Shown here piece after piece: positions 1 to 64,000 of a stretch of DNA of 64,000 nucleotides. How positions within the stretch are numbered: the stretch's first letter is position 1; every line of letters starts with the position of its first letter. Below the pieces are notes generated by a model. The model was given only the letters and a program-made list of their open reading frames with translations. It was not told the origin of the DNA and made no database searches. The position numbers and the translations under genes are program-made. This stretch comes from Eledone cirrhosa (lineage: Eukaryota), in assembly GCA_964016885.1 (NCBI GenBank), contig OZ024740.1:324694001-324758000 (forward strand). The letters are read 5' to 3'.

Positions 1-77
1 TGCGGCGCTGCAAATGGGTTACATATGAAAAAGTTTGTCCTCATCAGTGGCCTTCCAACCGTCGTAGGCATTTCGTC

Positions 78-407
78 ATAAGATCAAAAGATGGTTAAAA
101 GAATTCCATGTATTTTAGTATGTGCATTTCAAAGACAAATATCATCATGGGATGATATTTGCGTTCTCATCAGATAAAATAGGGAGACATGATATGAAGC
201 TTAAAAAACACTTGCGAGCAGTGAAGGGTTAAATCAATATTTATATATTGATTTAACACTTCACTGCTCGCAAGTGTTTTTTAAGCTTCATATCATGTCT
301 CCCTATTTTATCTGATGAGAACGCAAATATCATCCCATGATGATATTTGTCTTTGAAATGCACATAATAAAATACATGGAATTCTTTTAACCATCTTTTG
401 ATCTTAT
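78..407. mobile_element. Near-perfect fold-back element (163-bp arms, 4-nt loop) carrying a hammerhead motif in each arm; probable PLE pseudo-LTR derivative
   Basis: 78-240 is the reverse complement of 245-407 with about 2 mismatches; a homologous palindrome lies at 61781-62132. Confidence 0.85.
304..374 (+). ncRNA. Type-I hammerhead ribozyme motif
   Basis: Stem I tattttat/ataaaata; CTGATGA at 312-318; stem II gcaaatatcat/atgatatttgt; GAAA at 355-358; short stem III tgcaca; AUA cleavage triplet. Confidence 0.75.
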
Positions 408-496
408 ATTATTTATACTCCAGTCCTATAAACTGTGGAGTGCTACTTATCCGATATTTGCATTGCTTTATTGTGCTACAATAAAACTCACCTCCT

Positions 497-551
<55 letters not shown>

Positions 552-2608
552 CTAATGTATATGTATATATGTATATGTGTTTGTGCATGTATGTGTATAT
601 ATACATAATATTTGACTTTGTACATTGTTAATATATCCAATAACTTACGGACATTTTGTAGCTAACGAAGCGAGTGTTATATTGGTCGTAAATTATAATG
701 ATTGGATGGGAAGAACAGGGAATTAACCAGGCACAGCTGGTCAATATTGTGTGTACATGTATACTCACAAACTTATAGATACAGATACACATACACTCAC
801 ACACAAGCACAGGCCCACTTACACACACTGATACGCTCACACACTCACACACTACTCGCACACAAACAGGCACACAAACACAGGCTCACTAACACATACT
901 CAGACACAGGCTCAAATACACTACCACACAGATATACACGCATGCACACACACACACACACACACACAAACATATATATATATATGTGTGTGGGGTGTGT
1001 GTGTGTGTGGTGTGTGTGTATGTGTGCAAACGTGCATATGTGTCTGTTTGTTCCTCTGTAAGTAACTGAGTCTCTTTTTGTGTATGCGTTTCTCTCTGTG
1101 TGCGCGTGTGACTGCATGTTTGCGAGTATGTCTCTCTTTGAATCCATATTGGATCAAACGAATTAACAAACAAGCGGCCGTGTTTATTCCGGCTCATTGC
1201 TTTCTGAGTTCAAATCGTCCTCTGGCCTACTTGGGCAACAGACCTAATCCTCCGTCTTCTGGTTTAGCACTACTACTACCACCACCTGGTCCTTGGGTGC
1301 CTTTTATGGAGTTTGCTTTGGTGCAAGATTTCAGACAAGTTCTCCGGTTGGAGAAAAACCTTTTCCACTATCTCACTAGTCTCTTACCTCTCTGACTCCT
1401 TTTTTTCCGACTCGTAACTCCTACTTGAAGTTTAGGGGAGCGATAGTAACATACGGCGGTCCTCAAGCATTTGTTAAACTTGGCGGAGCCCATCTCGTCT
1501 TTCAGGCCTGAACACAGCTGATGTCTTGCAGAAAAGGAGAGAGAAATTGAAAAAGCGGGTGTGAGAAAGAGATATCGAGGAAAAATTGATTCTAGTACTG
1601 GACTCGTACCTTTCTTTTTTAACAAACGGGAAAGGATGAGAGGCAAAGTTGACCCAACGAGATTTGAACACAGTGAGGGCAGAGAGGCAGAACAAATACC
1701 CTAAAGTATTCTGTCCGACGTTCTAGCAACTCTGTCAATTGTGAAATTAGTGGATCTATATAAGTGTAACTCCATGCAACATCTACGAAAATGTTCAATA
1801 GAGCTGTATAAAGTGTCTACCAATGAAAATCAAAGTGTTTTTATGTGTATAAACGCATACAGTAGTAGTAAGTTATTCAGGAATAATAAACACAACCACA
1901 AGGATATGGTGCGAACACGGAAGAGCCGAACTCCCACTGTCATCGACTCCATCTCTTTCGCCCTCCTCATCTCTCTGTGTGGTGAGCAAATGGGGTCCCA
2001 CGTGCTGGCCTCCCCACAGCCCCGGTGGACAGAATGTAGAAGGCGTTTCCCCGGAGGCTGGTACGGGAGATCGAATTGACCACCTAATACGTATCTGACT
2101 AAAAGATGAAAAAAATAAATAAATAAAATGAAACGATTTGATATGTTCCTCAGCCAAATGATCGTCATCAATACCATAGTGGCTCCTTCACATATCCAGT
2201 CATGGAACCCTATATAGTTTCCGGACAATTCAAATGAAAATTTAAATGAAACAAACATTGTTTTCGAGAAATAACTAATTTATATAAAAAATCGTTTTTT
2301 AAAAATACTTTCATAATTACATTTTAGGAACTACAGAAATTTTAGAACTACTGCAGTATCCGTAGCTTACACTGAGTGATGGCCTACCGTGTTAACTGTG
2401 TTTAGGTTAGGGTAAGTGTTAGGTTGAGGGTTAATATTTGTAGCTAGACTGTAAAGTGGAAAGCAAACTAAAGTGTAAATATGAGCATTGTGTTTCTTTA
2501 TATATTATAGACTCCACGTTAACGTGGAAACGACGAAATCCATACCTATATTTTACAACATTGGGGTTCATTGCAATAGACAGTAGGTGGAGGAAATAAG
2601 CCAGTGAA

Positions 2609-2639
<31 letters not shown>

Positions 2640-3041
2640 GAGAAAGAGACAGAGTGGGAGATAGAGGGTGGTGATAGAGGGGCGAAAGACAGAGTTCGGG
2701 GGGGGGGGGGGTTCTAGTGAAACAGAGAAAATGTAAAGTTGAAAAATAAAAAGGCAGATTAGAACTGGAAGTGTGAATAATGAGAAAAGAAGAAAGTGGG
2801 CAAGGACAAAAGACAAGAGATCAGAGAAATACGTATGTATGTATGTATGTATGTATGTATGTATGTATATATATCACACAGGAAACGGAGAATCAATGGT
2901 GCGACGAATAAGATTTATTAGACATATTACAATCGTTTCTCTGGCGACCAGCTCGAGGCACGATCGATACAATGATCGAACCTGACTCTGAGATCGGAAG
3001 GTCCTCGGATAATTCTCGATTCTACGAAGCAGAGTTTCCAA

Positions 3042-3127
<86 letters not shown>

Positions 3128-4199
3128 ATATATATATATATACATACATATTTGTCTGATCTCTCTCTCTATATATATATTTGTTATATTTGTGAATGTA
3201 TGTGTGTATTCATTTATTTTCTGCTTTACTAGTTTCAGTTATTAGATCGCTACCCCCCCCCCCCACACACACACCTCCATATATATATTTATATGTATAT
3301 AGATATAGATATATTATATACATCCGTACATACATAGTTGCATACATACATACGTACCTATACACATACGCATATGCCTACCTACATATATACCTACATG
3401 CATACATATCTACATATCTACATTCATACATACATACATACATGCATACATACATATATGCTTAAATACATACATACAAACATACGTACATACATACATA
3501 TATACATACATACATATATGCTTAGATACATACATAGATACATACATACATACATACATACATACATACATACATACATACATACATACATACATACATA
3601 CATACATACATACATACATACATACATACACACATACTTACATATATGTTTAAAAATAAATAATAGAAAAGAGCATGTTGTGGTAGTTGAAGCGGAAAAA
3701 GGTAAAGAATAAAAGATAAAATCTAGACGAAAAATATTGAAATAGAAAATATATCGAATGACATTGGAAAAAACAATCCCTAAACAAACAGAAACGTGAA
3801 AAATCAATGAAAAGAACAGGAGAAATAGATTGGATGAGAATAATGAAAAAAAAAAACGACACACGAAAAATGTAAAAAGAAAATAGAGAAACTAGTAATG
3901 AGGGGAAAATAGCGTAAAAAGAAAACGAGTAGCCATTTTGTTTTTTAACATGACTGGTGATTAAGAATTGAGTCCGATGTTAAATTAATTAACTAATTGG
4001 TGGTAGAATAAGACAGAGAAGAAGGAGGGAATGTTCAAGTCTTGAACTGTAACAGAGATAACTTTGCTTTTCTCCACCTGCATTAGTTATATTCCATGAC
4101 AACTGAATAAAAGACTGTGGCAATTGTTGACTTCGTTGCATTTTAAGATAATTAGTTTTTTGTTTGGCTTCTATTGTACATGGTGTGTGATTGTGTGTG

Positions 4200-4510
4200 T
4201 CTAAACAGTGTGTTGGAGCTCCGTCGGTTCCGACGAAGAGTGTTCCAGTTATCCGAACAATGGAACAGCTTTTTCGGGAAATTAAATGCAAGAAAGTGGC
4301 TGAGCTTAACATAGATACATGTACCCATAACGCAATTTTCAAGCATATTTAACGTGACACAGTGTGTAAAAGACTGGCCCTTTGAATCGCAGGTACAATT
4401 CATTTTTGCTAACTCAGTAAGCTGGAGCAACATAAAATAAAGTGTCTTGCTCAAGGTCATAATGTGCCACCAGGACGCGAACTCAGTACATTAAGCGCGG
4501 TGCTTCAACA
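4200..4510 (-). mobile_element. tRNA-headed SINE with a CORE-like segment (second SINE family); related remnants at about 10681-10840, 24600-24800 and 25170-25290
   Basis: Minus strand gagttcgcgtcc...ccttgagcaagacacttta; the body motifs ctccgtcggtt and ctcaggga.attcagcgtgac recur at the other sites. Confidence 0.6.
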
Positions 4511-4579
4511 TTTATTTTAGATAAGTAGTTCTTTTTTTTGTTTCACTCCTATGATATACTCTGAACGTCTCTTTCTTCC

Positions 4580-5380
4580 AGGGGGACTAAAAAACAACTG
4601 GTCCCGCGCACATTTTGATTGGCACTATATATTCATTTTCTAAGTGATCAACCTTAAATTTTAGGACATGGCAGCTACAATGTCTGAAAAGACAAGAATA
4701 TCCCAATAAGTGCTTCAGCACTGGTGTTTCTGTGTCAAATACTACTATAAATGTGGCTCGTACAAGCAGGTCCAAGATCAATTTCATGCATTTTTTTGGA
4801 ACGGACAAATCTCCCTTCAGAGCCATATACAAAACTGGGTGAAGAGGTTTGAGACCTATGGGACAGTGGAGAACCTCAATACAATATCTGCTGAGCCTCC
4901 TATCGACTCTGGACGACCCAGAAAGCGCACACAGGAAGTTATTGACATGGTCCGAGAAAGTATTGAACAGGGTACAAAAGGATATCTGCGTAGGAGAAGC
5001 CAATACTTAGGTCTCTCCACAGAAACTTTCAGATGTGTTGTCAAAGAGGTTCTAAGAAGAAACCAGTACATAAAAGCTTAATATAGCTGAAGAAACCCCC
5101 CCCCCCCCCCCCAAAAAAAAAGAAATGACTATAGCTGAGAAAATACAGGGAGAACAACCCAAATTTTCTGAATCTGCCGTGGACCTTTAATGAAGCCCAC
5201 TTTCACTTCGATGGGACAATCATCTTTTGGAACAATGTATTCTGGACGTCAGAGAAATCCACTGAAGAGGCTGTGAAGCATTTCCATTTAGCTAAATATA
5301 CTGTCTGAGTTGATTGGCCTATTCTTTTTCGAAGAAAATGGCGTAACTGCTGTAGTCACAAAGGAATGCTATGTGGAGGC
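4580..5380 (+). mobile_element. Degenerate Tc1/mariner-type transposase remnant (N-terminal HTH, DUF4817-like)
   Basis: ORF 4710-5081 reads YYYKCGSYKQVQDQF...IQNWVKRFETYGTV...SGRPR; downstream broken frames give EAHFHFDG and FFFEENG; no TIR pair identified. Confidence 0.7.
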
Positions 5381-6709
5381 CGCAGTTTGCTCATGACTGC
5401 TCTGTACTATAGAATGTTTTCTCTACACTATAGAATGTTTTATCTGTACTATAGAATGACATTGGTGTTTGGTAAAATTTTATATTTGATATTTAATTCT
5501 GATATTTTTACCGGCTGTCTGAACTCTGAATTCAAGTCCCATCGATTTTGCTTTTCGTCCCCTTGAGATCGATACAATACTAGTCAAGGACTGTGAATTA
5601 GCAAATCCGTTCGTATGTCTGATAGGATAAGTTACGATATTTACTTTATCCCTATGGCTATTTAGGTGATAGATTTAATCCATCATATGGTTTAACAATT
5701 CCACCCAACTTTTGTGAGCCGCTGGCACAGTACACTTTATTGCAATCTTTCGGGCAAGATTTTGCCTTTGAGAGCACATTACAAACAAACGCAAAGGTCC
5801 TGATTAGTTGAATGTATATTATCCTTCCTTGAGTAAACAGTAAGAAATAATTGTCTTTCTACATACTATAAAATTTCAGTATTGGGTGGATATATTACTG
5901 ATATAATCGTTTATTCGATCTAGTTTTAATCCAATCTACGACTAATCTAATCCAGTCACTGTATTAGATGTATCTTTGTCTGGTTTTACATTCATGTAGA
6001 TTTCTTAGCCCGACTGCACGAAACCGTCTAGAAATGGAAATGGTATTCTATTTATATGAAACACATGTAAGGCTCCAGGTACTGCAAAAGCTTTGATGAT
6101 GAATGAAACAGAACTAGTCTTGTAAAAGTCACCATTCGCATAAACATACATACATACGTACAAACATGCATACGTATAAAGATACACGTATACGTACATA
6201 CATGCATACGTACATATATATATACATATATATACATACGAGCAAACACATATACACAGGCATAAACATACACATGTATATATATATATATATATACACA
6301 CATATGTATATATGGTAGTGAGTGTGCATGCGTGTTTGTAAATATGTGTTAGTATCAGTTTCTATGTGTGTATCAGGTAAAATGCCTACTTCATACTGAT
6401 GTACACATTTCTCCCATAATACAAATAAACAAATAAGTAAACAAGCGAACTATATCAGTAATTAGGCAAAGGGAGGTCACTGAAGGAATAGTTTCAGCTA
6501 AGAGTTCAGCCATTAAAATACATTAAATAAACTGCTTTGAGCAGCAACCAATGAGATTAAGTAATCTAATAGACTGAATTATATACATTATATACAGCCA
6601 TATATGCATGCATACATATATAAATGCATACGCTCATATATACACAGATGTATATATATAAACACATATCCATACATACATATGTACACATACACACACA
6701 CACACACAT

Positions 6710-6740
<31 letters not shown>

Positions 6741-6983
6741 CATACTGTTTATATATATGTATATGTGTGTGTATATATGTGTGTGTATGTGCGCATGTAT
6801 ATATATTTAGATAGATATATAAATACACATATACGCTACATACATATACATATGTAGGTATGTGTGCGTATGTATATATATATTTAGATAGATATATAAA
6901 TACACATATACGCTACATACATATACATATGTAGGTATGTGTACGTGTGCATATAATGTCATTAGATTACATTACTGTTTTGC

Positions 6984-7034
<51 letters not shown>

Positions 7035-7514
7035 TCCATGTATATGTATAGTTATACGCATACACAAACACACACACACACACACACACATATGTATATA
7101 CACATACAGAAACAGAAACAAATATATATTTACATACGTACACAAAAACGCACACATATATACATGCGTACACACAAACAAATATACATATACATGCACA
7201 CACACACATATATATATATATACACACACATATATATATATACATACATATATACATATATATATATACGCACATATATACATATACTATTACTATTATG
7301 TATTCCTGTTTTTTTGCCTGTCTATCTCTCCCTCCTATTTCTATCTCTGAAACTATCTCACTCTGTTCGATCTATATGAAATATTAGTAACATACTAACA
7401 CCTCTAGTTGTAATTTAATTCACTAAAACTAATTTACACTTATGCTAATTAACTTACATTGGCCTTGAAATAATAGTAACATTATTAGTAATAATATTAT
7501 TAGTAATAATGATT

Positions 7515-8490
7515 TCTACTATAGGCACAAGGCCAGTAATTTGGGAGAAGGGGAAAGTCGATTAAATCGACCCCAGTACATTACTGGTGCTTTATTTTAT
7601 CGACCCCGCAAGGATGAAAGGCAAAGCTAACCTCGGTGGGATTTGAATATAAAGGAGCGTAACCCTATGCTATAAAACATGCTGTCCGACACTCTACCGA
7701 TACTGATAAAATTTTACCAGTTCAAAACTTCAAGTAAAACGGTGATCTACATTTAGATCTGTAACAAACATAAATATGCCCAGTGCATTACTGGTACTTT
7801 ATTTTATCGACCCCGTAAGGATGAAAGGCAAAGTTAACCATGGCGGGATTTGAACTCAGAATAGCAAGGGCCGTAACGCTATGCGTCAAAGCATGGCGTC
7901 AGACCCTCTCCCGATACTGCCAATTCACCGCCTGTGTAATATAAATATTATTGTTTTTACTTTTGGCACAAGGCCAGCAATTACTCAGTACATTACTGGT
8001 ACTATATTTTATTGACTCCGTAAGGATGAAAGGCAAAGTTAACCTCGGCGAGATTTGGACTCAGATCAAAAAGGGACGTAACTCTATGCTTCAAAGCATG
8101 GCGTCCGACTCTCCACTGATACTGCCAAATGAGGTAAAGATATAAATAGTTTAGCTCATCCCTTACTGACATTAGTACCTTTTCCACAGTTTAGTCGGGG
8201 ATGGAGAACCTGCCTCTATGAGAGAAAAGTATAAGAATGAGAGTGATCCCAGAACTGTTCATGTAGTCGTAAGGTCTCCTTCCTGACACATGGTGTATTT
8301 TGGGCATTTTTAAATTTGAGAAAACGTCGGTTATATCGTTCCCAGTACACAAATGGTACTTTATTCTATCACTCCCGGAAGGAAAAGAAGCAAAGTTGAT
8401 CTCGATGGGATTTGAACTCAGAATATAAAGAATCGGATCAATTAATTCTATGTAGTTACTTGTCCAACACAAAAATGTTTCTGCTAATTC
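7515..8490 (-). mobile_element. Cluster of 4 tRNA-derived SINE copies (main family)
   Basis: Repeated ggcacaaggccagcaatt...actggtactttattttatcgaccccgtaaggatgaaaggcaaagttaacctcggcgggatttgaactcag; A/B boxes on the minus strand; fourth copy degenerate. Confidence 0.85.
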
Positions 8491-8532
8491 CACACCCTAA
8501 AAACAATAACAATGATAATAATAATAATAATG

Positions 8533-8563
<31 letters not shown>

Positions 8564-8667
8564 TAACAATAATAATAATAATAATAACAGCAATAAAAAC
8601 AATAACATTATAAGTGATACCATTTACCAATTAACAACATTAACAATAAAACAGCTATAGTATTTAT

Positions 8668-8704
<37 letters not shown>

Positions 8705-8829
8705 CGTTAAATCCTAGAAAAAGAACCAGAATCCACCATTACAACTTGAACCACAACAGCAATAACTGCCGCAACAAAAACAAGAACTAGCACAACAACA
8801 TCGCAAGTAATACCATTTATATAAATCAT

Positions 8830-9150
8830 GAACAACACCAACAACAACAACAACCAGAATATCAACAGAAACAGCAACAACAACATCAACAACGCTAACA
8901 CCAACAACAACAACAACCAGAATATCAACAGAAACAGCAACAACAACATCAACAACGCTAACACCAACAACAACAACAACCAGAATATCAACAGAAACAG
9001 CAACAACAACATCAACAACGCTAACACCAACAACAACAACAACCAGAATATCAACAGAAACAGCAACAACAACATCAACAACGCTAACACCACCACCAAT
9101 ACAACCAGAATATCAACAGAAACAGCAACAACAACATCAACAACGCTAAC
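8830..9150. repeat. 60-bp minisatellite (about 5 units) built from AAC-type triplets
   Basis: Unit aacaacaacaaccagaatatcaacagaaacagcaacaacaacatcaacaacgctaacacc repeats in 60-nt register. Confidence 0.9.
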
Positions 9151-9369
9151 ACCACCACCACCAACAACAACAACACAACAACAACAAGAGCAACAACAGT
9201 AAGTAAAAGCCAGAAGATGCTGAAGGTAGAGTTCCAAGGAGAGACAAAAACTAATTACTTAAATCAACTAAAGGAAAGCTAGGAGGCTAATTAACTTAAT
9301 CAACTACAGGACAGCTATACTAATTAATTCTCTCGGTTTATATCTTCCAATTTTTGTCATTTTATTATT

Positions 9370-9542
9370 TTATGCACAAACATGCTTGACAATAGCGTTG
9401 CTATAGTAATATGCCTCTAAAGACTTGATCTGATGAAGAGTCAACAATCTCCGAAATGCATAAAAGCAATTTCCTATGGTTTTTTCCCGTCTGTGTGATA
9501 CAAAGGAGTAGGTGAAAGTATTCGCAGTACATTTTTTCACGT
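9370..9542 (-). CDS. Candidate terminal coding exon (phase 1) of an unknown gene
   Basis: Acceptor tttattatttattag; open frame (D)VKKCTANTFTYSF...KHVCA*; unique non-repeat sequence. Confidence 0.3.
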
Positions 9543-9681
9543 CTAATAAATAATAAAGGAACAACTAAAGTCGTATCTTAATTTCCAATAAATCTTCATA
9601 CACAAATAAATACACACACACATATATATACATATATATATACATAAATACACACATAAATACACATAAATACACATATAA

Positions 9682-9738
<57 letters not shown>

Positions 9739-10570
9739 GTGACACACATTCCCACACTACAATAGCAATTACAACAACACCAATTTTGTGTCACAGTCAT
9801 TATGTATCACCAAATAAATACCTACCAAAATACATACATATATACACACATACATACATACACACACACATACATACATACATACAAACATACATAAAAA
9901 CATACATACATAAATACATGCAAGCATATACATACATATATACACATACATACACACACATATATATATATACATACATGCATACATACACACATACATA
10001 CATTTATACATGTTTACATACATACATACACACATACCTATATACACATATATATACATACATACATACATACATACATACATACATACATACATACATA
10101 CATACATACATAAATACATACATACATATATACACACATACAACCATATATACATAGATGCATACATACAACCATATATACATAGATGCATACATACTTA
10201 CATACATACATTAATACATACATTCATACATATATACCTACATACATATATGCGTATATATGTGTTATGCACTAATTAAATTAAGAAATTAGTGAGGGTG
10301 TGAGGGCGTTGAGTGTAATATATATTTTTACTTCAATTACAATTTGAACTGAAAGCGACACCAGGTGTTCCATGAATAAACACCCCTCATTTGACATTGT
10401 AACTTGTGGTTTTACATCATTGAACGAGACTAATTTAGTAACTGTCATTCCTTTGTTGTTTAGTTATTAATTTGTCTATTAATTTATTTATTAATATATT
10501 TAATTTATTAATTTGGTTAACTAATATTGTCCCTGTTGAACCATGGTAAACTGAGATAGGTGTGTAATAA

Positions 10571-10682
<112 letters not shown>

Positions 10683-10843
10683 CCGTCGGTTTCGACTATA
10701 AGTATTTCTGTTTTTTTCTTATCAACGGAACACCTGCTCATGACAGCAACCTATAAATGACTGAGCATTCGACAATCACACCAACCTTTAAGAAATTCAG
10801 CGTGACAAATTGTGCGCTAATGATGGCTCTGTGAATAAGGACC

Positions 10844-10995
10844 TCAATACTCCCTATGAATAACATCCTGCTGTGTATAACAAGTGGTTACAGGACATGC
10901 ACACTTCCTTTGTTTAGGATCCTTCAAATTTCCAGGAAGATCCATTGGACTCCCTCTTAATAATGTCCTGCTGTATATTCGCAATAAATACGATC
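10844..10995 (-). CDS. Candidate coding exon (phase 1) of an unknown gene
   Basis: Acceptor tttatttacttacag; frame compatible with the 14954 donor, giving (G)SYLLRIYSRTLLRGSPMDLPG...KCACPVTTC...EY*. Confidence 0.35.
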
Positions 10996-11494
10996 CTGTA
11001 AGTAAATAAATAATGAGAAGAAGAAGAAGAAGAAGAAGAAGAAGAAGAAGAAGAAGAAGAAGAAGAAGAAGAAGAAGAAGAAGAAGAAAGAAAAATGAAA
11101 CACAGAAAGAAAAAAAAAAGAATGAGAGAAAATACATTTGAAAAGAGGGAGAATAAAAATACTAAAACGAATAAGAAAACAAAATGTGAGCGAATACCAC
11201 CACCACCACCACCACCACCACCAAACACAATAAAAACAACAGAGCAACAACAACCAGAACAACACAATTAACAGTAACAACAAACTATCAATAGCAAGAA
11301 GACCAGCAACGAAGACAAAAGCAATAAGAACATAAACAAGGACAACAAGTACAATAACAACAACAATAATATGTTTTAAACTAGAAATAGTTAAGAAAAA
11401 TCTCTGATATAAGAAGTAGAATAATTGAAACATAAATAGAATAATGAAAATATAGAAACAATACAATATCATGGATAAATGTAAGTATATATGA

Positions 11495-11599
<105 letters not shown>

Positions 11600-11709
11600 C
11601 ACACATATGCATGTATACGTACAAATATATAAACATACACACTATATACACATACATACATGCATGTATAATTATATACATACTTACATGCATACAGATT
11701 GTTAGAGGG

Positions 11710-11765
<56 letters not shown>

Positions 11766-11934
11766 GGGTAGGGAAAGATAGATAGATAGATACTTCGTTT
11801 TGAATTTGCTTTGCATGATTTTTTCTGTGAAAACGTGTGTTGAAATAAATATTATACTTTAAGAGGATCGTATTGCTAATAAAAAAGTATAGAGACCAGA
11901 TAAGTTTCATTTCCGTTTCATTATAAGCTCGGTA

Positions 11935-12290
11935 TCTGAGAGTTTAACTTTGTCTTTCATCATTACGGTGTCGATAAAATAAAGTACCAGTCACTCACTG
12001 GTGTCGATTGAATCGACTTTCTTTTCCCTCCAAATTCTTGGCCTTCTGCCTGAATCAGAAACCATTATAAGCTCGGTAAATAAGGATGGTGGATTGGATG
12101 AATTGGTAGAGTTTTCAATAAAATGCCATTTTAGATAATCATACTGGCTCTTGCATAGGGAGTTCGAATCCCACCGAGGTCATCTTTTCGTTTCAGTTTT
12201 CCAGGGTCAATAAAATAATGTAGCCGTCACGTACTGCGGGTGATTTTATCAACTTTGCCCACACCCAATATCACTGCTACATTAGAAACC
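11935..12290 (+). mobile_element. Two degenerate main-family SINE copies
   Basis: gtcgataaaataaagtaccagt body motif and B box ggagttcgaatccc. Confidence 0.7.
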
Positions 12291-12339
12291 ATTATTGATT
12301 ATGTAACTAATCCGTTTGTCGTTAGTTTATTAGGTGTAT

Positions 12340-12519
12340 GGTTATTTAATTGTTATATGTAATCGTCAAAGCACTTTTAGCACACATTCTGTGACCTTCT
12401 CAATGACATTTCTTGTTTCTTTTCGTATTCTCTTCGTCGTTTCAATTTGGTTTTAATTTCTCCATTCTGTTTTTCTGAAGGAATAGATGGAGTATACACA
12501 CACACACACACACACATAC

Positions 12520-12586
<67 letters not shown>

Positions 12587-12720
12587 TGTGTGTGTGTGTG
12601 TATATATGTATATATACTCCATCTATTCCTTCAGAAAAACAGAATGGAAAAATTAAAACCAAATTGAAACGAAGAGAATACGAAAAGAAACACGAAATGT
12701 CATTGAGAAGGTCACACATA
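12340..12720. mobile_element. Fold-back PLE pseudo-LTR fragment whose loop is a (CA)n(TA)n(TG)n microsatellite
   Basis: About 12390-12496 is inverted against 12612-12716; shares cacacattctgtgacc with the PLE at 34020-35530. Confidence 0.65.
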
Positions 12721-12726
12721 CACACA

Positions 12727-12894
<168 letters not shown>

Positions 12895-13507
12895 AAGAGT
12901 GTGTGTTTACTGAGCTAAGCCCGGAAAGCCTGCTAACCAAAGTGGTACTCGATGCATAATAGGAGGCAGAGTTGGTATATTTAGGACGAAAATATTCGTT
13001 CATGTACTCCTACGGTTTCTGCTTGTATATATAAATACCTACATACATACATAAATACATAGATACATACATACACACATTCAGTCGTCCGTAATGCTTA
13101 CATACATATATGACATAGAATGAAATTACAAACGAAAAGAAAGAAAGATAGAAAGAAAATAAGAAAGAAAGAAAGGAGGAAAGAAAGAAAACATTTATGA
13201 AGAGGAGGCAATCCTGTCCGAAAGGATTGATTATAATTAGTTGTCTTTGAATAGGAATAAGTGGTTCAAAATATTTCTCTAATTAATTTAGGTTCTAATC
13301 TATTTATGTATGTTTTTATCAATGCATCTATACATACACAGATACATATATATATGACATGCAGGGTTGATATGTATATATGTATGCATGCATACATATA
13401 TATATATATATATATATAAGACACCTACATGCACACGCACATCAAGCTCACTATCATGGACTGACACATGCACACGTACACTCCCATAGACACGCACACT
13501 CCCATAG

Positions 13508-13607
<100 letters not shown>

Positions 13608-13984
13608 ACAATATAGTAATTATTTGATTGCTTGTTTGTTTCCATACTTTCTGCTGTCATTTTATGGAGGCCGAGAATTTTCGCTGCCAGCTGATTTTAA
13701 TCAATAGAACACGAGAAACTCAGATGATGTTACACTTTATATATTTCTGCTAATTGGATCAACACAGCGAGGTTCATTCTATGTCCTCTTCTTCCTACTC
13801 CTTCTCTCCTCGTCGCTCATGCTTCTTCAATCTCATGACAACAACAACAGCAATAAAACAAACAAGGTCGGTAATAACAACAACTAAGGCAACAGTATCA
13901 ATTACCATAATGATACGATTGTTAATAAATATAAGTAATGGTAATAACGATTTCTTTATTAGCCACAAGGGTTTTTTCTATAGA

Positions 13985-14780
13985 TACACAGTAAGCATTA
14001 TAAACATAAGGGTTATATATTTTGTGTGACTGGACAACGAATGTTATATATAATAGAGTAAGCATTATAAACACGGTTATTCCATTACATGTGGTGCTGG
14101 AGAACTAATGTTATATATAATAGAGTAAGTATTATAAACATGGCTATTCCATAGCATATGTTGCTGGACAGACAATGTTATATAAATATAGTAAACAGTA
14201 AGCATTATCAACATAGGGATTACAATATATGTGGTGCTGGGCAAACAATATTATATATTTATATTAATTAAGGCGGTGGATTGGCAGTATCGGTAGAGGG
14301 TCGGACGCCATGCTTTGCAGTAAAGAGTTACGGCCCTTTATGGTCTGAGTTCAAATCCCGCCGAGGGTAACTTTGCCTTTCATCCTTACGGGGTCGATAA
14401 AATAAAGTACCAGTAATGTACTGGGTATTTGCTGGCCGCCTTGTGCCAAAAGTAGAAACAATTATATATAATTGTTTTTACTTTTGGCACAAGGCCAGCA
14501 ATTATTCCAGTACATTACTGGTACTTTATTTTATCGACCCCGTAAGGATGAAAGGCAAAGTTAACCTCGGCGGGATTTGAACTCAGACCATAAAGGGCCG
14601 TAACTCTTTGCTGCAAAGGATGGCGTCCGACCTTCATCCGATACTGCCAATCATAATGGAAACATTAACACATGGATTCCATTACATGTGGTGCTGTACA
14701 AACAATGTCATATGTAATGCAGTAAACATTAAAAACATAAGGTGTTACAATACATGTGGGATTGGATAGACAAGGAATTA
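13985..14780. repeat. Degenerate 60-70-bp minisatellite interrupted by an inverted SINE pair
   Basis: Recurrent agtaagcattataaaca...catgtggtgctggaca...atgttatata on both sides of 14270-14655. Confidence 0.7.
14270..14655. mobile_element. Tail-to-tail inverted pair of main-family tRNA-SINEs
   Basis: Plus copy 14270-14460 (A box tggcagtatcgg, B box gagttcaaatccc) and minus copy 14470-14655 meet at aattatatataatt. Confidence 0.9.
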
Positions 14781-14953
14781 TAATGAAACTACGAGCAAAA
14801 GTCAGTTTAATTTGATAAAACATGAAATAAATATAAACAAAATAGTATAAAACACAAATATTTCAAAAACATTCAAATTTACCGTCACACATACACAGGT
14901 AGGAACATTCAAGTTAAATCTAGTCAGAACACCTTATATTAATAATTGCTTAC

Positions 14954-15175
14954 CATGGTCCACGGGATCTCCAAAATCCTCCGTAAGCATTTCTTCGGTG
15001 ACTTCATTAACAAAAGTACACAAAACATCTGGGAAGAAGTAATTTATCTCTTTGATTATTTCTGTTGTTACTATATACGAGTGTCGGCTGAAGCTTTCAT
15101 AGGCTGAACATTTCATATTTTGACCAAGATACTCTCTTGGAATGATCAAATGAGGTTCATTTTTCACTACATACC
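14954..15175 (-). CDS. Internal coding exon (222 nt, phase 1-1) of an unknown, possibly extracellular protein
   Basis: Strong acceptor tgtttctttccag and donor G/gtaagc; fully open frame YVVKNEPHLIIPREYLGQNMKCSAYESF...DFGDPVDH. Confidence 0.6.
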
Positions 15176-15619
15176 CTGGAAAGAAACAATGAAGTTATTA
15201 ATAAGAAAAGTTTAAATTAACGCATGCAAGATTTCACTGCTCTAACATCACCCCTTCTTATACAGCCTCTTAACTTTTCAACCCACCCTCGTATATAATA
15301 TTGATAATAACTGTTTCTACTGTTGGCACAAAGCCAGCAATTGTTCCAATGCATTACTGGTACTTATATATAATATTGATAATGATTTTAATTTTGGTAT
15401 AATTCAGAAGTAAGGAAAAGACGATTATATCGACTTCGGTAAAAACTGGTACTTTATTTTATCAACCTCGGGTGAAAGGATGAAAGACAATGTTGATATC
15501 AACTGGATATGAGTCCGAAATATAGAGACCGAACAAATATTGCAGAGTATTTTGTTCGACGCTTTATTGGTCCTGCTAAACCAGCGCCATTCAGCAATTT
15601 AAACAACTGGAGCACCCTC

Positions 15620-16400
15620 ACCACCACCACCACTAGCACCACCAGAAAACCAAGGCCAAGAGTCAAACCCTATTGCCAAGGACACCCATGTTGTTCATTC
15701 AAACGAGGATTTTGTGCAGGTTCTTGACACGAGACGCTGTAGCCTTAACTTGCTGCCTGTTAGTGCAAAAGAAGAAAGGGACATGCTGGACGGGTAAATA
15801 GTCCAGATATTCAATGTGCTCATGGGAAAGAGCACCATAGAACACAAATTAGCCACATCCGGAGATACTGTTTACACAATCTTCAAAGAAGCTTATGAAA
15901 TAATACAACCAAAAACGAAAACACCGCCTCGGAAATCCAGACATCAACAAGAGGTGGATAATAACAGGAGAAAAAAAAGGACTTCAAGAAACAGATGAAG
16001 GCTGTCGTAGCCTTTGAAAAGCAAGGGTTAGAAGATCTCTGGAGATAGCTCAAAGCAAGACACAGTGCCTTCAGCGAAGCAGAAGCTGCAAGGAAAGAAA
16101 CAAGCAGAAGGAAAAATACATGAGATTGCTTCTTCAGAGACTCCTTCCATTTCGCCAAGAAACTGGCCAACAGCCTGAAGGAAGCCAACCTCTGGCTGAA
16201 GGTTCTCGTCATAGAAGTTGAAGCTTTGTTGGCGAATCTGCTTACAAGGTCATGAAACAGCTTTCAGTCTCTTACAAGACCACGATCAAAGCCCTAAAGG
16301 CAATATCAGAGGCAGCGAAAAGGACTTCCAGCTGGATCTGGTCCAGGAAGAATAAAAGCCACTAACATACCGTTTGAGGGCACGTGTTTTATTTTAGCGC
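15620..16400 (+). mobile_element. Decayed, internally deleted HERO/NeSL-like RLE non-LTR retrotransposon remnant
   Basis: Broken frames give LKARHSAFSEAE, FFRDSFHFAKKL and C-terminal ISEAAKRTSSWIWSR. Confidence 0.55.
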
Positions 16401-16835
16401 ACAAGGGAAGCAACTCTGAGTGAGTCATAAATGTAGTGTTGGCGACGACAGTGACTCTGTTGACGTCTCACCGCTGCCATGACTACCAACGTTATTTTTC
16501 CAAACTCAAGAAAGCGTTTAAATATAAGTTTGAAAGCAGAAGCGACGGAACGGAGTTCCAGCTAGACCTTGTCAACAAATCTCCATACGGTTTAAATACA
16601 CCAAAGTCTTCGAAAGCCGAATGGTTAAATGTCAACAGAAGAGCACTCAGGAGCCATGGCCTGGACGCGGCCTGACCCCCTTAGAATGTAAGAAATTAAG
16701 GGACGAAACACTTCCTTGAGGCGGGGGAATTCTTCTCTGAAGACCTGCTGTTAATGAACACACACACCTACAAACACACACACACACTTACAAACACACA
16801 CACATGCACACACGAACACACACACATGCACACGC

Positions 16836-16917
<82 letters not shown>

Positions 16918-17036
16918 CCGAAACCTAAAGACACTTTTGCTATATCAAGCGTTAAACTTTCATTTTACTGTGTTGTTTGCTTTGCTGATACCATTTACTC
17001 TTTACATTCATACATACATACACACGCACACGCACT

Positions 17037-17109
<73 letters not shown>

Positions 17110-17246
17110 GTATATATATATATATATATATCATAGAACACTGATGGGTTATATCTGTAGTAGTAGAGCACTCAGTCCACGGGACGAGTTTGGTAGAAGT
17201 AGTTCCAGAACAGTTAGTTCACCATACCGAGAACAATTGTTTCTTG

Positions 17247-17277
<31 letters not shown>

Positions 17278-18090
17278 TGGTTTCTATAATACACATTTAT
17301 GTCCCTTAATTAAACCGCACAACAACAATGGGATCGATAAATTAAGTACCAGACATGAAAAATTAAGTAATATGATCATTTAAATCAGAGCGGTGCTCCA
17401 GTGTGGCCGCGTACTATTTTTTTTTTGTTTTGTTTCCCACTTTTTTCATCTCTGTCTCATCTTTCCCACTTACTGTCTACTTCTTATTTTCCCTCTTTTT
17501 CCCCTCATTAGAATAGCTGCATGTTGTCAATATAATTACCGCAGTGATTACGTCAGTTCACGAGAATTATTTCCAGACGCCCTTGGTTTAGTTATTGTAG
17601 TTTGTATATTTTTGTTTCCTTTGTAATCTTTGTTTTAATTTCTGTTTTAATTGTTTCTACTGCGTTACATTAAATTAGATTATATTAGGAAAAAAATCAC
17701 ATTCCAGAATTCCACATTATTACATCCTCGTGAAATCTCATCTTTATTTATCGTTCCAATATTACTGTGTGTGTGTCTGTGTGTGTGTGTGTGTTTGAGT
17801 GTGTGTGTGTGTGTATGTGTGTCTGTGTGTGTGTGTGTGTGTATGCGTCTTATGTTAGTGTTGGTTCACCATCTTGAGCAGTCATTGCGTAAGTGGGTCC
17901 CTTTAAGTCTATTACCTCGTGTTACACATTTGGTGTTAAACTGTGGTCGGTTTCCTTCATATGCAGAGTATAAAATTAACCACAAGTAGGAACGAGGTGT
18001 CAGAGTATAATACTTAAGTTTATTCAGGTGTGACGCACGTTTCGCTATTGACCAGCTCAAGGTTCGATCTGTAGCGATCTGACTCGACTT

Positions 18091-18177
<87 letters not shown>

Positions 18178-18179
<2 letters not shown>

Positions 18180-19245
18180 ATAATAATAAATTCGAAGACT
18201 AAAATCCAAAGAGGGCTCGATAAGGATAAATATATATCAAATATATAAGAACCGTAGAGCAAATATATATTAAAATAACAGATTAAAGTTTAAGCAAAGA
18301 ATCGCTGCTTTCACCCTTAGCGGGATCTTCTGAAACTAACAAAGTCAATCTGTAAACGCAGAACTGGATATTTCAAAAAACGTTGCAACCGGAGGAAGAC
18401 AGGTAGACGATACTTTGGTTCGTGGTAACGTTCGCTGGCAAAGAACGGGAAAAAACGAATAATACGTCCTTAATAGGAGCGGTGAAAAACAATTACGCGC
18501 AAAGACAGAACCACGTTTATGGTATAAAAGAGGTCGTAGACTAATGTTCTCTTAGGTGGTGCATAGAGACGTTCTCTGGCAATGAACGAAAAAACGAAGA
18601 TAATACGTCATATGTGGAGCATGGAGAACAATAGCACGCCAAGACAAAACCACGTAAATGGTATAGCAGAAGTCGTAGACTAAAATTCTAACTAGTAGAC
18701 CAAATGAATCTCCGCTACAGAGTTAAGAACAAAGTAAATAAATACAATACAGAAGTAATAGAAATAAATAAATACATACACGCAAACAAATACGTACATA
18801 CAAAAGCATACGCAAAACCTTACCATAGGTATACAAAACCACGCACATATAAATATGTGTGTGTGTGTATGTGTGTATAAAAATAAATAAATAATTATAT
18901 AAACGTATAAGAATAAATAAATACGTATATAACAAGCGCACACACATACCTACATATAAATACACGAATGTTCGGAGACGTAAGTCAACTAAAACAAGAA
19001 GTACACATATACACACACCCACCATACGTACGAACCTGCATACTCACACAGACGCAAAACTCCCGTATACACATAGCCAAACCCTATGTACCAGGAATAT
19101 AAAATTATACGCCATAACAATCAAATATACGTACGGGAAGGTATACGTACCTTCACAAAACATACGGGTAATTTTGTTTATTCCTTTACTTATTTGCATA
19201 GGTAAGTATATATTACCCGTATGTTTTGAGAAGGTACGTTATATA
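18178..19245 (-). mobile_element. Non-coding 3' fragment and pseudo-LTR of the PLE family at 49150-51310, with a short fold-back at 19145-19240
   Basis: Reverse complement of about 50310-51310; bounded by (TA)n. Confidence 0.9.
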
Positions 19246-19489
19246 TATATAAGTGGGCAAAGAAGAAGAAGAAGAAGAAGAAGAAAGAAAAAGAAAAAGA
19301 AAAAGTATATATGTATATATGTATATATATATATGTATATATATGTATATATATGTATATATATGTATATATGTATATATACATGTATATATACATGTAT
19401 ATATATACATCTATACATATCTATATATATACACATATATGTATATATACATATATATGTATATATATGTATATATGTATATATATATG

Positions 19490-19595
<106 letters not shown>

Positions 19596-19815
19596 TATGT
19601 ATATATACATATATATGTATATGTATATATGTATATATATACATATGTATATATGTATATATACATATAAACGTATATATATACATATGTATATATGTAT
19701 ATATATACATATATATACATATATACATATGTATATATGGATATATATACATATATACATATACATATATGCATATATACATATATATACATATATACAT
19801 ATATACATATATATA

Positions 19816-20911
19816 GCGGCGATGAATTAGTTTTGCGAGGTTTTTTATATGAAATCGTGTGTCGAAACAGATATTGTTATATTTGGGGAGGGTCATATTT
19901 GCGTAATATTGCCAGAATTAATAACAGAACACACTCACTGTTTGGTTGGTTTTCGCTTCTCGCTGTCTTTTATATATATATATCTGCGATCAAACTTACT
20001 CGGTCCTCAATGTTGCCATTGACTGAGCGGCGGTCAAAAATAATACAGATACAATATAGACACAAACACATATATATAGTTTACATAATTTACATAAATC
20101 TTTCGTTGCACATCTGCAACATCGTCAGTGGTGTTATATTCATTGTTCCTCCTGTTGTGTTGTATGTCTACGCCATTTTTTTTTTTTTGTTCAGTCTGTC
20201 TATATATTTATTTATTTATTTGCTTGTTTGTTTATCTTATTTTATTTTGTCTTCTTTGCGCATGCGTTTGCGTGTGTGTATAGTGTTATGTGTGATGTGT
20301 GACTAGTGTGTATAGTGTTGTGTCTGCTGGGTGACTAGTGTGTGTTTATGTGCTTGTGTATGTATTTATTTATCTTATTTTATTTAATTTTATTTACTTA
20401 TTTATACTTCTCTTAGGTCAGTGTTGTTTGTTTGGGTGTTGTTGTTGTTCCACTCATTCTTTCTGTTTAGCTTTGGTCTTCTAATTTCTATTTCACTGGC
20501 CTCTCTGATTTGCCTATCTGCTGGGTCATTCCTATGTTTAGATATTATTCTAATTTCTATGTTGTCTATGTTACCGTCGTGTTGTTGTCTAGCATGTTCG
20601 TATAGTACTGACCCGTTTTTTCGTCCTTTTAGTTCCCCCCAGTGTTGGTCTATCCTTTCACCTATGCAGATGTGCAACGAAAGATTTATGTAAATTATCT
20701 AAACTATATATATGTGTTTGTGTCTATATTGTATCTGTATTATTTTTGACCGCCGGTCAGTCAATGGCAACATTGAGGACCGAGTAAGTTTGATCGCAGA
20801 TATATATATATAAAAGACAGCGAGAAGCGAAAACCAACCAAACAGTGAGTGTGTTCTGTTATTAATTCTGGCAATATTACGCAAATATGACCCTCCCCAA
20901 ATATAACAATA
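19816..20911 (-). mobile_element. 5'-truncated Penelope-like element with inverted pseudo-LTR (GIY-YIG C-terminal remnant)
   Basis: ORF 20402-20677 reads IGERIDQHW...SVLYEH...RQIREASEIEIRRPKLNRKNEWN; arms 19872-20118 and 20665-20911. Confidence 0.85.
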
Positions 20912-20939
20912 CATATATATATATTTACATATATACATT

Positions 20940-21340
20940 TTCTTTTTCTTTTTCTTTTTCTTTTTCTTTTTCTTTTTCTTTTTCATTTTCTTTTTCTTTT
21001 TCTTTTCCTTTTTTTCTTTTTTTTCTTTTTTCTTTTTCTGTTTATTTTTATTTTTATTTTTATTTTTATTTTTATTTTTATTTTTATTTTTATTTTTATT
21101 TTTATTTTTATTTTTATTTTTATTTTTATTTTTATTTTTATTTTTATTTTTATTTTTATTTTTATTTTTATTTTTATTTTTATTTTTATTTTTATTTTTA
21201 TTTTTATTTTTATTTTTTTTATTTTTATTTTATTTTATTTTTTTTATTTTTTATTTTTCTGTTTATTTTTCTGTTTATTTTTATTTTTATTTTTATTTTT
21301 ATTTTTATTTTTATTTTTATTTTTATTTTTATTTTTATTT
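20940..21340. repeat. (TTTTTC)n/(TTTTTA)n hexamer microsatellite
   Basis: Seen directly. Confidence 0.95.
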
Positions 21341-21344
21341 TTCT

Positions 21345-21424
<80 letters not shown>

Positions 21425-21428
<4 letters not shown>

Positions 21429-21584
21429 ATAAGAATAAACGTTCTGCGTGGTTGCAAATGGGTTACATATGAATAAAGTTAGTCCTTCATCAGTGATCTT
21501 CCAACCATCATTGGTATTTCATCGCTTTAAAGACCATGAAATACCAATGATGGTTGGAAGATCACTGATGAAGGACTAACTTTA

Positions 21585-21592
<8 letters not shown>
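21425..21592. mobile_element. Short fold-back fragment containing CTGATGAAGG, homologous to 8-77
   Basis: About 21467-21522 is inverted against 21536-21592; similar to the window start. Confidence 0.65.
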
Positions 21593-21628
<36 letters not shown>

Positions 21629-21631
<3 letters not shown>

Positions 21632-21947
21632 ATAATAATAAATTTGAAGACTAAAATCCAAAGAGCGTTCGATAACGATAAATATATATCAAATATGTAA
21701 AAACAGTAGAGCAAAAATTTATTAAAATAACAGATTAAAGTTTAAGCAAAGAATCGCTGCTTTCACCCTTAACGGGATCTTCTGAAACTAATAAAGTCAA
21801 TCTGTAAACGCAGAAGTGGATATTTCAAAAAACGTTGCAACCGGAGGAAGACAGGAAGACGATACTTTGGTTCGTGGTTTGTTAGTTTCAGAAGATCCCG
21901 TTAAGAGTGAAAGCAGCGATACTTTGCTTAAACTTTAATCTGTTATT

Positions 21948-21950
<3 letters not shown>
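21629..21950. mobile_element. Fold-back pseudo-LTR fragment of the 49150-51310 PLE family
   Basis: About 21724-21795 is inverted against 21878-21950; flanked by (TA)n. Confidence 0.85.
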
Positions 21951-22032
<82 letters not shown>

Positions 22033-22231
22033 GTATATATATATATATGTATATATATATATGTATATATATATATATGTATATATATATATGTATATAT
22101 ATATATGTATATATATATATGTATATATATATATGTATATACATATATGTATATACATATATGTATATACATATATGTATATATATATATGTATATATAT
22201 ATATGTATATATATATATGTATATATATATG

Positions 22232-23385
<1,154 letters not shown>

Positions 23386-23399
23386 ATATATATATATTA

Positions 23400-23618
23400 T
23401 GGAACGATCGACTTTCGTCAAATCGGACCGAGGGAACAATGTTTCCGTTGGTCTTTCCAATTGCTAATACTATCTATCTGTCGCAACTCCAGGTAAAAGG
23501 GGCAACGTGAAATAAAGCGTCTTGCTCAAGGACATAACGCATCACCTGGTCCAGGAATCGAACTTACAACCTTACCATTGCGAATTCAATTCTCTAACCA
23601 CTCAGCCACACGCCTTCA
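23400..23618 (-). mobile_element. tRNA-headed SINE with a hairpin-rich tail (second copy at 51523-51732)
   Basis: Minus strand tgaaggcgtgtggctgagtggttag...gttcgattcc...ccttgagcaagac; tail shared by both copies. Confidence 0.7.
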
Positions 23619-23657
23619 CATATATATATATATATGTATATATATACATATATATAC

Positions 23658-23740
<83 letters not shown>

Positions 23741-23750
23741 TGTATGTATG

Positions 23751-23800
<50 letters not shown>

Positions 23801-23807
23801 CATACAT

Positions 23808-23964
<157 letters not shown>

Positions 23965-24002
23965 CATACATACATACATACATACATACACACAAGTTAT
24001 TA

Positions 24003-24138
24003 TATATTGGTAAACGGAATAGAAAATGCTGACAAATTGTTCACAGTTGAAAAATGGTTTAATTAGGAATCTAATTAAACCATTTTTCAACTGATTTTTC
24101 AACTGTGAACAATTTGTCAGCATTTTCTATTCCGTTTA

Positions 24139-24146
<8 letters not shown>
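24003..24146. repeat. Palindrome of a pseudo-LTR tip related to 51340-51470
   Basis: attggtaaacggaatagaaaatgctgaca... inverted about ggaat; 12-bp duplication in the right arm. Confidence 0.8.
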
Positions 24147-24234
<88 letters not shown>

Positions 24235-24819
24235 CTATCAATCAGTATATATCTATAAACAATCACTTCTTACAAATGACTAGAAATCTGGTAACCAAGC
24301 TATTGATTGGTATCGAACCCTTAAACTGTTGTTTATGAAGAAAAAGGCACAAGTTTTTAGAACCCAGAGAACACATAATCACTTCTCACAACACCACAAC
24401 TATGACACCCCATCAACTTCAATCTGATTTTACTACGTTTGCCTAATATACTAAAAAACACAAAATGATATATTTTTGGAAAAGAGCTTGGGGAAAGGAA
24501 AACAAAAAATATTGGCGTTCATGCATTTCCAAAGAACATTAGACGTGGAATTGTTGACGAAGTATGGCCGAATGGCAAATAAGTTCTCTTTGCAATCACT
24601 ATATCCCGACCTCGATCTTACTGTGTCGAGTTTTGGACAAGTGTCATTTAACATAGCCTCGAGTGAACCTAAGTTTGTGAGAGAAATTATGTCACATGTA
24701 GTGTTTGAAAGCCCGCCGGATTCGGTGTTTATGTAATTTGAAGAGCCAACCTTGTCACATACGGTCTTATGAATCTCCCTGAGAAATACACGTGTCTATA
24801 GAAGACTTTAATATAATTG

Positions 24820-25170
24820 GTTCTATTTTAGGCACAAGGCCAGCAATTACCCAGTACATTACTGGTACTTTATTTTATCGACCACGTAAGGATGAAAGGC
24901 AAAGTTAACCTCGGCGGGATTTGAACTAGATTTGAAATAGAAGACTTTAATATAATGGTTTCTTATTTAGGCACAAGGCCAGCAATTTTGGGGTGAGGGG
25001 AAAGTCGATTAAATCGACCCCTATATCTTACTGGTACATTATTTTATCGACCTCGTAAGGATGAAAGGCAAAGTTAACCTCGGCGGGATTTGAACTCAGA
25101 TCATAAAGGGTCGTAACTCTATGCTGCAAAGTATGGCGTCCAACGCTCTACCGATTCTGACAATCCACCG
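24820..25170 (-). mobile_element. Two main-family SINE copies
   Basis: Same consensus as 7515-8135. Confidence 0.85.
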
Positions 25171-25331
25171 ATGTATTGTACATGCAATTCAGAAGGTCCA
25201 GCTGTGTCAATCATTGTATTACGCTGAATTTCCCTGAGAACTACGATAAGTGCACATAGGTCTGTGTAATACACAGCCATAAATATAATATCATAAGATT
25301 TACTGTACATGTAATTCAAGAGGGCAGGGCT

Positions 25332-25419
<88 letters not shown>

Positions 25420-25902
25420 ACACAAACACACACACACACACACACACATACACATACACTACACACACACACACATACATACACATAAAGACACACAAAC
25501 GTACACACACACACACACGCGCACACACACATACTGTGTCACGTTGCATTCCCATCACAATTACACTGAAGGTAGACATGTCTATATAATGCTTAGCCCC
25601 TTACATGTAATTTCATGAGCAGTCTATTCCATGCTAGGGGTGTAACTGAAAAGTCCAATGCCATCGGGTATTTGTCTAGGGGTTGATAAGACACCCCGGG
25701 TTTTTCGTTGTCATTTGCCTGACACTGGTCAGTTATTCAGTCTTCAGATGTTTATCTAAAGGCTCCACCATCCCATGATACAGTATCCGGTGTCGTATAT
25801 TGTCACTTTGTTTGTTTTATTTAGTTGTTATCTTAACGATGTGAGAGCTGGCAGTATATTTACGTTGACTTTAACAATTATATACATACATTCATATAGA
25901 GA

Positions 25903-25999
<97 letters not shown>

Positions 26000-26001
<2 letters not shown>

Positions 26002-26099
26002 TGTTTGATTTATATTTTTTACACGACTGTATGTAAAATCCCCGGCATGTCTTTGTATTGTCCCCTTTTCTTGTGCGCCCTTGTGGCAAATACAGAAAT
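26000..26099 (+). mobile_element. 3'-terminal fragment of a Tx1-like LINE embedded in (TCTA)n
   Basis: tgtcccc...ttgtgcgcccttgtggcaaatacagaaat resembles 44055-44095. Confidence 0.6.
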
Positions 26100-26140
26100 C
26101 TATCTATCTCTAACCATGTGTCTATCTAAAGATAGCTCTT

Positions 26141-26265
<125 letters not shown>

Positions 26266-26415
26266 TAAACACACACATACATATATATATACACATACAT
26301 GTACACAAATACATACATGTATACATACATACATGCATACATACACATACATACAGAGATACGTACATATACAAACATGCATACCAACACACATATGTAC
26401 ATACATACATGCGTA

Positions 26416-26830
26416 CATGGTGGCTGCCAACTCGTTTTCGAGTACGGCCACTACTTTATATCCATGTAGGAGAACCCCTACCGATGCGCTGAACGAGTGT
26501 GACTTTTTAGTCCAGCCAGCAACTTGAAAACTCTGGTACAAACACTACACTTGTGACAATTATTGACACATAGTGCTGGGCCCTTGGTACCATGTAACAA
26601 CAAGAGCAAAGAGATCTCCAGATATAAAGCAATGCCTGTGCCGTGAAGCTTTTATAGTGAGCAAAGGCACTGCACAAGCCAGTCCCACTCTCTTAACCAA
26701 GATGATATTTACCAAAAAGAAGAACAAGTCAACATCATTGGATAGCATCAGGATTGCAGGTGTTATATCAGAGTTTTTCTTCTTCTAGAATTCTGCCTTG
26801 ACAAATGCTAAGGGGTCATCTCTCCCGGAA
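26416..26830 (-). mobile_element. Bipartite non-autonomous RTE-derived element; further minus copies at 27186-27389, 29107-29635 and 31389-31797
   Basis: RTE-like 5' motif ctaggagaaggaaaactctga joined to C-terminal [22 protein letters not shown] and a (TATG)n tail. Confidence 0.75.
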
Positions 26831-27589
26831 GATATATATATATATACATATATATATCCACACACATATACATACATATACATATACATATATATATATA
26901 TACATCTATATATACATACATATATATTTATACACATATATATATACATATATATATATGCATATATATATATACATATATATATATATACAAACATATA
27001 CATATATACATACATATATACATATATATACATATATATATATATACATATATATACATACATATACATATATATATACATATACATATACACACATACA
27101 TACATACACATATACATATATATACATATATATATATACATATATATATATACATATATATATATACATATATATATACATACATATGGTGGCTGCCAAC
27201 TCGTTATCGAGTACGCCCACTACTTTATATCCATGTAGGATAACCCCTACGTATGCGCTGAACGAGTGTGACTTTTTAGTCCAGCCAGCGTCTTGAAAAC
27301 TCTGGTACAAACACTACACTTGTGACAATTATTGACACATAGTGCTGGGCCCATGGTACCATGTGACGACAAGTGCAGAGAGGTCTCCACATATACACAT
27401 ATATATACACACATATACATACATATATACACATATATACATATATATATACACACACATATACACACACACATATATATATATATACATAATACACATA
27501 TATATATACATATACATATACATATATACATACATATACATACATATATACATATACATATACATACATATACATACATATATATATAC

Positions 27590-27664
<75 letters not shown>

Positions 27665-27807
27665 CATATATACATATACATATATATCTATAGATATATA
27701 TATATACATATATACATATACATATATACATATACATATATACATATACATATATACATATATATATATACATATATATATACATATAGATATATATATA
27801 TATACAT

Positions 27808-27870
<63 letters not shown>

Positions 27871-27953
27871 CATATATACATATATACATATACACACATA
27901 CATATACATATATATATATATACATATACATATATACATATACATATATATAC

Positions 27954-27988
<35 letters not shown>

Positions 27989-28149
27989 CATATACATACA
28001 TATATATATACATATATACATATATACACATACATATACCTACACATACATACATATACATACACATACATATATACATATATATATACATACATATACA
28101 TACTTACATATATACATATACATACATATATATATATTTATATATATAC

Positions 28150-28770
28150 ACGGAAAAAATGAAACGATATTTCATTTCCCACTCTTAGTACGGCTGTTAC
28201 TTAAATATAAGTATGTACACGTACATACACATATGTATACCGACGTACAGTAGTATGTATATATATATATACATACATGCACACATATATATATGCACGT
28301 ATGGATTCACCGAACATTTATTATAATGCTCGGTGTGTTTGTAAACAAACATCCCGTATTAAGCCGTAGTGTCTAGCAACCACCGATGCTCGTTTGTTCA
28401 ACACTGACAAAGCAACGCTGTACTAGTTTCAAGCTTGTTAGCTATCGTCAGCAACGTATACCTTCCTGCCAGATTGTTGAACGTATATACTTACCTTATG
28501 CATATTAACGGCTGAGTAGCCCAATTTGCATATCGAGTGGGTTAATCGGCCGGGTGCACCGAAAACGATAAACGGAAAAAATGAAACGATATTTCATTTC
28601 CCACTCTTAGTACGGCTGTTACTTAAATATAAGTATGTACACACCGAGCATTATAATAAATGTTCGGTGAATCCATACGTGCATATATATATGTGTGCAT
28701 GTATGTATATATATATATACATACTACTGTACGTCGGTATACATATATGTATGTACGTGTACATACTTAT
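28150..28770. mobile_element. Rearranged non-coding element with direct and inverted segments around a hammerhead
   Basis: 28150-28220 equals 28571-28641 (direct); about 28208-28336 is inverted against 28640-28770. Confidence 0.7.
28416..28456 (-). ncRNA. Minimal type-I hammerhead ribozyme (41 nt)
   Basis: cgttg-CTGACGA-tagc-taacaa-gctt-GAAA-ctag-TA-cagcg; GUA triplet; palindromic stem III. Confidence 0.85.
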
Positions 28771-28902
28771 ATATATATATACATATACACATATATATAC
28801 ATACATATACATATACATATATATACATATATATAAATACACATATATATACATACATATACATACACACACATATACATATATATATATACATATACAT
28901 AC

Positions 28903-28933
<31 letters not shown>

Positions 28934-29942
28934 TATATATATATATACATACACACATACACATACACATACATACACACATATATATATATACATATAT
29001 ATACATATACATATACATATATATACACATACATACACATACATATATATACATATATCCATATATATACATATACATACATATACATATATATATATAT
29101 ATACATATGGTGGCTGCCAACTCGTTTTCGAGTACGGCCACTACTTTATATCCTTGTAGGAGAACCTCTACTGATGCGCTGAACGAGTGTGACTTTTTAG
29201 TCCAGCCAGCGACTTGAAAACTCTGGTACAAACACTACACTTGTGACAATTATTGACACATAGTGCTGGGCCCATGGTACCATGTGATGACAATTGCAGA
29301 GAGATCTCCAGATACAAAACAATGCCTGTGCCGTGAAGCTTTTATAGTGAGCAAAGGCACTGTACAAAGCCAGTCCCACTCTCTTAACCAAGATGATATT
29401 TACCAAAAAAAAGAACACGTCAACATCATTGGCTACCATCAGGGTTGCAGGTGCTATATCAGAGTTTTCCTTCTCCTAGAATTCTGCCTTGACAAAGGCT
29501 AAGGGGTCATCTCTACCGGTGATTTTGGATGGCCATTGACTCTTAAGGGCTTCTTTTCCCTTTGACAGATTTTGATTTTAGTCCTGCAGGATGTCCAAAG
29601 TCACCCTCCTCACCAAGAAACCTTGGTAGGGTTGCACATACATACATACCTACATATATACACATATACCTACATACCTACATACACACATACATACCTA
29701 CATATATACATACATACACACATACATACCTACATATATACATACATACCTACACATACCTACATACATACATACACATAACTACATATATACATACATA
29801 CCTACATACACATCTACATATATACATACCTACCTACACACATACATACACAGACAACAAGGTGTAAACTGTTTAAATTCCAGTTCACCCACACCACCTC
29901 AACCCACCCCCATCACCCCCATCCCAGACCTCCAATAACATT

Positions 29943-30521
29943 TCAATATTTCAACTTCTCTTTGGAGGTGGAAGGTTGCTCCAGCTCGGTCTCATACTCT
30001 ATTGTCACTTTTGGACGTCTTTTTGACATTTTCTTTGTTTTTCCTTTGTGATGTTCTGCTGATAACGATGATGGTGCTTGCTTCCGTTTCTTAACTTTCT
30101 CGCCCGTCGTTGCTAACGTCAACCCTGGTACCTTGTTGTCATTGACGACATCTCCTTCATCACTGCTAGAGTTGTAATCACTCAACCGAAGATCCTCAAG
30201 CTCTTCAATGTCACTCTCTTCAAATTCATTGTAAGGAACATACTCCACATAACCAGAGGTACTCGCATCACCTTTCTCCTTCTCCATCTCCTCTTCTACC
30301 TCCTTTGCAATCCGCCCACGCTGTCCTTCCTCTTCACTGTCAATCTCTTCTTCTTCTTCTTCTTCTTCTTCTTCTTCTTCTTCTTCTTCTTCTTCTTCTT
30401 CTTCTTCTTCTTCTTCTTCTTCTTCTTCTTCTTCTTCTTCTTCTTCTTCTTCTTCTTCTTCTTCTTCTTCATCCTCTTCCTCTACCTCTTCTCCGTCCAG
30501 AACTTTGCTGAATGCGTGCAT
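29943..30521 (-). CDS. MAK16: C-terminal part of MAK16 (60S biogenesis factor); last exon or retro-fragment, with expanded poly-Glu
   Basis: HAFSKVLD, EFEESDIEELED and RPKVTIEYETE resemble the MAK16 motifs HAFDKALE, ESDISDFED and VEIEYEQE; (GAA)n tract at about 30346-30470. Confidence 0.75.
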   Translation of the reverse strand: MHAFSKVLDGEEVEEEDEEEEEEEEEEEEEEEEEEEEEEEEEEEEEEEEEEEEEEEEEEIDSEEEGQRGRIAKEVEEEMEKEKGDASTSGYVEYVPYNEFEESDIEELEDLRLSDYNSSSDEGDVVNDNKVPGLTLATTGEKVKKRKQAPSSLSAEHHKGKTKKMSKRRPKVTIEYETELEQPSTSKEKLKY

Positions 30522-30628
30522 ACCTACCTACGTACATACATACGTACATATACATATATATATACATATGTACAAACATACATGCATAATACATACATAT
30601 ATAGATACATACATACATGCATACATAA

Positions 30629-31050
30629 ATACATCACCTTCAGATGTATGCCTGTGATTATTGGGGCACTGGGGTATGTTAGTAACTGCCTCAATACAAA
30701 TCTTGAGAAGCTAGCTTCACAGGAACAGAAAGAACACAACTAGTTAGGAAATTACAAGTACAATCCATTAATGGAACAGTAAAAATATGTAAGACATTCC
30801 AAATATTTTGCATCTAATAACTGCATATACACTTGTACAGATACAAAGCATATACACATGCACACATACAACTCTAAACATCCACATCCACACATAAAAT
30901 AACATCCATATCTACACATGCATGCAGACATACATACATACATACCTAGTTGATGTTGTGTAAATTCCAATGAGAGAGTCTTGTGTCTATGTTAGAAACC
31001 GACTCTCTCTCTATTGGTAAAACTTTGTGAAATTATAAAACCAGAAGAAC
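30629..31050 (+). mobile_element. 3' fragment of an R4/Dong-like RLE retrotransposon; its 3' UTR recurs at 60603-60880 (minus)
   Basis: YITFRCMPVIIGALGYV...INGTVKICKTF is paralogous to ORF 52163-52639; ends in (CATA)n. Confidence 0.8.
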
Positions 31051-31930
31051 ATACATACACATACATACAGAGATACATACATATACAAACATGCATACCA
31101 ACACACATACGTACATACATACAAGCGTACATACCTACCTACACATATACATACATACGTACATATATATACATATGTACAAACATACATACATAATACA
31201 TATATAGATACATACATACATACACATATATACAGAGATACATACATATACAAACATGCATATCAACACACATACGTACATACATACATGCGTACATACA
31301 TACATACGTACATATATATACATATGTACAAACATACATGCATAATACATATATAGATAAATACATACATACATACATACATATATACATGGTGGCTGCC
31401 AACTCGTTTTCGAGTATGGCCACTACTTTATATCCATGTAGGAAAACCCCTACCGATGCGCTGAATGAGTGTGACTTTTTAGTCCAGCCAGCGACTTGAA
31501 AACTCTGGTATAAACACTACACTTGTGACAATTATTGACACATAGTGCTGGACCCATTGTACCCTGTGATGACAAGTGCAGAGAGATCTCCAGATATAAA
31601 CCAATGCCTGTGCCGTGAAGCTTTTATAGTGAGCAAAGGCACTGCACAAAGCCAGTCCCACTCTCTTAACCAAGATGATATTTACCAAAAAGAAGAACAA
31701 GTCAACATCATTGGATACCATCAGGGTTGCACGTGTTATATCAGAGTTTTCCTTCTCCTAGAATTCTGCCTTGACAAAGGCTAAGGGGTCATCTCTCATA
31801 CATACACACACATACAGAGATACATACATATACAAACATGCATACTAACACACATACGTACATACATACATGCGTACATACCTACATACATACATACATA
31901 CATACATACATACATACATACATACATACA

Positions 31931-31961
<31 letters not shown>

Positions 31962-32153
31962 GTACATATATAGACATATGTACAAACATACATGCATAAC
32001 ACATATATAGATAGATAGATACATACATACATACATACATACATACATACATACATACATACATACATACATACATACGTACGTACATATATATACATAT
32101 GTACAAACATACATACATACATACATACATACATACATACATACATACATACA

Positions 32154-32185
<32 letters not shown>

Positions 32186-32672
32186 CATCAGTGGCTATTT
32201 ACAGCGTAGTTCACTGACTACAGCTGTTTCAAATTATAAACGCCCCTCTTCCTACAGCCCACTAACTTTAAACAACATGACCACGACAACCTAGCGTCTT
32301 CCTTTCTACCATGTCTCTTCCTTTCCTAACTTCCGCTTCCTATTCTTAACCTCTCAAACGTCATTCGTCTTCGCTACCACCTGTTCGTCCTCCACCTCTC
32401 ACCACCACCAACAGCGCAAACACTAGCGTCACCACAATAACCCACACCACACAAACCTACACCACTATCACCACCATCACAACTACCAACAGCACAACCA
32501 CTATCACCACCATAACATTTCAACACCAACATCTCCACAACCATCTACGCCCCCCCCCCCCCAACCACCTCCACCATCATCACCACTACCACCATTACTG
32601 ATATACCTTGTGAAATCATGCGGAACAAATTCGAAATACATGCAGATATGTCAGTCTCTTGGGTAGCTGCAC

Positions 32673-32747
<75 letters not shown>

Positions 32748-33578
32748 TCTCTCCCTCCCTCTCTCTCCCTCACTATATACAGTTATACATATATACATAC
32801 ACACGTATATATATGTGTATGTGTGTGTGTGTAGTGAGTGTCAGTAGTGTGAAAGCCAGATAGATCACAAATCAGATTAGTACTCAATACATGGTGTGAT
32901 GCAGGTATTTTACTGAGGTAGAGCTCCGACCGTAAGGTCCACTGTTTTCATCTTGTAACCACCCGAAGTTTCTTCAAGGTATACATACATACATATATAT
33001 ACATACATTCATACATATATATACATATATTCATACATATATATATACATACATTCATACATATATATATATGGCCACCCGGACTAGCAACTGCTAATTT
33101 TTGGCCGCCTTCTCGTCTTGGGCATTTCTCTCTGCTTTTCAGCCCCCTGGATTGTGTCTATTATTATATTCCTTTGTTGGATAAATTTCCGAATACCTGA
33201 TAATGTCACTGGATTCATACTGAGCCCGGTCATTAAAATGTTCATAGTATAATAAATCTTTAAGGAATTACACCAGCACATCCTCCTGTCATTTTATAAT
33301 ATATATATATATATAAATTAATATAGAGAGAAGATGAAGTTAGAAATATATTTTAGGGCCTGTTTTTCTTTGTTTTTCTTTGATTGGTCAAAGTGACATT
33401 ATTGAAAAAAATGAGAAAATATATATAAATAATTATAACAGTGACATAGACAGGTCCTCAAGCTTCGTTGGGTTTTGGGCCCCAATTTCTTCAGCCCTGT
33501 CACTGTTGTAATTATTTATACTAAACTCGTCCCATGGACTGAGTGCTCTTACCTTTGGATATTTCCACTTAACTTTTG

Positions 33579-34000
<422 letters not shown>

Positions 34001-34019
34001 ATATATATATATATATATT

Positions 34020-35521
34020 TCGTTTCTGAATTTGTTTAGCAAGATTCTTTATCTGAAAATGTGTGTTGAAGCCGATATTGTTGTGCTTTGGTAGGGTCAT
34101 GTTGCCAATAAGAATCACACGCACCAGTTGCTTTCACTTCAATTTATTATAAATTAAATTTATAAATTTCCGGTTGGTTGGTTGGTTGGTTCCACAACCA
34201 GACGATTGTTCATATATTGTCAAAGTTCTTTCGTCACACATTCTGTGACCTCTTCAATCACTGGGGATTCTTTTCTTTGTTTTTGTGCCTCTCCTTTGTT
34301 CTGTCCTACGCTATCTTGTTTTTGTGTGTGTTGTGTGCTTAGTTTGCGCATGTGTTACATCCGGGTGTCTGTGTGTGTTTATATTTGTTTATTTATTTGT
34401 TTATTTACATGTTACTGGTTGGTTGTTTGTTCTATGTGTGTGTGTGTGATTTCATTTTGTCCTTAATTGTAATTTGTGATGTTGCTGTTCCATTCATGTT
34501 TTCTATTTAATTTTGGTTGGAGTTTATTTATGTTTATTGCCTCTGTGATTTGTCTAAACATTGCGTCTTTTCTGTGTGTAGATTCTATTTTTATTTCTAT
34601 GTTCTCTAATTTAACCTTATGTTCTATTTTAGCATGTTGGTGGAGTACAGATGATTCTTTACTATCTTGAAGCTCTCGCCAGTGTTCATTTATCCGTTCC
34701 CCTATACTACGAGCTGTCTCACCTATGTACACTATATTCTTATCTCTACATTGTCCTTCAGTACATCTTATGCTATATACTATATTTCTACTTTTACAGT
34801 TAATATGGGGGCTTAGTTTACAGATTATACATTTCTTATCTATACAGGGAGGTCTTTGGAAAGGGTATGTATTGCTAATAAGTGTTTTTATGGATGTACC
34901 TGGTCTTTCTACTATCTTAATATTAAGTTTATGTTTATCTAGGGCCCTTCTAAACTTGTAAGCTAATTCACCTCTAAGGGTTGTATCGATGAACATTACA
35001 CTCTGGTATTTATTGCTATCATACCATGAGTTTATTCTATTAACCTTATTCCTAGTTCTTTCTATTCTACGCCAACCAAAATTAAATAAAAAAACATGAA
35101 TGGAACAGCAACATCACAACTTACAATTAAGGACAAAATGAAAACACACACACACATAGAACAAACAACCAACCAGTAACATGTAAATAAACAAATAAAT
35201 AAACAAATATAAACACACACAGACACCCGGATGTAACACATGCGCAAACTAAGCACACAACACACACAACAACAAGATGGCGTAGGACAGAACAAAGGAG
35301 AGGCACAAAAACAAAGAAAAGAATCCCCAGTGACTGAAGAGGTCACAGAATGTGTGACGAAGAGAACTTTGACAATATATGAACAATCGTCTGGTTGTGG
35401 AACCAACCAACCAACCGGAAATTTATAAATTCCTAAATTTATAAATTTAATTTATAATAAATTGAAGTGAAAGCTCGCGGTGCGTGTGTTTCTTATTGGC
35501 AACATGACTCTCCCAAAGCAT

Positions 35522-35530
<9 letters not shown>
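34020..35530 (-). mobile_element. 5'-truncated Penelope-like element (tentatively Nematis-like) with inverted pseudo-LTR
   Basis: ORF 34463-34996 has GIY-YIG NIVYSIRC...VYIGETARSIGERINEH...LNRKHEWN; arms about 34075-34520 and 35070-35530; damaged hammerheads at 34219-34263 (minus) and 35330-35373 (plus). Confidence 0.9.
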
Positions 35531-35599
<69 letters not shown>

Positions 35600-35601
<2 letters not shown>

Positions 35602-35845
35602 CTCACCTACTGACATACACTAACAAATTTTTTTTTCCCACACGCCACCTACATCCACAACACGCATAAACACCACACACACACGTGCGTACCACCACAT
35701 ATTTACACACTCAACCTCCGGAATCCTCTCCCCCACCCCTCTGACTCCTCCCTATCCACACACGCACACACACTTCGACCTACACCCCACCCACACACAC
35801 CTCTTCCTGAACATGCAACCCCGTTCTTCCCCCAACTCTTTCTTT

Positions 35846-35884
<39 letters not shown>

Positions 35885-36254
35885 AGACCTACACACACAC
35901 ACCACCTTCAGCCCTCCCCGCTCGGACACCCCGCCTCCCTCTCCCCACTCCACCCGCCACCACCCCTACACGCCCCACACCCTTCCACCACCTGTTTTAC
36001 CTCATGTTTATTTTTATTTTTATTATGCTTTTATATTTAATTTCATTTGTACCGTTTCCTCTTACCCTCTTTTTTCTATATGTCTCTCCACCACTCCCCT
36101 ACACACCCTTGGAACTCTCTTCCCACACACTTTTCACCTGAAGAAGGGCTTATGCCCGAAACGTCGTTCCCCACCACCACCCCACTCTCAAGAGCGTGAA
36201 ACTAATAAACCTTTGTTCGTACTGCCTCTCTGTTTTGTTCCCGTTCAATTTTTT

Positions 36255-36258
<4 letters not shown>
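35600..36258 (+). mobile_element. PLE-like 3' region ending in a hammerhead-core motif and (TA)n
   Basis: CTGAAGA-a-gggc-ttat-gccc-GAAA-cg-TC at 36138-36165; stem I only 2 bp. Confidence 0.55.
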
Positions 36259-36348
<90 letters not shown>

Positions 36349-36553
36349 TATTAGAAAGTGAGGTTTTTTTTACAAAATGAAAAATAACCGAGATGTCCTA
36401 CACGAGTGAAAGTATAAAGAAAAAAAGATGAAATCAAAAATGCAACTGGAGTCTTATTTAAAAATATATATATATATATTTATTTGGTTCCTTTACCGGT
36501 TTCGCAGTTCTTCTGCTTTTCAAAAGTAAAGTTGAGATGGAGGGTCTGTGGTT
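36349..36553 (-). mobile_element. Solo pseudo-LTR of the PLE at 62240-64000
   Basis: Near-identical to 62240-62442; lies between (TA)n tracts. Confidence 0.85.
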
Positions 36554-37786
36554 TATATATATATATATTAATTTAATTATTCAATTAGAGAAAGTTGATT
36601 GATTTAAAATCAACCGATTTTCATATAACAGATGTCAAGCACTCAACGGATTTGTTTATCCGGAGTTTCAAAGATTTCTGGCTTATGTATAGCACCAGTC
36701 AAACGTTCTCATCGGATAAAATTCACAGGAGATGGAAATATCCTTTGATATGCTAGCAGTCATACGAGTTATTCACTTCAGTGACGAGCCAGCATATGCC
36801 TGAAAAAATTTCAACGTGATAGATATTGTATGAGTGGAAAAATATTTTACAGTTGGTGTTGCTGTTTTTGAACTGGCTAGCGTATCATGTTACCGGATTG
36901 GTCAATTAGTTCAAAGGATAACATGTAAGGACTGTTAATCTATTTTTTTCTTTTAAATTTAAAATAATTCATTCATAGATGCTGAAGTTATAATGTAACT
37001 ATATATTAAAGAAAAATTGAAATTGTTGTTCTATATTCCACACTGGTAAAAATATCGGAAAAAGAATTTGGAAATGCAATTGGAGTCTTTAAGAAGACTT
37101 GTTAATAAGAGCTTTACCGCTTTCACATTTGAATGATTTTCTCGGGAAATTCCGTTCCGTTTTATGCAGAAAAGTATCTCAGATTGCTATTTGTTTAAAG
37201 TAAAAATGGATTGGTTGTGGAAGATTACATGATTAGGTATAGAGTTGTGTAGATTTTTGCGCCAAATATGGATGATAACGTGATTTGGAATAGCATTTTT
37301 CTTGTCGATTTTGCGCCTAAAATTGGAAGTATCATGCTTAAGTGAATGTGGTTAATGAAAGAATTAATGTCTATTTTATTGTAAGTTGTCACGTCTCTCT
37401 ATAGAGTTGCTTGTGACAATGTCCCTCCCGATTTTTTAAGTGTATATGAAATTTATATCCCCACCCTCCCACACACACACACTCTCTCTCTCTAGGTATA
37501 GTTGATTTTGTTTTCTTTCCTGCTACGTCGGGACATGACAGAACACGTGACAACAATTAAAAATATTAAATAAATAAAATAGAATACAAATAATAATAAT
37601 TTTTGCATAAAACAGAAAGATGCAGCCAACCATATTTATATATGTGGGTACAACATATCCAGACCATATTTTTTTTATTATGTATTTCATATTATGTTAA
37701 ACAGATATGTGTAGATATGTATGTGTTGGTATGACATTGTAACTTCCCCTGGCACACACACAACACACACAACACACACAACACAC

Positions 37787-37847
<61 letters not shown>

Positions 37848-37854
37848 CACACAC

Positions 37855-37908
<54 letters not shown>

Positions 37909-37916
37909 ACAACACA

Positions 37917-37956
<40 letters not shown>

Positions 37957-38004
37957 CACACACAACACACACAACACACACAACACACACACACACACAC
38001 GCAC

Positions 38005-38085
<81 letters not shown>

Positions 38086-38256
38086 GAGAGAGAGAGAGAG
38101 ATAGTCACAGTACGTCTTGTGTGAAAGAGAGAGAGAAAAAGAGACGTAAGGTTGAAGAAACAGTGTGTAAACAATAAATAAATAAATAAAAGTTAAAGTC
38201 ACTCTCTCTTTCTCTACAGGATTGGAGAACGATCAAGAACGCGCAGATCTCTCTTT

Positions 38257-38335
<79 letters not shown>

Positions 38336-38595
38336 TGTAAACCACCGTTCGTCGTCATTCTCGCTCTCTCTCTCTCTCTCTATCTGTCTATCTTGATAGA
38401 GTAAGACACGCTTCACATCGGCTCCGCTATTCCATCGGGATTTACCCTTACTATTGTAAGTACCGGATAAATTTTTCAGTGCAACACATTTGGAACACTA
38501 ACCCCTGTTTTTTAGGGAAACATTTTTGCATTTACCCCCTTTTTAGGGGGTAAAATAAATATCTATTTTTGCCGAAAAATTTCTTTCTTGGCAGC

Positions 38596-40425
38596 ATGGC
38601 GGAAAAGATGGCAGACATGTCTGCCATTAGCTCTGCCACGCCCCCCAAGTCTGAAGAACAAAAAATAATTACAACAAAATTAGACAATGTAACAAACAAA
38701 GAAAATGAAAAAACAAATGTTAAGGAAAATGAGCAAACAGAAAACAAACAAACAGAAAATAATACAAATAACAACAGGGCAACTTTCGCCCAGAAAACAA
38801 AACAATCCATTACATACACACCAATTGACCTAACTGCCGCCAGAGAAAAACTGGCCGAAGCAAAGAAACACATTGTTTTGGGGGAGAACGGAATGTTTTC
38901 CATTAACTCCCCCCCCAGAATTCAAGAAAGCCAGAGCAGAAAACACAGTTCTCTACAGAACTATACTGAACCAGACAAGAAAGCCAGCACAGCCCAGCCA
39001 AATGGAAATAGAGTTAGTCCTAAAAGACTATATGAAGAATATTCTCTTCATACGAAAGGACCGACTCTATGGCAGCATTTCGGTCCTAACAAGAGACAGG
39101 GAAACGGCGGAGAAGCTTTCCCTAAGCCCACTCTCATCGACAACATATAGCTTCTATCCCTCCTACATGGGTAGAAGAACACAGAGAGTAAAAGTAAAAA
39201 CAATGCTGCCCACAATGGACTTCTGGTGGGCTATTGCTGGCTTCATTGATATGGGCGAAGACACAATGCTGTCAATGGGGAAGGCAACTGGAGATGCGTT
39301 CCTGGGAATGGGCCTCGACATACTAGTCCAAATGAGGCCCGAAAGAATAGCACAAATCCCGGATCGCATCTGGCTGGATGACCTTACCCCAATAGACATA
39401 ATTGTAGAGGGGAGAAGACCAGCATGCTATTTATGCATGGAAAGGGGACACGTTAAGGCTAACTGCCCGAAACGTATCCCCCAAAAAGGACTATTGCCCA
39501 CACCCACCACAAACAGTACACCAACACCACCCACCTCCAAAAATACACTAATACCACACACAGCAAACAAAATACAGACACCACCAACCACAAACACAAC
39601 ACAAACATCACCACCACCAGCACCAAACACAAGCACGACACAAAAATCACCACCACCAACCACAACACAAACACCACCAACACCAACCACATGCACGACA
39701 CAAACATTACCACCACCACCACAAAACCCATTCCAAACAAATAATAAAAAAAAACAGTAACAAATCTACCCCTCCCGCAAAAAAAAAACAACCACACAAC
39801 ACGTCCCTCCCACCTAGCGCTGAAGAGTTTCCCCCAACTTCTGAAGAAGAAGGAGGAGAAGCCTTCAGACAAGTTAAAAGAAAAAAAAGAAAACACACAC
39901 CCAGCACACCACAAATAACCCACACACAAACACCAACTCCAATCATAAACACCCCACCCTCAACAAACAAAAATAAATCTGCGCCTCCCCTCTCCGAAAC
40001 ATTGACAGCATCACAAAAAAAGACGTTGCAATACACATATATAAATAAAGAAAACAAAAAACTGGTTAAATTAATAAACAATAACCCTATGGTGCAGACC
40101 GAAGGGCCAAACTTTATCTCAACAGAGAACTTCACCCATTTAAAAATGATAAAGGTCCCTCTGGACCTTTATCGTTCCTTAAAAGAACAATTTAGACGGG
40201 ACGTGAGCCCCCCCCTGTTTAAAACCGTTGAATCGCGTCCTCTTGAAAGATTTCCCCATAACCGCCCCTCTCCCTGACACAACTCCAAATACCCCAACCC
40301 CACCACACACGTGTACCCCCACACCACCACAAAACATCCCTCCACCCAACACACCTGATGCCATGGAAATTACGCAACCCGGAGAGGTAAGTGCTTTTCT
40401 TTCTTCACTTTCAACACCAAAATAG
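38596..40425 (+). CDS. LINE ORF1 (gag-like, CCHC zinc knuckle, P/T-rich tail), with two frameshifts
   Basis: IIVEGRRPACYLCMERGHVKANCP; frame changes within 38876-38916 and near the A-run at 39745-39754. Confidence 0.75.
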
Positions 40426-40430
40426 ATCAA

Positions 40431-43400
40431 TTGAGAGTTGGCTGTTTGAACGCGCGTGGCCTGGGCTCAGCTTGGAAGCAAGCAAAGCTTCTAAGTGACC
40501 TCAGGTCACAAAGTATAGATGTGATGGTTGTTTGCGAGAGTCGGATCAGCAGCGTGAGACAGCTGGCGCCCGCCTTCGATGACTTTGAGATGCACGCATC
40601 TCTCTGTCAACCCGGAGGCGGGGGGGGGGGGAGTTGCCGTACTGCTGGATAAACGTCTGACTCTCGACGTACAGATTGTTCACTCGGACCCGGGGGGTCG
40701 ATTACTGGTGCTGGACGTCGGAGGCGGTGAAGGCGGGGCTTTCAGACTGGTCGGTCTTTATGCTCCCTTCGGGGCGGAAAGAGCCGACTTCTTCCAGCGT
40801 CTGGAGACTTTTCTAGGAACGTCGCGTTCCCTGCTTTTAGTGGGGGACTGGAGTGGAATCCTAGATGCGCGTTGGGACTATGCAGGGGCATGTCCCGATA
40901 GAGGGGGGTGTAGCAGCCTCAAGGGGTTACTCGATCGATTCGACCTGGTCGATAGATTTCGACTAGATTGTCCAACTGCGCCAACCTGGACCTGGGCAAA
41001 CCGCAGTGGACAATCTAGATCGTACCTAGATAGGTTTTTGGTTAGGAGTAAGGATAGGGACGTATTTAGTTGTCCAGAACTGATCATGGTTGGCTATTCA
41101 GATCACAAATTAGTGTCCTGCGTGGTCAACCTTGATAGAACGCATAGACAGGGTCCCGGTTACTGGAAGATGAACTTGTCCTTACCGACAAAGAAAGATT
41201 ACAGAAACCGGATTAGTAGCTTAGTTAAGATGCGGTTGACGGGAGCGATCGTCAACAGTAGGTGGTGGGTATCTCTAAAGAGAGAGATTAGAGTAAGTTC
41301 GATAGGTTACAGTAAGGAACTAGCGGCGAATAGAAATAGGAAGGAAAGGGAGTTAACAGATAAACTAGAAGAGGCGATTAGGAGCGGAGACGTAGCCAGA
41401 GTGTTAGCGACGAGAACGGCGTTGAGCCAGTTCTTTGACGCGAAGCACGAAGGCTGCGTTGTCCGAAGTAAAATACGTGCTTTAGGAAACGAGGGGATCA
41501 AAGCTGTTAGCTGGGCCCGCGTGACAGAAGCCAAGAGTGGGATTAAATCCACCATTCGGTCTTTGCGAGACCAGGATGGACGGGTGATCCTTGAACCTGA
41601 GCGAATGTGCGAGACCTTTCAAAGGCACTTTGCTCGACTGTTCGGAGGTGGCGGGGGGCCGGACGGGAATGTGGACTTCGGTCCATACCTCGACGGTCTA
41701 CCGCGTCTTCCGAGCGGCGAAGCGGAGTGCTGCGAAAGGCCAATCACAGCCACTGAAATCGGGGAAGCGCTCAGCCAATGCAGCAGACGCAAATCCCCGG
41801 GTCTCGATGGTCTACCATACGAACTTTATTTAGCTATGCCGGTCTTGTTCTCCGAACTCCTCGAGGTTGTCTATTGCAACTGGCAACAGAACGGGAGAAT
41901 TCCCTGTTCTGTGACCAAGGGCGTGGTCACGCTAGTGAGGAAGGACGAGAGCAAGGGGGACGACTTAAGTAACTTTAGGCCCATAACTCTGCTGAATGCA
42001 GAGTTACAGATTTTGGCCAAGGTGTTGGCGAAGAGGTTGGCGCTTGTGGTGGGTGGTTTGGTGGGAGACGCGCAGACATGCGCTATCCCGTCCAGGTCCA
42101 TTCACGACAACCTCCACCTCATGCGATACATCATAGAGAGGGTTGGCTACGAACCCGGCTTTGGTGGGGCCCTGATCAACTTGGATCAATCTAAGGCGTT
42201 CGATAGGGTCGACCATGGTTACCTGGATGCGATGCTAGCGGCGGCGGGGTTCGGACCCGTTTTCAGGGGCTGGATTTCTGCCATGCACAGTGGCAACATC
42301 TACTCTAGGATTAAAGTAAACGGCTACCTCTCGGAGCCGTTTCAAATCACCCGATGCATCAGACAGGGGTGCCCCCTCTCCTCCCTTCTGTACGTATTGA
42401 CTCTCGAGCCACTGCTGCGGAAGTTGGAGTTGCTGCGGGGCATACCCCTGGAACCGGGATTGCACAAAGCGGTCTCGGCCTATGCCGACGACGTAACAGT
42501 AATGGTGGCGGACGCCTCGGAAATCGGGGCGATCGCCACCCTACTGGAGGAATACGAAAGGCTGACGGGGGCTAAGCTGAACCAGGACAAGTCAGTCGGT
42601 TTGCAACTCGGAACGTGGAGGGGCAAACCGATGCCGTTAGACGGTGTCGTCGGGCGGTGGACGGAGGGCCCGGTGAAGCTGCTCGGGGTCTGTTTCGGAC
42701 CGGACCTCCAGGTGGAGAAGAATTGGGGCGAGGTGACAAGCAGGGTGTTTGCGCTGACCCAGAAGTGGGACAAGTGCAAACTATCACTGAAAGGTCGGGC
42801 GGAGGTGACGAACGCTTACATAGCGTCCGTCATCTACTACCGCCTGACCGTCGTGCCTTGCCCCAAGGAAAAGCTCACCATCATGGAACGCATGCTCTTC
42901 CAGTTCCTCTGGAAGAAGCGGCCTCCCATGGTGAGGAGATCCATCTGCTGCCAGCACCCTTCGAAAGGAGGGCTGGGTATGCCGTGGCTGTTGATGCGTA
43001 GGCACGCATTGAGACTACGGCATCTACAGGTATTCCTCAACGGTCAGCCGGTGTGGGCCCCGTTTGTGAGGCGAGCCTTCCCACAGCTCGTCTCGCTCAC
43101 CGAACTGCAATCCTGGGTGAAGCAAAGACCGAGAAAACTGGGCAACTGGCACACCGAGTGTGCCCAGGCGCTCACGGCTATCTGGCAAGCGGACCCGACT
43201 GTCAGTGGAGAGTCCACCTCGACATTCTATAGAGGGTTGGTGGCTAGCAGAGGCGACGACACCCTTGGAGAGTCGCTAGGCATGGAGGAGGACGAACTGG
43301 CCAGCCTGTTCGGTAGAACTTTCGGCCCGGGACCCATGGACAACTTCCAGAGGTCCCTAGCCTGGCAGTGTTACCGGGGGGCTCTGCCCGTTCGAGAAAA

Positions 43401-43863
43401 GCTCTACAGACACGGGCGCCCGGGCAGGGATCCCGTGAAAAAGATCTGTCCCAGATGCGTGCGCGACGAGGAAACCGTTGCGCATGCACTGGTACACTGC
43501 CCGGGCGTTGCCGATCTGTGGGGCTACGTCGAACGACTGCTGTCGCGTGTGGCGCGGATTCGATTAACCGCCGAGTCTGTGGTGAACATCAAGCCGCCTC
43601 CTCCCTTCAGAAATGAAGCAGAGGCGGTCTTTCTGTGCGTAATAGCCATGATGAAAGAGGTTGTGTGGTGGACGCGCCTGAAAGGTCTGAGGTCGGGTGA
43701 CTTTCTCTCCGGCCATCACCTGGTTTACTTCTTCCGATACCACTTCGGAAGAAGGATCAGGATGGAGAGAGAAGTGCTTGGTCCCAGACAGTTTTATGAA
43801 AGGTGGGTGAAAGAAGCGAGAATGGCCCGTGTAAATGGGCCTTCTCTCTACATTGTTCTGTAG
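40431..43863 (+). CDS. LINE ORF2: AP endonuclease, reverse transcriptase and C-terminal CCHC
   Basis: LNARGL, SYLDRFL, SDHK, KSPGLDGLP, DQSKAFDRVDH, IRQGCPLS, YADD, CPRC..ETVAHALVHC; single frameshift at the G-run 40620-40631. Confidence 0.95.
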
Positions 43864-44289
43864 GTGAAGAAGTGAAGAGGAAAGGGGGAGCGCCTCCTCT
43901 CTGGGCTTCCCCCGCGAAAAGAGTTGCACACTTTTCGGGGGTATGTGCAATCCCCAACACGCCCCCTCCCTTTTGAGGACTTTTTATTGTTATATTATTA
44001 TTGTTATTCCTTTTTTCTTTACTCGATTTATGTAAACTCCCCCACTGTGTAAATGTCCCCTCCTTTTGTGCCCTCGTGGCAAATAAATAGAAATTTATCT
44101 ATCTATCTATCTATCTATCTCTTTCTTTCTTTCTCTCTCTCTCTATCTGAATATCTTGTACCTCTCTCTGAATAATGGCCTATCTCACTTTCTCTCTACC
44201 TCTCCCCCTCTCTCTTTAGATGTATTTGAATGTATGTGTGTGTGTGTGTGTTGTTTTAGTGCAACCAACTAACCAATATTTATCTAGGT

Positions 44290-44448
44290 GCCGCATTAGA
44301 CAAAAATTTGAACATTTTATGAGTCCAAAACACTCATGGGAGCATAACGCATGTTTGTTCCAAATTTAAAGAAAATTGGTTGCAAACTGAAGAAGTTATG
44401 TGGGTATGGACATACAGACACACATCCTCAGTTTTATATATATAGATA
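44290..44448 (-). mobile_element. Possible Helitron 5'-end fragment, head-to-head with the large Helitron
   Basis: Minus strand tctatatatataaaactgaggatgtgtgtctgt resembles 44491-44525. Confidence 0.4.
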
Positions 44449-45094
44449 ATCTCTGATGAACGTGTTACCTCATCTCCCGTATTTAATCTCTCTATATATA
44501 AAACGGTAGATGTCTGTCTGTGTGTGCGTGTGTGTGATTTTTATACATTTCCACATTTCTCTGCCGATTTTGATGATTTCTTTTTCCAATGTGCTCCAAA
44601 TTAACCAGGGCTGGTCAACGCGTAATTATTTTTGCCAAAAATATCATGCTTCTATGAAAAAAAATCGATAAAACTAAATACATGCTGTAACCCTCTCTCT
44701 TACATGCTTCATTCCTCTCACTACTACCACAAAAAATATATGAAACTACATACATGTTGCAACTCTCTTTAAAAGGTTACTGCCTCCGTCTACTACCCTA
44801 TCAACATTACAATTTAGAACGACAAAACTTCTTTTGAAGGAACGCGACACACACTTTGAAACCTAAGGGACACATCAACCATAGCTTTACTCTCTCCGTC
44901 GCTCTTTCCTCTCTCTACAATAGATTATTCCCCCTCTCTATAGTCATAACGACACTCATACATCAAATGTCAAAATTTAAAAAGCCGATAACACTAAATA
45001 CATACTGCTCTATCAACGTTACATTTTACATCAAATAACAAATATTCAAAAGCAACAGATGAATTTATAAAACAACAAACGTAACAATAACGAC

Positions 45095-45930
45095 CTCTCT
45101 ATAATTTAACTGCTTTACTCACTCTGTCGCTCTTCACTCCCTATATGACAACACTGCAGAGAGAGAAACAATGTATATGATCAAAAGGAGCGTTCCGTAT
45201 ATTCTCCCCCTCTATAATTTAACTGCTTTACTCTCTCTGTCTCTCTTCACTCCCTATCACTGCAGAGAGAGAAACAATGTATATGATCAAATGGAGCGTT
45301 CCGTTTATTCCGCCTCTCTATAATTTATCTGCTTTACTCTCTCTGTCGCTCTTCACTCCCTATATGACAACACTGCAGAGAGAGAAACAATGTATATGAT
45401 CAAAAGGAGCGTTCCGTATATTCTCCCCCTCTATAATTTAACTGCTTTACTCTCTCTGTCTCTCTTCACTCCCTATCACTGCAGAGAGAGAAACAATGTA
45501 TATGATCAAATGGAGCGTTCCGTTTATTCCCCCTCTCTATAATTTAACTGCTTTACTCTCTCTGTCGCTCTTCACTCCCTATATGACAACACTGCAGAGA
45601 GAGAAACAATGTATATGATCAAATGGAGCGTTCCGTTTATTCCGCCTCTCTATAATTTAACTGCTTTACTCCCTCTATCGCTCTTCACTCCCTATATGAC
45701 AACACTGCAGAGAGAGAAACAATGTATATGATCAAAAGGAGCGTTCCGTATATTCTCCCCCTCTATAATTTAACTGCTTTACTCTCTCTGTCTCTCTTCA
45801 CTCCCTATCACTGCAGAGAGAGAAACAATGTATATGATCAAATGGAGCGTTCCGTTTATTCCCCCTCTCTATAATTTAACTGCTTTACTCTCTCTGTCGC
45901 TCTTCACTCCCTATATGACAACACTGCAGT
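45095..45930. repeat. Helitron-internal minisatellite, about 7.5 units of about 113 and 106 bp
   Basis: tataattt starts near 45099, 45213, 45319, 45432, 45538, 45651, 45764 and 45870. Confidence 0.9.
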
Positions 45931-46039
45931 GGAGCGTTACGTATTGGCATACGGCTTATCTGGGCATTTTCAATCGGCTTATTACAAATAACAACCCGCA
46001 AAATAACACTTCATATAACAGATTAATGCTATAGACATA

Positions 46040-48765
46040 TGAATCGGAATGTAACCCGTGAACTTTTTCCTGGGCAAAATTATTCGAACAGACATGACCT
46101 AATTGCCAGAGTGTTCAGAATGAAACTGACTAAACTCATGGCTTTAGTCAAAAAGGTCAGGTATTTGGAGCTGTAAAATGTGACATGTTCACCGTCGAAT
46201 GGCAAAAACGAGGGCTGCCACATGCTCACATTTTGATTTGGTTAGCTGATAAAATCAATTCAAATGCCATAGACAGCTTCATTTCAGCTGAAATCCCTAA
46301 CCCAGCAACTGACCAGGAATTACATGACATCGTCAAAGCTAACATGGTCCGTGTGCATCGCGTCCTAATGAGCATCACACGTGTCTGAAGGGGGTGGGGG
46401 CATGCAGTAAGTGATACCCCCAAAAATTTGTTGACGAGACTCAGACTGGTGGCGATGAGTACACCTCGTACAGGCGGAGACGGCCCGCGAACGGTGGATT
46501 CACCACAACAGTAAAGGGAGGTCAAGTCGACAATCGATGGGTGGTCCCTTACTACCCGCTTCTCTTGAAGATGTTCAACGCCCACATGAACATTGAGTTT
46601 TGCAACTCAGTCAAGTCTATAAAATACATATGCAAATATGTAAATAACGGCTCTGATGAGGTCACAGAATACCTGGCGGGGCGGTACATCAGTAGCAATG
46701 AAGCTTTTTGGCGCCTATTTGGTTTCCCCCTACACCAACGGCACCCCGCCATCGTACAGCTTGCGGTACATTTGGAAAATGGGCAAACTTTACGGACCAA
46801 AAGGCCGCCAAGCTGGTTTCTGACAGGTTTCTTCAAACTGTGCCAGTTCGATACATTTGCGCAAACAATTGTGTACCCCCAGGTTCCATCCAACTTTATA
46901 TGGTCGAAAAACACTTGGGTGCGAAGAAAGTCAGGTCAGGCTGTTGAAAGACATCCTGGTGTAAAATTTGACAGCTGTCTTGGAAGGGTTTACACTGTGC
47001 CCCCAAGTCAGCATGGTGGCCTTCTTCTCCGCCTTCTTCTGCATGAAGTTGTAGGCCCACAAAGTTTTCAGGACCTCAAAACTGTTGATGGAGAAATATG
47101 TGATACGTACCGGGAAGCCTGCTTTAAACGTGGTCTTTTGGAAGATGATTCGCAATGGGATTCCACTTTAGCAGAGGGTACTTTGTTGAAATCACGTAAA
47201 GGTCTACGGGAACTCTTTGCCATTTTGCTTCAAAAGTGTGAATTGGGTGATCCCAAATATTTATGGGTCAAGTACAGACTTCATGTCTGAGGATTTCCTG
47301 CGCCTGGCTCATCTGCAGTATCCTTCAGTGGAAGTTGCTTACAGCGGCATTATCTACAACAGGGCACTCATTGATATCGAGGACGACCTCCTCGACATGG
47401 GTGGGAGTGAGTTGTCGACGTATGGCTTGCCGTCAACCGTCAGAGAGAAAGCTAACACGTTGGCACCGGATTTGTTGTGGGAAACAACATATGACATGGA
47501 ATCTCTTTCCCAATACTTAGAGGAAAAATGAGCCCAAACGTCTGTCGGACCAAAGGTTGACGTATTTAACTATCGGTTCAAAATCAGACTGGGCGTATTT
47601 ACTTTCTCGATGCTCCTGGGGTACCGGAAAAACCTTTGTAACAAAATTGATTCCCGCTAAGATTCGTCAGGAGAAAATAATTGCGTTGGCCGTTGCATCG
47701 TCCGGGATCGCTGCTACTTTGCTGCGGAGATGCAGGACAGCACATTCAACCTTTAAACTCCCCTTGGATTTAGTAAAAAATGAGACACAATCATGCAATA
47801 TCAGCAAGAGTTCACACGAAGATTTGGTTCTCGAAAAATGTTGCCTCATTGTTTGGGATTAGTGCACAATGGCACACAAGGGTGCCCTTGAGGCATTGGA
47901 CTAGACCCTGAAAGACATTAGGGATTCTACGGCTCCTATGGATGGCGTAACCCTTCTGCTATCAGGGGATTTTGGCAAACACTGCCTGCCAGCCCAAAAG
48001 GGACAATAGCTGATGAAGTGCGTGCCTGCCTTAAGTCGTCCACGTTGTGGCCCCAGGTGAAGACTTTGTACCTGAGCACAAATATGCGTGCTCATTTGCA
48101 TGGTGACAACATGTCTGCAGTATGTGCTCAGAACATTTTAGCACTTGGTGAGGGCAAGGTCCCTGCGGATGACAATCGACTCCCTGTGCAACATTGTGAG
48201 CAGCCCTTCTGACGTTTGGGAGGAAGTTTTTCCTAATGTCTTATCTAACTTTAAAAACTTCGATTGGCTCAGCGAAAGAGCCATCCTTGCTCCGAAAAAT
48301 GCCATGGTTAATTTTATTAACGAGTAACTGATTGAGAAAATTCCCGGTAAAGAGCACATCTTCAAATCTATCGACCGGACGTCAGACCCCGACGATATCG
48401 TTAATTATCTGGTTGAGTTATTAAATTCCCTTGAGCCTCCAGGGCTCCCACCTCACATTCTTAAGCTTAGGGTTGGCTGTCTCATTATGCTAATAAGGAA
48501 CTTGCGCCCACCAAAGCCAAAACAGTGCAACGGTACTCGCATGGTCGTCAAGTCAATGACGCCCCACTTGATTGAGGCCACCATTTTAATGGGGTGCTGG
48601 AGAGTGGAGAACGTTTTCATTCCAAGGATGAACCTTTTCCCCTCGCAATGCTTCTCCCATGGTCAACTTTATGTTGCCTGTTCCCACGTAGGGAGCAGGT
48701 ATGCACTTTTTGCTTACACTCCTCAAGGGATGACACGCAATATCGTCTACAAAGAGGTGCTATAG
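46040..48765 (+). pseudogene. Helitron Rep/Pif1 helicase pseudogene
   Basis: VEWQKRGLPHAHILIW (HUH), IKYICKYV, GTGKTF, VASSGIAATLL, TAHSTFKLP, LAPKN, FSHGQLYVACS; many stops and frameshifts. Confidence 0.93.
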
Positions 48766-49088
48766 ATGTTGGTTCAGGTGTTGGATGTGTTAGAGCTATG
48801 CCGTCTGGAAAACTATTTCCTGGTAGGGTCACTCATGGCGGACAGATCTGACACCCAGCGGCATCAGCGCCACCATCTTGCAACTTTGGTCTGCTAAATT
48901 CACAATTGGAAGATTATTAGCCCATCATTGATTGTCCAAAATGTTAATTGGTTCGTAACTTTTAATAACCGGTTAAACTGCTTTATGCACTTAATTGATA
49001 AGCCTACTCGCTTTCAAGCCACGTTTACCTGTATGTAACTTTTCATAGCAAATGAATAAACTCGAGCAACGCCGGGTTAAACTACTTG

Positions 49089-49149
<61 letters not shown>

Positions 49150-49155
<6 letters not shown>

Positions 49156-51306
49156 TAAAATAACAGATTAAAGTTTAAGCAAAGAATCGCTGCTTTCACC
49201 CTTAACGGGATCTTCTGAAACTAACAAAGTCAATCTGTAAACGCAGAACTGGATATTTCAAAAAACGTTGCAACTGGAGGAGGACAGGAAGACGATACTT
49301 TGGTTTGTGGTAACGTTCGCTGGCAAAGAACGGGAAAAAACGAATAATACGTCATTAATAGGAGCGGTGAAAAACAATTACGCGCAAAGACAAAACCACG
49401 TTTATGGTATAAAAGAGGTCGTAGACTAATGTTCTCTTAGGTGGTGCATAGAGACGTTCTCTGGCAAAAGCTCTTGCTCGAAGTGGATTTGTCGATAAGG
49501 TAGGATATACAGAGTATGAAAATAGACCTAGAAGAAATAGATCCCGTCGCATTTGTTGGTTTAACCCACCATATAATATGGAGGTGGCCACACCATTAGC
49601 TAAGATCTTTCTTTCCCTTATTACGAAGCATTTTCCTACACATAAATATAGTAAAATTTTTAATAGAAATACTATTAAAATTTCTTACTCTACGACTCCT
49701 AACCTTGCACATAACATCACAGCTTCAAATTTAGCTAAACTACCTAGCCGTAGGAACACGTGCAACCCTGTAGTTAGTACTAACTGTAATTGTAGGAATC
49801 GGGCTGATTGCCCCCTATCCGGGAAATGCCTCTCTAGTAGCATTGTCTACAAATGTAAGGTTGTAACACCCACGTCCCGTAGGGCCTACATAGGGTTAAC
49901 CGCCAATAGTTTCAAGCAGCGTCTTTACATGCATACCCATTCTTTTCGTTACCCTCTAAGAAGGAATATGACGTCACTTTCAGCTTATATCTGGAGTCTA
50001 AAAGACAACCACACCCAATATAAGTTACACTGGGAGATCCTAGCTAGGGCTAGATCGTATAACGGAAATAAATGACCATGTGACCTCTGCGCCGCTGAGG
50101 CCCTGGAAATACTCTACGCCACAGACCACATCTTAAACAAAAAATCTGAGGCAATTTCGGCTTGTAAACATAAATTGCACAAAACTTTCCTGTATTACAG
50201 CCCCACGTTATACCCTAACGGATAGCACGATCTATACGTGGATATTTTACGTCTTGATGTGGGAGCTAAGTATATGTTTTGTTTATTCCTTTACTTATTT
50301 GCATAGGTAAGTATATATTACCCATATGTTTTGTGAAGGTATGTATACCTTCTCGTACGTATATTTGACTGTTATGGCGTATCATTTTTACATATTCTGG
50401 TATTTAGGGTTTGGCTATGTGTATACGGGAGTTTTGCGTCCGAGTGAGTATGCAGATTCGTACGTATGGTGGGTGTGTGTATATGTGTACTTCTTGTTTT
50501 AATTGACTTACCTATCCGACATTCGTGTATTTATATGTAGGTATGTGTGTGCGCTTGTTATATACGTATTTATCTTATATACGTTTATATAATTATTTAT
50601 TTATTTGTACACAAGCATACACACACACACATATTTATATGTGCGTGGTTTTGTATACCTATGGTAAGGTTTTGCGTATTCTTGTGTATGTACGTATCTG
50701 TTTGCGTGTATGTGTTTATTTGTTTCTATTACTTCTGTATTGTATTTATTTACTTTGTTCTTAACTCTGTAGCGGAGATTCATTTGGTCTCCTAGTTAGA
50801 ATTTTAGTCTACGACTTCTGCTATACCATTTACGTGGTTTTGTCTTTGCGTGCTTTTGTTCTCCACGCTCCACATATGACTTATTATCTTCGTTTTTTCG
50901 TTCATTGCCGGAGAACGTCTCTATGCACCACCTAAGAGAACATTAGTCTACGACCTCTTTTATACCATAAACGTGGTTTTGTCTTTGCGCGTAATTGTTT
51001 TTCACCGCTCCTATTAATGACGTATTATTCATTTTTTCTCGTTCTTTGCCAGCGAACGTTACCACGAACCAAAGTATCGCCTTCCTGTCTTCCTCCGGTT
51101 GCAACGTTTTTTGAAATATCCAGTTCTGCGTTTACAGATAGACTTTGTTAGTTTCAGAAGATCCTGTTAAGGGTGAAAGCAGCGATTCTTTGCTTAAACT
51201 TTAATCTGTTATTTTAATAAATATTTGCTCTACGGTTCTTATATATTTGATATATATTTTCCTTATCGAGCCCTCTTTGGATTTTAGTCTTCAATTTTAT
51301 TATTAT

Positions 51307-51310
<4 letters not shown>
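49150..51310 (+). mobile_element. 5'-truncated Penelope-like element (Naiad-like) with inverted pseudo-LTR, inserted in (TA)n
   Basis: WFNPPY..., KIFNRNTIKISYS, CNCRNRADCPLSGKCL, IVYKC..AYIGLT, CDLC..LNKKSE..CKH; arms 49150-49467 and about 50905-51223. Confidence 0.9.
51150..51200 (+). ncRNA. Hammerhead-topology motif with variant core CAGAAGA (8 copies in the window, one lacking the 5' stem I strand)
   Basis: agttt-CAGAAGA-tccy-gttaa-gggt-GAAA-gcag..ttgc-TT-aaact. Confidence 0.55.
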
Positions 51311-51343
<33 letters not shown>

Positions 51344-51481
51344 TAAAAGGGAAAAGAAAATGCTGACAGATTTTTTCCAGTGAAAAATAGTTTAATTAGG
51401 AATAAGTATAAATTAGTGTTAGTTTTAAGTTTTTTACCGGTTGCGCATTTCAAATGCTTTTCAAAAAAAAAAATAAAATAA

Positions 51482-51525
<44 letters not shown>

Positions 51526-52080
51526 TCGATCGACTTTCGTCAAATCGGACCGAAGAAACGATGTTTCGATTGGTCTTTCCAGTCGCTAATACTCTCTATA
51601 GGTCAGGTAGAAGGCGCAACGTGAAATAAAGTCTCTTGCCCAAGGATATAATCCATCACATGGTCCAGGAATCGACCGCACAGTCTTACGATTGCGAATC
51701 TAATTCTCTAACCACTCAGCCACACGCCTTCACACGCGCGCACACACACACACACACACATTGACGAACATTGATGACGTATTATGTTCGCTATTTTCCG
51801 TTCATTGCCAGGGAACGTCTTCACGAACCAAAGTATCGTCTTCCTGTTTTCCTTCGGTTGCAACGTTTTTTGAAATATTTACTTCCGCGTTCATAGATTG
51901 ATGTTTTTAGTATTAGAAGATCGCGTTCAGAGTGAAAGCAACGATTCTTTGCTTAAACTTTAATCTGTTATTTTAATTTATATATGTATATATATAAAAC
52001 TAGGGAAGGATGTATGTATGTATGTATGTATGTATGTATGTATGTATGTATGTATGTATGTATGTATGTATGTATGTATG

Positions 52081-55000
52081 TTATCTCTTTCTCTTAATTT
52101 CGAGTATATTTTTTTTGACCGGCCACCTTCCTGGTGGCAAGGTTGTAAAAGAAAAGAAATTGTCATCCGTTGAATCGCAAGAATGTTTTGCAAATTTTGA
52201 AGGTGCCAGCTATCGCAGCCATTTGTAGACTATGAATTAGGGAGCTGCGTTTTTTGTCCGCAAATCCAAGTTCAGTCATACTTTGGTCCAAGCGGGTTGG
52301 TATATAACCCGTAGCTCCAATAATGATGGGTATGAAGCTAAAGGTGTATCTTGGATACTGGATTTGTAAACTCCTCATCAATGGTCCGTAGATGTCCTCC
52401 TTCTCCTGTATTTTTCTGACAACGTTTACATCAAATGGGCAGCTGATCTCCACAACAGAACACGTTTTCAATGTGTGGTCCCAAACAACAATATCAGGTC
52501 GGTTGTGCTTTAATTTGGTGGCAGTTTTTATTTTCAGGTTCCACCAGTATTCCTTAGTGCCATCTGTCTCAATATATTCCTCCTCGTTTGTTGTTAATTT
52601 TGTTTTCATGCTCATAAACCTGGGCAAGATGGTTGTCAACCTTTTTCCTCTGTTGAAGGTGTTGCTTCAGTGTTACTATCCGGGTCTCATATGTTGTTAA
52701 TATTGATTTTAGGCCCCGGCCACCTTCCTTGCGTGAGAAGTATAGCCTATCCACATCACCATTGATGTTAAAGTTCCCAGTAACACTGAGAAGTTTTCGA
52801 GTTCTAACATCCATCTCACTTAGTTCTTGCAATGACCAGTTCAGCAGGCCAAATGTTGGCGTTAGAATTGGCACAGCATAAGTATTGTGGGCAATGTATT
52901 TGTTGTATGCTGACAGTTCTGATGACCATATTTTCTTTACTCTTCTGAGGTATTCAGTTCTGGTTCTCTCCTTATTTATGGGTCCATCATATCTGACATT
53001 CTCATCATGTCCAAGATATCTGTAGTTGTCACCTGACTGCAGAGGTTGTATTGTCAGGCCGTTCATCTCTAGATTTCTAGAGGAGGGCACAGCTCTTCCA
53101 CGTTTTACTGCCAAATATGCACACTTGGACTCACCAAATTTAATTTTGATGTCGGTTGAAAATTGTGTAATGAGGTCCAATTGTTTCTTGATGTCATTGA
53201 TATTTGGCCCATACAACTTCAGGTCATCAACAAAGAAAAGATGGGAGATACTTCTGGGCCCATTTCTTTGTCAACCTTGTTTCCTGAGTAGGTAAGATAG
53301 TGGATTCAGTGAGAGAACGAAGAGTAGCACTGACAAGGTATCACCCTGAAAGATGTCCTTCTGGTAATGTATCTTATCAGTCTTAACTTGCTCCTTCTCA
53401 CCTCTAAGGATCAAATTGGTGTACCAGTTCTTGGTCAGGCGTTCAACAGCAGCTACCCATTGTTGTGGGACTTTAGCTAACTGTAAAGCCTTAATAATCC
53501 ACCCATGAGGTACACTATCAAATGATTTTTGATAGTCCAGCCACACCACAGTCATGTTTCTGCGATTCTTTGTTGTTTTTTCCTGAATCATTTTGTTAGT
53601 TAGTAGGTGATCTATGCAACCCCACACCTCCCACTTTCCACCAGCTTGCTCAGGTGTTATGATGTTGTTGGTAGCACTGTGATCTTGTAAGAACAGGTTA
53701 AGGCACCCAGTATATAATTTATACATGATGTTTTGGCAGGCTATTGGGCGGTAATTTTTAGCAAGTGTGGTTTGGCTATTTTGGGGAATGAGGAGAGTAG
53801 TGGCAGTTGATAACTATCTGGGCAGTTCTTGTGTGCCTTTAATGGTTTCTGTAAACAGCCGTATGAGATCTTGCCGATAGAAAGTGAAATTCTTCAACCA
53901 GTATCCTGTAATGAGATCTGGGCCTAGCGATTTCCTATTCGACATTTTCTGTAGAGCTGTTTCCAGTATTGACCCATCTATGTCATATTGTTTTATCTGG
54001 ACATGTTGGCAGTAGTCCTGTTCCAGTTCTTTCAGCCAATTAGCTTGTCTGTTGAATCCGTCATCCGTTTCCAATACAGATCTCCAGTAGCTCTCAACCT
54101 GTTCTTCGTTTACAGGGATTGAGCTTTTGCCACCGAAGCTGCGATAAACTGATTTAGGATCTCTGGCAAACAATCTACTTAGCACTTGTCGTTTATGTGC
54201 TGTTGACTTATATTTTAGTCTTTCTGTTGTAGCTGTGAGTTGTTGTTTCAACTGGTGTAATTTGGAGTTCAAAGTTTTAAATTTTGTATCTCCAAATCGT
54301 CTCTCTAACTTTTTCTTTAGGTCTTCCTGGTGTCGTGTGAAGTTGCTCTCTATGTTGCATTTCATAACGACTGCGATGTGTGAGATACTTCGTCTCAGGG
54401 ACAAAATTTTGGTTTTTAAATTTCGCATCCACGCTGGTTCAGGCTTTCTGTTTGTATCTTGATTGCGTGGTTTTAGATGTGTGTTATGTGATAGCAATGT
54501 GACAGCTGAAACATATAACAAAACATTAAGCGTTTCAAATGTCGTTTCTACACCTTTAGATCGTATAGCCTTCAAATAATTGCCAGCTATTTCGTTCACC
54601 GCTTCCAATTCCAATTTAGTGGGTTCTTTACTGATTCTGGTGTTGTATGGTCTGTCACTCACATTAAGGCTGTGTATCTCTTGAAACATATCATTCCATA
54701 TCACTTGTAGGGTGTCCACAAGTTTTTGGTGCTCTGTTTGTTCAGTAGCGTCATGAATTTCAGCCTCGTTGTTGATGTGGTGACAATTACTACTAGAGTT
54801 AGCTGACCTTTCTCGCTGTTCTTCAGTGGAAGTGGGATGGATTTCAGCAAAATTGTTGGTGAGCTGTTCACTGTTAGATTTAGCTGGCCATTCTTTTTGT
54901 CTGTCAGTGGAGGTGGGGTGGTTGTCTACAAGGGCTGTATTTGTAGTATCACTCAATTCCGTTAGATGTATCAATTTACATCTAATGATACGTTTTGCCT

Positions 55001-55831
55001 GTTCATTTAAATGGTTTGGAGAAAAGTCTAATTCTGGGTGTTTGGAGTTCCATAAAGTTTTTAGCCTTTGCATAAAACCGAACTTTTGGGGTTCAGATTG
55101 TTTGTATGCTTCATATAATACTTTGTTAAGCTCGTAGCTCCATTGTATACAACGGTTGTAGTTGCGATTTGGTCGAAGGAGACTTGTACTTTTTGCCATG
55201 ATGAGTTCGTCTATTCACTAATATTTCGTATTTATTTTTCAAAATAGTCGATGATCTTCTTTAAAAGTTTCGACAAAGTTCTGTCAGAATCAAATTTAAA
55301 GTTATTCACAGCTTGGGTAATATTTCTTTTCAGTTAGTTTTTAATTCTACAACTGTGTTTTAAACGTTGTTCTTGAATCGTTTGAATCGAGAACAAAAAG
55401 AACCGTTACTTAGTATATTCCTTTATCAATGTAATATAATATAACAACGCTGTATTTATATGTTAAAGTTTATGTATCATTCATATAAATAGGTGTTCTA
55501 CAACTTATTCACAACATATTCACAGTTCAAACACTTATGTTTTTGTTTCTGAATCGAAAACGTTACTTGTATATTTCTTTATAAATGTAATATAACAACG
55601 TTGCATTTATATGTTAAAGTATATGTATCGTTCATATATCATAAGTGTATGTATCGTTCATATAAATAGGTGTTTTACAACACACTTACAGTTCAAACAC
55701 TTATGTAGAATTTTGTATGTAATCTTACCGCGTAATGTAGCTCAACTTTTTCCAATATATGGTATGTTGCCTTCATGTAAGCCGTAATTACACACGTCCG
55801 ATTATCGGACACTGACCACAACGGTCGCCAT

Positions 55832-55832
<1 letters not shown>
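52081..55832 (-). mobile_element. R4/Dong-clade RLE non-LTR retrotransposon with both ends present, internally disabled, between (TATG)n tracts
   Basis: N-terminal WSYELNKVLYEAYKQSEP, RT motifs WLDYQKSFDSVPH, IFQGDTLS and HLFFVDDLKLY, GGRGL, RLE RPDIVV..EISCP; stop at 53814, frameshifts, deletion near 52650-52700; duplicated segment in the 5' UTR. Confidence 0.9.
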
Positions 55833-55863
<31 letters not shown>

Positions 55864-55900
55864 TGTATGTATGTATGTATGTATGTATGTATGTATGTAT

Positions 55901-56988
55901 GACCCCTTAGCCTTTGTCAGGGCAGAATTATAGGAGAAGGAAAACTCTGATATAACACCTGCAACCCTGATGGTATCCAATGATGTTGACTTGTTCTTCT
56001 TTTTGGTAAATATCATCTTGGTTAAGAGAGTGGGACTGGCTTTGTGCAGTGCCTTTGCTCACTATAAAAGCTTCACGGCACAGGCATTGCTTTATATCTG
56101 GAGATCTCTTTGCTCTTGTTGTTACATGGTACCATGGGCCCAGCACTATGTGTCAATAATTGTCGCAAGTGTAGTGTTTGTACCAGAGTTTACAAGTTGC
56201 TGGCTGGACTAAAAAGTCACACTCGTTCAGCGCATCGGTAGGAGTTCTCCTACATGGATATAAAGTAGTGGCCGTACTCGAAAACGAGTTGGCAGCCACC
56301 ATGTATGTATGTATGTATGTATGTATGTATGTATGTATGTATGTATGTATGTATGTATGTATGTATGTGTGTATGTATATCAGGTCACCAGTTGGTGCTA
56401 CTGGTAACATGTATCCCAGTACAACCTGTCTCATGGTCGGGTCGTTGGCGACTAAACTGGCAACCCCACCAAGGTTTCTTGGTGAGGAGGGTGACTTTGG
56501 ACATCCTGCAGGACTAAAAACAAAACCTGTCATAGGGCAAAGGAGCTCTTATGAGTCAATGGCCATCCAAAATCACCGGGAGAGATGACCCCTTAGCCTT
56601 TGTCAAGGCAGAATTCTAGGAGAAGGAAAACTCTGATATAACACCTGCAACCCTGATGGTATCCAATGATGTTGACTTGTTTTTCTTTTTGGTAAATATC
56701 ATCTTGGTTAAGAGAGTGGGACTGGCTTTGTGCAATGCCTTTGCTCACTATAAAAGCTTCACGGCACAGGCATTGCTTTATATCTGGAGATCTCTCTGCA
56801 CTTGTCGTCACATGGTACCATGGGCCCAGCACTATGTCTCAATAATTGTCACAAGTGTAGTGTTTGTACCAGAGTTTTCAAGTCGCTGGCTGGACTAAAA
56901 AGTCACACTCGTTCAGCGCATCGGTGGGGTTTCTCCTACATGGATATAATGTAGTGGCCGTACTCGAAAACGAGTTGGCAGCCACCAT
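55901..56988 (+). mobile_element. Two tandem bipartite RTE-derived elements (55901-56302 and 56378-56988, the longest copy); diverged relative at 60225-60560
   Basis: Same family as 26416-26830; each ends gcagccaccatg(tatg)n. Confidence 0.8.
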
Positions 56989-57004
56989 GTATGTATGTGT
57001 GATT

Positions 57005-57685
57005 ATGGGGGGGGGGGGTGAAACCCGCGAAGTACTCAACCGATTATTTTCAAACTTTACATGTGTATTATTTATGTTTCAGGGAGCGTTATGCACATAA
57101 AAAATTCAACTTTTTGATTAGGGGTTTTCTGAGGCATTACGTCATACCGATTTCCTTGAAATTGTAACTATGTATTAGTCAGTCTCTTCTTCATACCGTG
57201 AGCAAAGAATATCCAACTTTTTTATGGCCTATTGTCCACATTAAGTGAAAAACTGTGTTTTTTCAGCTTTTTAGGGGTTTTTTGAGGCGTTACGTCAGAC
57301 CGATTTCCTTGAAATTCTAACTATGTATCAATCAATCTCTTCTTCATACCGTGAGCAAAGAATATCCAACTTTTTAATGGCCTAGGGCCCGCATTAGGTG
57401 GAAAACTTCATATTTTCAGCTTTTTAGGGCTCTTTTGAGGCCGATTTTCCCGAAATTTCAAGGCATATTATGCACATAAAAAAATTCATTTTCTTGAACC
57501 CCTAGGGCCCGTATTAGATGAAAACCTGCATTTTTACTGCTTCATCGAGGAAAATCTTAAAGATTATCCAGCCATCAGAGTATTCGGTTTATTGTCCAGG
57601 CATACAGTTTTTCCACGATTAGGTCTGTTGGCCGCCCGCTGTTCCAAAATACCCTATCCCGTGCAACGCCGGGTACCACTGCTAG
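57005..57685 (+). mobile_element. Non-autonomous Helitron-like element with internal repeats of about 125 bp
   Basis: 3' cccgtgcaacgccggg hairpin plus CTAG|T at 57682-57686. Confidence 0.7.
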
Positions 57686-57724
57686 TATAATATATAACGT
57701 TGAAAGAGATAGAAGGCTAAATAA

Positions 57725-57910
57725 TTGTTTCTACTTTAGGCACAAGGCCAGCAATTACCCAGTGAATTACTGGTACTTTATTTTATCGACCCCGTAAGGA
57801 TGAAAGGCAAAGTCAACCTCGGCGGGATTTGAACTCAGATCGTAAAGGGACGTAACTATGCTGGAAAGCATGGCGTCCGACCCTCTACCGATACTGCCAA
57901 TCCACCACCC
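57725..57910 (-). mobile_element. Main-family tRNA-SINE
   Basis: Matches the family consensus seen at 14470-14655. Confidence 0.9.
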
Positions 57911-58022
57911 TTATATATATAGATAGAAGGCTAAATAATGCAAAATGGACTGTAAAATGAGGTAACGAAAAGTAAGTTACCTAGTAATCTTTGTTTTGTT
58001 TTTTGTTGTTCTTTTTTTCTGT

Positions 58023-58058
58023 CCAATATTTCGGGACCTAAAAGTCCCCTCTTCAGGG
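58023..58058 (-). ncRNA. Minimal hammerhead-core motif (PLE type)
   Basis: cc-CTGAAGA-g-gggac-ttttag-gtccc-GAAA-ta-TT-gg; stem I only 2 bp. Confidence 0.5.
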
Positions 58059-59202
58059 TTTTGAGGAACTTTCAGTGGATAATGTTCCAATTTACTCTCT
58101 TTGGGATTAAATTTTGATTTTGATTTAAATGTTTTCTAAGTCATTTTCAAGCGCCTTTTGATGGTTTTTTTCTCGCTTTTCACGAGAATGACGTTCATTG
58201 CCAATATAGTATTTCGTGAAGATAATTTTCTTTTTTTGTATAAGATGTTTAGTTTGTGTGCCTGTGGGTGTGTCTTTTTATGTTAAGTACTCGAAATCGG
58301 GTATAGTTGAAGGTACCCATTTACGTGTGTTGTGTTAAAGCGAATAACTATGCGTCTACTCGGGAGTTTATTTAACATTATATATTGAGTACGCTAAGAT
58401 GCAACCGGTACTAGCAGTGGAACCTATGCTAGTCTCGTCAAACTATTATTACACACACACACAAACATATATATATATATGTGTGTGTGTATATACACTG
58501 AGCTCAGTAAAATACATCTTCGTTATCAGATGTAGAAAAAAATCCCAACATGGTTTTGACAGCAGCGACACAGTCCGTTAACGTTGTTAAATAAATTGGA
58601 TTGTGATGTCAACATCTGCTCTGTTAGCACACGTGCCTTACTGAAAGCTGCATTCGTTCACATCCTTCCTTTCTTCTTCTTCTTCTTCTTCTTCTTCTTC
58701 TTCTTCTTCTTCTTCTTCTTCTTCTTCTTCTTCTTCTTCTTTTTCTGCTGCTGCTGCTGCTGCTGCTGCTTCATTCTGTCCTGGTAACAATGGATAACTT
58801 CATGATGTAATACCTGGATTGAACTATTAGAATTGCAGAGGGGAGCATTGCTATTTCGAGATAAACCCTACATCTATGGAAGTGCCGCAGCAGGGTCTAT
58901 CGCAGATGCATGCAGAGCGTAAAATAATTCTGACAATAATCCTACATATCTGTATGTGTACATGTGTATCGTATAGTTGGTGTGTTGTGTACATAGACGG
59001 CAACATGGCTGAATCATACGAACGTCCGATAGAACACTTTGCACTATTCGATTCAGCTCTGAGTGCAAATATCGTCAAGATCAAATTTGCAGTTAAACCT
59101 TTCGAAGTCGCTAAAATAAAATACCAATTAAGTACTGTGGTCGATACTCCCCCCCCCCCCACCTCTCTCTCTCTCTCCCTCCCCCCCTCTCTCTCTCCCT
59201 CT

Positions 59203-59293
<91 letters not shown>

Positions 59294-59306
59294 ATATATA
59301 TATATC

Positions 59307-59653
59307 AATGGAAACTATCTTTATAAAACAATATTTATTTTATTATAAATATTTCAAGGTGTACCAACATTTTTGGTACGCATTATCCGATAAAATATAA
59401 AAGTTTTTTTTAGAGATATATTCAAGGGACATATTTTTTAGAGACATATTTAGAGAAATATTCAAAACAAGAACTTATCGTTTTGAGTTATGTTTGAATA
59501 GAACAGAACTGAAAACGATAAGTTCTAGTTTTGAATATGTCACTATCTCAAAAAAACTTTTATATTTTATCTGATGAGAGCGTACCACAAATGTTGGTAC
59601 CCTTGATATATATATAAAAAAACAAATATGGTTTTACAAAGATAGTTTCCATT
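59307..59653. mobile_element. Older, diverged fold-back element with a hammerhead remnant in each arm
   Basis: Ends aatggaaactatcttt and aaagatagtttccatt; CTGATGA at 59571-59577 in the right arm; GAAA and stem I intact in the left arm. Confidence 0.7.
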
Positions 59654-60068
59654 TAATAATATTATTGATATTATACTCCAGAAGAAAGTTGTAGAGTGCT
59701 TCTAATCTGTTATAAACTAAATTTGTTGAATAACCAACAAATAAAATAACTCATTGCTTAGACACACACACACACGCACGCACATACACACACACACACG
59801 CACACACATATATATATATATATATACATAACCTGGACATTATTTATCCCAAATTGTAGAAATCTTATAACGAAGCAATCGTCTGGAAGGTAAGAGATAT
59901 TTATTTAATTATGTCTCATATAAAATAATACAACCAGCTATCCACGAAATACTGTTTAGTTAGCACCCCAAACACTAAATTGGGAGAATACTTAGGTATA
60001 TCCGAATGTTGTTCAGTGAGATGGAGTTGGTCGGAGTATCGCTTAAAGCTTTCTCTGTTAATGTATTG

Positions 60069-60177
<109 letters not shown>

Positions 60178-60557
60178 AGGAAAAAATCAGCATGTGCGTG
60201 TGTATATGCGTGGAGACATAGAAATAGTTGGGCTGGACACCCCATCGCGCGGTTAAACCACTGGGAGTGAAGGACCCCACCCTTTGTCAGGGCATTCTTC
60301 TAGGAGAAGGCAACTTAGGAAACTGGGATAACTCCGACATAGAACCTGCGGCTCAGTAGTAACTGATGATGTTGATCTTTTCTTCTTTTCGAGTTATAGC
60401 TACTGTCGCTCAGAGAGTGGAATTGGCTCAGTGCACAGTCTTTCCACACTTTAAAAAATATTTTCACTCACAGGCATTGCACGATAGAATTAATTAATAA
60501 TTATTAATAATGGTATATCGTGCAATGGCCATACTCGATAACGAGGGGGCAGCCATC

Positions 60558-60590
<33 letters not shown>

Positions 60591-60980
60591 TGTATGTATG
60601 TATATTCTTCTGGTTTTATAATTTCACAAATGTTTGCCAATAGAGAGAAAGTCGGTTTCTAACATAGATACAAGACTCTCATTGGAATTTACACAACATC
60701 AACTAGGTAGATAGGTATGTATGTCTGCATACATGGATGTGTGTGCAGCTATGGATGTTATTGTATGTGTGGATGTGGATGTTTTGAGTTGTATGTGTGC
60801 ATGTGTATATGCTCTGTATCTGTACAAGTGTATATGAAGTTATTAGATGCAGAATCTTTGGAATGTTTTACATATTTTTATGTATGTATTCATGTATACA
60901 TGTATGTGGGTATGTGGGTATGACTATATGTACATATATATATATATGTACGTTTGTACTTATATTATATATGTATGGTG

Positions 60981-61012
<32 letters not shown>

Positions 61013-61127
61013 TTTATTAAAATAACAGATTAAAGTTTAAGCAAAGAATCGCTGCTTTCACCCTTAACGGGATCTTCTGAAACTAACAAATATATTATTA
61101 CTATATATATATATATATATATGTATT

Positions 61128-61177
<50 letters not shown>

Positions 61178-61457
61178 TGTGTATGTGTAAGTGTGTGTCT
61201 GGGTGTATGTATGTAGCATATGTATATGTGTACACGCATTCAGAAAGAAATTTCGTCAAGCACCACACCATGGAACATCTTCAGATCAATGGCGCCTTAA
61301 AAGGCTGTTCTGGTAGAAAAACCCTCACGGATGACTGGCCATTTGGTTTACCATCTGTTTTGGCACTGTTTCTTCCGGAACCATGCTGCGTCACTAAAAA
61401 AACTACCCAAGGAAAATAGCCAAAGGTCTTTTTTGGGGTGTTACACACACACACACA

Positions 61458-61554
<97 letters not shown>

Positions 61555-61780
61555 CACACACACAAACGCCCTAACCATATACACGCACGCGTGCAAATAT
61601 CTATATCTGTATATATTCATATATACGTATTTGTGTTTATGTATGAATATATATATATGTATATACGCTTGTATATATATATATATAAATATATGTAGGA
61701 GGTGAGTTTTATTGTAGTACAATAAAGCAATGCAGATATCGGATAAGAAGCACTCTACAGTTTGTAGGACTGGAGTATAC

Positions 61781-62132
61781 ATAATATAAGATCAAAAGAT
61801 GGTTAAAGGAGTTCCATGTATTTTATTATGCGCATTTCAAAAACAAACATCATCATGCAATAATATTTGTGTTTTCATCAGATAAAACAGGAGAACATGA
61901 TATGAAGGCTAAAAAACACTTGTGGATAGTGCAGTTTTAAATCAACATATAAACAGTAATTTGATATGTTGATTTAAAACTGCACTATCCACAAGTGTTT
62001 TTAGCCTTCATATCATGTTCTCCTGTTTTATCTGATGAAAACACAAATATTATTGCATGATGATGTTTGTTTTTGAAATGCGCATAATAAAATACATGGA
62101 ACTCCTTTAACCATCTTTTGATCTTATATTAT
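61781..62132. mobile_element. Near-perfect fold-back element (about 170-bp arms, 13-nt loop), paralog of 78-407
   Basis: Arms differ by about 1 indel; ends at (TA)n. Confidence 0.88.
62024..62094 (+). ncRNA. Type-I hammerhead ribozyme motif
   Basis: tgttttat-CTGATGA-[acaaatattat/atgatgtttgt]-GAAA-tgcgca-TA-ataaaata; palindromic stem III. Confidence 0.8.
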
Positions 62133-62159
62133 ATATAAATATATATATATATATATATG

Positions 62160-62239
<80 letters not shown>

Positions 62240-62246
<7 letters not shown>

Positions 62247-63196
62247 GTGAGGTTTTTTTACAAAATGAAAAATAACCGAGGTGTCCTACACGAGTGAAAG
62301 TATAAAGAAAAAAAGATGAAATCGAAAATGCAACTGGAGTCTTATTTAAAAATATATATATATATATTTATTTGGTTCCTTTACCGGTTTCGCAGTTTTT
62401 CTGCTTTTCAAAAGTAGAGTTGAGATGGTGGGTCTGTGGTTTTTCTCACATCTGGTTGGTCTTTGAATGTTACTTGTTTTATATGGAAAAAAGTGGCTCG
62501 TAACGCCAGGTTTTTAGAGAAGTAATTTGATTGGTTGGTCAATAAGTATAATAAATTTCGCGCCAGTTCGCGTTACAAAGTTCTTCAAACAAGGGGGGGA
62601 GGGGCTCAAGTTGCTTTTTCATATATGAGTGTTTGAATCTCTTTTTACTTAAAAAAGGAGGCTCACGAAGGCTTCTTTTTTTTTAAAATGCAATTTGATT
62701 GGTTATAAATGAAATTATGACTGTCACCGGAACAAGTACCGCGCCCGTATTTGGGAATTTATTTTGTAGTCTTTTAGAGAATTTTATGACAAACAAAAGA
62801 TAATGGTCAAGAGAAATGGGATGGGGAGAATTGTTCTGGTTCAGTGAATATGGCTAGTTCGCTGGGGTGTCAGAATTCAGACTTTCTATTGAAATAAAGA
62901 AAGTAGACATATGTATGTTTATTTGTGTGCTTGTGTGTGTGTATAGGAAGATGATTCTATTTGTAGAAATGGGAGAGGGAGTTGTGTGTGTGTGTGTATA
63001 TGGGTGTTATGTGTGTGTGTGGGAGTATGTTAAGATGGAGAGAATATATATATTCTGTGTGTGTGTAGGAAAGTGATTCTATTAGTAGAAATAGGGGAGG
63101 GAGATGTGTGTGTGGGGGGGCGTTTATGTGTGTGTGTATGGGTGTTATGTGTGTGTGTGGGGGTATGGTTATCATGTTAAGATGAAGAGAATATAT

Positions 63197-63238
<42 letters not shown>

Positions 63239-64000
63239 GGAAAATGATTCCGTTAGTAGGAATATTTTTGAATGAACATATTTTCCTTATTCGTATTTGT
63301 TCTGTTGTATTGTCAGCGTAAACGTATGTTAAGGTTTATTTAGTTCGAGTTTTTATTTTCTAAAGTAGAAGGTGTTATGTGTGTGTGTATGTGTCTGTTT
63401 GGATGGTTAGCATGCTATGGTGTTGACATAATGTATATTAAACCATATTTAATGCTGGTCTTTATTTTTGAATAAACATATTTTCCTTATTTATTCGTAT
63501 TTGTTCTGTTGTATTGTCAGCGCAAAGGTAAAATCGGAAGACTTGGAATTTGGGTGAATTATTACTTGCGCAAATGTCTAGAGTGCGCTTAGTGGTATCT
63601 GTCTCGTGGCTGGATCTCGTAATTGTTGGCGATGAACTGTCATTCTATTTCTGAGTGTGAGTTTAGTTTGTCCTATATAATCTTCATTGCATCCTTTACA
63701 TTTAATGGCATAAATTAGATTTTTTGATGAGCAAGTGAAGTGATTTTTTACAGCAAAATTTTGTCCTGATTTAAATGTATACGTGTTGCCTTCAATGAGG
63801 TGAGTGCAGGTTTCACAATTAGAGCGACCACATTTTTTGACAGTTGGTTGTGGGTTTGTGGTAGGTAATTTGGCATTGGTGAGTAATGTTTTCAGTGATT
63901 TCGATTGTCTTTTGTTTTTGATTATTTTGTGTGTTTCAAGGGCTTTTTTCATTCTTGGGTCTTATTTCAGTAGTGGGATGTTCTTGTGAATAGTGTTGTA
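62240..64000 (-). mobile_element. Penelope-like element (Neptune-like), 3' part; continues beyond the window
   Basis: ORF 63578-63952 reads CGRSNCETC..FTCSSKNLIYAIKCKGCNEDYIGQT..LRNRMTVHR; pseudo-LTR ends at (TA)n. Confidence 0.9.
62379..62414 (-). ncRNA. Minimal hammerhead motif with U3:A8 core (TTGAAAA); also at 36491-36526
   Basis: ctt-TTGAAAA-gcag-aaaaa-ctgc-GAAA-ccgg-TA-aag. Confidence 0.65.

What the first reader, a model, noticed from the sequence alone, without database searches (positions are those of the whole stretch)
61781..62132. Second palindrome: arms match within a copy but not between copies
Seen: this copy differs from 78-407 at many positions, yet its two arms are almost identical and its loop is different (13 versus 4 nt). 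Differences in stem II keep pairing through G-U wobbles on the CTGATGA strand, and stem III here is the perfect palindrome TGCGCA. Inference: each hairpin was made de novo at insertion by snap-back copying of one template, or arms were homogenised afterwards. The RNA structure appears to be under selection.
Basis: partly seen in the sequence, partly recalled or inferred. Interest (0 to 1): 0.75.

Follow-up and report, generated by a model that had tools for sequence, protein, structure and literature searches.

The report
Twin-primed Penelope retrotransposon ends
This palindrome is two head-to-head copies of the ribozyme-bearing front end of a very abundant Penelope-like jumping gene, likely made when both ends of one DNA cut each copied the same RNA from a different start point, which offers a testable answer to how this class of elements makes its inverted copies.

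Summary
Confirmed. The arms of 61781-62132 differ by one indel; between the two window copies they differ at 23-25 of 163 sites. The palindrome is not a unit. It is a 258-nt arm with an 88-nt tail (61693-61950) joined head to head to a 169-nt tail-less arm, inserted in (TA)n. Both are the 5' pseudo-LTR of an abundant Hydra-type Penelope-like element (RT plus C-terminal GIY-YIG). In a census of 94 insertions, 76 of 77 resolved pairs have one tailed and one tail-less arm. The tail-less arm reaches further 5' in 39 of 76 pairs, and 8 pairs share no sequence, which snap-back copying cannot make. Both arms pile up at one 5' position, often behind a non-native G (1676 G, 1190 T, 405 A genome-wide), likely a copied cap. 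Best reading: twin priming from two RT start sites on one capped sense RNA, then end-joining. Selection on the hammerhead stems acts in source elements. The inverted-pLTR-plus-tail layout is published. This scan reached the twin-priming reading earlier on other DNA of this genome; I found no paper proposing it for Penelope elements.

The parts
61693..61950 (-). Tailed arm: pLTR positions -1 to 256 of a Hydra-type Penelope-like element; 5' end at the family's recurrent start (likely transcription start)
   Evidence: 99% to the pLTR of full-length copy L070; start pile-up in census
61693..61780 (-). 88-nt tail, on one arm only; its two edges are the inferred RT start sites
   Evidence: tail-to-start-site link from PMC11167929
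61819..61889 (-). Type I hammerhead motif in the tailed arm (core at 61881, long stem II, palindromic TGCGCA in place of stem III); activity untested
   Evidence: no Rfam hit at gathering score
61951..61963 (.). 13-nt junction filler; the last base (61963) is a non-native G directly 5' of the tail-less arm, likely a copied cap
   Evidence: 13-mer found in no other fetched locus; native base at this place is C; G excess
61964..62132 (+). Tail-less arm: pLTR positions -1 to 168, ending where its ATATTAT meets the (TA)n target
62024..62094 (+). Type I hammerhead motif in the tail-less arm (core at 62032)
62133..62240 (.). (TA)n target, right side; TA-rich repeat also on the left (about 61640-61692)
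78..240 (-). Copy 1, tail-less arm (pLTR 1-163) of a sister subfamily
245..499 (+). Copy 1, tailed arm (pLTR 1-255; hammerhead 304-374; tail about 413-499), followed by (CA)n/(TA)n

Best explanation
The palindrome is two head-to-head copies of the front 170-260 bases of a Hydra-type Penelope-like retrotransposon in a TA repeat, likely made by twin priming: both DNA ends of one cut would each prime a cDNA on the element's RNA. SHOWN: the arms are the pLTR of an element with an RT plus GIY-YIG ORF; outer ends fall at pLTR 168 or about 256, almost always one of each; the arms share a haplotype; their inner ends are set independently and pile up at one position. INFERRED: (1) the pLTR promoter starts a capped RNA at position -1; (2) the enzyme, probably a dimer, binds at the tail and cuts (TA)n; (3) one target end primes at 256 and the other at 168, most likely on the same RNA, so the 168 cDNA leads and the 256 cDNA trails and often stalls; (4) when this happens at the 5' copy of the tail rather than the 3' copy, both cDNAs run off the cap within 170-260 nt, often adding a C opposite it; (5) the two cDNA ends are joined by microhomology or short filler. 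The result is an ORF-less, probably inert by-product. The hammerhead is inherited from the source element, where its stems are under selection.
For: Upstream sequence of longer copies leads to a GIY-YIG-like ORF end and an 821-codon open frame between pLTRs. Census of tail-less ends in chromosome order: 76 tailed partners, 1 tail-less, 2 unresolved, 15 with none detected, of 94. Reverse sample of 30 tailed ends: 18 partners resolved by eye, all tail-less. Endonuclease-anchored pairs: 16 of 16 complete pairs have one of each (read by hand). Tail-less arm at least 20 nt further 5' in 39 pairs, tailed in 8, tie in 29; 8 pairs with no overlap. Starts within -6..+3: 38 of 76 tail-less and 21 of 76 tailed arms; in 23 pairs the tail-less arm starts there while its partner is truncated, the reverse in 5. 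G before the start: 22 of 45 against 13% background; genome-wide G 1676, T 1190, A 405; no native G there in 141 read-through contexts. In vitro, a Penelope-like protein cuts and extends both strands and starts at the two edges of the tail (PMC11167929).
Against: All mechanism is read from end products; there are no RNA, cap or biochemical data for this family. 29 of 76 pairs are ties, including this window's two copies, and these alone fit snap-back equally well. Tailed-tailed pairs exist (2 of 23), as does 1 tail-less pair. Five of 23 young pairs carry a subfamily-type allele on one arm only (L003, L013, L019, L020, L030), and in 2 of 13 kb pairs the arms are no closer to each other than to another locus (L080, L087), so two RNAs or conversion may occur. 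About 10 of the 22 G's can also be read as partner-arm sequence. Among the hand-picked long pairs the lead is 8 versus 7, not skewed. PMC11167929 saw no difference in start site between strands in vitro.
Confidence: 0.75

Rival explanations
1. Snap-back: one cDNA folds on itself and is copied into the second arm; spacers and unequal arms arise later by deletion at the unstable palindrome centre.
For: Same haplotype on both arms; microhomology and short self-copied fillers at junctions; perfect centres at the CATATG self-palindrome are the commonest single junction (6 of 51). Cannot be excluded for the 29 tied pairs.
Against: A tail-less first cDNA cannot supply a tail, and a tailed one cannot supply 5' sequence it never copied; 39 of 76 and 8 non-overlapping pairs need this. 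Later deletion would rarely leave one arm intact exactly to the start (23 pairs), often with the extra G.
Confidence: 0.12
2. Twin priming on two different RNA molecules, mostly from the same source locus, one per protomer.
For: Overlapping arms need no strand displacement; a few pairs carry subfamily alleles on one arm only; L080 arms differ by 1.3%. This shares most of the best explanation.
Against: Many source lineages are seen, yet 40 of 40 diagnostic alleles agree within pairs. Two free RNAs do not explain the one-tail rule or the 39:8 lead of the tail-less arm.
Confidence: 0.2
3. Self-priming on an antisense template (proposed for Penelope elements in PMC3846280).
For: Published reading of junction palindromes; a short native palindrome sits at the start here.
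Against: Inner ends pile up at a fixed sense position with a G excess 5' of it; outer ends match the two tail edges; non-overlapping arms.
Confidence: 0.05
4. Arms were homogenised after insertion by gene conversion, or the palindrome moves as a unit (MITE or foldback).
For: 9 private variants shared by both arms in 49 pairs; copy 1 shares 4 non-majority bases on both arms, one a CpG-type change; a few junction strings recur.
Against: 25 private variants sit on one arm only; arm-arm divergence is 1.1% in one subfamily sample (21 pairs) and 1.9% in the other (7 pairs); 37 junctions in 51; ends are unequal; arm lengths run from tens of bases to over 4 kb.
Confidence: 0.04

Closest known systems
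Hydra clade of C-terminal EN+ Penelope-like elements (PMC8557442), including Hydra-1_Obim in its supplement
   Same: Domain order, DKT, CxCX5C linker, no CCHH, CxxC and CxH around the conserved E and N, hammerhead, (TA)n targets.
   Different: Unit is 3,692 nt (Hydra generally under 3 kb); RWT in place of RWK; the hammerhead differs from that listed for Hydra-1_Obim (2,507 bp, 'no pLTR'). No tree with reference Hydra proteins was built.
Typical EN+ PLE insertion: inverted 5'-truncated pLTR plus a 30-40-bp tail on one end (PMC8557442 fig. 2 legend; PMC3846280)
   Same: Head-to-head inverted pLTR, one-sided tail, partial tandems.
   Different: Tail is 88 nt. The one-tail rule, the run-off pile-up and the G excess are quantified here. 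The published explanations seen are endonuclease resolution of an intermediate and antisense self-priming.
Poseidon of Anolis in vitro (PMC11167929)
   Same: AT-rich target, both strands cut and extended, two internal RT start sites bounding the tail, predicted dimer.
   Different: The text read does not derive the inverted copy from this, nor a pairing of the two sites; different PLE clade.
L1 twin priming and untemplated 5' G (passages of PMC4859970, PMC11702581)
   Same: Second target end primes a second cDNA; ends joined by microhomology; cap read as an extra G.
   Different: L1's second primer lands at variable sites next to the end of the first cDNA, so the segments barely overlap. Here both sites are fixed, 88 nt apart, and the cDNAs usually overlap, giving a palindrome.
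PLE minimal type I hammerheads and non-LTR retrozymes (PMC4209133; bioRxiv 10.64898/2026.07.22.740005)
   Same: Type I core in the pLTR, long helix II, palindromic helix III region thought to work as a dimer.
   Different: These stubs are inverted pairs, not tandem repeats; nothing shows that they replicate on their own.

Membership tests
EN+ Penelope-like element | Single ORF with RT and C-terminal GIY-YIG endonuclease | tested here: met
   821-codon open frame with YRDD and flanking RT motifs conserved in 7 aligned homologues; PF01541 at E=0.0027, below the curated cut-off. Pfam and PDB gave no RT hit, so the RT call rests on motifs.
EN+ Penelope-like element | pLTRs from partial tandems, inverted 5'-truncated copy, one-sided tail | tested here: met
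EN+ Penelope-like element | Hammerhead motif in the pLTR | tested here: met
   Core, stems I and II; Rfam has no hit at gathering score
Hydra clade | DKT in place of DKG | tested here: met
   SDKT in L069; DKT in 6 of 7 aligned homologues
Hydra clade | CxCX5C linker, no CCHH, CxxC and CxH near the conserved E and N | tested here: met
   against the definition
Hydra clade | N-terminal RWK motif | tested here: inconclusive
   RWT here; RWK in 6 of 7 aligned homologues
Hydra clade | Insertion into (TA)n | tested here: met
   (the two patterns require TA flanks, so they count rather than test the preference)
Hydra clade | Generally under 3 kb (a tendency in the paper) | tested here: not met
   Unit 3,692 nt
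Hydra clade | RT phylogeny groups with reference Hydra families | not tested
   Reference proteins were not available as tool sequences
Neptune or Nematis clade | CX2-5CxxC linker and CCHH motif | tested here: not met
MITE or foldback DNA transposon | Fixed symmetric termini and a fixed centre | tested here: not met
Non-LTR retrozyme | Tandem hammerhead-bearing units | tested here: not met
   Inverted pairs tied to an ORF-bearing element
Active hammerhead ribozyme | Self-cleavage | not testable with these tools
   Only sequence conservation was tested

The most novel reading that the evidence does not exclude
Penelope-like elements integrate by obligate asymmetric twin priming: a dimer on one capped sense RNA starts one cDNA at each edge of the tail from the two ends of the cut, the inner one leading and the outer one displacing it. 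The inverted copy and the one-sided tail would then be the normal product of the pathway, and these thousands of stubs would be a genomic record of the transcription start, the cap and both RT start sites.
Probability: 0.45. Interest if true: 0.75.

Novelty: new member of a known kind. Interest (0 to 1): 0.5.

Why it matters
How Penelope-like elements, the closest relatives of telomerase RT, form their tandem and inverted structures is called undefined in PMC8557442, and PMC11167929 leaves the steps after first-strand synthesis unvalidated. This family gives countable rules (one tail per pair, tail-less arm leading, run-off at a G-marked start) that separate twin priming from snap-back and antisense self-priming and can be tested in the existing in vitro system. 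The single locus is ordinary; the value lies in the family statistics.

Tried and rejected
Rfam at gathering score: 0 hits in the window. The repeat finder on the whole window was swamped by microsatellites. A tail-only DNA query found nothing because common words are skipped; exact patterns were used instead. RNA runs: no RNA holder listed, so no reads were laid; this says nothing on expression. Pfam and PDB did not name the RT; the Atlas gave no result. Low megablast identities between the arms of L072 and L087 (92.7%, 94.8%) first suggested two templates, but realignment gave 0.3% and 0.7%. The 13-nt loop resembles the native upstream sequence at 12 of 14 positions on the tailed strand, but no such variant was among 141 read-through contexts; its origin is open. 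My first guess of Neptune was dropped on the motif test. An assembly artefact is unlikely given unequal ends, varied junctions and arm differences, but was not checked with reads. Paper searches for a twin-priming model of PLEs listed none by title or abstract; the three papers holding both 'Penelope' and 'twin priming' were seen as listings only; closed-access papers are not searched.

Full report
Observation. The sequence is as described. The arms of 61781-62132 differ by one single-base indel and no substitution; those of 78-407 by two substitutions; across copies the arms differ at 23-25 of 163 sites. The loops are 13 and 4 nt. Each arm holds a type I hammerhead motif: an 8-bp stem I, the CTGATGA and GAAA core, a 16-position stem II and a palindromic TGCGCA. 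Rfam gave no hit.

What it is. Searching the own genome (G000, 3.0 Gb) with each tailed arm returned the 40 best-scored copies at 95-100% identity; I examined 30 loci from each. Some continue upstream into a 3' UTR and the end of an ORF with a GIY-YIG-like domain (PF01541 E=0.0027, below cut-off). That domain led to full-length copies: pLTR, an 821-codon open frame, about 950 nt of UTR, pLTR; unit 3,692 nt. The protein has RT motifs, DKT, a CxCX5C linker, no CCHH, and CxxC and CxH near the C-terminus, conserved in 7 aligned homologues of 15 found. These match the definition of the Hydra clade of Penelope-like elements (PMC8557442, section 11). RWK is RWT here, the unit is longer than usual, and no tree with reference families was built. 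The Hydra lead came from an earlier scan note and was tested here by motifs. Exact 36-40-nt end patterns occur 2,784 and 6,765 times, against 0 for controls.

Arms come from one template. In the 30 loci nearest copy 2, 23 have an adjacent inverted arm; in the 30 nearest copy 1, 9 do. In 49 census pairs covering pLTR 26-160, arms differ by 0.57 substitutions within a locus and 2.16 between loci; minor alleles at 4 diagnostic sites were on both arms 40 of 40 times; 9 private variants were shared and 25 were on one arm. In 13 kb-scale pairs the arms differ by 0-1.3% against medians of 1.6-5.7% to other loci. Eleven are closer to each other than to any other locus, L087 ties and L080 is an exception; 7 pairs are starred sisters in the tree. 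Against a strict rule: five young pairs carry a subfamily-type allele on one arm only. Junctions are locus-specific, 37 different among 51, with incomplete removal of duplicates. The palindrome is thus made at insertion and does not move as a unit.

Census. To avoid selecting on the 5' end I took tail-less ends in chromosome order: 95 of the 100 listed (of 2,784), which are 94 insertions. Partners: 76 tailed, 1 tail-less, 2 unresolved, 15 none detected; two of the 15 show tailed stubs under 20 nt by eye. Four 5' coordinates of multi-unit arms were set by hand. If ends chose their start site independently, with even a 10% chance of the tail-less site, 1 or fewer in 77 has probability 0.003. From the other side, 18 of 30 tailed ends had a partner resolved by eye within the 1.5 kb held, all tail-less; 2 of 23 pairs in the first sample were tailed on both sides. 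Among 20 hand-picked endonuclease-anchored loci, 16 complete pairs all had one of each.

Snap-back fails as the general route. In 39 of 76 pairs the tail-less arm reaches at least 20 nt further 5' than the tailed arm, in 8 the reverse, in 29 neither; in 8 pairs the arms share no sequence. A cDNA that folds back cannot yield a tail it did not copy or 5' sequence it did not reach. Later deletion at the centre could mimic this, but inner ends pile up at pLTR -6..+3 (38 of 76 tail-less, 21 of 76 tailed arms), and in 23 pairs the tail-less arm is intact to that point while its partner is truncated (5 the reverse). The 29 ties, including both window copies, fit either route on their own. The lead of the tail-less arm was not seen in the hand-picked long pairs (8 versus 7).

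The pile-up is likely a capped transcription start. The native base 5' of the start is C; none of 141 read-through contexts has G there (duplicates included). At junctions it is G in 22 of 45 arms against 13% background; about 12 of these cannot be read as partner-arm sequence, and two loci were counted more than once. Genome-wide the non-native neighbours are G 1676, T 1190, A 405; T includes a native variant and TA flanks. Copy 2 has this G at 61963. Untemplated G at full-length L1 and SVA 5' ends is read as a copied cap (PMC4859970 passages). No RNA data were available to check the start.

Mechanism. PMC11167929 (parts 1-2 of 4 read) shows a Penelope-like protein cutting and extending both strands of AT-rich DNA, starting at two internal RNA sites that bound the tail, and predicted to be a dimer; it saw no difference in start site between strands. 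Combined with the census, the simplest model is twin priming: one target end primes at pLTR 256 and the other at 168, probably on the same RNA, the 168 cDNA leading. Used at the 3' copy of the tail this gives long inverted insertions; used at the 5' copy it gives run-off stubs like this one. The cDNA ends are then joined by microhomology or filler, as for L1 inversions (PMC11702581 passages). These steps are inferred. I put identity as PLE ends made at insertion at about 0.95, twin priming at about 0.8 and a single RNA at about 0.55.

Selection on the RNA structure. In 194 loci (one arm each, two subfamilies), 8 of 8 recurrent pair variants in stems I and II keep pairing, against 6 of 25 rare ones (Fisher p=0.0002; variants are linked by descent, so this is overstated). 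None of 13 core sites has a recurrent variant, against 37 of 184 other sites. There is no recurrent two-sided compensatory change, and the CpG in TGCGCA has decayed in 7 loci. Selection acts in source elements; the stubs mutate freely. Palindromic helix III and dimeric folding are known for PLE hammerheads (PMC4209133 passages).

Novelty. The inverted pLTR with a one-sided tail is the published PLE layout (PMC8557442 passages; PMC3846280 passages, which propose antisense self-priming). The family is a new member of a known kind; it differs from Hydra-1_Obim as listed in the supplement rows seen. Six paper searches listed no twin-priming model for PLEs; closed-access papers and bioRxiv supplements were not seen. 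Earlier notes of this scan reached twin priming and run-off at the RNA start on other DNA of this genome; they are unchecked and not counted as support. My reading was written down before I saw them. A word search of the notes for the cap G found nothing. The locus is ordinary; the counted rules make an open mechanistic question directly testable. Interest 0.5.

Noticed in passing
window 1-77 and 21464-21594: The left flank of copy 1 is not (TA)n but a piece of another repeat with a hammerhead-like core on the minus strand; a related sequence forms a small palindrome at 21464-21594 that ends in (TA)n.
   Followed up: partly
window 49148-51340: Fragment of a related element (40% amino-acid identity to the endonuclease region, 49470-50189) with 320-nt inverted ends (97%); about 1 kb of it also matches 18146-19172.
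   Followed up: partly
window 22350-23386: Inverted pair of another family with a hammerhead-like core in each arm (cores at 22485 minus, 23134 plus), unequal arms, TA flanks.
   Followed up: no
window 19872-20911: 247-nt inverted arms, 99% alike, about 550 nt apart, with a hammerhead-like core near 20128.
   Followed up: no
window 14279-14652 and 59307-59653: Two further palindromes of other repeat families; the first is centred on a short TA stretch and may be two insertions tail to tail.
   Followed up: no
L036:1158-1500; L151; L045: Junctions with the first 10-40 nt of the pLTR repeated up to four times, as if the RT re-engaged the RNA 5' end repeatedly.
   Followed up: no
L153: Three private G-to-A changes shared by both arms; a mutated source copy or conversion.
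   Followed up: no
G000: The family is very young and large: 43 of the 150 scored places are identical over 144 residues, and several have open frames of about 820 codons.
   Followed up: partly
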